Shown piece by piece: positions 1 through 64,000 of a stretch of 64,000 nt of DNA. Within the stretch, counting starts at the first letter, position 1; the number at the start of each line of letters is the position of its first letter. The stretch covers positions 62,001 through 126,000 of the forward strand of contig CBFFRP010000362.1 of assembly GCA_965644295.1 (NCBI GenBank), in the 5' to 3' direction. Source of the stretch: Paraphysomonas bandaiensis (taxonomy: Eukaryota > Protista > Chrysophyceae). A program made the translations under genes and the position numbers. Below the pieces are notes generated by a model. It did no database searches. It worked only from the letters and a program-made list of their open reading frames with translations, and was not told where the DNA came from.

Positions 1-163
1 TGATATACATACGGTATTACTGCAGACACTGCTCTACGTATACTTACACAGAGTGTATCCATATGGGCCGGTACTACGACCACATACAGCAGCAGCGGTA
101 CTGTACATATACATGCTCCTATCGCTCTCCTTTCATCACTATGTTTCATACATACACTTTACC

Positions 164-2194
164 ATGATAACTTTTAGTAAGGTTCTCTATATCGCCGCCG
201 GTCTTGCTGGCCTGGTCGATGGTTGCTCGAATATTATCGTCAGCCCTGGAGCATCAGCAGACTCATCCTCTATGGTCGCTTATAACGCTGATAGTGCGGC
301 TTTGTATGGTAGCTTATACCACTATCCCGCTGCTGACCATCCAAAGAACTCAATGAGAGATATCTACGACTGGGATACTGGTGTTTACCTTGGACAAATT
401 GAAGAGGTTGAGCACACGTATAATGTTGTGGGCAATATGAACGAGTTCGGTTTGTCTATTGGGGAGACTACATACGGAGGGGTTAGTGAACTTCAGTCTC
501 AACCAGGAGCTAAAATTGACTACGGGTCGTTGATTTGGGTCACATTACAGCGTGCCAAGACGGCACGTGAAGCAATTCATACTATCAGTCGCCTGATGAG
601 TGAGAACGGTTATGCTTCTGAAGGAGAAAGTTTCTCTATTGCCGACCCTCATGAAGCATGGTATGAACCATTGAATTATAGCTATTTATGATATACCTGT
701 CGTACTCATGTTTTGAATTGTATATTAACCTAACTCTATGTCACTTCAGGGTCATGGAGATCATTGGTAAGGGTTCGTATGAGAGAGGAGCTGTATGGGT
801 AGCTCGCCGCATTCCTGACGGGTATGTATGCGCTCACGCTAATCAAGCCCGCATTACTACTTTCCCATTGGATGACCCCGAGGATACGCTATATGCACCT
901 GATGTTATATCCTTTGCCCGCAAAATTGGCCTCTATGATGGTCCCGATGAGGAATTTTCATTCTCCGATGTCTATGACGCTGTAACTTTCTCTGGTGCCA
1001 GGTGGGCAGCGTGATAGCATGTCATAGCATATCCGTGTACTTGTGAATTATCTCTGATTTTTGGGATGTTTATGTCTTACGCGTTGCCTCACAGGTTTTG
1101 TGAGGCACGTGTGTGGTCATTCTTTGGAGATGTTATGGGAGAGGAATGGGCACAACAGTATCTGGATTATGCCCAAGGCTACAACCTAACTAACCGAATG
1201 CCTCTTTGGGTGAAGGTATCGCTACACAATACCTTTACTGATTGTGATACTAATGATAATATTCGCAGCCGGTACAGAAGGTGTCCTTAAAGGACACTAT
1301 GCGTCACATGCGGAATCACTATGAGAATACCCCTTTAGCCATGGACGGCGAGGTCTTTCCTGATGTTGGGGCAAGCTATGGCTACACTCCAGTCCGTGCC
1401 CACCCGCTGACGTGGACATCTGGCAGTAAAGAGTACCTTAATGAACGGCCTATTGCAACCCAGCAAACAGGTTGGAACTTCATCGCTCAAAGTCGCAAAT
1501 GGATGCCCCAGGAATTCTCTGGTTTGCTTTGGTTCGGCGTTGATGACTCTGCTACAACAGTGCGTTTTCCTGTTTATGGGTCTGCTACGCGAGTGGCCGA
1601 TGCATTCGCGGGTGCTGGGGCTCAGGATGGCGTCACCCCCCCACTGATGAAATTTGATTTTCAGAGTGCATTTTCCGTGTTCAACCTTGTTGCCAACTGG
1701 GCATACTCAAGATGGGATCTAATGTACCCAGATGTCCTTGCCCGCATCGAATCTCTGGAAGACTCGTTAATTGCTCAAGCCAATGATGTTGATATTAAAG
1801 CTAAGCAAGTCCTTGAGTCAAGTGGTGTGAGCGCAGCTATTGAGCTCGTTACATCCTTTTCTGTTGACGCTGGTAATAGCCTCGTCAGGAGTTGGGCTAA
1901 TTTCTTTGGGGAAATGTTTGTAAAATACAAAGATGGATACGTGTTCACTGAGGACTCATCGGAGCCTAGCTGCGGATGTAGCGTTGCCAATGGGGCGTAT
2001 ACCCAGTCGTGGTAAGTTAATTGCTCTATCTATACATATTTGTGATTTCAAACGTTGCACGTAGGTATGACAGGATTGTCGCGGACACAGGAGATCACTA
2101 TTTGGTACACGAAGATGTTGATGCACTCAAGGCATCAGCTAAGCGACCTGGACTTATGCCCGTGTCGAAAGCTCAGCTTCTCGCTCGGCGATAA
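164..2194 (+). CDS. Secreted peptidase C69 family (dipeptidase A/secernin-like Ntn hydrolase), 5 exons
   Basis: A signal peptide is followed by the CSNIIVSPGASADSSSMVAYNADS mature N-terminus (nucleophile Cys). Motifs include NMNEFGLSIGETTYGG, AHANQARI and LWFGVDD. GT-AG introns at about 661-749, 1002-1094, 1216-1268 and 2012-2064 join the ORF pieces; stop at 2192-2194. Confidence 0.9.
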
Positions 2195-3308
2195 TCTCAG
2201 TGTTGTATTGAGCTTATGTTGCAGTGCTATTATTGTATGAAACATGTATCTTGTACTCAGTATTAGGGTATGTGAAATGATACTTATTGCGCATGTGATA
2301 ATAATCAAACTCTGTATTATTTTTATTATGATTTTTTCCGGTGTTCAACAATATCTTGAAATATATTGTAATTCATCTTTATATTGAAATATAATGTTAC
2401 TCACAACTCCACGTAAAGAAACAAAATTAATATGCCACCACTGCATTTGTATTTGTAGTAACTGGACCCCAAATCCTCACTTGTGCCGGGACAATTCAGT
2501 AGAGCAATGAAAGCAGGCCACTTCTGCTATTGGCTGAGCCAGAGGACACTAACAAAATCGCTGTCCAATTTCATCAAAGAAAGTTCCCAGTCGCAAGAAA
2601 CTTGAATTTATCGAGCTCTCGTTCAAAAATATCACCTAACGATAAATCACTCATTCTTATCAACATAAACACATTCTGTGATATCGATATGGTGGTGCAG
2701 GGTGCAGAGTATTGGCAATGATAGAACTACAACTTTTAACACTTCCTGGTAATAATAACATCTCACACCCTCTGGAATTGAAACTGTGGGCTACCTTACT
2801 ACCTTATGGATGCTCTCTGGTGCTTCGCTCTTAGAAATGATTTGGTTCGGTGCTAGTTTCCAATCACATGTAGGCAAGGCGTTGACCAACAAAAGAGATT
2901 CATTGTGGATATGAATCATTATTTCCCCTTGACGATGAAGTACAGACTATATTGCACAACACTCATATGCATAGAGAGAATTAACTGTCACAGTGAGGAT
3001 TATGGTGGGATTGATAGGAGTGAAGTACAGTAATACAACACTATACAAAATATACAGTTTTTTCTAAACTGAAAACTAGAAATCCGGTTAAAGATATTCC
3101 ACTCATCAGGTCCATTTGCGTCTGCTAGAAAACTGAAAACCGTTTAAAGATCCCTCACTTCTTCAAAAATGCAGATATCAATTTTTTGCCCCCCTATCGA
3201 TACCTCGACTTCAGAGGGGAGGGCGTGGATTTGATAGGCTCATCGCTTGACTTCAGAGTGTCGAATTATGTATATTAAACTGTGAGCAGTATAGTCTAAT
3301 TACAGACT

Positions 3309-6300
3309 ATGAAGATGATTATAAATATATTAGCAGTCGCATTATTGAGTATCTGTGATGTGGCACAGGGTGTGACGTATGATTTACTGAGAGGAGTCGC
3401 CCTGGCACCTGAAGAAAGATGGCTGGAAACTGGGTTCGTGTCTATTAACGATCGCACATGGACATCCATCTCTACTGGCGGAGATACATACGACAATGAC
3501 TCGATTGTTCTATTGAGTTTACCAGATATTGGTGGCCGGCACTACACGCAGGGTCAGCCTACTTCTCTGCGTATCAATAACCTGGCCTACAATAACGGGG
3601 GGGTGTCATTTGACGTCAAGCTCTTTCACCCTAATGACAGTTACTGCAGCAAGGAGTTTAGTGTTCCAGAGTATTTGGATGATCCTGTCCAGATCTCGTG
3701 GATTGTAGTAAATAAAGGAGTGTATAACATCTCCAACCATCACTTTGTTGTCGACTCTGGTGAAATCAATCGCACCCACCATCAGCTCGCGGGAGTCGGT
3801 GACACGGTGGATGTGTTTAACTTTGAGTTTCCTCGTGGTTGCAATGCAAGTGCCCCTGAAGATATCTGTGTCTTTTCTCAGGATGTCCCATTGGGTAATC
3901 TTGGGGCAGTGTCGACAATCCAAACACTCCAATATGAAACTTACATGCTCACCCGTACCTCACGCATCAGGCGTCGAGATATCACTCTTATTCTCACCCC
4001 TCATGATTCTGCAGACCCTAACTACTTTAGGTTTCCGATGAAAGAGACTGTTGGGTACATGGTCTTTGAAACTGGTGTTGTCATCAGTTGTGTCGAGAAA
4101 ATGACCTTCGAAACTGTCCGCTTTGACGACGTTACCAGTCAAGCATTATACTACGACTATTTTTACTCCTATCGGTATCCTCCTGGGATATATGGTAGTC
4201 TTATCAGTCAGAATAGTTTTGTAGACTCTACTGGTGTCCGTGTGTTCGAGCGCACAAGTAATGATGCATACGTTATTACCCAGGAAGATCAGTGCGTTGA
4301 GAACCAAACAATTCACACCACTGAAGAATCAGTGGCAGCACTGGTAGTTGGTGAAATATCTGGTACTGGTGATGAGATCTGTTCTGTTCGTTTTACTGGT
4401 CTTCTCGAGGAGTGCACCTATACTCTTCTAATGTTTGACTTGTTCGGTGATGGCTGGCATAATGTTGATGTTTTGGTCACCACAGATGGTGAGACGAAGA
4501 ATTATACTTTGGATAACTGTACGGGATGTGGACTTGTAGAGATTGTGTCTCAAGACTGTAAGGTTAACATCTCTATGACGTCCAATGGGGATCCTATAAC
4601 TCCTTGGGAGGCACTGTGGGTGATTGAGATTGACAATGTCACTTGGGCAGGAGACTATGATTCTGAAATCGGTATTAAAGAGTATGAGGTTGTGTACTAT
4701 AAAGATATTCTCGACACCGACCCTGATAGCGACGCCAATGAGTGCAAGGAATGCAAGCACCCCAAGCCTAAGGGTAAGGGTAAGGGTGGTAAAGGAAAGA
4801 GTAAAGGTGGCAGCAAGGGCGGTAAGGGTGGCAGTAGTAAGGGCGGTAAAGGGGGCAGTGGCGATGATGCAGCCACCAACGACGATCCCTCTGCCCAGGA
4901 TGATTACTCTCCTTCTGATGACAATTATGTTCCCTTCGATGATGATTTTCGAACCGATGATAACATTACAACCGATGATAATTATGTTCCTTCCGATGAT
5001 AATTATGTTCCTTCCGATGATAATTATGTTCCTTCTGATGATAATTATGTTCCTTCCGATGATGGCTCAAGCGGTGATAATGGGGCCGGTGGAAAGAATG
5101 GTTCCGGTAGGGGCAAAGGTGGCAAGAATGGCAAGCCGAAGAGGCCCCCAGCTGTCGTTACTATCGACCTCTTCGATGAACAAGAAAATGGTATGTTTTG
5201 GGGGGTACTATTTATGAGCGGTGTGGCTGCTTTTTGAATTTGTTGTATATGAGTGTGTGCACACGTTTTTGTGATACTTCTTTTTCTCACGTCATGTATG
5301 CGTAGGTTGGTACGACAACAGTGGCGACTCTACCCCGGTCTGTGACAGCGAGCTCTGCGAAAATGCTGATGACGATAGCTGTGAGTCAAATGTTCCTGAT
5401 GTACCGAACATTCTTTCCTATCCCCGCTATTTCATCATGAACGATAAGCGCACGAAGTTGATCAAGTACGGTACTATCTGTAAGAATGATCGCGGTGTCG
5501 AATACTGTGATGAGGTTCTACCGCATGACGGCCACTTTGTATTCCGTGTGGCTGGAGTTGAGCCCGATGGTGATGATGCTACTTGGGAATTTTGTGACAC
5601 GGAAGGTGGAATCAATGAAGAATTACAGTTTACAATGAAAGCTGGCAAGTGTCATCCCGGTCCTAAGCTGACTGCTGAGGAGTACTGTGATACCCTCGAG
5701 AGTATGGCTGTACTCACTGGCTCGATCCTCTTATCAGGAGTTCAGTCTGGCGACCTCAGTAGCCTCGACGAGAAAATCCTAGCAACCGATCTTGGTACTC
5801 TTTTCACTAATGCTCATAAGATCACTCTTCTGGGATGGAAACACGTAGAAGAGGGTCTTGAGGCCAGCTTTGAAGTCACAATGGCTGTGTCTGATGCGCA
5901 TGTGTTTTCTGATGTAGAGACTGTCGTGGACAACATCAAGAGTCATCTTGAAACTACCCTTGTCGACGGGAACTTTATTGCTGAGTTGTCAGCTGAATTG
6001 GATCATCACCCGAACACCAAGCATGACGTGCTCCGCAGTGCCAAAACAGTTTCTCTAGAGCACTTGGAAGTCGCCGAGACTTACTTTGTCCACGCAGAAG
6101 AACAATCTACTCAACCGGTTGAAGTTGTTCTTCCGTCATCCAGCTCCGCAAGTGAGAAATCTGCTGACTCATTTCGTCTTACTGCTGTCTCTGGCGTAGT
6201 TGTTTTGGTGGGCACTGTAGTTGTTGTTGCTGGTGTGGCACTTGCACTTATGACTCGAAGAAGGACCCATGAGCTTCTCCCTGCGGATTCTACGCATTTG

Positions 6301-6324
6301 AGATCTGTTGAAATGAATGCCTAA
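3309..6324 (+). CDS. Type-I membrane/surface protein with beta-rich repeats, Lys/Gly blocks and Asp-rich tandem repeats; 2 exons
   Basis: N-terminal signal peptide. Intron 5191-5305 (GTATGT...CGTAG) links the 642-aa and 295-aa ORFs. C-terminal TM segment AVSGVVVLVGTVVVVAGVALALM is followed by TRRR and a short tail. Confidence 0.85.
4974..5063 (+). repeat. Coding 21-bp tandem repeat (DDNYVPS)x4, with degenerate copies upstream
   Basis: GATGATAATTATGTTCCTTCY is repeated four times. Confidence 0.95.
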
Positions 6325-6897
6325 GTTTAAGAGCAAAGATATGTAAAACAAGAAAATAATGCAGTAGCTAGTTTTATTTAGCATACTAAACGAGGTCGCA
6401 TGAGTCATTGGACATGTGTGTGTTGTTTAGTAAATTAATTTATTAAGGTGGTACACCGAAGAAATTTGTACTTCTACACTTAGCATTGCTTTTCATTTGC
6501 ATGTGTAAGTACTTCTGACTATTAGATTTATGCAATTTTAAGATTCATGAAACAGGCCCTATGGAGAATTTGTGATAGAAAACGACATAACTGAACAATA
6601 CTTTCACTATGCTGCTATTATGAGTTAGCTAGAATATTGATCATTTTCACAATTAAGATCCTCGTTAAGAGAAGTTCATTGTAATCAAACTAGATAGACT
6701 CTTTTATTACATTGCATTCATTACATTACTTGTGTGTGCGTTGATATGTAATAACATGTCAACAACATGGTAATATATAATCTATAATTCGTTCTTGTCA
6801 ACCACTGCTCAACTTCCGTATCTTGAATCGTCATGATACAATAATTCAGTTTTACAGCAATTGTTGAGTGGGTTAACTACATTCAATTGAGTGGAAG

Positions 6898-7480
6898 CAG
6901 GGCTAGGAAACAATATATTAACAAGTATGTTACAACAATACTATTGACGGAGATTTTAAACAGGCCCAACAATACAATTACAATATATTGCAATATATTA
7001 GCGTGACTAATCAGTAAGTAAACACATCCGTAGATTCCATTTTTAGTATTAGTCATTACGATCACATGACAACCAAACCAACTGCTGCTTATAGCTGATA
7101 AGAATTACCTCGTCCTCATCTTCTGATCCATCATTGGTGACGTCAATATCACCACATTCATCCATAGAATTAATTGAAATATGCTAGTATCCGGCCACAA
7201 CTGACGATTAGCTTTCAGAAACAACGGCATATTATTAAGTAGGATGGATACTTTTGCCCAACACTGACATAATATGTTTAGCTGCGCTGAACAAACATTC
7301 CCATGTATTGGAAGTACATACCACGGCCTGGTAACCGTTAATGACTCGTGGACCTGAACGTTTCTTAATTTTTTGAGCTGCCTGAAAACTTTTAATTTGC
7401 ATATAGCCAACATCAGCGTCATCAGCTTCATCATCCTCTGTATTGTTGTAACACTGTATGAACGGAGATATATTCTAACA
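6898..7480 (-). mobile_element. Degenerate hAT transposon 3' end (dimerisation-domain remnant plus TIR)
   Basis: The minus strand reads CTSNTWECLFSAAKHIMS and, after a frameshift, LFLKANRQLW, matching the hAT C-terminal TS..ER.FS.A...LFL..N..LW pattern. Terminus CAGGGCTAGG at 6898. Homologous to 61190-61535 in reverse. Confidence 0.7.
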
Positions 7481-7499
7481 GCATCTTTGTCAAATCAAA

Positions 7500-8240
7500 T
7501 TCTTTGCCTACTTAGATTTTTGCAATTCCATGTTCCCTAAATTCGGAAAAAGTGATATTCAATCTAGAGGGAAAGATTTTGATCTTCATATGTTCACTGA
7601 TGCTGACTTCAGCTTCAGGTTATGTTATGTTCGGAGCTGGTGGGCTACTATCGTGGGGTTCCAAACTTCAGTCTATTGTGCGGCTACATCGACTATGCAA
7701 GCAGAGTATCAATGCTTATATAACGGATTACAGGAAATGAAATGGTCTCGGGGGGTGACTGAAGAAGTAGGGTTGAAAATTGACCAGCCCACACCATTAT
7801 TCCTGTATAGTCAAAGTGCTCAGGATATATCTGAAAATCCAGTGCAACATCAACGATCAAAACATATTGATATTAAATATCATATATAAGATTAGAGAGC
7901 ATGTGGATCCCAAACAGTTTAATACAGCAAAATTAATTTATGTGAGCAGTCGACAGCAGATGGCTGATACATATATCAAGGCTTTATGTGGTCCAATATT
8001 TATTGAACAGAGGGAGCGAAATCTTGGGGGGAAATTTAAGACTACTGAACGAATTATCGCAGAGGTACCCAAGGTAAAGAGAGCTCGTTGTAACTAGTTG
8101 GGTGTGAATGAATGGTGGTAGCTAGCTATACCAGCGGAGTCATACGTCCACCAGTGTTCTATGAGGTCAGGTGGTTGCATATCTGATAGCAATGTTCTTC
8201 ACTATTTTAGAATGGTTAACTAAATCCAATTGAGTGGGAG
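7500..8240 (+). mobile_element. Ty1/copia retrotransposon 3' remnant (frameshifted RNase H) with polypurine tract
   Basis: FTDADF, ATSTMQAEY, ENPVQHQRSKHIDIKYH and QMADTYIKAL are copia RNase H motifs. PPT GAGTGGGAG at 8232-8240 abuts TGTTG. Confidence 0.9.
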
Positions 8241-8450
8241 TGTTGAGTTCTGCAAGCAATATGATGTGATATATATTGTGCAATTGAGTGATTTAATAGT
8301 GTGCAATAGGTTAAGTCAACTCATAGGTGTAACTGGTGATTATAGTTTCCAAGGAATTATATTCAGTTACTGATGGGTGACTATATATAAGATATAGAAC
8401 TGACTGATGAACATATGATAAACAGATTGCTGCGAACAGATGTTTCATCA
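8241..8450 (+). repeat. 3' LTR of the copia element (210 bp)
   Basis: TG...CA ends, directly after the PPT. Homologous over its full length to the reverse complement of 42890-43099. Confidence 0.88.
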
Positions 8451-8795
8451 ATAAGTGTCACTTGTGTAGACGTCTTTGGTCCCTGACGAATAAACAGGCA
8501 TCCGGAAATGGGCCCACCTCAAGGACTTCCTGGACAGGGCCCACCTGAAGGGTAACCGGGGTATTGGGATGCATGCAATTCAAACATCGGAGATAGATCA
8601 ACATAAGAACTCAGAGTGTAAGTGGTCGCACCTTGGTGCTTGCGGCGACGCACAAGCAGCTTCCGTAGCGTTAAATAGTAGTATAAAAAAAGTGTGTACT
8701 GATTAGTTACAGGTAGAGGTCTAACTAGTTTGTCTAACATTCATCTAGCATCTAGCTACTATGTTGGTGAAGGTTTTTTGCGCCTATTGCAAATC
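8451..8795 (-). repeat. Unclassified dispersed repeat family, copy A
   Basis: The reverse complement matches parts of 60420-60710 and 41300-41460, including the core AACGCTACGGAAGCTGCTTGTGCGTCGCCGCAAGCAC. Confidence 0.8.
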
Positions 8796-9651
8796 ATAAG
8801 ACTTGCAATATATATGAAAACTTTATTCATAATCAGCGGCAAACTTAATGCTTTAAGAGTTAGAAAATAGTTTTCTCAGCAACAACATAACAACGTACTC
8901 TTACTCAAAATTCTAAAAAAGCATTGAAAAAATATGCATGCTTCACCTAGAAAACATTCATAAGAATATTCTTTTCCTTCAAAGTTGAAAGGAGCTGCAG
9001 TGCACAACTAAAAAAAATACTATACTCTGTAATTATACCATATATTAAGCAACAATGATGCCCAAAGAAGTTGATGGAAGTGTAATTTACAGAGTCTTCC
9101 TCGGAGTGAATTCGCAGGACCACCGAGCCACCATCCTTCGCTCAGGCTTTAAGTTTGTTTTCTGACACTGAGCGAGCAAACTGGTATTCCTTGATGAGAG
9201 ATCTAAAGACGTTGAAGAATGCTAGTTTGCTCTCATCCGACAGCAATCACGACAAAAAGGAACTGATTTTGAAAAGCGTGTTCTGGACAGCGCCGAGGTC
9301 ACCAAGAGAGCTCGACTTGGCTCTTGGTTCCTATCACATATCAGTCCAGCTACCGCTACTTGCATCATATCCAAGCACAATCTAATGTTGTTGAGAGGCT
9401 CTGTAGTCGTGAAAAGCTAATTATGACACCTGAGCGTAGAAACATGAATCCATATCGTTTAGAACCGTTTCTATTCCTATGAGCCAATTACATGTTGTGG
9501 GATGCTTATGCCCCCCATGAAGCCATGCAAGAAGATCCTGATGTGCCTGTTGAGAGCGAGAAGTAGTTACGATTTGTAGTCTGTTATCCGTTATTACACT
9601 AAATTTGCAATTAAGGGAACATCACACTATCAAAATGAGCGGTATAATTAG

Positions 9652-9965
9652 GTATGTATGTATGTATGTATGTATGTATGTATGTATGTATGTATGTATG
9701 TATGTATGTATGTATGTATGTATGTATGTATGTATGTATGTATGTATGTATGTATGTATGTATGTATGTATGTATGTATGTATGTATGTATGTATGTATG
9801 TATGTATGTATGTATGTATGTATGTATGTATGTATGTATGTATGTATGTATGTATGTATGTATGTATGTATGTATGTATGTATGTATGTATGTATGTATG
9901 TATGTATGTATGTATGTATGTATGTATGTATGTATGTATGTATGTATGTATGTATGTATGTATGT
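9652..9965. repeat. (GTAT)n microsatellite, about 78 units
   Basis: Perfect tetranucleotide run ending about 70 bp upstream of the coilin ATG. Confidence 0.99.
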
Positions 9966-10032
9966 GGTATGTGCAGTAGTGTCTCTTCATGAGTAGTGAT
10001 GCACACTTGAGTGGTATATAAATTCCATATCA

Positions 10033-12124
10033 ATGAAGCGTATTCGTCTACACTTCGACCGTCGTCTGTGCAGTGTTCCAAAGGAGCATAAGAGGTGCTG
10101 GTTTGCAATTAAGAAGTGCTACAAGTCTGTGTCTGATCTTCAGCATGACATCTGCACCCGCTGCATTGATTCACTGGAGGAGAGACAGTCCATCTACTTG
10201 ACACTTGACTCCTACACACTGCTGCCTGGCGAGGTAGATAATCTATATGTATATGTGTATGTATGTGTATGTATGTATGTGTATGTATGGTATGATGATG
10301 CTCATAGTGGTGTTGTGTTATGTCAGGATATATCGCTGATAGGTGATGATGATATCATTGAAGTTAAGAGTACAAACCTGCCTGGAAAAGCGGCATTGAA
10401 GAATATGAAGAGACGGAAAAACAAAGCAGCATTTAAAAGTATTACTGGCGAAGAATCTCCTGTGCTGGCGATATGTGATGCTGATACAAGTGGGAACAAG
10501 TTAGATCGATCAGACCAAAAACAGACAAAGGAAGACCAACAACCACAAAATGATAAAGTGAAGAATGATGATCACCTGACGAAGAGCAGCAAGCACACTA
10601 AAGATTCGAAGGATGGGAAGAGAGCGACATCTGACTGCCCCGCATCTGGTCAGAAGAAGAAGAAACGAAAGTGCAACTCATCGCCTGACATCATCAATAG
10701 TTCTCCATCTTGTCCCGAGAAACGCAGGTCACCAACCACTTTCCAGCCGAAGCAGTCCTCTTCTGCTCCTCCCCCTAGCACACCTTTTCCTGGAGTTCCT
10801 GCGAACACTACACCCAGCTGTGGTAGTGTCAGTGGTGGTGCTGGACGACATATCCGGTTTTCTGATGATGGGGCTGTGACAGTTTCATCCACAAATCCGA
10901 AACCCGTTATTACAGCACCTCCGCCTCCACCGGGACCCCCCCCTCCTCGTACTGCATGCTCCCCAAGTCGCCTAACCGGCCAGGTTACAGGCCACGGTAA
11001 TGGCACTCCAGGTCAACGGGTGTTATTGGGAGGCAAGCGATCTATAGTCAACACACCAGCATGGATAGTTTCTTCATTGTCTCCTTCTGCGGGTGCTACA
11101 GATAGGGCATCATTTCCCGCCCCATTTAGTGCCCCGGCGTCGGCAGCACGAGCGACTGGGCCAAGAGTAAACCGTGCTAACGTTAGAGAAATGGAGGATG
11201 ATGGATTCTCTCTAGAAGATATGGGCAAGGAGCCCCTTCTCACTTTCAAACGACCAAAGAGAAAGTATGAGGTGCTGGTCTCTCGTCACTCACTAGAAAG
11301 TGGCACAAGTGGGTTCCAGAGTAACGCTAACTCTTCTTCCACGAAAGAAAGTCATATTGAATCATCACTGCAGTGAGTGGTATATACTAGTGAATGATAT
11401 AAAGCTCATGTTTTTCCAGCAGTCACAAATCGGGAGTTTTACGTGTACCTATTCCACGCAATCACCCTCTCAAGGTATTGTACTTTTCATGAATGTTTTG
11501 CTGATGCTATTTTAACTCTGTATGAAATATGCAACTAACATTGTAAAGTGGATGCAATGCTGCGTGTTTAGTACAGTTTGTATATTGTGTTTATGAAACC
11601 ATCAAGCGTAGTGTACCACAGGATATAAATACTTATGCGTGATGCGGTATATCCTTGAATTGGACATGTGATGAATCGTTGGTGTTTCTTTGACGGCTCT
11701 ATGTCATCTCAGGTTGGTGATGCCGTAGCCTATCAAACGCTATCTCTATGTGAGGAGACATGGACTCCAGTTGTGTCTGAAAACCCCGTTGAGGTAGGGG
11801 CTGTGTATCGCTATAACTGTACATATTCAATAAATTGAATTACAGAGTGTAGTGGTGAGTGTTAACGGAGAGGGGGCGAGTGCGACATACACAATGGCAC
11901 CGTACGAGATAGGAAGTCGATCTTCTGCAATAGAAGGCCAAATACCCAAGGACAAATTGACTTCTGTTTCTTGGAGTGATATAGCATCTGCGTGGATATT
12001 AGTAGACCAGTCAAATACCCCGCAGCGTCCTGATAGTGGTAGATCTGATAATCAGCCTCATACCTCATCATTGTTGGATGAGTTTGCGGAAGAGTTGGAA
12101 CGAAAAAAGAACCTTTTACAATAG
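10033..12124 (+). CDS. COIL: Coilin-like Cajal body protein, 5 exons
   Basis: The N-terminus KRIRLHFD...RCWFAI...VSDL...LTLDSYTLLPGE|DISLIGDDDIIEV matches the coilin N-terminal domain. A disordered middle carries an NLS-like KKKKRK. The spliced C-terminus LKVGDAVAYQTLSLCEETWTPVVS matches the coilin Tudor-like domain. Confidence 0.8.
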
Positions 12125-12791
12125 CGTAATCAATGAAGTTTGTACTCCTGAACATACTACAAGCTTTGTATTACTGCGATCACTTGATCTGTGATGATAT
12201 AGAGCATACAGTGACTATCACTTTTTTATTTTCTTCGATTAATATTTAATATATAACATGGCATAATTTTCACGAAAAATGTGATTCTCTTATCGTCGAA
12301 ATGAATTACTGTTGTAGAGTTTAGACATGTAACATGTATATAGCACCGTGTATATGTCAATATCACCCTTCATTTGTGCCCGAGAAAGTGTAAAAGCGAG
12401 CTCAAATTTATAAGGCTTGAGTAATTTTCCTTGTGATACGGAAGTGTTCATTGAGCTTCAATATATGAAACAAGAATTAGATAAAAGTTCGGGAACTACT
12501 TACTTATAATAGGACTACGATAGCTGAGCTTAATCACAGTATATATGCGATATGCACACTGCAGACACACACTTTTAAATATGTAATAAAATAAAGTCTA
12601 AATGTAATTCTGAACGATTAGCTTTATAACCTTGATATCGTAAATATTATATCATGCACTGGTTTCATGCTGAATACCAGTGTGTCTAAACCTATAAATA
12701 ATCGAACATTGTGCTGCGGACTAATAGTATCGTAGCCAATGAGATCACGATTGTACACAATCACTGAAAAGTGTTCACAGTGACTAAACAA

Positions 12792-15762
12792 CTAAATTTC
12801 AACACGTAAATCTGTCAGCGTAGCACCGAGGGCGCACTCAATGTCTTCTGTTAGATTTCTTGTTAATACTGTGTCCTCACTAATCAAAGCTGTGGTATAG
12901 CTTCCTCTTATATACAATCCACTCCTTTGCCCGTCGCATACTAAACATTTAATAAGTGTGAGTCGTGCCCCTCCTTGTGCTGAGATATTTGCTAAGCGAT
13001 TTCCATTAACGGTACACTGTTGAATAAGAAATGAGCAGCCGCATACAAGTATTCCTCCTGATAAATTTTCAACAATTATCGAGTTTTTTATACACAATGA
13101 GGGTGGTGTACTTAACACACCACCAACGTCACCAGAGGAGACTGGCTCATTAAGCCCAGCGTCCAAGCACGAGAGAAGCTCCACTCCACATCCTCTGTTA
13201 CCACTGACACGACAACAAAACATCCATAACTGCGCTGACTGAGAGGCAAAGACTCCACTTTTCCCACACTCACTGACCATACAATGCTCCAACAACACGA
13301 GGCCACCAGAGGAGCAGTGTACACCGGAATCAACGCAACCCCGCACCACACTGTCGTACATGTTACACTCTGCCTTGCCGCTAACATATACCGCGACTCG
13401 CAAAAAACACGACTCGAATAAGCACGACGAGACACGAGCACCACACCCATTTAATACAGCTATAGCAGAGCGGATGGGGTAAGAAGAGTGCCCCTCCGGA
13501 GACTGATCATCCCATGCAGCTGAATCAACAAAGACGCAGTCTTGAAGGACAACTCGACAGCCCTGACCATTGCCACAGGCAATATGCTTCGACATAGTAT
13601 CTCTGTCTGAATTGTACCCCTTTTTAGATAACGCGAATTTCACATGGTAAACACTAAATACACCTCTTTCCTTCATGTCACTTTTGGTAGTACCTTCTGA
13701 AAATACTTCAATTGAGCCGCGTGGCCCAACCTCAACGACAGCTCTTTCACCAGAGTATGAAAACGAAGTACAGGCCATATCGGGGGGAGTTTCACTGCAG
13801 GTATCTCGATGCGTCGATATAGCAAGAAAATGAAGAGAGCTCAGAAACGGGACGCACCCGAGGTATATACGGTAGGGTGAGGTGAGTTGATACGACTCAG
13901 CTCGGTTATCCAACAGCACTACGTATTGTACGCAGTGTGGAAGCGCGTTTTTTTCTTCCTTATTCTCTTTAGGTCCACTAGATATTTCGCCTCGTTTCCT
14001 TGCTGCTTCTCGTCGAGCCCTCCTATTCCCCACCCCACTCTCCGTAGTAGAGCCTAAATTTGCGTTGGCCTTATTATTATGGCGTTTCTTGACGCGGCTT
14101 TGCTTATTCTGCACGTATACTATTGCCGCGTCCAGAGACCCAAATATTCGTATACCGACATTACTACATTTCGTATCAATAGTTTCTTGTGACGAGTTCA
14201 AAAAAGGATTTACCATAAGTACTTCAAGAAACAGCTCGAAGCTATGCTTCGCAGCGTTCTGATAGCTGCTGTCGTCACCAGAAAGCATTCGAAGCAAATC
14301 ACATATACTGTTAACAGTGGATGAAGGATCAGTTGAGCTTACACCTTGACCTCCATATTTGCAAATATTTTCAAGGCAATGTAAAGCGGTCGATGCGACT
14401 GCGTTGCATGAGCATATGACATCTGAATCTTTCCTGTACGTACTCGGAAAATCGGATTCGCCACTTGAAGATCGGATACACTGGCAGTTTTGTGAGCGGC
14501 ACCCAGCAGATGCCGTAGATGGACGACAAGAAAGAGGAGACAATTTTTTTTGTCTCTTAATTGACACCATATGTGTTGCAACGGATATACCTCTTTTTTT
14601 ACCAGCAGACCGCGCAGCAGCTTCAACTTCAGGCACTGTTAATACAGTCTTGATAATGTATTAGGATATTCGGAACACTTACAATTCATGTACTCACCTT
14701 AATGCACTGATAGTCAGCATGCATTTCGACAGCCACTAAATGTGAGCTGAACTGATCAGATCCCAAATGTGGGTTCAGGACCCCACATAAAACGTCGGCT
14801 GAGATGGACAACCGTCGCACATTAATCACACGCCAAATGTCGGCAGAACATACACAATTGTGCTCATTTACCAGCCGGCTAAGAAGTCGCCCCACATTAT
14901 CCTCGCGTCTCTTACCATCTAACAATAATGCGCGTTGGACAAGATTTACATCGATAACCGCGTTGCTCCACATGTCGCCCAGTCGGATTAGTTGAGAATC
15001 GCTGCAACTCAGAACACCCTTTTCTGTCACTGGAAGCACTGCCTGAGTGCATTCAGGGTTCACATATGCACCGCACACATATAAGTCCGATGGAGATGGA
15101 AATGTTACGCGGATCATAAGTCGGCATCCATGTGGAAACGACCAGCAACATAACGGAGTTGCGAGTTTGCCTTCAGACGAAATTACCTGACGAACTGCAG
15201 ACAGCGCTGCTCTGAGTCCAAATTCATGAGGTGCTAAGCATGAAGCTGGTCTTGTGATGCCATATGTATCAAATGGAGTTGAATAACAACCATCATCACC
15301 TAATAGTTGCCGCGAATCAGTGAAGTTTAAGTTCAAAATGCCCCCATCGACAAGTACACGAACACATTGAGAAACATACGGCAATGAACTTCCAAACGGA
15401 TCGACTTCAATAACATGAAACAAACCAAATTGTAACATATCAGTCGTATGTATGTCTTGTTGAATAAATTGAGTTCGGTTGCTGAGATTATTCGAAGCAG
15501 CATTATCTATACATGACTGTATACACTGCATACTACTGTCCACTCCAATCGCCTCAGACTCTCCATTAATTTCAGTACAAAATCTAAACGATCTTATTCC
15601 TGATCCACAAAATAAATCCAACAGTCTTCTTTTACATCCGTTAAAATGAAGGGAGAAATAAGACTGTAATACTGCTACAGTTACATCTCTCTGTGTGCGC
15701 TGATGACAAGAATAGAACACCCCTCTATTGGTATTAATACATACATGCCCTTCATGGTTCAT
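12792..15762 (-). CDS. Trm1-like (tRNA m2,2G26) methyltransferase domain fused to a right-handed beta-helix; 2 exons, about 973 aa
   Basis: Trm1 motifs VFYSCHQRTQRDVTV, LDLFCGSGIRSFRF, IEVDPFGS and HEFGLR. A 49-bp intron at 14649-14697 (GTGAGT...CTAAT...AAG) joins in frame to an ORF with parallel beta-helix repeats (C.V.GN...GV). Confidence 0.8.
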
Positions 15763-16311
15763 TGTATTGTTATCGTCACATATGTGAGGATGTATAGAGG
15801 GATATGTGAGTGAGGTGTATGGAGTGCACAGTGGATGTTGACTTAGCTACGAAGAGTTCTATACATTAAAAGCGAAGAGTTGGGAAATAGCCAACTACAA
15901 TACAGAATTATAATTTAGAGGTGTTTGATTGGATATCGTATTTCTATGGGAGAGTGTGGGGGTGGAAACTCCGGTATTTATATAGAAATTGCACTTTTTT
16001 GTAGTGTATCCTATAAAACCATAGTTTTACCAGTATAGAGATGTATCAGTCAATTGACTTCAGGGACATCACTCTGACTCTATCTATCATATAGGCAGAC
16101 CCAGACAGCTCAGCTCATCCAAACAGTCATTCAATTGACTCGATCAATATTTACTTCCTTCTATCTAAATATCAGGATATCTAGGATCTAGATCTGTGAA
16201 AATGGCCTATATTGACCCAATAAAACTACCAAACCATACCTTTCCTCTGAATATACAGTACGATAAGACACTGTATCTCTGTATCTCTGTACATACTAAG
16301 ACCTCCAGAGG

Positions 16312-16931
16312 ATGAAACTATCGAAAGGTATACCAAACAATGGATTGAATGGATCAAAGCGTCATTCACAGTATAGAGGAGTGTATCGATGTGGAAAGAA
16401 ATGGAAGAGTCAGAGTAAGCCCCTGTATAGTCATCCTCACATGCTATACCCTCCATATGATGTATGTGATGAGTTACATGTGATGACAGTACAAATCAAT
16501 GGAAAACAAGAGTATCTCGGCACATTTATAACGGAAGAAGAGGTGATGGATATATGCCTCTGTGTAGCCCGTAAGTAGCCCGTGTGTAATGCGATATGAT
16601 GCAGGCAGCAGCGGCGTATGATATACGGGCTCTTGAATGTGGTCGTGCGGAGTGTGTTAATTATGTCCCGGCAGGCAGCAGAGGCGTCGGTACACTATAC
16701 TCAACACTCAAAGCTAAGATACGGCTGGGGAAAGTGGTGCTACAGCTGTATCATGCCCGGAAAGAGTTCTCTCAGTCTCTGCTGAGAAGTATAAATGCCG
16801 AAAATGACACATGTCAGCATTTAAGTGTTCTGCTGGAAACTATAGAAGCGCTAACAGTGAAACGTAGGCTTGTGATTGATGAATTGCATTCTATAGTTCC
16901 AGCTTCTGTCACACACTCGTCGTGTGCTTGA
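16312..16931 (+). CDS. AP2/ERF-domain DNA-binding protein, 3 exons
   Basis: The spliced product reads SQYRGVYRCGKKWKSQIQINGKQEYLGTFITEEEAAAAYD, using introns at about 16414-16489 and 16543-16604. Confidence 0.85.
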
Positions 16932-17588
16932 GATGTTTTTTGTTCATGTGTAATACTTTCTATATGTGCGGGAATGAAAGGTATCGAAAAATCTTTGTGT
17001 TCATATTAGCTATAGTTTCAATTTAAATGTGTTGTCTTATTCAACAAAGTGGTAAAACCTACTTCTGTGTGTTATATTTGGAATCGCAAAGTCCTAGGGA
17101 ATAGGGAATAGGGACACAGCAGACCTGTCTATAGAAGTTATAGGCTCACCATTTAATTGACTGCTGACGCTAAAATGTATAGTTTGAATGTCGCAATCAC
17201 TAAAAGTATCCAAATAATTCAAATCCTATTCATACCAAGACAAGTGACAATGTGCTAGTTTAAAAAAAAACACTTTTACAACATCGGTGTCAGTGATATA
17301 CAGAACAGACATAGTAACAATCTAAACTATATATGAGCAGATCTCAAGATAAGTAATAATTCACACTCATCCTATCATACTTTTGTTAGAGCCACGATAG
17401 CCGATAGCGAGCACAATTACAGGCTACAGGCTAAATCATTATGATTATATATATTACTTCGCTATGATTTTATATATATGCTACATATCTCTTCGGGGTA
17501 TCGTAAACTTCTACCACCTACCTATCCATAAACATAATACAAATCATGTTAATTATAAACAGACAAAGAATATCAGACAACGACCACA

Positions 17589-20500
17589 TTATAACAAATA
17601 AGCTTTGAATATACGTACAAACTCTGAAACATTGACCATCTCATCGTCTTCCATCATTTTTATAGAATCCAGTATACTATAATTGGCCGCCTCTGGTAGT
17701 TGAAGACCCTTGATTTTATCTCGTAAATATCCGACCGCAACAAAGCCAACATCATTCTCATCGTAATACTCGAATATAAGTTCCAGATCGGATTCTTTTA
17801 AAAAATCTTTCCCTATCACTTTTCGCTTAGATATCTCCGCCTCGACATATTTGAGAATAAGACGTTGTACTTCACTACGGGCATTCCCAAATACTACTGG
17901 GATAAGATCTTTGATGGACAAAAACCCATCTCCAGACTGATCCACGCGCATGAATATCGCTCTCGCCTGTTGCTGTGTAACTGATTTATTCAGTGAGGTG
18001 AAGAATTTGCACCACTCATCAGGATCTAAATCTCCTGAATAATCTTCGTCCACTTTCTGAAAGATTTCCAAGAAGTGTTTCACGTCTTTCATCTTATAAA
18101 ATGGCAGCAAGACACGGTTATTTAGTATCTTTTTTTCCGCGGTAATATCAATAGTGTGGCTATATGTACTCCTTATTGCTGCTGTTAGTTTCTTTTCAAG
18201 AAGGCCGAGGGCCGTTTTGGCCTGTGTGTTCATGCGCCGAATGGTACCCACTGCAGCCCGTTTCTTTACCGGCTTATCAGCTTGTTGAAGTTCCCAGTCC
18301 GGCACACTACTAGCTTCAGCATCCGTTATTTTCTGAATCATTCTCGCTATCCGCTCCTTGTCGATCCCCTTTTTAGCGGGTAAAAATCCAATGTTACTTT
18401 GGCGTCTCATCGACTGCCTCGATTCACTAAGAGGAACATATTGGATCTTTCCTCCACCTTGTTCATTCTCATCATCACTCCCATCCCCGCCATTTCGTAG
18501 GGGAGGAAGTGTACTGATGTCATGAGATGGTGGTCCAGTCACGTGAACCATAGAACCAATTCGCCGAACGTTTTGTTTAATCCGTGTCAAAGAGACCACA
18601 TGTCGAGCCTGAGCATTGGAGAACCTCTTTTTTTCGGCGTAAACCCGATTAGCATTTTTATACATTTCCTGCAGGCGAATATTTAAAACAAACATCGAAA
18701 TCGCTCGGTACACGGAAACATACAGGAAACATGCATTATGACCACATCAATGACAGAGAAAAATGATAGATACATCACAAATGTAGCGTAGAGTGTACCT
18801 TTTGTGCGCCGAAGCTGACTTCAGCCTCCGCCACTGATCCTAATGACGGCATTTCCAAATTCGCACTTAGACGTGTATTTCGCAGCATCACCTCTGGAAC
18901 GGCCCTGCTGTAAACTTGAACTTTGTCCCTATCATTGTTCACCCGGCGAAGAATACGGTGACTTTCTGCGTCAAGAAGACCTTCGTGATGGCCCGTCTGA
19001 ATAGAATTCTCAGAAAAAGCGGTTGACACAGTAGACGCAATATCAGACGAATTGATCCAAAGAGAGTCTGTAGAACTAATAGAGGTAATAGATTTTAGTG
19101 ACTTCGTGGAGTAGTCACTGCAGAGACTTTGGGGAGATATTAGAGGAAGTCGCGATGATTGTTTTGTTGACGAATTGTCATCGGCATGAATCACACTCAT
19201 ATCAACAGGAGGGGGGCGGTTACTGTTTATGAATTGGCCAAGCCGCTGCCCTTGACTCGAATCAGTCCCTGACAGACGATTACTGGTCTTAAAAGGCATA
19301 TCTTCTGCAGCATCTTTAGGCTCTGACAGTTCTTGCAACACCTTATTTCTCAGGACGGCACGGGCATTGGCCGTGCTTGTGCGATTGGTCACTATCGGCG
19401 CGCGATCTGGATTAGTAAAATGGGGCACATTTCCCTTTATTGGGCCCGTTTGTATGCCCTTTCGTCTTTCGCCTTTGTTGTCATCACGTCTCGGTGTATC
19501 TCCGCCTGTTATCATCTTAACTAAGCGCGCTGCAATGTCTCGGTGGGATTTGGTCACTGGTATACGTTCCAAAATAAATTTCCATCCCATAGCATCACTT
19601 GAATTCATTGCATTCTTTTTCATCCTCTCAGTTATGTTCGGCAACGGTAGCTCTCCCAGGCAATCTTTGTCCATGTTCCATAATCGATGATAACCATCTA
19701 ACGAAACCGTTACAATACAGCCGTGCTCATGGAGAGGTATCAAGCATGGAATAATGTCGTTGTGTACTCTCCATGAACGCATTGGCTTCTCGCATATAGC
19801 CACTGCTTCTCCAAGAACTTCAGAATTATTGGTTGGTATAGATACGTTAACAGAGCTTATTCTCTTCGTGAACTGCTCTTGACGCCGCTTCCGATTGTTA
19901 TAGAGTGGAGTTTGAGAAGGTGTTGCAGATGGGCTATCTCGGCCGGTAAGTGAAAACACACTTGGACTACCAGAACGAGAGTCGCGCTCCTCATTGTCAG
20001 CAGATTGGGCCTCATTCGATAAGATGCTTGTCTGCTGTGTTTTAATAACAGTAACATTCTTTGAATCCGTCTCGCTAAAGTTAATTGCATCTGATGATGC
20101 AAGGCAACTGCTACTCCCACATACATCCGAGGAATCGTCTTCAATGTTTCCTTCCTCGTTATCGTCTTCATCACGTTTCTTTTCACAGAAACTCTCATCA
20201 ACTTCAGATATAGAACTCGAAACGCCCCCGCTTTTATAAAATGCTTCCATGAACTCATCACGTTTAATATTGGTATCAACCTTACTCGTCATGTTTGTAG
20301 TGCTCGTTTGTCGGGACATCATGCGGCTACTCACACTGGAGCCGAGAGTATTTGGGAATAAGTGACGGAATGCTGCTGCGGAATCTTTTCTCAGATGAGT
20401 TGCATTCCACGTTATTAGATGACCTTCATCTGTAGTGGCCACAAACAAATCACCCCATCGAGTCGAATTTTGACTGGCGGAATAATTCACGGAACCGCTT

Positions 20501-23424
20501 GACGGACAATGCAACATTATCATACCAGAAATATACATTGAAGTAGGATTGATAAGGCAATGCGTCACTGCAATTTTGATGTCAAGAGTGTCGATGGTAT
20601 AGATTCGAACCCCTTTGCCAGTACACACTGCTAGAGTGAGAATGTGGTCCTGTTCTAGTGGCTGACCTAAAGCCATGCGTTCTTTGATATCAACGCTATC
20701 ACCAGACGCAGCCAATATTTCGATGTCAGATATTGTCACTTCTTCTTGTATTAATATTAGTCGTTTGAAAGAAGTCATATGCCATACACCCCAATATTTT
20801 CCACCAGAAGCAGCCACAACCAATTTTAGCGATTCAGCAACTTTTACTATCACTATGCCACAATTATCTCCAATAGCAGATTCAGCTGTGTTATGCACAG
20901 TGAGTGCACCTGAATTCTCTTCCATGCATCTGATTCGGCCGTCCAGAGAACCAGAAAACAAGAGTCCACGCGTTCCCTTCACGACTGCCATACATGAAAC
21001 TTCTTTAGAATGTGCCATTATTGAATCAATAACAGCTCCAGTAGCAAAATTAAGCAGCAGAATATTCCCACTGTTGCATCCCACATAAATACGCCGCCCA
21101 TACTCACCATCGAGGCAAAAGCAAGTGATGTCAGATGAGTCTACATCATTGAATGAGGCCTGGAACGCTCCAGCTGAGATATCATACTTGAATATATTGC
21201 GACCAATGCCGGTTACCACGCAAGCGTTAGGTTCCGAGTAACACATGCAAGTTGGAGGAACAAATTCAGCTGCATTCTTCTCTGGTATCAAGTGAATCAA
21301 TTTCGAAGAGGCAGCTATTATGTTGGAATAATTTCCTTTCGAGTGAAGAGGATCGTACGGCAATTCAAGAAAACGTATACGGGCTACTTGAGGCTCATTC
21401 GTGGAAATGTTAAATACTTGTAGGACTTGGGCAAATCCACACTGACTACCCTTCTCTTTGACAAATACGTTCCACAAGCGGAATTCGCCACCATCATCAC
21501 ATGTAACTGCTCTTAAATTGTCGTCCGTTTGGTTTGCTGCGCACATCATTTTAGCTGCAGCCACCGGCATGCGGTGGCCCTTTAATATCAACGTTGGCTC
21601 TTTCAGAGCAATGTCCCATGTCTTCGCCTCGCATTCGAATCCTGCAGACAGTAAAACACCTTTCGCGTATGACATGCAACGAACACCGCGCTTATGACCA
21701 AGAAGTACGCCTTTCACGCGCCGGCTAGATTGGCTCCAGAGCACAATTCGTTTGTCCAGAGAACATGATGCAAAAAGATCCATCCGGTCGATTGCAATGA
21801 AGTCAGTGACCAGATCTTTATGACGCGACACGTGGAATATGGGTAAGGTACCTTCCAAATCCCACCCATATATAATATTATCCGCTCCCACGGAACAGAG
21901 AAGCTTGCAGCCCTCGCTCCAGCATAGCTTTACATGCAAGAAACTAGAAAATATTTTGTTAAATATAGTATAGTGAATACGTTTCCCATTCAGACTGCAC
22001 TGCTCGCGAACAATGACAATGGTATGGTCAGATGCACAGTATGCATAAAGATCTTTCCAAGGAATATACACTATATCGTATACTTTCGGCTTTTCGTGCA
22101 TTTCTCCACCATTAGTGACCTTAGTTGGATCTAACACGGCTTCCAATCCAAATCGGTCGTTGAACATAAGAACATTTTCAGCCTTATCTTGCAGTACCAC
22201 CACACGCTTTTGCTCTGGAACATACTTCATTCCTGCTAGAGAGTTATAGCTATTTAACGTTGTTTCTTTGATTTCATTATCTTCACCATACTCAATCACG
22301 TAGTTATCGAGTGTGTCAGCTGTCAAGGCATTGCCTCCATCTGATGCCCCACTACCGGCACCCACTGCCCCAACTAGCCCGGTGTGAATGCAAAATGTAG
22401 TGAACTCATCCCAGTCCACAGCGCCATCTCCATTAAAATCTATTTGGCTGAACATATCTTGCAGTATTGCCACGGTGTAAGCACTTTCTACCTCGTCAAT
22501 CACCCGCGGATGGGTCTCATACAGCTGACGAAATATAACTTCGGTGAACTGTCGAATAGGCAACCCGTTACCCTTCTGAAAACTTTTCTTTAATTTTGGC
22601 AGCGCAGTAGAGGACAGAGCAGAGCATATAGCTTTCACAGAAGGAAAGAGACGCGGCCTATACTTGTCGAGTGCAGGAACAGCCGATACAACCAGTTGTC
22701 CACACCTCTCATCCTTCTCCCGTGACGTGGCTACATACAATGGCTCGAAAACATTCTTGAATAGCCATTTACAGGATCCATCGTCGTTCCACCCATCTTT
22801 ATACAATATACTAAGTGCCACGCCTTGAAAATCTTTTCTCGTGCGATTCATTGTTTGAAATAACTTTGGAGATGGCCCCCCCGTGCCTTCAACTTTACTC
22901 ATAAAATTGTCACCGTCACATTCTAAATTCTCTTGCGTACAGTGCGTAATGATCTGCTGCACGAACTGAAAATTTCGTGGACCACCATCAACAAACAGCA
23001 CTATAGCGGCAGTTCGAGGGTGTACCCGACTCAAATCTATATGTACATTTTCTTGATGAGAAGAAGATTGTGCGTGACTGTCGATATCAGCTTCTAATTG
23101 TGAACTACCATCTACTGATACGGGGTTGTCAAATGTGAGTTTCTCAATAAAGCGGGCCTAAAAAAAACAGTAAAAGAACCATTTCAACGGAACAAAGTAT
23201 ACATACTCTTTCGTCGTAGAAGAGAACAAAAAGATCAAGGTCGCAAATGATTCCATTTGAACTAATCCACTCCACAGCCTATCGTACATAAATAATAACA
23301 CACCCCATACATACATACATATGTACAATCCTACCAGTCGAGTGCCTGTGGTGCGCGGGTTGAACGTATATAATTCATTTAATCCAACTTTCGGAACTTC
23401 TTGACCTCCTCTTTGTCGTGGCAT
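17589..23424 (-). CDS. TerD-like domain + EF-hand + WD40 repeats + C-terminal EF-hands (WDR49/EFCAB8-like core), 4 exons
   Basis: Exons 23424-23335, 23278-23207, 23157-18799 and 18668-17589 are in frame. EF loops DFNGDGAVDWDE, DEDYSGDLDPDE and DQSGDGFLSIKD are present, with many GH...WD-type repeats. Confidence 0.85.
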
Positions 23425-24529
23425 GTTCGATAATTATCCAATAGCGGCTATAACCAGGACAAAACAATGTGTTTAGGTGGCTATACAGCTACTCATGTTG
23501 CCACAGGTTCTATCAATTAATATAACTAATCGTCTCAATCAAACATACACAGACAGTCTATCGGACATATCTGAAACAACTCGCTACTCATTGGGCCTTA
23601 TTCATAGCACCTCTCACTCTCTAGCTGATATTATTATGGTAATGCTCGATGGGAGCTCCAGCGCCCTCTTCATATGATAAAACACGTACAGTATATCGCC
23701 GGTTTCGACAGTCTTCTAACTGTAGTCACAGTAGTATATGAAATACATCGTACTTTATATATGGAATACATATGATCATATCACCTACTGCTGTGTATGA
23801 GTGTATAGGTACAGAGTTCTGTAGTACACACCAGTGTGTTGTACTGTGTATCATCCCATATATCGTCAGCTCAGGTGCCTCAGGTCCAAAAAAAACATGC
23901 CCCAGGTGTGCTCCTCTGCATGCATGTCCGTGTGGGGGTGTGGTCACGTGGCCGGCTGGTATCTTTACTATTAAGTGTGTACAGAGCATCGAGAAGCCAA
24001 GAAGTAGGTACATAGAGAAAGTGGCTTTGGGGGTTGACGTGCAAGCAGGGGTTATTAGTTGAGACAAGTAAACTTACACGCTCATACGCTCATGTCCCCC
24101 TAAACACACCCACTATAGCCCACACACATCTATATCCTCTTTTTACTACCTTGTTTTGCATGTTTTTGTTATTACTGGAGAGTGAGTGAGTATGAGGCAC
24201 ACTAAACTGATAGTTCAGAAGTCGAATCTCGTATATGATCATTTTTACACATTGGTGGAGCTCTTCATTCTGTAACAGTTTCAAGCATATTTTCTATTTT
24301 AAACTTACATTCACGTGGTACTTCGATGAACTCTAACTGTTGCACGAGTTTTATAGTTTTAAACTAATAACATGAGCCCTATGAAATAAAAGACTCAGCA
24401 AGGAAAATTTAATTATTTTCAGACATGGGTGTGCATTTCCGTAGAATTTCTACGTTTTTATGTAACGTGTCTTCCTCTCAGTGTCCAAATCACCATAAAG
24501 TAAAACTGTATACAGTTCGAATAAGATTT

Positions 24530-24600
24530 TGTAATACAATATATTATTTCGTATGACAGGGCTAGGGAAAAATATATTGTATTGTAACATATATTGATCG
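24530..24600. mobile_element. hAT-family terminal fragment(s), apparently head-to-head
   Basis: CAGGGCTAGGGAAAAATATATTGTATTG at 24557 resembles the terminus at 6898. A degenerate inverted copy lies just left of it. No TSD was found. Confidence 0.45.
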
Positions 24601-25198
24601 GTCTACCGGCAAGAACAAATCCACCAACATTGTTACTGTTAAGCTAGCTCACTACTCACAATATATTGAACTTAATACTATATATCAAATTGGAAATTCA
24701 TACATCATGGATAATCAGTTTCATCATGTCATTGATAAGCAAGTACTGGTATAATAGCAAATGATAATAGTCATCAAGCCACTCACTGTTGAATAGTCTG
24801 GCAGCTAGATAAAATACATTAAATGACAGTCCCTGTCCCCCACACTGTCGTTTATTCTGGACTTTACGCCAACATATACAGTATATAGTATATTACTGTG
24901 CTAAGTGCTAACTATATATTTAAATGAATGTATTACATAACATGTATCCAAGATAAGCTACACACAAGGAATACGCTAGAATTAAATGTATATGTAGGAA
25001 AGGTTTATTCAATTAACAAACTCCCTCTCGGAACGGGGTTCATAGGGTTTAAACGTTTAAACACACTTCTTCAAAATAATCCAACTATTAGAAGACTCTC
25101 TAATATATAGGCAAAAATACAAGCTATACTGTACAATATACATGACGAAATATATTCACGGACTACATGTACCAGAGCATCGAAAACGTTGATAGTCA

Positions 25199-26740
25199 TC
25201 ATGGTTTAGTGGGCAACATCATACTCGGTAACGGTTTCTTATCTGGAAGAAAGAAATCCACAGCCCCTTTGTTGATTTGCTTCTCGCTATAATATTCCAG
25301 GTATAACAAGGGGTTGCGCAATTGCTGACAATGTTTCTGTTGTATAAACTCGAGAAACGTAAATTGTAAAAGGCGCAGGTCAGAATTATCTACATCAAAC
25401 ACGGAAGTCATGACATCTTGCTTACACAACTCCATATGATATGTTACTAACTGAATCCAAAAGTAACTGATAGTCATATGAAACCCGTCCTTCTGAAACG
25501 CGCGAAGCTTAGTTTGAATGCTGTCAACGCTGGCGCTACTTCTCCCCACGCTTTGCAGCACAACATATACCAACCTTAGAAAGCTCTCGTGACCCCATCC
25601 CGTCAGGGTTTGCGATTCAAAGCTCATTAGAAACTCTCTATCCGACAGCCTTGCACCTTGTCTAGTGACTATTTTGTGCTCGATGTTGCCATCATCACCT
25701 CCACCGACTTTTACGCTCAAAGCGGACATAACAGGTACATTCGCTTCTTCCATAGACAACATATCATAGAAATGATTCGGTGATGTGTCTGTACTTTCAC
25801 TGCCCACACTCAAACCACTTTCCTCAGTAGTCGTACCATCAGGCGCAAGCCCTTGTGAGCGCATCAATGAAAACATTATATTGACACCTGTTCGTGATTC
25901 GGATTCTTCTCCAGAATCACTAGGTGTGGTTAGTGATGACAACGTGTGTATGATTTCAGTCATATCTGGTCTATCTCCAGGTTTCTGAGACCAAAGTCGT
26001 TCCATTAGTAGACTAATTGTGCTTGGAACAGTTTCCGGCACATTCATGCGCTCGCCCTCACAGACACGTACAACAACATCAATCAGGTCATACCCCGCCC
26101 ACGGCTCAGCCTGGGCAAACATTTCATACAGCACTACGCCAAAAGAAAAGGCATCTGATCGTTCTGAAAATTTTCTTTGGCGCATAGCTTCTGGAGCAGT
26201 CCAACGAATGGGACCAAAATTACTGCGAGTATATGCTGCCGTCTCATCTTGTGCCTTGACTCGAGATAAACCAAAATCACTCACCCGTATATGGTTAGTA
26301 TCGTCCAATAAGAGGTTGCGACATGCTAGGTCTCTGTGCACGACGCCTTCGTAGTGCAGATGCCTCACCCCAAGAGCAGTCTCTGTTGCCCAACGATATA
26401 GTGTGTAAACGTCTATAGGGTTACTGCCAGTTCTTTTAAATAGTACGTCATACACAGAGCCATTCGGGTAATAAGTAGTGACGAGGCATCGACATGGAGT
26501 CATAACCACACCCACAAGATGAATAACATATGAGTGATTGCATACACGAGCCATAGTCTCAACCTCTCTAGAGAACTCACTCTCAGGAGACATATCAGTG
26601 CCTTTAAGCTGTTTAATAGCTACACTCATACCGCGCCATTCCCCTCGTCGAACTATACCAAAGCTCCCCTCTCCGATCACCTCCTGATATGATATCTGTT
26701 CAGAGTCCAACTCAATCACTGACAAGCACGAGCCCTCCAT
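25199..26740 (-). CDS. TKL-group protein kinase with an uncharacterised C-terminal helical domain
   Basis: GEGSFG, VAIK, HRDLACRN, DFGLS and PIRWTAPE are intact. Single exon; the likely start is MEGSCLS at 26740. Confidence 0.9.
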   Translation of the reverse strand: MEGSCLSVIELDSEQISYQEVIGEGSFGIVRRGEWRGMSVAIKQLKGTDMSPESEFSREVETMARVCNHSYVIHLVGVVMTPCRCLVTTYYPNGSVYDVLFKRTGSNPIDVYTLYRWATETALGVRHLHYEGVVHRDLACRNLLLDDTNHIRVSDFGLSRVKAQDETAAYTRSNFGPIRWTAPEAMRQRKFSERSDAFSFGVVLYEMFAQAEPWAGYDLIDVVVRVCEGERMNVPETVPSTISLLMERLWSQKPGDRPDMTEIIHTLSSLTTPSDSGEESESRTGVNIMFSLMRSQGLAPDGTTTEESGLSVGSESTDTSPNHFYDMLSMEEANVPVMSALSVKVGGGDDGNIEHKIVTRQGARLSDREFLMSFESQTLTGWGHESFLRLVYVVLQSVGRSSASVDSIQTKLRAFQKDGFHMTISYFWIQLVTYHMELCKQDVMTSVFDVDNSDLRLLQFTFLEFIQQKHCQQLRNPLLYLEYYSEKQINKGAVDFFLPDKKPLPSMMLPTKP

Positions 26741-28671
26741 ATTACCCGTAGAATATACTATGGATGAACATGGATGTATGTATATATCTGCTCTCATCAC
26801 TGCTGTACCATACATACATACATTAGAGCGAGTATCTAAGGTAACTTACTGCTGTATATCATGAAAAACATGAAAAAATACATGAAAACCTAAACTTTTC
26901 CATTTATTTCCATAATTTTTTCATTTTAGGTATCAAAATACAGTGATTTTAGAACAGAATAGCCCATTAATCATGTACAAAAGTATCCGTATTCCCTATA
27001 CAGAGTGCGTGTATCCATGTATCTGTGTGCAGGTTCTTGGTATGGATATGAGGACACTGCAGCTGTGCACTAGCTATGCAATGAAGGAGCTCACAATGTG
27101 TCCATTACATGCACTCATCAACGTCGTTCAGTTCTAATAAGGTTACAGTGTATATGGACAGCTTGTTTCATAATATTATATGCAATGATTGCTCGCTGTT
27201 CACTGCATTGACGGTTTCATTGAAGCACAATGTATATATAGATAGATACATGCACTGTACATGCGCTGTATTAGGGTCATTATATTAGGAATAGGAACCA
27301 TTCACCCGAACTATGCTACCACAACCCTCACAGTCATGAATCCTCTCCCCTTGGACCCCTTCATGGCTTGGACCCCTCATATGTGCAGATCTATTCTTAT
27401 TAATAGCTACACTCACAGCTACTGAGCCTATACAAATATGCATAAGCACATACATGTACGTGTATACTCATATATAAATACATACATGTATACAGTGTCC
27501 ATTACTGTTTATGTCGTGTTCTGCTGCATTATTCTATTAAAATCTTATGTATTATTCCCAAATTTGACTCCGAAGATATAATTTCATCGTGTGTTCACCT
27601 GTTGCTTCATAGGCATCTCTTAAATCGCTGATCAAAGAATGATTTTAGATGGCTGTTGCATGGGTAGGACGACATAAAATAAGTATGTACTATGATTCGA
27701 ACATCAACGGCTTTTTTTTAAGAATATTGGTAGTCATATCAAGTGCATGAGAGAGCAGTGGCACAATTGATTCAATGTATAACAGAACACGCAACCAATG
27801 GCAGTACAATCCCAACCAATAAAAGGAAAGTTTAAGCATTTGTATCCCGGTAATAAAAGAAAGTGATTTGCGTGTTCCACTGAACCAATAACAGGTAAAA
27901 AACGCAGTTTTCGAGAAGAAATGTGTATAAGATATTTTTCATCAATTAACTCTTGAGTATACTTGTGGTATTTTATAGTTATGTTATAATTAACCACCGG
28001 TAATAAGGAGGCAATATCATCCTGCACTCAATATTATGAAACAAGGGCGAAAGCCCGAGTTTTTAAATTTAGACAATGGACGATACTCACTAGGTTAAAT
28101 TGTAGCTTATCCTCATGATGTTGAAAGCCTAATATACAGATTGCATAGCCATTAGTACTTTGCTTGCTGTATGAAGAAATAGGTGTGACATTAAGAAAAC
28201 AAATGAAAACACATATTGTTTCAAATCTATGGTATGTATATTGTATATTGTAAATGCTTAGGGAATAGCAATTGCACAAGATTATCTTAAAGAAATATAC
28301 CCCCAAATTTCTATAATAGCTAAAACAAATATACTCCAACCACAGAGGGATAGCAATTGCGAGGTGATGAAATTCCTACATAAGTGTGATGATGAACGTG
28401 AAGAGTTGTGGTCGCACGAGGCATCATTATGATCTTCCACATCAGACGAAGGATGGAATACTACTTGGAGTGTTTGATGATCTGGTTTTGATAGTTGGCT
28501 CATCAATGTGTTTTCATTATAATTGTGTAATGTAATGATTAATAATCGGACTTCAGTGCATGATATCTACTGAACATTCAAGCGAAAGCTACAAGAAAAA
28601 AACTTTTAAATATTATTTAATCAATATTGGTTTCAGTTTCACAAGCAACATATACGCGGTGGCATTCTTTC

Positions 28672-31600
28672 TCACTGTTTTCTGCTAGGGTCCATTCGGT
28701 CGGCTGACTGCGGTACATTGACGTCCATTTTATGAGTGCTTGCGTTCCACGCAAGCAGTGGCTCGCCTGTTCTTGGAGAAGCAGTAGAAGTGGTAGTACC
28801 CGTTGTGGAATATCCCATACTCGTTTCAGTATTGGACCGCATAGGATAATACCCAGCCATTGACGGTGATACGGCAGTGGGAATGAGGTTCCTGGGTGGC
28901 GATGAAGACACAGGAGAACGTTGGGCAATACCAGACAGTGGAGGTGATGGAAGGGCTGGAGATGCTGCTCCTGGCATCACTGAATTACCTATATACGAAT
29001 CTTAAGCACATTGCAATATGTTCTACATGTTTTGGCACATAGTCCATACAAGGCACAGCAGAGTATTTAAAAATAATATAGTACAGGATATTGAATATGC
29101 TTATTCAGCCAACACACATTGAAAACGCAATCTGAGTTTAACCTTATCCCTACGTCTACACACCTGACGAACCGCTCTCCGGAGGTATAGGCCCAGGCCA
29201 TTCAGATAAGAGCTGGTATCCATGGTTCGGTTCCAACTGACGTAATGGTGAATGTGCCTGAGCCGGTGGCTGGACGTGCTGCTGGTTCGCGTACTGAAAG
29301 CTATGATGAACTGATGGAGGGAGCAAAGCCCCGGAAGAGTTCTGAGGCAACAAATTAGTGGGGATTGCAGAATTCGTGCTGTGCAGTGGTGGGCGCGCAA
29401 GTTGGGACGATGCAAAAGGGGTACCATACGGTCTGCTAGTGCTCATTCCAGATATATTGCCATCAGGTAAGTTTCCCGTTGATCCTGACGAATAAGTCGC
29501 TTCCACTGAGGCTGGTAAATGTTGAGATGAATGTTCTTGCCCATCACTCATACACTGGCTGGATGTGCCTACATTGGCGCTAAGAGTACGAAAATTAGGC
29601 GGCGGTGTGCCACTACTTGCTGCTATCTGTGGTGGCTGACGCTGTACCGGTACCGACGTGTCTTTCGGTGGCACGGAGGACGCAAGCAAGTTGTTTCCAT
29701 TCAGAGGGAGGGTCGAGGGATTAACTTCTGGGTCTGATGTATCAGAATCGTGCTTTTTGCCCTATACGATTACACACAAAGAAATATTGTTACATATCCG
29801 TATATGTATACATACTTTCATACGGCTTCAATTATGAAAATTTCGTATAATACAGGTGACAAAACATTATCACTATATTCACACCTCATCTGTTTTCTTC
29901 GACTTTTTCAGTAGCGGTCTGGATAGCACCACTTCCATCGTAGATGGGTTGTGGTCGGCAGTTGGTCGGGCCGGTGCAGAACCGAGTAGAGCTTTGGTGA
30001 AATTCTTTTCCACTCCCCCCGCCTGTTTACCTCTAGCTTTAGGCGCTTTAGGTGCTTTAGGTGCTTTCAAAGGTCTATTCACACCATTTCCTTTGGCAAC
30101 CGCACCTCGAGGGAATGGGACAATGTCCTATATAAGTGTCATATTATCGTGCTTCACAAAACCACAGCAGTACATGTAAACTGCAGTGCAACAATGCGTA
30201 TCACATATACTTACATCTTGCAACTGGAACATAGCTTCAATATCTATCTCGTCATTCTCACTTGGCGCTTCTGACGTAATCGAAGTGCCATCTGTCAGTA
30301 TCCCTTTGCGGCGAAGCCGGATCGACGAAATAAGTGCAGTGGTCAGCAAGTGCTCGATCTCGCGCGGTATTGGGCTTGGTGGATGGGCTTCATTACGAAC
30401 AAGAAGAGCCTACATAATTAAACGCATAATTTATACGCTTCAATCGCAGATACGTATTGACACTTATATACAACAAAGGGATAACAACGCATTATAACAC
30501 GAATAAACAAACCTTTCGCTGCATAAAAGCTGGTTTCAACGGCAATAAGAAGTAGAATATGCGGAATCCAATCTATTCGATAATTCGCTATGAGTAATTC
30601 CAAACCACTAAACATGCAAAACACAATGCGATAAAACCTGCACAATAGATTTCGACGAGAGTCGTTCAGGTGCATCAGAAGGAAGTATCTTCTTTCCGCC
30701 CACAAATATACCGGCATTATGAAGGCACTTAATTTCAAACGATCCCTTGGAGGTATTATATTCAATTACTGCGTGCTCTCTGCCGAGGAAGCAATTAGTC
30801 ACGGGAAACCATACCAACAAATCAACATAACAAAGAGCATATATCGTACATCCAACATACCTGGCTACTGATGGATCGTTTCCTATGTGTATGTCGACAA
30901 CGCCCGGCACACCACAAAGACCAGAAGTATCAGGGACACCAATACTATCAGTGATGCTCAGCGTCGACTCCATGAGCTTACCCAATACGCTTCGTTTCGA
31001 TGTAATGTACGATACATAACCCTGCCCAACACCTTATGAATACATATACAGCGCAAATACATCAAATGAACGATCCACCGTACACTTTATTTTACACAAA
31101 AATAATAACGCAAATACGTAGTTTTGGTACAAGACATACTCTGGGGCCACGCAATTGCGCAAACGAAGGTGTCGACATATGTGGCGAATCCCAAAGAGTT
31201 GTGTCTTTGTAAGCCGGTACACTGGGTGCCACCATCTCCTTCAGTGATGCACACAACCTAACGGAAGCATAAATGCATAAGAACGCAGCGTACATAGTCA
31301 CAAGTAGATACTATCTGCTGTAGACAACATGTATCAATTCAAAAACTTCAACTTACGTTTTATCTGAAAGTTGGGCAATGAGATCTTCATCCGTAAGCAC
31401 CGCCCTAGACTTCTTGCGCTTGCCACCGACATGGGCATCCGCGGCACATGGTACAATATGCCCTAATGAATAAAACACGTCAACAAGGCGCAATTATAAA
31501 TACAAATTAGGTGGGGCATGGTTCAGCACCACTATACATCGAGCCTTGACATTTATAACAGAGTGGCTAGTACATGACACATGCCCACCTGATTTATCGC

Positions 31601-34600
31601 CTACATATTTCATTTTAGGAAGTAGTGTAATGCCTTCCTCAACAAGTTTTTGGCGCTGGGTCAAAGCTCTATCATACGCGTAGTAGGCTTCTTGCTTGGT
31701 TGCAAATGAACCAAGATACCTCATCCGACCTGGAAATAAAACAGAAACCTGCCAGAAATCTCCCCGCTGCACAACAGATCGCCGTCTTTCTTCATCTGCA
31801 TCCATTTTTCGTACATTGACCGCTTTCATCTTCCTTTCCACGGCAGGTTTATCGGGTTCTTGATTATTTCGACGCCGAGTGCGTTTCGGTTTGTTTTCGG
31901 CTTTCACTGCGACATTAACTTCGTTAGTTGCACTATTTTCAGTAGATTTGTCATTCTCAGTTTCGAGCGTCAATGAAGTAGTATTACTCTTTTCCGTAGC
32001 TTTACTTGCCACTGATTCGTTGGTTGTCTCATTACTACTCGGTGCAATGACAGCAGGCTGGGAATTATCTGTAGAGACACTTTTCTCATTGCTGACCTCC
32101 ATGGCATCATTATTAGGAGGATGAGAATCACCTGTGGGTACAATTTTCTCTTTGCTGACCTCCATTGCATCACCGCCTGCATTGTTTGGAGGTTGAGAAC
32201 TGCCTGTGGATGCACTTTCCTCATTGCCGACCTCCACTGCATCTGCAATTGCATTGATAGTAGGTTGAGAGCTGCCTGTAGATACACTTTTCTCATTGCT
32301 GACTTCCATACAGTCAGCGTTTGCGTTGACAGTAAGGTGAGAATTTCCTGTAGATACACTTTGGTCATTCCCAACCTGTATGGCATCAGTATTTGCATAG
32401 CTACTGGGCAGGGAATTGCCCGTAGATAAATTTTTCTCGTTACAAACATTATTTGTATCGGCGTTTGCGTTGACAGCAGGTTGAGAATTGCCAGTAGATA
32501 TACTTTTCTCATTGCTGGTATCCATTGTATCACCGCTTTCACTGACAGTACGTTGAGAACTGCCTGTAGATACACTTTTCTCATTGCTGACTTCTATACA
32601 GTCAGCGTTTGCGTTGACAGTAAAGTGAGAATTTCCTGTAGATACACTTTGGTCATTCCCGACCTGCATGGCATCAGTATTTGCATAGCTACTGGGCTGG
32701 GAATTGCCTGTGGATAAACTTTTCTCGGCGTTTGCGTTGACAGTAGGTTGAGAATTGCCAGTAGATATACTTTTCTCATTGCTGACATCCATTGCATCAG
32801 TGTTGACAGCGGGTTTCGGAGAAGTCCCTGTGGATATACCTTTCCCAATACTAACTTCAATGGCACCAGTGCATGCGCCGGTGTCGTGACTAGCAGGCTC
32901 ATGATCACGATTCCGGACAGAACTTTGTAGTTCTGGGGACTTTAATTCAGAAATATCTCCATCAACTTCCATCGCAGATTCCTCAACGTCGCGCTTCTCA
33001 CTAAGTACTTCTTCTGAACGGCATGCAGCTGGCGCAGTATTTCCTGTAGAGAGCTGCCTTTGTTCTCTCCCGTGGTCTGACTCTTTACATTCCGCGACTG
33101 CTTCGTTTGAGTCGGTCAGTAGAATATTACGAACGTCGCTACACCCTTTCTCCGACCCAACAAATTCATCTTTTTTCTCCGTATCTTCATCATTGAGGGG
33201 GGGTTTATTCGTATCTAATACATCGTTTCTGTCTATATCCATTCCATCTTCGTTGTCATTTCTATCACCATTGCAGTCATCATCCAGCCTCTTCGGATCT
33301 ACCACTTCAACACTACCCTCAGTGTCTCGTGCCTTGATGTCATCCTCTTTGGCCTCTTGCTCTTCCAGTCGCTCCAACTCCTCCCTCAGCTTTGCAGCGG
33401 CTGCCTCAGCTGCTTGCTTTGCTGCCCATCCCTTCTTACGTCCGGGTCTTTTCTTTTCCGTTGGAGCAGTATCTTGGTTAGAACCCTCCGCAGACGGCGC
33501 AGCTCCTTTTTTGGTCCGATTTCGCCTCTTTTTCACTACAATAGGTTTTCCCACAGTTTCAAGTTTAACTAGTCGTAGCTCCGCCGTAAGCTCCTCGTCT
33601 GAATACGCTGTTGTGTATTGTGCATCAGTGTTAAAATCGTACTTCACTTTGAACTTCGAATTTGTATCACACATGGAGTTATTTTCTACCACGTGGATAT
33701 CAACACAATCCCACTCCAACCACGGTAGTGTTTCGACAACTTCATAGTACAACTGGACAGTCGCCTCGTTGCAATCCGGTTCTGTGAGGCAGGAAATATC
33801 TTCACGACAAACCGCAGTAAGAGCACCCACTATTCCCAGTAGAAGTCGTCGGGAGGTTAAATCATCACCAAAGTCATACTGGGCGTCCACTACATTCCAA
33901 AGCGACGGGAAGAGAAATTGTAAAGTACTCGGTAGATCCGGAAGGCAACATGAAGGAGAACTAGAGGAAGGATCAGTCACTATGTCTGATTGTGAAGCTG
34001 TAAGCTGTGCACATGACAGAATTCTGTGTCGACACTTCATCGAAAGGGCTTCCAACATAATTTCCCGATAAGCTAAGTGCGAAACAATAGACCAACCACT
34101 ATCTAGAACTAACATCTGCCAAAAAATAGACTTCAAGAAAAACATATCAGACGCAAAGGCCTCATAATGAGTTAATACTACATGGCAGTGGGAGCGCTCT
34201 GTATATAGTGTTGTCGGTTTCATATAAGTCTGCAGTATCTCTCGATCTCCAGGACTACCGTAGTATGTCATGAGACGTACATTGCCAACGCATTTCCCGC
34301 CACTAGCATCTCGTGATTTGTATTCTTCTCGCAGCATATCTTCCCACTGAATAAGCTCCTTCACTTTAACCACTACTAGCACGGGACCCCATCGTGAGGA
34401 TCTGGATATTTTTCTTCGCGACTTTGCCTTGGTTACTGGAGCTGAATTACCTCTATCGGAATCACCAAATCCTTTCTGAATTATCGATGAAATCAATTTC
34501 GCACGATGTTGAGTGTGTGCCCTGGTCGACCCATCAGGATGTGCGTAGGTAGTGCGATCCACCACAACTGCACTATGTCCTTCATTCAACAATTCCAACG

Positions 34601-37350
34601 TACGATCGACGCAGTAATTAAAGCATGAACCGAATGAGAGTGGGGCTTTGTAATAGTCCCCACTGCGACCCTCAGATACATCGGAGTTGTGCACATACTC
34701 ACTCCAGCTGAATCGCTGCAACTTCTTTGGAGTTGGAGTATTAGAAGTATCAGTGCCATCGCTCAAAGAGCGTTTACGCTTCGTACGCGATGGTGAAAAC
34801 CCACAAGAAGTATCTCGTGACTCATGTGTATCACTGGATCGTATGGAGTCTGATGTCAGGGATTTCGAATCTCCTGACTGATATTGTGATGATGGGTGGA
34901 TACTACTTCCAACGGTCCCAGATGTGTCAATCGCTACAGATTTGCTTGCTTCTGGATTACTATCTCCAAATAATGATGCGATTCCAAGATCTGATTGGGT
35001 CGAGTTATTCGCCGGAAGATGTCCCTTGGTTAGAATATCTAACAAATGACTACTTAGACATTCTTTGACGGTTTCCTAAAAGTATTAAGAAATATCAAAT
35101 AATTAGTCAGTTTTGACAAATAAGTCAACTGTAGTAGGTGTACCATATATAAATATGCAACAGAAGTATAATATGTCGCTAGTAGACACTGACCTTCCCA
35201 TTGTATAAACTCGACGGATATATAAACGGATGGGTCGTGCTGGCTGCGATTCTCTCCGCAGTGTCATGGGTGAGATTCCCTTCCAACCCGACGGAATCTG
35301 GTACACACATCTGCCGTATCTCAGGGATTGATTTATGCTCTTCCACACATGCATCTATGCTAGTGAGGTATGCCCAATCTTTGTCTGACTTCAACAAACT
35401 GCAGTGATATGAATATTACGCGCAAAGGTGAACATGGCAGCTACACATCCTATACTAACTACTATATATGCATAATAAATTTATGACCTGTGTCTTTACC
35501 AAATTTTATTACTGCATACCTTGTGAATGGATTGGGTATTAGATCGGCGGTCTTCGGCACTTCGTCCATGGATGACAAAGGCATTACTCCCTCCAGAATT
35601 CCAGTTACACCACCAATCCATTGTTTTTTAATTGTGTCTAGGCTTTCTTGTAACGCAATTCGCCAGGCTGAGTCAAAGGACTCTAAATTTTCGTACATTT
35701 GATTGAAAGAATCAGTCACAACCTGCACGGAAAAAGACGCAGTTAACAACAAGCATATTTCACACAATGTGTTCACAAGTGATTCATACTATGTGGTATT
35801 ATATACACGAAGTATTGAAAATAATAGTCCGACACCACAACTTACACTTGTCGCATGTCTTCCAGTCGGCTTCCTAAGGTACTCTCTCATATCAGCCGCT
35901 AGCTGCGAAAAGTTTTTCGTATTATCAGACCCTGTAACTTCGTCGGGAGATTCGGATTGTTTGGTAGACTCCTCTGTGCTCAATACACTTTCCAATGATT
36001 CCTTTTTGATATTTGTGTCACGTTTAGGGGCTATTAAATCAGGCGTTGACTGTATGTTAGCTAAATGCTCTTCTATCGGTTTGATGACAAGTCCAACGGA
36101 TTGAAACTCGTTTGCTAGACTTCTAAGAACTTCATGAGGCTGCACAAAACTTCTGCCAAGTTTATTCCCGTCCCTGCACCACATAAACAGCATAAAGCAA
36201 GTATGAAAGTGCTGTGAAAGCGTGAAATATATGGTGCTTAATGCCCAAACTATATTAAAACATGCAAAGTACATTCCAGTCATGCAACATAGTAATGTTC
36301 ACCTTGTCATCCATTTCGCTGCACTCGAAGTTCTTTTCGGCGCAGGTACTGCTGACGGAACAGAGATGACTCTGGCGTCACCTTTGTCGCCGGTATTAGA
36401 GGCTACAGCGGCAGGAGCGGTCGTACTTTTCTTCGATCGCATACGTTTCTACATGAAACAATGTAATCGTTATAACAGGATAAACATGTTATCAAACAAT
36501 TTCTTTCTTATCACATGATCAGAAAGAAAGAATGCAAGCAATGCTTACTTTCTTTGGCTTCGACTCGGCCTTCGAGTCTGAATTGTCATCCATTTCAAAT
36601 GGCTTATCATTGGGCTTTTCGGCACTATCAGTTGCTTTTTGTGGTGCTTTACTGGCAGGTTTATTAGCTGCTTTCGATTCGGCTTTAGAGCCTCTTTTCG
36701 CTCGTACTTTAGGTTTCTTAGAAACAGCTTCAAATAACTCCTCTGGTTCCGGTAAATTTAGTGTCTTGGCAAGCAGAATATCCACATTGTGAAGAGAATC
36801 TAAAATATTTGATTTGTCCGAGTTTTTAGGAAATTTGGGTGCACGGTATGCAGGAGCAGGACTCTTAGCATCAGGAGTAAAGTCTTGGCGATATGTATTC
36901 CTCAGCTCAGAGAAGTCAGTAATCAGCTCAAAATCAGTACCACGCACACAATCGCTACAAGTACTTTCATCACATCGAAGGGCTTCCAAAAACGAACGGT
37001 GGGATTCAAGGATAATTTCAATGTCAAAGGCCGCCATATTCGAGAGTACCACTGAAAACTTATTCCTGTATGCAAGTTATATCGATACAAGAGGAGACAT
37101 ACTCATACTTACTTAACAGTTTTAAGTTTATCGTCGCTGATTTGATCTTGTTTCTCAGAACTACGAAATAATAAACAAATAAGACTTGTGTGCGTATTGT
37201 AATCATCCACTACCTCTTCTCAATTGACCAGCTCTTGCAGTGCCTCATAGCCTTTATTAAATCCGCTGTTGACTCAAATCTTATGATATCATCCGTAAGA
37301 GCTTGCATACTATCACGCATCTCTGATTCAAATTTATCTCGGGTTGACAT
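28672..37350 (-). CDS. Large multi-exon nuclear protein: degenerate SNF2 N-lobe, tandem repeats, AP2 domain, FHA domain and Pro/Ser-rich tail
   Basis: Splice junctions were traced in frame from about 35190 through the FHA exons; the outer exons are less certain. AP2: WQVSV...RYLGSFATKQEAYYAYD. FHA: FAQLRG...SVLGK...REHAVIEYN...IGFRIFYFLLP. Confidence 0.7.
32060..32815 (-). repeat. Coding minisatellite, about 22-23 aa unit (MEVSNEKSVSTGNSQPAVNANAD-like), about 12 copies
   Basis: EKSxSTGxS recurs throughout, and there is a higher-order duplication of the SSYANTDA...HxTVNANADC block. Confidence 0.92.
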
Positions 37351-37636
37351 TATAGTGTTTGGTTTATGAACGAGAGAATGCAAATAAATTAACGTCACTA
37401 GAGGGATTCTACTCTCGAATAATTCATAATTAATACAATAATATTAATGAAATCTAACTTATAAACTAACATACTAATATAATAATATATTATCCCGTCT
37501 ATCTCTAGTGTCCTGCGTAATCAACCACTGGAAACAAAGGGATAGATAATACAATGCAATTCTAGTTATTCGATCTCTACCCTATACTCGTATATGCTAT
37601 GAACCCCACATCTAGATATACACACAAACACATATG

Positions 37637-38162
37637 CATACATACATACATACATACATACATACATACATACATACATACATACATACATACATACATA
37701 CATACATACATACATACATACATACATACATACATACATACATACATACATACATACATACATACATACATACATACATACATACATACATACATACATA
37801 CATACATACATACATACATACATACATACATACATACATACATACATACATACATACATACATACATACATACATACATACATACATACATACATACATA
37901 CATACATACATACATACATACATACATACATACATACATACATACATACATACATACATACATACATACATACATACATACATACATACATACATACATA
38001 CATACATACATACATACATACATACATACATACATACATACATACATACATACATACATACATACATACATACATACATACATACATACATACATACATA
38101 CATACATACATACATACATACATACATACATACATACATACATACATACATACATACATACA
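37637..38162. repeat. (CATA)n microsatellite, about 130 units
   Basis: Perfect run between two divergently transcribed genes. Confidence 0.99.
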
Positions 38163-38411
38163 ATCATCGTCAGGTGTACAACGGAGTGGGGACAGAGATA
38201 CTGAAGGTAGCCAATCACAGCTTGGAGGGACCCTCAGCCAAGAGTTGTGGTGTGGGGTGCGGTGGAATGGCTCTCTGCTCACTGCACCCTTCAGAGAATC
38301 CGTTAAACCTATTGGCGGATATTAACCATATAATATATCCTACACCAGTGATAGTCTACCCCTGCATAACTATCAATCAAATAGCACTCATATAAACTAG
38401 TGGAGTAGGAG

Positions 38412-40644
38412 ATGACGGAAGCAGTGGAGTCCTCTGATTTGATCACATGCACTGAATGTGGAGAAGAATTTCGGTCTAAAAACAGATTATTTATACATCT
38501 AGAAACTCATGGAGTGGAGAGGGAATCCGTTCATGCGACTCGACCAGGAAAGATTGTATTATTAGTCGGTTGGCTGAGTGAGTCACACGATGATGATGAA
38601 TGGGCGATAGATGGACACATTAACCCAACATGGAAAAACACGACAGATCGAATTGAGTCTGAATTATTTAAAGCTATTGAAATGGTTGATGGACCTGGTG
38701 ATGATTCACGAGATACTGATGATGTGAAAGGATTTTCTCGTGCGAGTGGATGTGCTCAACGTGCGTCGCATATGCTTCAGTCAGAGGCTTCATGTCATGG
38801 TGGGTGCGACGTCTTATGCTTCCAACTGAAGAAAAAAAGTAAACCGAAGAATCAAACATGGGTCGAAGCAGTTAACAGCAAACTACCTGCAGATATTCAT
38901 GTTATGGAGGTGTACAACCTTCCGCAAGCGTGTTGTGACTTGCATGCCGAGTCGCTTTGTTCTCAACGCCGATATGAATATGTCCTCCCTCTCCAGGCAC
39001 TTTTCCCTCCTGATGAACCTATTGCTGATATTCCCCTACGAATAGGTGGTATTAAGACTGAGCCTAATCGAGAGCGTTCCTGGTGTGTTATGGATAACGC
39101 TTTTCCAAGAAACACGCCCTCAGGCAAGGCACGAATTGAAAATTTTCGCAAATTGAAAGTAATTCTGAAAAAATTTGGTGGTAAGAAATGCATGCATAAC
39201 ATGATGACGGGTGGGGGATCTCCAGACGATGCCCCATGCAAGCGTCGCGTTGATCGATTTTATCATAAGGAACTTCTCCTGGTAGACGGCACGGTGCCGA
39301 ACTTGTCGATTTCCTCAGTAGTTACAGACAGTTCAGGAACGAGCGAAGAATGGGCTGTGTTCAGTATATCTGGAAATGCATTCCTTAAGGGCCAGGCACG
39401 GAAGATGGTAGGATTAGCTATTAGCGTATTAAGGGGATGGCTGCCGATGTCATTCATGGATGTAGCGATGGACGACGCACGAGTTGTTAAAGTCCCTTCT
39501 GCACCGGGTTGCGGATTGTATTTGGCGGAGTGTCAATTTGCCAAGTGGGAAACTAAACATGGTTTCTACATCGACCCGAGAAGAATTGAAGGTATATAAA
39601 TTGTAATTGCAATATGCGTCAAGTGTATATCCTTCCCTGTATTCAGCATTGCTGTCTGTATATTATGAATACTGATTTATCAGCCAATTTCGTCATATAT
39701 TTTCTGTACTGCAGGAGCTGATTCTAGTCGTATTGAGGACTGGATACGTATTGTGCAACACCGAGCTATTCAGCAAATGAAAGAACGCGATTGGATGGCG
39801 AGTATGAAAGAGCAGTGCCAGATGTGTCTCCTGCAATATGAAACGGAACAGTCGTTGCTTAATAGAACGCCTGAAAGTTTGCGGACATCGTTGAGAAGTT
39901 GTAGGACGGGAATTCCTGCTACATGCAGTATAGAGGTACGAGGTGCGTACGAACGGGTACTTAATTTGCTGCGGGCTGCAGATTCTTCAGGAAGTTGGCC
40001 TGCGTCGTCACAGGTACGGTTAGTCAAGTACATTAAGTGTATTTTATAAATATGTATTGCTGACCTTATCATCGCATGTAGGCCCGACAGAAGGTGATTA
40101 CGGAAAGTTCACTTGTCGAGAAAGGAAGCAGAGGAGGAACCTTTAGTGTGGGTTTCCTGCCAGCCCCACTATCTCAACCCAAAGGAAACGAGCTTTTCCC
40201 TGGTATGTTTATCCTATTCTCAATGCATATCAAATTGAAATGGCACATGCATAGAAAAATGCGATCGTTTGTCTGTTTTTGCCCTTATAGTACACTGTAG
40301 AGTTGCTGCTAGCATGCTTTCAACTTGAAAAGATATTGTATCCGTCTCGGACACCGTCGTCTACTATTGCTGTAAATAGACACGCACAGTTTCGACCACA
40401 TCGCGACACTGGCGCTGGAAGTGGTCAAACTACCAGTTTAATTGTTGCACTCGGAGACTTCGCCGGAGGCGAGTTGATGGTAGAGTGTAAAGCTAATGAT
40501 ATACGCTACAGCCCCGTGGAGATGGACGGATGGGGGCAGAGACATTGGACACTTCCCTTTGAAGGTGAACGATATAGTTTAGTATGGTTCACACCGCTGG
40601 GTGTAAAAGTACCGGATGATTTATGGTGGCTGAAAGATATATAG
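38412..40644 (+). CDS. C2H2 zinc finger + TruA/Pus1-like domain + C-terminal 2OG-Fe(II) oxygenase-like domain, 4 exons
   Basis: CTECGEEFRSKNRLFIHLETH zinc finger. TruA-like motifs NSKLPADIHV, CSQRRYEYVLP, GNAFLKGQARKMVG and APGCGLYL. Oxygenase motifs PHRD...GDFAGGEL...RHWTLPFEGERYSLVWF. Introns at about 39592-39714, 40014-40081 and 40203-40300. Confidence 0.82.
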
Positions 40645-41209
40645 GACAAGTTTGCTAGTGATATAATTTTAGCTAATATATAACAATTGCTGTGTGTTGC
40701 AGTTCAACGTTGATCGACATAGTTCAATATTGCAGATGTTTTAAAATATAATATAGGCATTGGAGTTCGCAAGTGATTGACAGTGTAGCACTCACGACAT
40801 AAGCGTTGTGACGCATGATACATCATACTGCTGTTATATGTTAGACCAAGCCGTTCAGTCCAATAACTGTCAACATACCCCACGTTCATATACATCCTTA
40901 TATTTCCGTAAAGGCAAAATGCCAATCATCGACTTTCAATTTAATTCTTATATTACTTATAGACCTTCACAGAAAAGATTTTAAGTATTTACAATATTTT
41001 TTATATTAATATCTTAAATACTCGAAACAGAGGATAGAAAAAAAGTGAAAACTGAAAATTAATATAGAAGGCTCAATTAATTCTATGTTACTTATTAAAA
41101 TTTTCGAAAATCGAATTGACATATATAGACCTGAGGAAGGAGGAAGTAAGTACGTAAGTACTAACTCACAACTCACATTATACTCAACTGATGTATTCAT
41201 CAGTAGCAA

Positions 41210-41652
41210 ATGTCTAACTATTAGCCACAGGCGTTTAAGATTTAGAACTAATTGAGCATGGAGTTTAACTAACTAGTGCTTAACCCTATATAAAATTAGT
41301 ATTTATTAGCAGTAGGCGTCAAGAACCAACACCAGATAAGTAGAGCTAGATGAAGACTAGTCAAGCGAGATCGACCGCTACCTGTATCGTAACAAGCACA
41401 AATTCTCATGTCTTACTATGTAACGCTACGGAAGCTGCTTGTGCGTCGCCGCCAGCACCAATATGCAACAACTTCCGTTTTTGTATGTGAGAAAGAAGCT
41501 CTCTATGGACGTTAGTCCTTGCGGTACAGAAGTCCTTGAGGTGCTTAACTCAACAAGCATTTGGCTATGAGTGGACAGAACAATATCTGCTGACTATAAA
41601 TCTATATATATTATATAATCGGCTCACGTCAGTTTCCCGGAGAAATATCTCC
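41210..41652 (+). repeat. Unclassified dispersed repeat family, copy B (resumes at 43100 to about 43145 after a nested insertion)
   Basis: Matches 60415-60815. After the insertion, TCTCCAGTAC..CCCCAGAACACC matches 60810-60850. Confidence 0.78.
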
Positions 41653-41686
41653 TGTTAGAATTGGACATTTCACTGAAGTTAACTTT

Positions 41687-42773
41687 GGGAAATATTATTC
41701 AACCTAGTCAAATTGGTTGAATTACCTAATGAGGAGTGTGTCATCAGTCTTACAGCATCATGAGGAGTGTGACATCAGTCTTACAGCATCTTGCTTTCAG
41801 ACTGGCTTATGGGTATGTCGTATTTTGGATTCAGGTCCTCTGAACTGTAAATGTGTATGACTTGGTTTTATATTGTACTGATGCGTTTTAGTAGAGTACG
41901 GATCACTGCATTATAGGTACCACAGCATATATATGCTGTAAGGGAGGAAGCTTACAAAATCAAGAGCGAAACCTATATTATTATCGTTCTTGTCTACAAC
42001 TGCCCGCGCTGTGGGTACTCTAGCAGCTATTGATCCTACCTCTAGTGAGGTATGTGCAATAGATATGTACTCTGCATTTATATAATATCTACTATCCACC
42101 AACAAAACCTGGTAAAATCACTTTACCAGGTTTGGGCATCACATCGACTTTATTACAATATATTTTGCGTTCTTGTGACTGTTAATCATTGTATGACACA
42201 ATATTTTTTACAATCTTGTGAGTGCTAATCATTGTATGACAGGCACCACAGTATAATATTATGTATGTTGTACGGGAGATCCCTTAATAATCAAGTGCAA
42301 ACCCAATATCGCTTGTGAGGTATGTAAAATACATTTATAACTCTCTATATATCTTAATTATGTGCTCAGGGAACATTGATGTGAAGCACATGTTGACCTC
42401 CATCAAGACTCAAAATGCAGCGAGGTCCCTTATCAACGGTGAACCCACCGATGTCATGGCCTTGGGAAGCTATGGAATTGCACCGGACATGGTCACGAGA
42501 AATTGTCCAATTTCTCATTGGAATGCAACGTTATAATGTTATGAATTGCATGTATACAATATCTACATTTATCAATTGATGGCTAGAGTATGCTCCCATG
42601 TTTGAATGAAAATTTTTATTTTTGACTAGGTGAATACCATAAAACCTAGTCATTGTAAACTGAAAATATGAATTATTAAATGACTAGGTTTCAACCGCTT
42701 GACTAGGTTTTTACACCAATTTTGGTGTGACTAGGAAATTCCACCAATTTGACTAGGTTCAATAATAGATCCC
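41687..42773. mobile_element. Mutator-like non-autonomous TIR element
   Basis: Imperfect TIRs of about 40 bp start with GGGA (GGGAAATATTATTCAACCTAGTCAAATTGG / GGGATCTATTATTGAACCTAGTCAAATTGG). Perfect 9-bp TSD GTTAACTTT at 41678-41686 and 42774-42782. Subterminal TGACTAGG repeats. Confidence 0.88.
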
Positions 42774-42889
42774 GTTAACTTTGCTCTACACACGTAAACC
42801 TTAAGCTTGCTATGTTGAACACAATGCACTTTCAAGTAAGAAATTATAATTATTATACTGAACACTTCACTACATATTCGTGTAACATA

Positions 42890-43099
42890 TGTTGAAACAT
42901 CTGTTCTCAGCAACATCTGTTTATCATATTTTCATCAGTCAGTTCTATATTATCTTGTATAGTCACACATCAGTAACTGAATTTAATTCCTTTGTACCTA
43001 TAATCACCAGTTACACCTATGAGTTGATTTCACCTATTGCACACTATCAACTCACTTCAATTGCACAGTATATATCACATCATATTGCAGAACTCAACA
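42890..43099 (-). repeat. LTR of the copia family seen at 8241-8450, with no internal coding sequence
   Basis: TGTTG...CAACA ends, and full-length similarity to 8241-8450. Confidence 0.88.
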
Positions 43100-44127
43100 T
43101 CTCCAGTACATATCCCCCAGAACACCACGAAAAGATGCGAGCGACTTAGTTGAGGGTTGAGGGAATATTTTCATCAATAAAAAATAATGTCATCTTTTAG
43201 GCCGTCACAAACTTGCATTACTATTATTTTAATTAAGTTAGAGTGTGATATGTTTAGTATCGGCTGCTTATTACTTATTACGGTTTAGCGCTCAAATGTG
43301 CAAAGTGAATAGGGTAAAGGTAATTGTTAGGGGTGTAGGGTGTATCTACTTGTTTACAGGTAAGTGAATTACTACTGATCGTTATCACATATATATTAGA
43401 CTACATTTAGCATATCAAACCTACCTCTTTAGTCATTCGATATGAATATATTCCAAAATGTATGCTGAACATTATAAGATTTTATAAATATTATTTATAT
43501 TTTATTAGTTCTTCCTTGAATCGTTGGACATTATACCAATTTCATCTGTTTTATTCTTCTAACCGCTTGCACGGATTCATACTGACGTATCCAAACAACA
43601 GAAAGACCAAAGGCAAATATCGCATATATATCAGCCTTAACCTCCAGGTCATAAATCATATATTGTAAATATAGAAAACCGTAAAATAATAAGGGTACAA
43701 ACGGCGGACTTTAAGAACCGCACAACCAGATGAACGATGACGACATTCCAGTTTTCTTACCGGCAAAAGCCATCTGTTTCTTCGACGCAGCCATGTGGCT
43801 TCAACGACTGATGTATGAAACAGCATATAGTACAACGTGATACTTTGATAGGACCGGGGCTACCCCAAACATAGGGTGCTCGAATTAAAATATAAATGTA
43901 TCAGACACGGTGCAGAGAGATGTGAAACTACAGTAGCACTGACAAACCATAACAGAACAATACGATACAAGAAACAAAATGATAGAATGAGTCAACAGAT
44001 TCGACGTAGACTCCTGACAGAGTGATAAAGCGATTTGCCAAACGGCTGTTCAGATATCGAACAACACATTATATTGAGAATTCGGAGAAGAATGGTGTGA
44101 CATTACATTCTTGTCGACGAGAAATCA

Positions 44128-45540
44128 TTATATCGATGATTGAGAGTACAATGACGCGACGTTAAATTCTTGTCGACGAGGAACTGAAGGCGATGATTGC
44201 CCTGCTGCTGCTCGGAGAGAGAGTGTGGCGTCCGATCGAACAGATGTCTCTACATAAATCTTTCCACCATCCGACGAGGAGCTGGACGGTCGACCCTGCG
44301 TTCGTGGGAGCAGTCGCTTAGAAAGAGCAGAGAGAGCCTTACCCAATCGCCTTCGTAGAGAGCTCTTAGCCCTGTAGTCAGATTGGGTAGGAGCGGGGGT
44401 GGGGGGCGGATGCTTAGTTCTTTCTTTGCACTGAGAAGAAAAGATACTGGGGCCAGTTGAGAAGGGCTTACGTCTCACGCCATTCGACGCCATCTCTTCT
44501 GAGGCCGCACGAACCAATCTTGGAGTTATCGTGGTCATATAATTGGCTGAAGAAATTCCACCTGTTCGGAGAGGGATACCCTCTCGTCCATCTTCTGACC
44601 AATCCTCCAGACTTACCTTACGGCATGCACTGCAATCTGAATTCGCATCACTACTTAGAACATCATCGAACCCCGATAGCTCGAACTTTTCCAATGTTTT
44701 TTTGGAGTGAGCAATTGTAATGAGGTCCTGAATAGTGTTGTGCAGTCGCATATACTCTTCACATGTGATCATCATAGAAAAGTTCAGCATGCGTAGTATC
44801 GCACTCTCCATTTGATTTAGGTGAGTCAGTGATGTATTAGAAAACATGCCCGCAAAGTCAACATTCACCATAGAGAAATCGTCCCATATTTTACTGGCCA
44901 ACAGCATACATGTGAACAATGTATACCGCCAATTTAAGGCACAGATGCGAAAATCATTGTTGGTAACTTTTGATAATCGCTCCATATAAATTAAGGCGAT
45001 AATCATACATTCATATTCCATCTCGCTCTCATGATGAATAATTGTGAATATAAACTGAACTGCCTCCAAGGAATAGCTCTGCATAAATTCCGTTAAATAA
45101 GTTATTACGAACATATAAATTGCTCACATCTGGATGTATCGCTTCTGGTGTGCACTCTCGACAAAATATGCGATACTTATTCGGTGGGATATAAGAATCA
45201 TTTTCCGATTGCTGGATAACAGATACGATATTAGCACTGATACATCGAATGACGTCATCCTCCATGCAACGGAAGTCCGTTTTCATAGAGTGTGAACGAG
45301 AAGCCATTCTTCTTTTCCTCCTTGATTGTAATCCCTCATCAGGTGAACTGCTTCCTGGTTCAGAGATGCTGCTGAGGCTCGGAGATTCGGCATACTTTTG
45401 TTGTCTTTGTCGCTGTCGTGAGCCGTTTTTACGGTCTGATAGGATAGATATAATGCCCGCTAACAACACATAAGTATAGCAATAATATAATGATAATGCG
45501 TACCATGGTCTCTTGAGTGTGCTCTATTGAGGGTAGACAT
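44128..45540 (-). CDS. Cyclin Y-like cyclin, paralog 1, 3 exons
   Basis: ECMIIALIYMERL...NWRYTLFTCMLLASKIWDDFSMVNVDF cyclin box. First exon encodes MSTLNRAHSRDH. Confidence 0.88.
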
Positions 45541-46361
45541 CGTGTTGGGTGCGGTATAAGGCACTGAATGAGGCATACGAACGAGCTTCTTCACAGGAGC
45601 GAATACATCGATCTGATTCACTCACAGTGCATCTCTCATACGCTTGACCTCTAACCACACCTCCCTCGTTCCAGTGGAAGTTATTTCCTCACGGGGTTAT
45701 AAGATATACCACCATGAGGATCATTATGAAGGAGTTTCTTTATATTCCCTCACTGCACTGGACACTATCGTAACTATACACTACACAGTATACACACACA
45801 TACACATACATACATACATACATACATACACTGCAGAGCTTGTACGGCTCTCTCTATACGTCAACTGCCCTACGTATCCTCCAATTTTTTCAAATATCAT
45901 AATTGACGTCACACTCCTTTTTTTTACTGGCGAAATATCTGGACTTTGATGGATATATTTTGGTAATATCCAGTAGATCCGTTGCTGTGTAGATAGTAAT
46001 GGAATACAGGAATACATACATAGAGTACACTTTTTTGTAATTGAGCCAAATTACCAAGAAATTTAAGCACCTGCCCTCATAAAATACGTAGAAATGTTGA
46101 TATTTCATTAAAATCCCTGTAATAATCCCTAAAATAATCCCTAAAACCTAGTTTTCCCTTCAAACCTCCGTATTTTAGTGGGTGGTGTGCAGCAGGAGTG
46201 GCTCAGGGTAAGGGAAAGAATTCCCAGTTCATTGAACTAGGCGATAACTTCCTGACGTCATCTGACGATGCATGTTTCAAACTGAGCGATGTATTGATAT
46301 ATCCAACCATACACAGTTGTTTGTTGTGGCTGCTGAGGCATAGATCATATGTATAGGTGAC

Positions 46362-47466
46362 AATGGATAGAGATCACGGTAACAGTGTGAGTCGTTTATC
46401 AGGATCGTCTAATGGTTTGTTTGTATTCAGCGAGAATTGTGTCTCTCATTGTTGACGACCTATCGAAAGATAGTGCTTCTCATTGCAACCAGCATTCCTT
46501 TCTCTCACAGTCTCCCACTAGTGTGATGGATGGGCTGCCACTGTGGTATCACTTAGAGGATTGGCAGTGCCTCGATTCCGATATCATACGCAGCATATGT
46601 GCCTACATTGTCTCCAGAATAGAAGAAGCGGAGCGTGACCAATATGTTCCACCACGGGAGTACAGCATATTTTGCAGTAACTCAAAGTCGATTCCTGACA
46701 GCAAAGATGTAAGCGTACTGAGCTGTGTGTTATACTGTCGTATTCACAATATTTATATCAGTCATTTCGTCTGGAGACAATTCAGCAGTTATTCAACATT
46801 ATATACCAAGAGGGCGAGATGGAATATGAGTGCATGATTATCGCCCTCCTTTACTTAGAGCGACTATCAACACAAACGAATCATACCTTTCGCCTTTGTG
46901 CGTTGAATTGGCGGTATACCTTATTTACCTGTATGATTTTAGCCAGTAAAATATGGGATGACTTTACCTTAAAAAATGGTGCATTCGCGGACATATTTTA
47001 TAACACGAGTTTACACCACTTGAATCGACTAGAACGACATCTACTTAAGATACTGGATTATAGACTAGGCGTTTCCATCGATGAGTATATGGCCCTTCAT
47101 TCACTTTTGTGTGGGTTCGTCCACACGGCGAGAGAATTACGCGTTCAAAACTCCTTTGAAGAGAAAAGTGATATATTACATATTTTTCCTGGTGATGTAA
47201 TACTGCATCAACGGCATAGCGATATGTACATGATAGCCACTGCTGCGAGTGGGTCATGCTCACTCCCTCATACCCTCAACATAGCCCAATGCAAGAAAAA
47301 AAGGAAACGTTCTGTGAGAAGAAGTCTAGGAAAAATTATTTCCGCTGTCTCTAGACGACTGCTCCCGCAATTTAGAAAACAACCTTCTAATACGTTTCCA
47401 GACTGTGGAAAAGTGCAAGCGGAGCCACGTTCCCCTTCCTCTGCAGTGTTCTTTGCGGTTAGCTGA
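46362..47466 (+). CDS. Cyclin Y-like cyclin, paralog 2, 3 exons
   Basis: ECMIIALLYLERL...NWRYTLFTCMILASKIWDD. First exon encodes MDRDH. Introns fall at the same positions as in paralog 1. Confidence 0.88.
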
Positions 47467-48021
47467 AGAGCAGCAAGGTTATTTCTTATTTGCAAGCTCT
47501 GCGGCTATGATGACTTCTATCGAATAGATGTGTCAAAATATGAATCAAAGTTGTTCTTTGTTTATGCGAAAGATCTTGAATATGCGTGTTATTTCCATGA
47601 TTCACTCTTATCTATTACACTTGCACGATTCTTTTCAGATATTTTGGGTTAAGTGCACGTGCTTGATTATGCTGCTACCTGCCACTTGACATCTTGATAT
47701 GTTATACATTGAAGACAGTAAATATGAAAGTATAATTTGTGTTCAATATGATATCGCGACTTCGCTATATTGTCACCTTGAATCGGTGAAATGCATTTTT
47801 GTATTCCTCAGACATCATCCCATCTGCTAGAGGTTACGTGTTGTGTATGCTTATATCCATGCTCACTTACTTAGAGCTTAATAGTTGAAAACAATCATCA
47901 CTGAGATAATACCAGGATACTATGACTTAATACATTTACGTTTCACTGAAATGCATAGACCTGAGCAATATCGCCAAGTCATATACTCATACTCACATCC
48001 AATTCAGTCAATTTAAATATT

Positions 48022-50485
48022 CTACACTTCATCACATATCTCACGTTGCTTTTGCTTGTACTGCTCGATATGCTGAGCACTGGGCTTGTAGCCAGTGAAA
48101 GATCGCATGGGTTGATGATAAAGCTTAATATGCGCACGGGACGGTACAAACCCATTAAATGACGTACGGCGAACAACTTCATTTTCATCTCCCCGTGCAG
48201 CCTCTTCCTCTGACAATATAGAGCTCAATTTACGGGTTATTTCTTTATAAGTAGGAATATTTTGATAGTTTCCACCGCTAGTGATAAACAAATCCGAAGT
48301 TGGAAATTCGTCACCTTGCTCGTTTATCACACGCCATACTGATTCAATACCCTCATCAATAACATCCAATCGCTTTAGCACCTGATCTATCGTTGTCATT
48401 TTGATTGGTTTTTCCATGCCATTGAGATTCACACTCACTAACTTCTCCTCGTCATCGGAATCATCTGTAGTTGCCAAAGCATTTTCGACCTGTTCGTCAT
48501 TGCCATCAGCATGGCCATTTGATGTCTTTTTGGCATTGTAGAGTAGAGAGCGTATCGCTTTCATCTCGTCGACCATACGGGTGAAGAAACGAGAAGTATG
48601 AGTACGAGCCTGTAGAGCCCGACCCTCTGGTGATGCTCGACGAGCTTCTTCCATCATCGTCCAGTTCTCTGGCTCCGACATAGAGTTATTTCTAGCAATG
48701 TTTTTATCCTACCAGAAAGAGGAAAACACATCATTCAAAACACTAATGCTATATATAACTAAGAAATGACTTCACCACACGACTAAACCTAAAATACAAT
48801 GCAAAAGGTGTTCGCAAAATAAACCTGTGAATCTGATTTCCCTGAATCTTTATTGGTTTCTTTTGTGTGCACCAACCATCTAGGACCCAGTGTGCTAATG
48901 CAGATCAGTCCTATGGGTGCTGTCAAAAGAATTGACACCACAGCAGTGACCAGAATATCTTTGCCCCATTGTTCCCACTTATCAAAATCTGGATCAGTAT
49001 GGTCCATTTTTTCCCGGATAAGATCCAGTGGCACACTTCCCAATGCCGCCTGAACAGTGGCTTTAGGAATCCAACTCAAACCGATAAAGGATCTTTCCTA
49101 TGATATTTATAAATTATGGATTGAAATATTGACAGTAAAATTGATCGTACCTTGAAGTTGAAGTCCTTACCACCAGTTACGAGGAAAGCGACAGGAACCC
49201 GAACTGCCATTCCAACAATAACAGCCAAAATGGCTTTGGGTAAGACATTTAGCTCCAGTTCACGGAAGTCAACGGAAGCACCTATAAACCGATCAGTTCA
49301 CAGTGTGTGTGGAATATATTATATATATGGAAACACTACAGCAAGATGTATACAAAACATTGCCAGGTGTATTACGTACCGATTACTCCGAATAGCAATG
49401 GCTGTGCAACATTTGCCCAAATTGTTGCAATATGGCGCTCGACATCGTGGTGATGGGAGTTACTGGGTCCATTTGAGAGAATACCACACCATCCGTTCTG
49501 CCAACACATTGAAGCGAAAATACCAGTCATTAGACCAGCCATGGCCCCACCGCCATTATAGTGAAGCGTGGTTGCTCCGAACATAAATAAAAGTCCAAGA
49601 AGAATAGTAATGGCAGATCGCTTTAATTTGGTGTTCCAGATGGTGGTACAGCCGGCAATGTGCCCACCTGAATACATGGAAGTATGTCAGCGAGAATGTT
49701 GTGATACGACATTAATAATAAAGCTAAGTAAACTATAATTAGATATTACCAATATATCCACACACTGATCCTCCTATCAGGTTGATGGGGCCGTGCATGC
49801 CACCAAGAATTGGATTTTCACCTCCCTTCACGGCTAATCCTATACACATCGCAAAGCCACTGATAGCCACTACATCATCAAAAGAAGCAGCGGCTACTAC
49901 AAGTGAGGGAATACCCTTGATAACTCCATATCCACGCTTATGGAGGTCGAACATTCCACTAACGACGACAGCAGGGGACACCGCAGCCAAAACAAATCCA
50001 CCAGATAGGGCAAGAGCAAAGGGCATTTTGAACAAAACCAATGACATAGCACTTATTGTGAACGCCTCAGAGACACCTGGGCAAAGTGTCAACCTTATAG
50101 CTATGAAACCTTGCTTTTTAATCTTTGGGATATCGAGCTCAAGACCAGAGCGAAGCAATATTATCGACAGCCCAAATGCACGAAACTGTGCGCTCCATGA
50201 CTCCGGTAGCCCTTGCATCGGATCTCCAGGTAGATTACGCAGTAAGATTCCAACCACAAGCATACCTAACAGTGGAGGGACGTCTATTTTATTCATCGCA
50301 TTTCCCGCTAAGTAAGATGCTAGCCATAGTAAGATACTGGCCCACATGGGACCATTAGGGAGCATGAAATCGAATCCTAGAGCTAGCGTAAACATCCAGA
50401 ATGCGACTATAAACATTATGGGATTAGCAGCCATTTCAAGGTGCTGTTTAGTGATTGATTCCGTTAATCCACTCAGAGATATCAT
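48022..50485 (-). CDS. NHA/SLC9B-type Na+/H+ antiporter, 5 exons
   Basis: PPLLGML, ILLRSGLELD, AAVSPAVVV, AAASFDDV (DD motif) and WIPKATVQAALG are present. GT-AG introns were traced. Confidence 0.92.
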
Positions 50486-51170
50486 TGTAAACTATATGAC
50501 TTGATTCTTTAAGTTTAAACACGAGAGTATGGGCGTTAACTCTCCGTGGATATAATGTATATATACCCATATATTTATGGTACTATTGACCGGCTGATGC
50601 AGTAAATCCAGGGGACATTGTTCCACTATGAAGAATACGGCATCAGGATTGAATGATGAATCGGAATGTTAGATGAGAGTATTCGAATTTCATTATGAAC
50701 GAATGAAATAGAAGGAAATTATATTGTAACTCTCTTATTGGGTATGTGGAAGGGTGTGATTTCTATGAAGTTTTATTGAAGAGTTCTAGAAATGGGAAAA
50801 ACAGACTCACATATACAGAAGTGTAGCATCCATACATATAGTAAGACTGCTGATGATGGGGATGTATTTCTATGAGTGGTTTTACGTGACCAGATTTTGA
50901 TGAGAGTTTTCACATAACAAGGAACTCTATTTGAACCTCATCCAGTGCAGTCCAGGGATACTCACGGTCGATAATTCAACCCCTGAGTACTGTGCTAGTA
51001 ACGTTTGCATCAGATTAGCTAATATTTACTCATGAAAGCTGTCATGTGGTCATATATAAGCAGCTATATGTCTGACTTGCTGTGACCCACTCCATGCACT
51101 TGCATAGGCTCAATCTTCATTGAATAGGTTACTTTTCCTTCATCAATTGCAAGCGTCTATATTGTGACAT

Positions 51171-53380
51171 ATGGGCGGGGCGGTTACACGACCAGCAGGG
51201 GCAATTTTGCTCAATGTAAAGGACTATACCATTGAGTCCTACTTATCTGAGGGTGCTATGGGAAAAGTATATCTGGCTACAAGAAAGGCAGACGGTAAAA
51301 AGGTCGCAATGAAGTTTTTTGGGTAGGTATAATGAAAGCCACATACTACTTGCAATGCTGTTCTGTATGTATATGCCGTGAGATGTGAAGATTTCCTTTT
51401 GTGATGTGTCTGTGCAGATACACTCACTGTACTCCTGTCCATGAAGAAATTCAGCGGGAAATTGAACTTATGTTTGCTGTTGCTGGAACTGATGGTGTTC
51501 TTGAGACCCACGGCTACTTTATGGACTCAGTGGATGGGTATATAAGTGGAAAAATTCATAAGGATGGGAGGTATCCAGTAATTGTTATGGAGCTTTTGGA
51601 CGGTGGACATATGCTTGACAGGTGGGCCCATAAGTTTCGCTTCAATTCATGTGTGAGTTAACCGTCATTGGTGCATATTGTAGAATCAATAAGAGGAATG
51701 TGGTATCAGAGAAATTTATTTCTCGTGCATTTCGTAGCATTGTCCTTGCTCTGAGGAGTCTCCACAGCAAGGGTTATATTCACCGGTATGGCCATAATAT
51801 GTGTGTATATTGCTCCCTCAAATGCTATTGTACTGTGGAATGACATGATATTCTAATTTTTGCTTTTTCTATCAGTGATCTTAAGCTGGAAAATGTTATG
51901 CTTGCAACGAAGGACGAAGATTCGCCAGTAAAAATTATAGACTTCGGCCTGATGGTTCGACTTAAAGATAGTCTCTGCCGCTCAGGTCTACAAACCGGCG
52001 TATATCAGGACCGAAAGCGTCAAGGAACTCCGGGTTTTGTTGCCCCTGAATCGCTGACTGATATGCAGTACTCCTCCGCCTCAGATGTCTGGCAGGCGGG
52101 GTGTGTGTTATATTCACTACTTAGTGGAACTGCCGCTTTCAACCCCAATATTCCTGAACAAATTACTCAAATGTCTTATTTTAAAATGGTGGGCAAGGCT
52201 TGGGATAATATTTCTTCCTCGGCAAAAGATCTTGTGTCAAAGTTACTCAAGCGTGATCCGCGGTCTCGAATCACTATTTCCGAAATATTACAACACCCCT
52301 GGCTAGATGGAGATGCTCCGGATGTTAACCTTGGAGACAGCTATTTTGAAAGGATACGTCACCTTGCGCTACGACACCGCCTTAAAGCCTTTTTTGTTGA
52401 CAATAAAATTGAACAAGGAAACAAAGAGCGGCGAAAGCATTTACATCAACTGCTACCGGTTTTGGCGACACCTGCTTCTCCCGTAATCTCCCGTGATCAC
52501 TCAGGAAACCATACCTCTCTGAGTCCTATTCGAATTCCATCACCTGCAGTGTCGGACAATGAATCGGCTACAAACACACCCACAGCGGAAGATGCTGAGA
52601 AGTTTCGCGGAAAATTAAAATCTCTGAAACGGGCGGTCGTGCGGAGTGTGTCGAAAAATCAGAATCTCCTGAAGAGCAATGTGGATTCATTTGATGCAGA
52701 GGATGGAAAAGAGGACAATTGGAATACTTCTCTTGGAAATGTGCCCCTGGAGGCTGGTGCTAGTGGACAGAAGCGTATAGATTATAAGACATTCGGAAAT
52801 ATGCTTCGGAAGTGCGGTTTGCCTGAGCTATGTAACCCCGAGGTGTTCCATATATTTGATATGAAAGGGTGTGGAACGATTGACCTCAAAGAATTTCTTA
52901 TGACTCTCTTAGCATTCAATCAAGGTTGTGGTACAGATGATACACCAGATGAATCAGCCGCAAAACTTTTCTTCGATATGTTTGTAAGTAGAAAGTATTA
53001 AACTATATATTGTGCTCGTGTCATATATGTAGTGGTGATTGTACTGATTCTGTGGCATGTATTTTGTATTGAACCTTGGAGATATATCTTCCTTTACGTT
53101 TGTACAGGATATCAACGAAAACGGATATATTGACTTAGAAGAGCTTCGTCTCGCAGTGGAGTATCTCATGCATGACTATAATGTAAATGGCGAACTGCTA
53201 TCATCAGATGGGCCATGTGGCACAACTATAGGTCCGAACATTGAGGAGCTGTTTAATGCCATTGATATAACTCAGAATGGAAAAATTGAATTTCACGAGT
53301 TCAAAATTTTCTATGAGAGTTTGCTGACACATACCCGGACGTCTAATGACATGAAAAGTGCTTCTTTTATGCGAAACTGA
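51171..53380 (+). CDS. CAMK-group kinase with three C-terminal EF-hands (CDPK/CCaMK-like), 5 exons
   Basis: MG start; SEGAMGKV, VAMK, spliced HRDLKLEN, DFG and GTPGFVAPE. EF loops DMKGCGTIDLKE, DINENGYIDLEE and DITQNGKIEFHE. Confidence 0.9.
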
Positions 53381-54024
53381 TAGTGAAGCATTGTACATTA
53401 TGTATTTCAGAATAATACAGCAGTGACATGGATTTACGTTTCAAAGAGAGTATTACTACTATTGGAGTTACAGTGGTATGTCAACGTGAATGCAGTGTAT
53501 CGTGTATCACATACAAAGGATTTGTCGTTTTGCCTGACTGTTACTTACTTAGTGCTTTATTTTCAACATAAACGCCGTTAATACATATAGAATACCGTTG
53601 TTTTAATCAAAGTGTTATTCATTATATATATACATAGTACATAGTGGTTTTCGTACTCGTCGCGATTACACTGCATTCCAAATATTGCTGTGTTTGTCGT
53701 AGCTTGATTTGTCGACTTTGATGCTTGTAAGCTATTAAAAGCTGTGTTCCTAAGGTATTTGAATTATGACCGTTACTTGAATGCAGTAGTTGTTAAGTTG
53801 TAAACAGTATTACATGATACATGAACTAATAATCACCTGTTCATACAGTATATGACGACAAGCTGCTGATGTGTCCACAAGAATAAATGTTAATTAGTTA
53901 TGAATATATCCCACAATGCAAGTGCATGTCACCTTGATGACGAACTTAACTGGCAGCGTGAGTTACATAATGCTACAGTGCTACATTCACTACACCATAT
54001 GAGTTCCCCCCAGGTATAGCACGC

Positions 54025-55632
54025 TCACACTCGGCAGACATAAGATGAGGACAGCGTTACGTATCTCACCCATCGATAAGGGTTATACGACTTGTGAGTC
54101 TCAGATATTCGCAGATATTTTACTTGAAGATTCGATACATTGTACATCGGAATCTCAAACGTCATCGCTACTGGCCCTATTTCCCGCTTGTGACTTGCAT
54201 TTGCAGGCTGATCAAGAGTCAGCTTCACCCTCATGGCCAACTCTGAACCCCCTACAAGCTTCTTTATAGTCCACTGCACACGCTTACTCCCCGGAATATA
54301 CTCCGCTGAGCTTCCTGGTATATTCACAGACATCTCGAATGCAACACTATAGCAGTGATCGAAATATATTAATTGAGTTCCATGAAAGATAATAACATGT
54401 CGACCATATAATGGAAATACATGCTACAGTTCCATTACCTTGCAGTGCATCTAGGAACAGGAATGTTCACTACTACGTTCGAACCGTGGTTGCCTTCAGG
54501 AATCTCTGATCGTATCATACATAACACTTCCAGTTTATACGGTCCGCTCTCCTCAATGGCGGGGAATATTTTGAATGGAGATTGAAAATCTCCAGTAATG
54601 CGGTAGTTTAGAACCGTAAATTCTCCATCTACATTTACACGTCTATTAGTTGCTTGAAATATATGCAGTAAGCATGCTATCAGAAGCATGAAGAGTAATG
54701 TTCGGGAAGATAATCAGATAATCAACATACCTGGTGGAACGAAATGCAGAGTTCGCTGTGACTCAAACTCGTCCAGTCTCACACACTCGTGAAAATTGCA
54801 GTCATCAAGCACAACAGATCCATACTGCGACGTTCCTTTACCAATTACAAGGTCTTCATTGAGCGCCAAGCGTAGCTCCGGATTACCCGAGAGGAATGAT
54901 TTCATCTGAATGGCTCCATCAATAGAGGAGTTTACTACAAACCCATTAGCATTGAAGAGGACAGTCAATTTCTCAACAATATCAACGTAGATTTCATTCT
55001 TCGACTTTGATGACCGATTCGCAAGCGCAACTGGAAGATTTGCTGCGCTGGACGGCTTAGATTTGCCTGTACCAATAGACTGCATTATATTCAATGCCGC
55101 AGTCTGTGGCTTGATAATAACAGCATCATTGTGCACAAAATTCTTTAGAGATTCTGTTTGAGTACTCTGTGGATAACCGAAGTCCAGCATTTCATCCAAT
55201 AATTCATAGATTAGAGTAAAGTTACGGCGAATAGCCTCTTCAGTCAAAATACCGCAGTAGTCCTTTATCACCTTCGCAATTCTGTTTAATAGCTCAAGAG
55301 TAGTAGCTGGAGACACATTCAATCTATATTTTTCATCTTATAACTATAACGTGAGAAGTTTATACACTCACCGTGTAGTGCATGCCATCAGCAGACTGTT
55401 ACGACGAATATAAATATAATTAAATCCATCTAAATGAAAGATCGGAGGCGCGTCTCCTCTCTCCCAAAATTTCACCTATAGACACTATGATTATCTTACT
55501 AAATACATAAGATTTATAATGTACTTTTCTAAAGAAATCCTCATGCATAGTGGGGTGCTCATCGCCACGAAAATCTTTACTGATTATACAGTCTCCTCTA
55601 GGCGATAGTATGAAAAACTGAGAGATCGTCAT
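54025..55632 (-). CDS. AP4M1: AP-4 adaptor complex mu subunit, 5 exons
   Basis: ISQFFILSPRGD, IYELLDEMLDFGYPQ, LDDCNFHECV and FEIPMYNVSNLQVKYLRI...YNPYRWVRYVT are typical of mu4. Confidence 0.9.
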
Positions 55633-56134
55633 TGTCAATGCGTCCTATTGCAAAGACCTGTGTCTCTAATTAGTTGAGACTTGTCCACAGTGCATGGAGG
55701 GGGTGTTATGGGAGGCAACTGTGGCAATGGGAATCATATACAAGCCTGCTGTATACGCTCTATGTACAGCAGTATCCATATATACACTGCTCCACCTACA
55801 CACCTGCTCTAAAAGGCCCATCACTGAAAACAACTGTCTGTTGAAGATATTCACCAGGAATGTTAAGAGAAACCGCCTTTTCGGCATAAAACTCTACTGA
55901 AAGTGTCGATTCAAGATACGATTGAAGTCACCAAAGAAGTGACAAAAGTTGGTGTGATTGACTATATATACGTACATATACAGCAGTAGTATATATATCT
56001 ATATGTGTATGTGTGTATGTGTGTATGTGTGTGTGTATGTGTGTGTGTATGTGTGTGTGTATGTATGTGTGGGTTGCTGTCCTATCAATTCCTCATTGTT
56101 TATCTCTGGCTTGATATATCTAGCCAATCTCCTC

Positions 56135-58478
56135 ATGTTCCGCTTCGCTGTATTGCTAGCAGGTGTAGCTGCCTGTATAGGCACCCCATTGGACGACTAT
56201 GTGTGGGCCCAGGACGATCATTACTCGTGGGTGGACATGAGTGACTCCGCCCCTGAGTATAAGCTCTCTGGTCACAATCTACTCAAGACCAAGTCATGGA
56301 CTGGATATGTACTGAACATGACATCACTGAAGTGGCTCAATGATGAGGACTTCAGTCCTGATTCGCAGGCGAAGAGGTAACAACACATCTGTATATGAGG
56401 CTGTGTGTGTGTGAGCTAACCACTGCTGTTATCTTCAGTATCTGGTGGCACTATCTCGTTGTGATCGTCCCCGACAAAGTCAAATACACACGTAATGCAT
56501 CCATATGGATCACTGGTGGTTCTATGGGTAGCAGCGTGCCAAAGGCCACTGACGAAGACGTGTTCCTCTCCGCTGCGTTAGCCATGGAGACCAGCACTAT
56601 CACAGGTTGCCTCTTCCAGATCCCCAATGAGCATATCACTTTTGCTGCTGATCCTATCCAGAAGTCTCGGACTGAGGATGCCATTATTGCCTATACTTGG
56701 GTAAGTTGTATAATTTAGCTAATTTTGTTGGCGATATCATTGAGACTGCTTGCTATCAATTGCAAATGCATTTTAAATTGTTAACCCTAGGACCACTTCC
56801 TCAAAGATACCTCGCAACCCGAGTGGCTTCTCCGTTTTCCGATGGTAAAGGCTTCCCTTAGAGCTCTTGATACTATTACTGCCTTTGCCGCGAAGAAGTT
56901 TCCTGAGGAGAACTATCAATTGGACTATTACACCGTAGCGGGTTAGTACTGCTGCGCTAGGCCACCAACCTTGTTTATCTATTCACTTTGTTGAGTGTGT
57001 GGTCGTATGTACACGTTGCGTATGTCACTTAATGGGTATATATAGGTGCATCAAAGCGAGGATGGACTACTTGGGATGTAGGGGCCGTCGATCCTAACAG
57101 GTGCATTATGCGTTCTACACACAACATCTAACGCGGTGGGTTTGTAGGGTCAAGGTCATTATCCCTATAGTATTGGATGCCATCAACTTTGTTGATGTCG
57201 AGCACCATCAGTGGCGATCTTATGGTAAGTAGCTCACCGACTAACATCCTGCAAGATATTTTAGCACCCTCAGCAATCGCTTTAATCTGAATTCCCTTTT
57301 ACATTGTTGTGGCTGATGATATCGGTATAGGCGGCTGGAGTTGGGCACTGCAGGATTACCTCGATATGGACATAATGGTATAATTTTGATCGAGAAATTG
57401 CTCTCTGCGTCCCTGGCTTATATATTATACTTAGACTCGTCTGGATATTCCTGAGATGGAGCAGTTGCAGGCTAACGTGGACCCATTTTGGTACAAGGAC
57501 AGATTGACCATGCCGAAGCTTGTGGTCAACGCCGTCCTGGATGAATTCCAACAGCCTGACGAGTAAGTAAAGCTGGTAGTAGGCGATATTCAGATGGTGA
57601 CATCGGCTATACATAGTCTACATCACACTCTGTTTTTGTTGAACGATATCCTTGTGTGAGCCCTAATTTGTCTTCACAACTTAGCTTGTACAATATGCTC
57701 ACTTGTTTTTGTTTTATACTTCAGTACCCACTACTGGTGGAGTGAAATGCCAGAACCTAAGCACTTCATCATGACCCCTAATGCGGAGCATTCGGAAGCC
57801 ACTGGTATCCTTGAAATCGTTCCGGCTATCGGCACGTATATCTCATACCACCTCCATGAATGGAAGGTCCCTGAATTCACCTGGGAGATCAATGAGGAGA
57901 CTGGTGCTATTACAGCCACTCTAGATGACATTGGAGAGGTCAAATTACCATGCGCAATGCTCGTTTCAGCATGCAATAGTTATTCTCATATTGGCATGTG
58001 ATGTATTTCTTGCACTGGAGTCGTTATTTTATGCGATCACCTTAACGTCTGTTATCAGGTATTCGAGGCCTCTATGTGGTACGGTTACTCTTGCGGTACT
58101 AATGCCGATGGCACTAAGCGCCGCGATTTCAGAATCATGCACATGGATAACCCATGCGAGTGCGGTATCAGTGCCCAAGGATACTGCCTCAACCTCAAAT
58201 CCTTCTGGACGCGTGTTATGTTGGAGGGCACTGTGACAGAGGACGGAAAGCGCCAGTACACCGCTCATATGGATGCTCCAGAGGACGGCCGTTGGGTCGC
58301 GTACTTCATTGATATAAAGTATAAGGCACCCCGTCGTGATGACTTGTACGTCGGCAAAGATATCTTGCCAAAGGACAAGTATGGACGTTTGGAGTTTACT
58401 TCTGAGGTATCTATTTTCCCCAACACATTTCCGTACGAAGAATGTACTGGCCAGGGTTGCGCGGGCTCAGTCGTCTAA
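56135..58478 (+). CDS. Secreted PqaA-family (PhoPQ-activated / Dictyostelium AprA-like) alpha/beta-hydrolase-fold protein, about 10 exons
   Basis: Signal peptide; TPLDDYV, LNMTSLKWL, IWWH, QIPNE, RTEDAIIAYTW, LRFPMVKA and spliced GASKRGWTTW. Confidence 0.88.
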
Positions 58479-58718
58479 GGACTCTGCACTTTTAAGTCGT
58501 TCATAAGATTGCACTCATAATAGCTAAAATGTGATGCAATCCTCTTTGTTACGTGTGACCATATTTTATATGGACGCGGCCATAAAATTTGAAGTAATTA
58601 AATGATGAAGTCATGTTACCTACGTTGTATGTGTATCCGTTTACTATTATTTCTCAGAAATGTTGCTTTGTGACATTCTCTGTGATTCGGTAGTTCAAAC
58701 GTCTCAACTCCTAAATAC

Positions 58719-59375
58719 CAGGGCATGCAATTTTAATTAATTGTAGTTGCAATTAAATTGCATGGAGCATACGTAATAATTGCAATTTAAATTGCTCGCT
58801 GTAAGGTTGCAATTAATTGGCAATTATTAAACTATATAGTATAAGAGCACATAATATTAGAATTAGAAGCTGCAAAACATTAAGGACGATGGCCATTTAT
58901 TGCCCTTAATGGCTATTACAATATAGTGGGAAGGTTGGCCTCTCATTATAACGTTTTCTTTACATTAAGAAAGGTACTGTTTTTTTTTGAACGGTCGATT
59001 ATGAGCTACAAAACTTAGTTCAGCTCGATCCATAGTGTATATGTAACGCTCAATACCCCTTTAGTTGAAGATATATATCTATATGTAGTGTGGCAATCAT
59101 GTTCTTCAGATCCTGGATGCCTGACAGGACAGTGCAGGATTGAAGTTCACTACGAACTGGATGTGCAGCGGTATGGACATGGATTATCAGGGCTTTGTAC
59201 TGTTTTTTGCAGACGAAACCCTGGATATTTATAGAGTTTTGACCATGTAAATATCATACTCCGTCAATTATATCATCATACGGTTGAAGATGCTATACGT
59301 GTTTGCAAGGAGTAACGAAGTTAATCAGACAATAATTGGCACAATTAAATTGCAATTGATTGTTACGCAGCCCTG
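58719..59375. mobile_element. hAT-type MITE (657 bp)
   Basis: CAGGGC...GCCCTG termini, subterminal AATTGCAATT arrays at both ends, and an 8-bp TSD CTAAATAC / CTAAATGC. Confidence 0.85.
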
Positions 59376-60041
59376 CTAAATGCAAGCAGCACATTGTTAG
59401 ATACCGACATAATACGCCCATATGGATGATCAGAAATATCAGGGACGTTAGATTTGTGACGTATAGTGTATAGTTAACTGTTAGGACACTCCCGGCCTTC
59501 CTAAGTCTCGAATGAAACCTTTCGTTATTTTCTTTCTTGTTCTCACAAACACTCGTGCAATGACTTCTGGTACCAACTTTTATTGTTGATCAATTCAGGG
59601 TGATTGAATTACAACATATTGATTGGTTGGACCGGCCAAAAATTCCATCAATGTTTAACTAGCTCACAATACTGCAATCAATATTTTGATATAGTCATAT
59701 AAGAAAGGCTTTTTAACTGTTTGGTATAAAATATAGAAAAAGTCTATGTTCTATATCACTCGCTCCGCGCATGTACACTGCTTCTCTACATATAATATAC
59801 AGTATATATACCACATATATTATACTGATAAGAAGTGACACCTGAACGATGAATGCTTACAAAAATAAAGATATTTACAGCTGCTTTTGGTAGTAAACTG
59901 TCAATGAGCTCAGCTGTAGCAAAGAGAAGAGAAACAAGCCAATGGATGTGACGAAACCTGACGAAGGCATAAAGTCTCGCTCTCATTTAGACCTGCTGAT
60001 GAAGAAGTTAAAGCAAATTCGTAATACTTCTTTTCTACGTG

Positions 60042-60147
60042 ACTAACCTGGCAAAACAATTCATACAATTTATAACTAGTGCTTAACACTGATATATCCT
60101 ACTATTAAACGCTACGAAAGCTGCTTGTGCGTCACCGCAAGCACTAA
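60042..60147 (+). repeat. Near-identical local copy of 60450-60553 (core of the dispersed repeat)
   Basis: Identical except for a 2-bp TA indel. Confidence 0.95.
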
Positions 60148-60329
60148 CCAGTCTGCTACCAGAAAGGATTAATGATGGTCCTCTATCTTCAGGTTCTGCT
60201 CAAGTGGTTGCGTAAAAGAGATCCTGTATCAAGAATCAAAGGCCATCGGATGCAGTGACTGATATGACACCAACTGCTCAACAGAATTCCGATATCACCG
60301 CCCTACTGATATCACCTACGACTTGAGAA

Positions 60330-61535
60330 ATGTACTTCCAATACATGTGAACGCCTGATCAGTGCAGCTAGACTTATTTATCTCAGTGCTGCGCAAACGT
60401 ATGCAGTATTGAAAGTCTGACTATTAGCAATAGGCGTGTAAGAGTCAGAACTAACCTGGCAAAACAATTCATACAATTTATAACTAGTGCTTAACACTGA
60501 TATCCTACTATTAAACGCTACGAAAGCTGCTTGTGCGTCACCGCAAGCACTAAAGTGTGTGTAATCACTTTCTCTCTCTGTCCCTGAGGTGAACTAGCCC
60601 GGATGCTTGACTTCAACCGTAAGCCCAATACCCCGGTTGCCCTTCAGGTGGGCCTATTTCCGGATGCCTGTTTATTCGTCATGGTCCAAAGACGTCTACA
60701 CAAGTGACACAAATTAGTGTCTCTTGTACCACACAAGCAATTGTCTATGAGTGGGAAGAACAATATCTACTGAGTATATATGCGGCTCACGTTAGTTTCC
60801 CGGAGAGATATCTCCGTACTTTTAGTCCCCAGAACACCAAGAAAAGGCGCGAGTCCGTCTTTATTGAGGAAAAAGTACGCATTCTACTACACTTTATTAG
60901 AATATGGATCTTATTCTAGTGTATTCAGTATGTCACTTGAAGACAATGTACGAGAATACAGTGAAATATAGTGATGTACAAATGCTGTGATGATATTGAG
61001 AAACTGAAATAGTTTGATCTTTCAAGATATGTTCAGTAACGAGAGGTTCGCATATGTAGGATATTATGCATGGATAAAAATGAGTTAGTGTTGGTTATCA
61101 CAACTTCGTGTAAACGATATTAATAAATCTATCTACTAGTCTTACGACAAATTCTCTCTGTGATCTAGCTTAAAATGAGCAATTTCCAATGCACTTAATA
61201 TCATGATGCTGTTTCTGGAGGCTAATCGGCATTTGTGGCCGAATGCATATTTCAATTAATTTCGAATGAATGGCACAGAGAATGAGTTGAGGAAAGGTGT
61301 GACTAGCTAAGTAGTAGGTAGTCTTTGTCTGTCAGCATAGTGGATTTGGTTATCAGTTACCATGTAATCTTAATGACTAGTACTAAAAATGGAATCTACG
61401 CATAACGCATATGTTTCACTACTGAATACGATACTACCACATTGCAATAGTATTGTTGGGTCAATTTAAAACTCCATCACAATTATTGGTGAGACGCTAT
61501 TTTGCAAAGTATTGCAATATATTGTTCTCTAGCCT
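60330..61535 (+). mobile_element. Degenerate hAT 3' end interrupted by dispersed-repeat copy C (about 60407-61186)
   Basis: CTSNTCERLISAA at about 60332 and LFLEANRHLWP at about 61209. The 3' region is homologous to the reverse complement of 6898-7230. Confidence 0.7.
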
Positions 61536-61599
61536 CTTGGATCAATTACATGGCTACTTCATATTTTTGTCTTCTGGTTTCATTCAAATAAGAAAAAAA

Positions 61600-61786
61600 C
61601 TAATATACGCACTCAAATTGATGGTATTAAATATTCCAATTAATTACAATAATATACAATTAATGGAAGAAAGTTTTGATCAATTATAATTGCAATTATT
61701 ATTTGCTGTCCCAATTTCAATTAGTACAATACCAATGATAATAAGTGACAATTAATTGAAAACCAATTAATTATTATGCAGCCCTG
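61600..61786. mobile_element. Orphan right end of the hAT MITE family seen at 58719-59375
   Basis: CAATTA-rich subterminal repeats end in GCAGCCCTG. Confidence 0.6.
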
Positions 61787-61920
61787 ATTGTTAGTGATGT
61801 TTCCATGGGAGCTACAATGTACGAAAATACGTAGCAGCAAAATGTATTAGCGTCATAATCATTCAATAATACACAGCAAACACCAAGGCAGTAGTGCGTT
61901 TCTTTCGTTTATGGTATATC

Positions 61921-64000
61921 TTAGTTCGTGTAGTTGAGTTGAGAATCCGAAACAAAGTGTGTCCCACCAAGACACTGGTACCCTCCTGAAACTTTCTTCC
62001 ACTCGAAGTTTGCAGGACACCGACCAATCAGTTTGACGCGCTCCATCTTAGACGCTTCAAGACGCTGTCTCTCTTCTTCACGCAGACGCTCTTTCTTAGC
62101 TTTCTCGGCTTTTTCTATAGCTTCTTCTATCAATCGACGACGTTCCTCTTCCTCTTCGATACATCGAATTAATTCGGTTACGTTGGGTAATAGTATACAA
62201 CACTGTCGACGCAGCATCAGCGAGACTCTATCCGGAGAACTAGATACTTTTCGTGCTACCATAGCAGTCAACTCCTCAGGAATATTTTGGCTTCGGAGAA
62301 TATCCCTTGTAACATAAATACTGTATCCCATTTCAGCCAATGCAGAGTCCAGTGCATATAATACATCGTCGTCTGAGCAGTTAATCTCCTCTACCGCTTC
62401 CATATCCTCGATATTTTCTTTACAGTCCTCAGTAGGCAACTCTCCAAATGATATATTTTCCATTGTTTGGATACTGGGAACTCCAGAATCACATTGTACT
62501 GCCTCACATATAGCGTCGGGTGCATTGAATCTTATAGTTTCACAGTCTCCCTTGTGTGGGGTTGAGTCCATAAGTGGGCGTTGGCTGCGCATGTCCAGCA
62601 GGGCCGTGGTAATATCCTCTTCCGTGTAAGTCCCCTCAACAACCCCGTTCTCGTCACATCTCCCCTCACGAGCCGACATCATTTTATCATGAAGGGTAAC
62701 GACGTCACCAGCATTCCCCCAACCGTCCCGATGACTCAGGTCTGCAAAACCGTCCAATAGAACACTATGATACGCCTCTGGCAAACGGTTACCTTCTCGA
62801 TTACAAAGTTTCGATAGCAAATTCAAGCAGTCATGTGGGGTCCATGCCTCAAAGGGGATTTTTTCTGTGATTCTCCGTCTCAACCCTTCGTTAGAACGGA
62901 GGAGCTTATCTATGTCAGCAGCATATCCAGCCAGAATGACGATCATGTTTCCGGCATACTTTGGATCGGTCATATTAGCCAGAAGTTTTTCCACCGCATC
63001 CCGCGAGAATGCAGAACGAGAGGAGTCCAGACCATATGCTTCGTCAATGAATAACACTCCGCCACGTGCCTCATCCATTTTAGCATTTACGAGCGGTGCT
63101 GTCTGTCCAACATAGGAACCGATGAGGTCCATGGCCTTTACCTCTACAACATCTGAGCTGGACAGGAGTCCCAAATTATGAAACACTTCTCCAAAGGCCC
63201 GCGCCACAGTAGTCTTGCCTGTGCCAGGAGGACCAACAAAGCAGAAGTTTTTTAATATATTCTTAGGCTCTTTTCCGTTATATCGAGCCACTTTAATTCT
63301 CTTCTCGATTTTCGTTATGTAATTTCGGATGTTGTCCATGTTGCATAGGTGATCCAACACAGCCACAGCACTGCCCTCACTGGTCACCTCAAACAAATCT
63401 CTGTCTACCAGCACCCATCGACCGTCCTTCTTCTCCCTGTCTGGGCGATTCATCATGCGCTCCTTTCCATGGTCTAGGAGATTGTTAACAGCGCCAGCAT
63501 TTCCAAAGTTTGGCTTTGCGCGTTGCTTTGCGAGAACTTTGACGACGGCTTTCTGGGCCAGCTCTTGAGTTAAATACAGCCCTGTCTTTAGTGCCTTCTC
63601 CATCATGATACTTACCAACTGATCGTCATCGTAATCATCGAAGTGAAATGCATCTTCATACCTAAAGCGACGGGCTAGACCTAAATATATACACATAACT
63701 ATTGGAATAGATAATTTCTCAAAATACAAAGTCGTAACCTGGATTTCCATCTCGAATCATAGCGGACATTTGATCTTTATATCCACATAAAATGACAGCG
63801 AAATCTTCTCCGGGGGTCCCCTGCACCCTTTCTACCAGCACATCTAGAGCTTCTCGACCATACGTCGTTGTGGAAAGGACATAGGCTTCATCAATTACAA
63901 GAACTTTACCCTTAACTGAATCTAGCAGACTGTTAACTTGTTGCGCTGTAGCGCCCACAACTGAGCCTGTCATTTTGCTTGCACCGATTACCGTCACCTC
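61921..64000 (-). CDS. Multi-CbbX/CfxQ-type AAA+ ATPase protein, 5'-truncated by the window edge
   Basis: Two AAA modules are visible (VLVIDEAY; GPPGTGKTTVAR...YVGQT...GVLFIDEAY), with FGNAGAV/WGNAGDV lids and a C-terminal CPANFEW...GYQCLGGTH motif. Intron at about 63681-63737. Confidence 0.88.

Follow-up and report, generated by a model that had tools for sequence, protein, structure and literature searches.

A probable zinc finger, a Pus1-like domain and a TET/JBP-like dioxygenase joined in one protein: a candidate RNA-oxidising enzyme family of marine protists

A gene in the window, i.e. the whole 64,000-nucleotide stretch of Paraphysomonas bandaiensis DNA that was analysed, encodes one protein in which a probable C2H2 zinc finger, a Pus1-like domain and a 2-oxoglutarate (2OG)/Fe(II) dioxygenase are united and which arises from a single spliced and polyadenylated transcript. 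It belongs to a widespread and uncharacterised family of marine-protist proteins, which probably oxidises an RNA base. In our best reading, with a probability that we would put at about 0.5, catalysis would lie with the oxygenase, and the module of Pus1 type would target or flip an RNA nucleotide.

Results

Gene structure and transcript

The gene (38412–40644, + strand) consists of four exons with a coding sequence of 1944 nt and a product of 647 aa:

38349..40771, + strand: extent of the transcript contig (5' UTR, four exons, 3' UTR), from the spliced-contig alignment
38412..39591, + strand: exon 1, coding part, with the ATG at 38412 and a phase 1 end; zinc finger and Pus1/TruA-like domain
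39715..40013, + strand: exon 2, helical linker and first helix of the dioxygenase domain; no Pfam match, conserved by orthologues
40082..40202, + strand: exon 3, N-terminal strands of the dioxygenase domain (GGTFSVGFLP...KGNELFP)
40301..40644, + strand: exon 4, core double-stranded beta-helix, with the TAG stop

A contig of 2134 nt from run X1 aligns at 38349–39589, 39713–40011, 40080–40201 and 40300–40771 with zero mismatches, and the same three exon joints recur in runs X2 and X3 and in the polyA metatranscriptome X4. The spliced contigs thus come from three transcriptome-like runs, the RNA nature of which is a guess (one being flagged ‘probably DNA’), and from one polyA metatranscriptome. 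All three introns are of the GT..AG type, and each is spliced out with the reading frame preserved in the four independent assemblies; contigs devoid of all three introns bear out the single transcript and the exon structure that the initial annotation had implied.

Gene calls for the relatives in databases mostly end within the third intron, which could suggest separate genes and hence that two neighbours have been wrongly joined here, or that the locus is a pseudogene. We give such an artefact hardly any credence, because it is ruled out by four assemblies that each cover the locus in one contig with the introns removed in frame, and because the order of domains is identical in P0009, an orthologue of full length, and in hundreds of relatives encoded by a single ORF. 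Searches were run exon by exon, with P0009 as the proxy for the whole protein.

The Pus1-like domain and its active site

The following features lie in the product of exon 1:

38448..38510, + strand: probable C2H2 zinc finger, residues 13–33, CX2CX12HX3H (zf-C2H2_4, phmmer, orthologue alignment)
38544..39581, + strand: Pus1/TruA-fold domain, approximately residues 45–390 (PF01416, TIGR00071, AF2 model, Foldseek)
38736..38810, + strand: degenerate catalytic loop, residues 109–133 (phmmer, MAFFT, family alignment)
38973..38975, + strand: Tyr188, retained equivalent of the active-site Tyr118 of TruA (alignment of RRYEY with RRYRY)
39399..39401, + strand: Arg330 in GQARKMVG, retained, the Arg of HQIRKMVG in Pus1 (alignment to human PUS1)

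The zinc finger is matched by zf-C2H2_4 with an E value of 0.0015 (19.5 bits, under the Pfam cut-off of 27) and, in phmmer, by a PRDM9 finger (E 7.7e-7), and its Cys/His pattern is kept in the alignment of orthologues. In the structural model of the N-terminal part, the alpha/beta core fold of the TruA-type pseudouridine synthases is clearly present. PF01416 is found with an E value of 1.6e-8 and with 35.4 bits, above its cut-off of 23.3; TIGR00071 reaches E 7.6e-13, yet its 48.7 bits stay below the equivalog cut-off of 142.85 for TruA; and phmmer retrieves human PUS1, yeast Pus1 and E. coli TruA. The flanking TruA motifs noted in the initial annotation are thus confirmed, and the per-domain analysis also has this part fold as Pus1/TruA: the AF2 model (pLDDT 77.6) is placed by Foldseek on human PUS1 (4nz7, E 3.3e-20), followed by yeast Pus1, TruA and PUS3, with the top 20 matches made up of PUS1, Pus1, TruA and PUS3.

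The catalytic loop is altered. QSEASCH stands where RTDxGVH is expected, after a three-residue insertion; Glu125 (38784–38786) aligns exactly on Asp60 of TruA and the catalytic Asp of Pus1 in both phmmer and MAFFT (SEASCHG versus TDAGVHG), and the motif Arg, i.e. the R of RTD two residues before the catalytic Asp, is lost, with Gln123 in its place. An acid specific to the family, Asp133, is also present in the loop. The earlier description of an Asp-less catalytic stretch therefore stands to the letter, as SRASGCAQRASHMLQSEASCHG (residues 109–130 of the exon-1 product, 38736–38801) contains zero Asp, but it needs the qualification that an acid remains and that the change is one of Asp to Glu combined with loss of the motif Arg. 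Arg330 would be the equivalent of TruA Arg205, as judged from the conserved motif rather than from a direct alignment.

To our knowledge, no natural pseudouridine synthase uses a catalytic Glu, and TruA D60E was reportedly found inactive with tRNA binding still seen (Huang et al. 1998). PDB 7r9g, which is among the structural matches, is a mutationally inactivated yeast Pus1 crystallised with RNA.

When the active-site positions were counted over 147 family members, the position of the catalytic Asp was occupied by Glu in 77, by Asp in 61 and by other residues in nine, i.e. a carboxylate is found in 138 of 147 (94%). The R of RTD is kept in only 17 members (88% lost), the active-site Tyr (position of Tyr188) in 71 and the second Arg (position of Arg330) in 85. 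According to a tree of the Pus domain (the oxygenase-domain tree was uninformative, with too few Asp-type members), the Glu/Asp/none state changed at least five to six times, including several losses, and Glu became fixed in two well-supported clades that hold the protein studied here. Loss of the Asp is thus conserved within the gene's own clade, whereas diatom orthologues keep the Asp; and in one member, P0085, the same oxygenase is joined to a domain in which the motif is canonical (SRTDRGLH). To call the domain inactive for want of an Asp is not supported, with Glu fixed at the catalytic position in the clade, Asp in diatoms and a carboxylate in nearly all members; one of the outcomes that the initial annotation had named as speaking against its view, orthologues with the Asp or with Glu in its stead, is thus partly borne out. 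Given this retained carboxylate across the family, a label of ‘catalytically dead’ is not proven for the Pus1-like domain. A carboxylate at this frequency, together with Tyr188 and Arg330, is unlike a freely decaying dead site, an observation that runs against our best reading.

The motif itself is nevertheless altered, as had been proposed: it is degenerate across the large family, and the genome encodes canonical paralogues at other loci. There are four of these TruA-family paralogues, two Pus1, one TruA-type and one Pus3-type, with RTD intact in all. Because of them, the fusion protein is to be seen as a supernumerary diverged paralogue. The idea that it is the only Pus1 of the genome was rejected, with canonical copies found on contigs C200 and C178.

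The oxygenase domain

The C-terminal domain comprises these features:

39930..40641, + strand: 2OG/Fe(II) dioxygenase domain, approximately residues 466–647, with two introns inside (AF2, Foldseek, Tet_JBP)
40399..40407, + strand: HxD iron ligands His567 and Asp569 (HRD); His in 67/67 and Asp in 66/67 relatives
40543..40545, + strand: distal iron-ligand His615 (RHW); His in 67/67 relatives
40570..40578, + strand: RxS 2OG-binding motif, Arg624/Ser626 (RYS); Arg in 66/67, Ser in 63/67 relatives (Thr in 3)

The HxD motif, distal His and RxS that the initial annotation had assigned to this domain were all found, and their columns are kept in 63–67 of 67 relatives, with the RxS Arg, which binds the C5 carboxylate of 2OG, about nine residues past the distal His. 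The model of the domain is of good quality and shows a predicted 2OG/Fe(II) dioxygenase in which the triad is conserved. The corresponding domain of orthologue P0009 (residues 428–608) was modelled by AF2 as a double-stranded beta-helix with a pLDDT of 92.6, for which Foldseek found 85 PDB dioxygenase matches at E<=1e-3, with CcTet, ALKBH6 and AlkB at the top. A structural search gave 47 chains at Z>=8, with NgTET1 at Z 12.0 (rmsd 2.4) and TET2 at Z 11.6; FTO, PHD, AlkB and P4H followed at Z 11.3–10.5, and the oxygenase domain of ABH8 was matched at Z 8.1. Prolyl hydroxylases appear in both searches (PHD at Z 11.3 and Pseudomonas P4H at Z 10.8, and 4j25 in Foldseek). The TET matches thus share a plateau with prolyl hydroxylases, which also counts against our best reading.

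At the sequence level, no family exceeded its threshold in Pfam, NCBIfam or PHROGs for either the oxygenase exons or the P0009 domain. Tet_JBP (PF12851) is the commonest weak Pfam match, found below threshold in 22 of 68 members (best E 5.9e-4); exon 4 reaches 11 bits against its cut-off of 34.9, and the C-terminal domain of P0009 gave no Tet_JBP match in Pfam. Weak matches to 2OG-FeII_Oxy_3 occur in four of the 68 members and in one neighbouring Atlas cluster. For the AlkB clade (2OG-FeII_Oxy_2) there was no Pfam or PDB sequence match, the similarity being at the level of the fold only. Among PDB sequences, phmmer and profile searches yielded no oxygenase, only chance matches (antibody light chains, an arabinofuranosidase), and no sequence search with the oxygenase domain reached a characterised oxygenase, a result that likewise speaks against our best reading. 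Among its Atlas neighbours are a Tet_JBP cluster and a viral cluster fused to PF20691 (TAGT), the TET/JBP-associated glycosyltransferase. TET/JBP enzymes, along with small proteins of viruses, appear to be nearest to the domain; since a tblastn search of 50,697 phage genomes gave no match, the viral link exists at the level of features and structure only.

Distribution of the family

The family comprises 1174 cluster representatives at E<=1e-3, or 636 clusters (90% identity) at E<=1e-5. Relatives were found in diatoms, one brown alga, dinoflagellates and Picozoa; the oxygenase domain is 50–70% identical across dominant marine phytoplankton, and the family is expressed in the sea (polyA metatranscriptome). 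Some relatives carry extra domains, i.e. R3H, RanBP2-finger, ankyrin or aldo-keto-reductase domains. R3H and RanBP2-type fingers bind single-stranded nucleic acid. All named members are either ‘hypothetical’ or automatically labelled as TruA.

Discussion

How might such a protein work? In the mechanism that we favour, the C2H2 finger and the Pus1-type domain, diverged as it is, would recognise the RNA and probably hold a pyrimidine that has been flipped out; the Pus1-type domain would no longer be a canonical pseudouridine synthase and would presumably form no pseudouridine. The TET/JBP-like 2OG/Fe(II) dioxygenase would then oxidise the base of the bound RNA, the most plausible target, by analogy with its closest structural relatives, being the C5 substituent of a pyrimidine. 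Several lines of evidence argue for this, among them the single transcript, the altered catalytic loop, the canonical paralogues at other loci and the tRNA binding reported for the inactive TruA D60E. Loose upkeep of the pseudouridine-synthase residues, in contrast to the near-invariant ligands of the oxygenase, favours the latter as the catalytic part; the best structural matches (CcTet, NgTET1, TET2, FTO and AlkB) are nucleic-acid oxygenases, which favours oxidation of a base; and R3H and RanBP2 fingers in relatives favour an RNA-directed role. Beyond this, RNA as the substrate, the choice of nucleotide and the chemistry are our inference, as are the tRNA-binding or base-flipping role and the hydroxylation or demethylation proposed in the initial annotation.

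Each part of the protein has known counterparts. With the Pus1/TruA synthases it shares the fold, the C-terminal half represented by PF01416, the motifs GxSFLxxQxRKMVG and RxYEYxLP, Tyr188 and Arg330, but it differs in having QSEASCH for RTDxGVH, the three-residue insertion and the second acid of the family at position 133, as well as in the added N-terminal finger and C-terminal dioxygenase. With TET/JBP enzymes (NgTET1, TET2 and CcTet; PF12851), which are its top structural matches, it has the double-stranded beta-helix, the HxD..H ligands and the downstream RxS in common. In contrast to these, however, its oxygenase is minimal (about 175 aa), lacks a Cys-rich insert, stays under the Pfam cut-off and has as its partner the fold of an RNA enzyme, where theirs are DNA-binding modules. 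ALKBH8, which combines an RRM, an AlkB-type oxygenase and a Trm9-type methyltransferase and acts on the wobble uridine of tRNA, follows the same plan of a single polypeptide in which a module for RNA binding, the fold of an RNA-modifying enzyme and a 2OG oxygenase come together. Yet the oxygenase studied here is of another clade, with no AlkB sequence signal, and its partner is Pus1-like and probably degenerate, whereas that of ALKBH8 is an active methyltransferase.

TruA/Pus1-fold proteins also take part in RNA–protein assembly, as in an intermediate of the trypanosome mitoribosomal small subunit: the chains in question (6sga FB/FC and 9hny) are among the structural matches of the Pus1-like domain, with a likeness at the level of the fold. 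These subunits, which presumably lack catalytic activity, differ in that they serve by themselves as assembly factors and carry no oxygenase. Finally, Iyer, Tahiliani, Rao and Aravind reportedly described in 2009 (Cell Cycle 8:1698) an algal 2OGFeDO family with strikingly diverse architectures and a predicted role in RNA modification. The variety seen here, with Pus-like, R3H, RanBP2-finger, ankyrin and aldo-keto-reductase domains, fits that description. That the 2009 paper predicted members which modify RNA is confirmed by PMC2938197. Our search of the literature other than Iyer et al. (2009) found no description of a Pus–dioxygenase fusion.

That both active sites operate in succession is a possible, though doubtful, alternative. 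Glu125, or Asp in diatoms, would still isomerise uridine, after which the dioxygenase would act on this nucleotide or on a neighbouring one, i.e. a two-step pathway in one polypeptide by analogy with the methyltransferase and hydroxylase of ALKBH8. The carboxylate in 138 of 147 members, fixed as Glu in both clades of the studied protein, and the presence of Tyr188 and Arg330 are in line with this, as is P0085, which suggests an active synthase in the ancestral fusion. It is at odds, however, with the absence of the RTD Arg from most members and of the Tyr and second Arg from about half, with repeated changes of the catalytic residue on the tree, as opposed to the invariant Asp of real synthases, and with the lack of any known synthase with a catalytic Glu and the reported inactivity of TruA D60E.

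Other substrates than RNA have also to be considered. OGFOD1/Tpa1 and the Pseudomonas P4H that acts on EF-Tu are prolyl hydroxylases of the translation apparatus, and the oxygenase could be a protein hydroxylase of this type, with the Pus1-like domain docking on ribosome or tRNA. PHD and Pseudomonas P4H score nearly at the TET level, 4j25 is matched too, and there are the weak 2OG-FeII_Oxy_3 matches; yet Tet_JBP matches are five times more common, TET enzymes top both the Foldseek and the VIA structural searches, and a neighbouring viral cluster is fused to TAGT, all of which makes a protein substrate quite unlikely. A TET/JBP-like DNA base oxygenase, targeted by the C2H2 finger and using the Pus-like fold to flip uracil/thymine or 5mC in DNA, would agree with the mainly DNA-directed action of the closest structural relatives and with DNA binding being common among C2H2 fingers. 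We consider it very unlikely, as there is a single finger only, RNA is the sole known type of substrate of the Pus1/TruA fold, and R3H and RanBP2 fingers in relatives point to single-stranded RNA.

A more far-reaching version, which we regard as unlikely, has both domains catalytic. Ochrophyte algae, dinoflagellates and Picozoa would then carry in their tRNA or rRNA a novel oxidised derivative of uridine or pseudouridine that the two domains install jointly, for example a hydroxylated pseudouridine or an hm5U-type base. At the Glu/Asp-variant Pus1 site the glycosidic chemistry would be altered, and in some lineages a carbonyl product would be taken over by the aldo-keto reductase fused there.

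The automatic ‘tRNA pseudouridine(38-40) synthase’ labels on proteins of this family are probably wrong. The family also represents a natural experiment on what becomes of a pseudouridine-synthase fold after an Asp-to-Glu change and loss of the motif Arg. It further offers a candidate for a novel oxidative modification of RNA, or of nucleic acid, in these lineages, and a concrete enzyme with which this may be put to the test.

Gene structure and genomic context

The region around position 38412 of the window reads as a eukaryotic gene, with a coding sequence of 1944 nt (647 codons) and three introns of 123, 68 and 98 bases, all GT..AG in a scripted check:

38412 (ATG) to a GT donor after 39591, forward strand: open reading frame of exon 1, followed by three more in-frame pieces behind AG acceptors

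Single contigs that skip these introns at exactly the predicted joints, with no mismatches to the window, were obtained from three transcriptome-like runs of the source organism that belong to three studies (that they are RNA is a guess, and one is flagged ‘probably DNA’), and the same three joints recur, with three SNPs relative to the window, in one polyA marine metatranscriptome. Because these spliced contigs, the longest spanning 38349–40771, carry all three joints, the Pus1-like, zinc finger and oxygenase modules lie on one mRNA, and the objection that the exons of this presumed fusion might belong to separate transcripts fails. A near-perfect (ATAC)n microsatellite lies upstream at 37618–38162 (136 copies, 98% matches), its end separated by about 250 bp from the start codon and by about 190 bp from the 5' end of the transcript contig.

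The source genome also contains four canonical TruA-family paralogues, all with an intact RTD(K/R)GV(H/S)A motif (contig:positions):

C200:11362-12358, Pus1-type gene (locus L004), ARTDRGVHA
C178:73123-73638, Pus1-type gene (loci L006/L008), SRTDKGVHA
C143:196907-197113, TruA-type gene (locus L001), SRTDRGVHA
C59:74055-74459, Pus3-type gene (locus L002), GRTDKGVSA

Since all four paralogues keep the motif, the fused gene is an extra diverged copy; the canonical genes on C200 and C178 rule it out as the Pus1 of this genome.

The Pus1-like domain

Exons were searched one at a time, and P0009, a natural full-length orthologue of 608 aa, was used for whole-domain work. The exon 1 product (393 aa) matches PF01416 above and TIGR00071 below the respective cut-off, contains a weak but conserved C2H2 finger (residues 13–33) and, in a phmmer comparison with solved structures, matched human PUS1, yeast Pus1 and E. 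coli TruA. Its AlphaFold2 model (pLDDT 77.6, built on 25 relatives) found human PUS1 (Foldseek E 3e-20), then yeast Pus1, TruA and PUS3, which together with the PF01416 match bears out the TruA/Pus1 fold initially proposed for the N-terminal part.

The initial annotation had also held that this fold lacks its catalytic Asp. The stretch quoted for this (residues 109–130, window 38736–38801) indeed contains no Asp, but the acid is not plainly absent: phmmer and MAFFT alike align SEASCHG to TDAGVHG, which places Glu125 on the catalytic Asp (TruA Asp60), with Gln123 replacing the Arg of RTD and a three-residue insertion ahead of the motif. Tyr188, the counterpart of TruA Tyr118, is retained, as is Arg330, which corresponds to the arginine in the HQIRKMVG motif of Pus1 and is treated here as the equivalent of TruA Arg205. 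Divergence of the motif does extend across the family, but loss of the acid does not: of 147 members, 77 have Glu at this position and 61 Asp. Glu is fixed in two well-supported clades holding the window gene, the diatom proteins retain Asp, set in a non-canonical QD..TGAITE context, and the acid was lost in several lineages, with at least five or six state changes forced by well-supported branches. Of the 147 members, 17 keep the Arg of RTD, 71 keep the Tyr and 85 keep the second Arg, while 143 have a second, family-specific acid at position 133. The relative P0085, on a long branch and of unsure placement in the tree, is the only member seen with a canonical loop (SRTDRGLH) on the same oxygenase fusion and may have survived from an ancestral fusion whose synthase was active.

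The dioxygenase domain and its family

Pfam, NCBIfam, PHROG and PDB-sequence searches gave no classification of the C-terminal half. The HxD, distal His and RxS motifs recognized at the outset are all present (His567, Asp569, His615, Arg624, Ser626) and hold up among 67 aligned relatives (HxD His 67, HxD Asp 66, distal His 67, RxS Arg 66, RxS Ser 63), these near-invariant ligands standing in sharp contrast to the variable catalytic residues of the Pus domain. With the AlphaFold2 model of the domain (pLDDT 92.6), Foldseek placed the fungal TET enzyme CcTet at the top, ahead of ALKBH6 and AlkB, and an independent structural aligner ranked NgTET1 (Z 12.0, rmsd 2.4 Å) before TET2 (Z 11.6), with FTO, prolyl hydroxylases and AlkB within about 1 Z unit of the TET matches. 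Tet_JBP was the commonest sub-threshold Pfam match among 68 members (22; 2OG-FeII_Oxy_3, 4). ESM Atlas neighbours were small phage and giant-virus proteins annotated as hypothetical, as well as one Tet_JBP cluster; one viral cluster is fused to PF20691 (TAGT), which we take to be a TET/JBP-associated glycosyltransferase. We are confident that the C-terminal half is a 2OG/Fe(II) dioxygenase and moderately confident that it is TET/JBP-like, TET enzymes ranking first by a narrow margin among its structural matches; its score against PF12851 lies below the cut-off.

An exhaustive HMMER search with the P0009 oxygenase domain returned 1174 cluster representatives at E ≤ 1e-3; at E ≤ 1e-30 there were 273, with identities of 50–70%. 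Among the best 150 oxygenase-domain matches, 105 also carry the finger/Pus1-like part, the remainder being mostly fragments. Named members, labelled hypothetical, unnamed or auto-annotated TruA in databases, come from diatoms (Pseudo-nitzschia, Thalassiosira, Cyclotella, Nitzschia, Mayamaea), the brown alga Choristocarpus, the dinoflagellates Polarella and Symbiodinium, and Picozoa; P0196 (722 aa, NCBI), in a metagenome bin labelled ‘archaeon’ although the family is eukaryotic, is probably a mis-binned eukaryotic contig. Extra domains in other members are R3H, a RanBP2-type finger, ankyrin repeats and a C-terminal aldo-keto reductase. The last (PF00248) follows the oxygenase domain in the relatives P0047, P0136, P0153, P0192–P0195 and P0203–P0204, from dinoflagellates (Symbiodinium natans) and unnamed eukaryotes, P0136 (1689 aa) combining R3H, Pus-like, oxygenase and reductase domains. 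In P0132, which has no Pus-like part, the oxygenase domain is joined to a RanBP2-type zinc ribbon and to ankyrin repeats, which makes this domain a mobile module paired with different binding domains.

Discussion

To our knowledge, this family has not been characterized experimentally; an algal 2OG-dioxygenase family of diverse architectures, predicted to act on RNA, was reportedly described by Iyer and colleagues in 2009. A paper describing a Pus–dioxygenase fusion was not found in the literature searched, outside which Iyer et al. 2009 lies; PMC2938197 confirms that RNA-modifying members were predicted by Iyer et al. 2009, whose in-silico survey may already have listed the fusion architecture.

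What is strictly conserved is the chemistry of the oxygenase; the Pus1-like domain keeps its fold and a conserved acid in the cleft, but not the canonical catalytic set. The reading we favour, with a probability of about 0.5, is that the Pus1-like domain is an RNA-recognition and nucleotide-holding module which, aided by the single C2H2 finger, would hold an RNA nucleotide for the oxygenase. The main rival is a bifunctional protein, whose Glu or Asp would still isomerize uridine; the carboxylate retained in 94% of members keeps it alive, but TruA D60E is reportedly inactive and we know of no natural Glu-type pseudouridine synthase, and we regard this reading as unlikely. That the enzyme hydroxylates protein seems to us improbable, and that it modifies DNA still less probable.

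What we infer for the family, along with the nucleotide-holding role of the Pus1-like domain, is a substrate that would be RNA, as supported, by analogy, by the layout of fused modules, which we liken to that of ALKBH8, and by RNA-binding partner domains in relatives. The TET/JBP-like modelled structure suggests that oxidation may occur at a pyrimidine C5 substituent, and the aldo-keto reductase fusions hint that in some lineages the product of the oxygenase may be a carbonyl.
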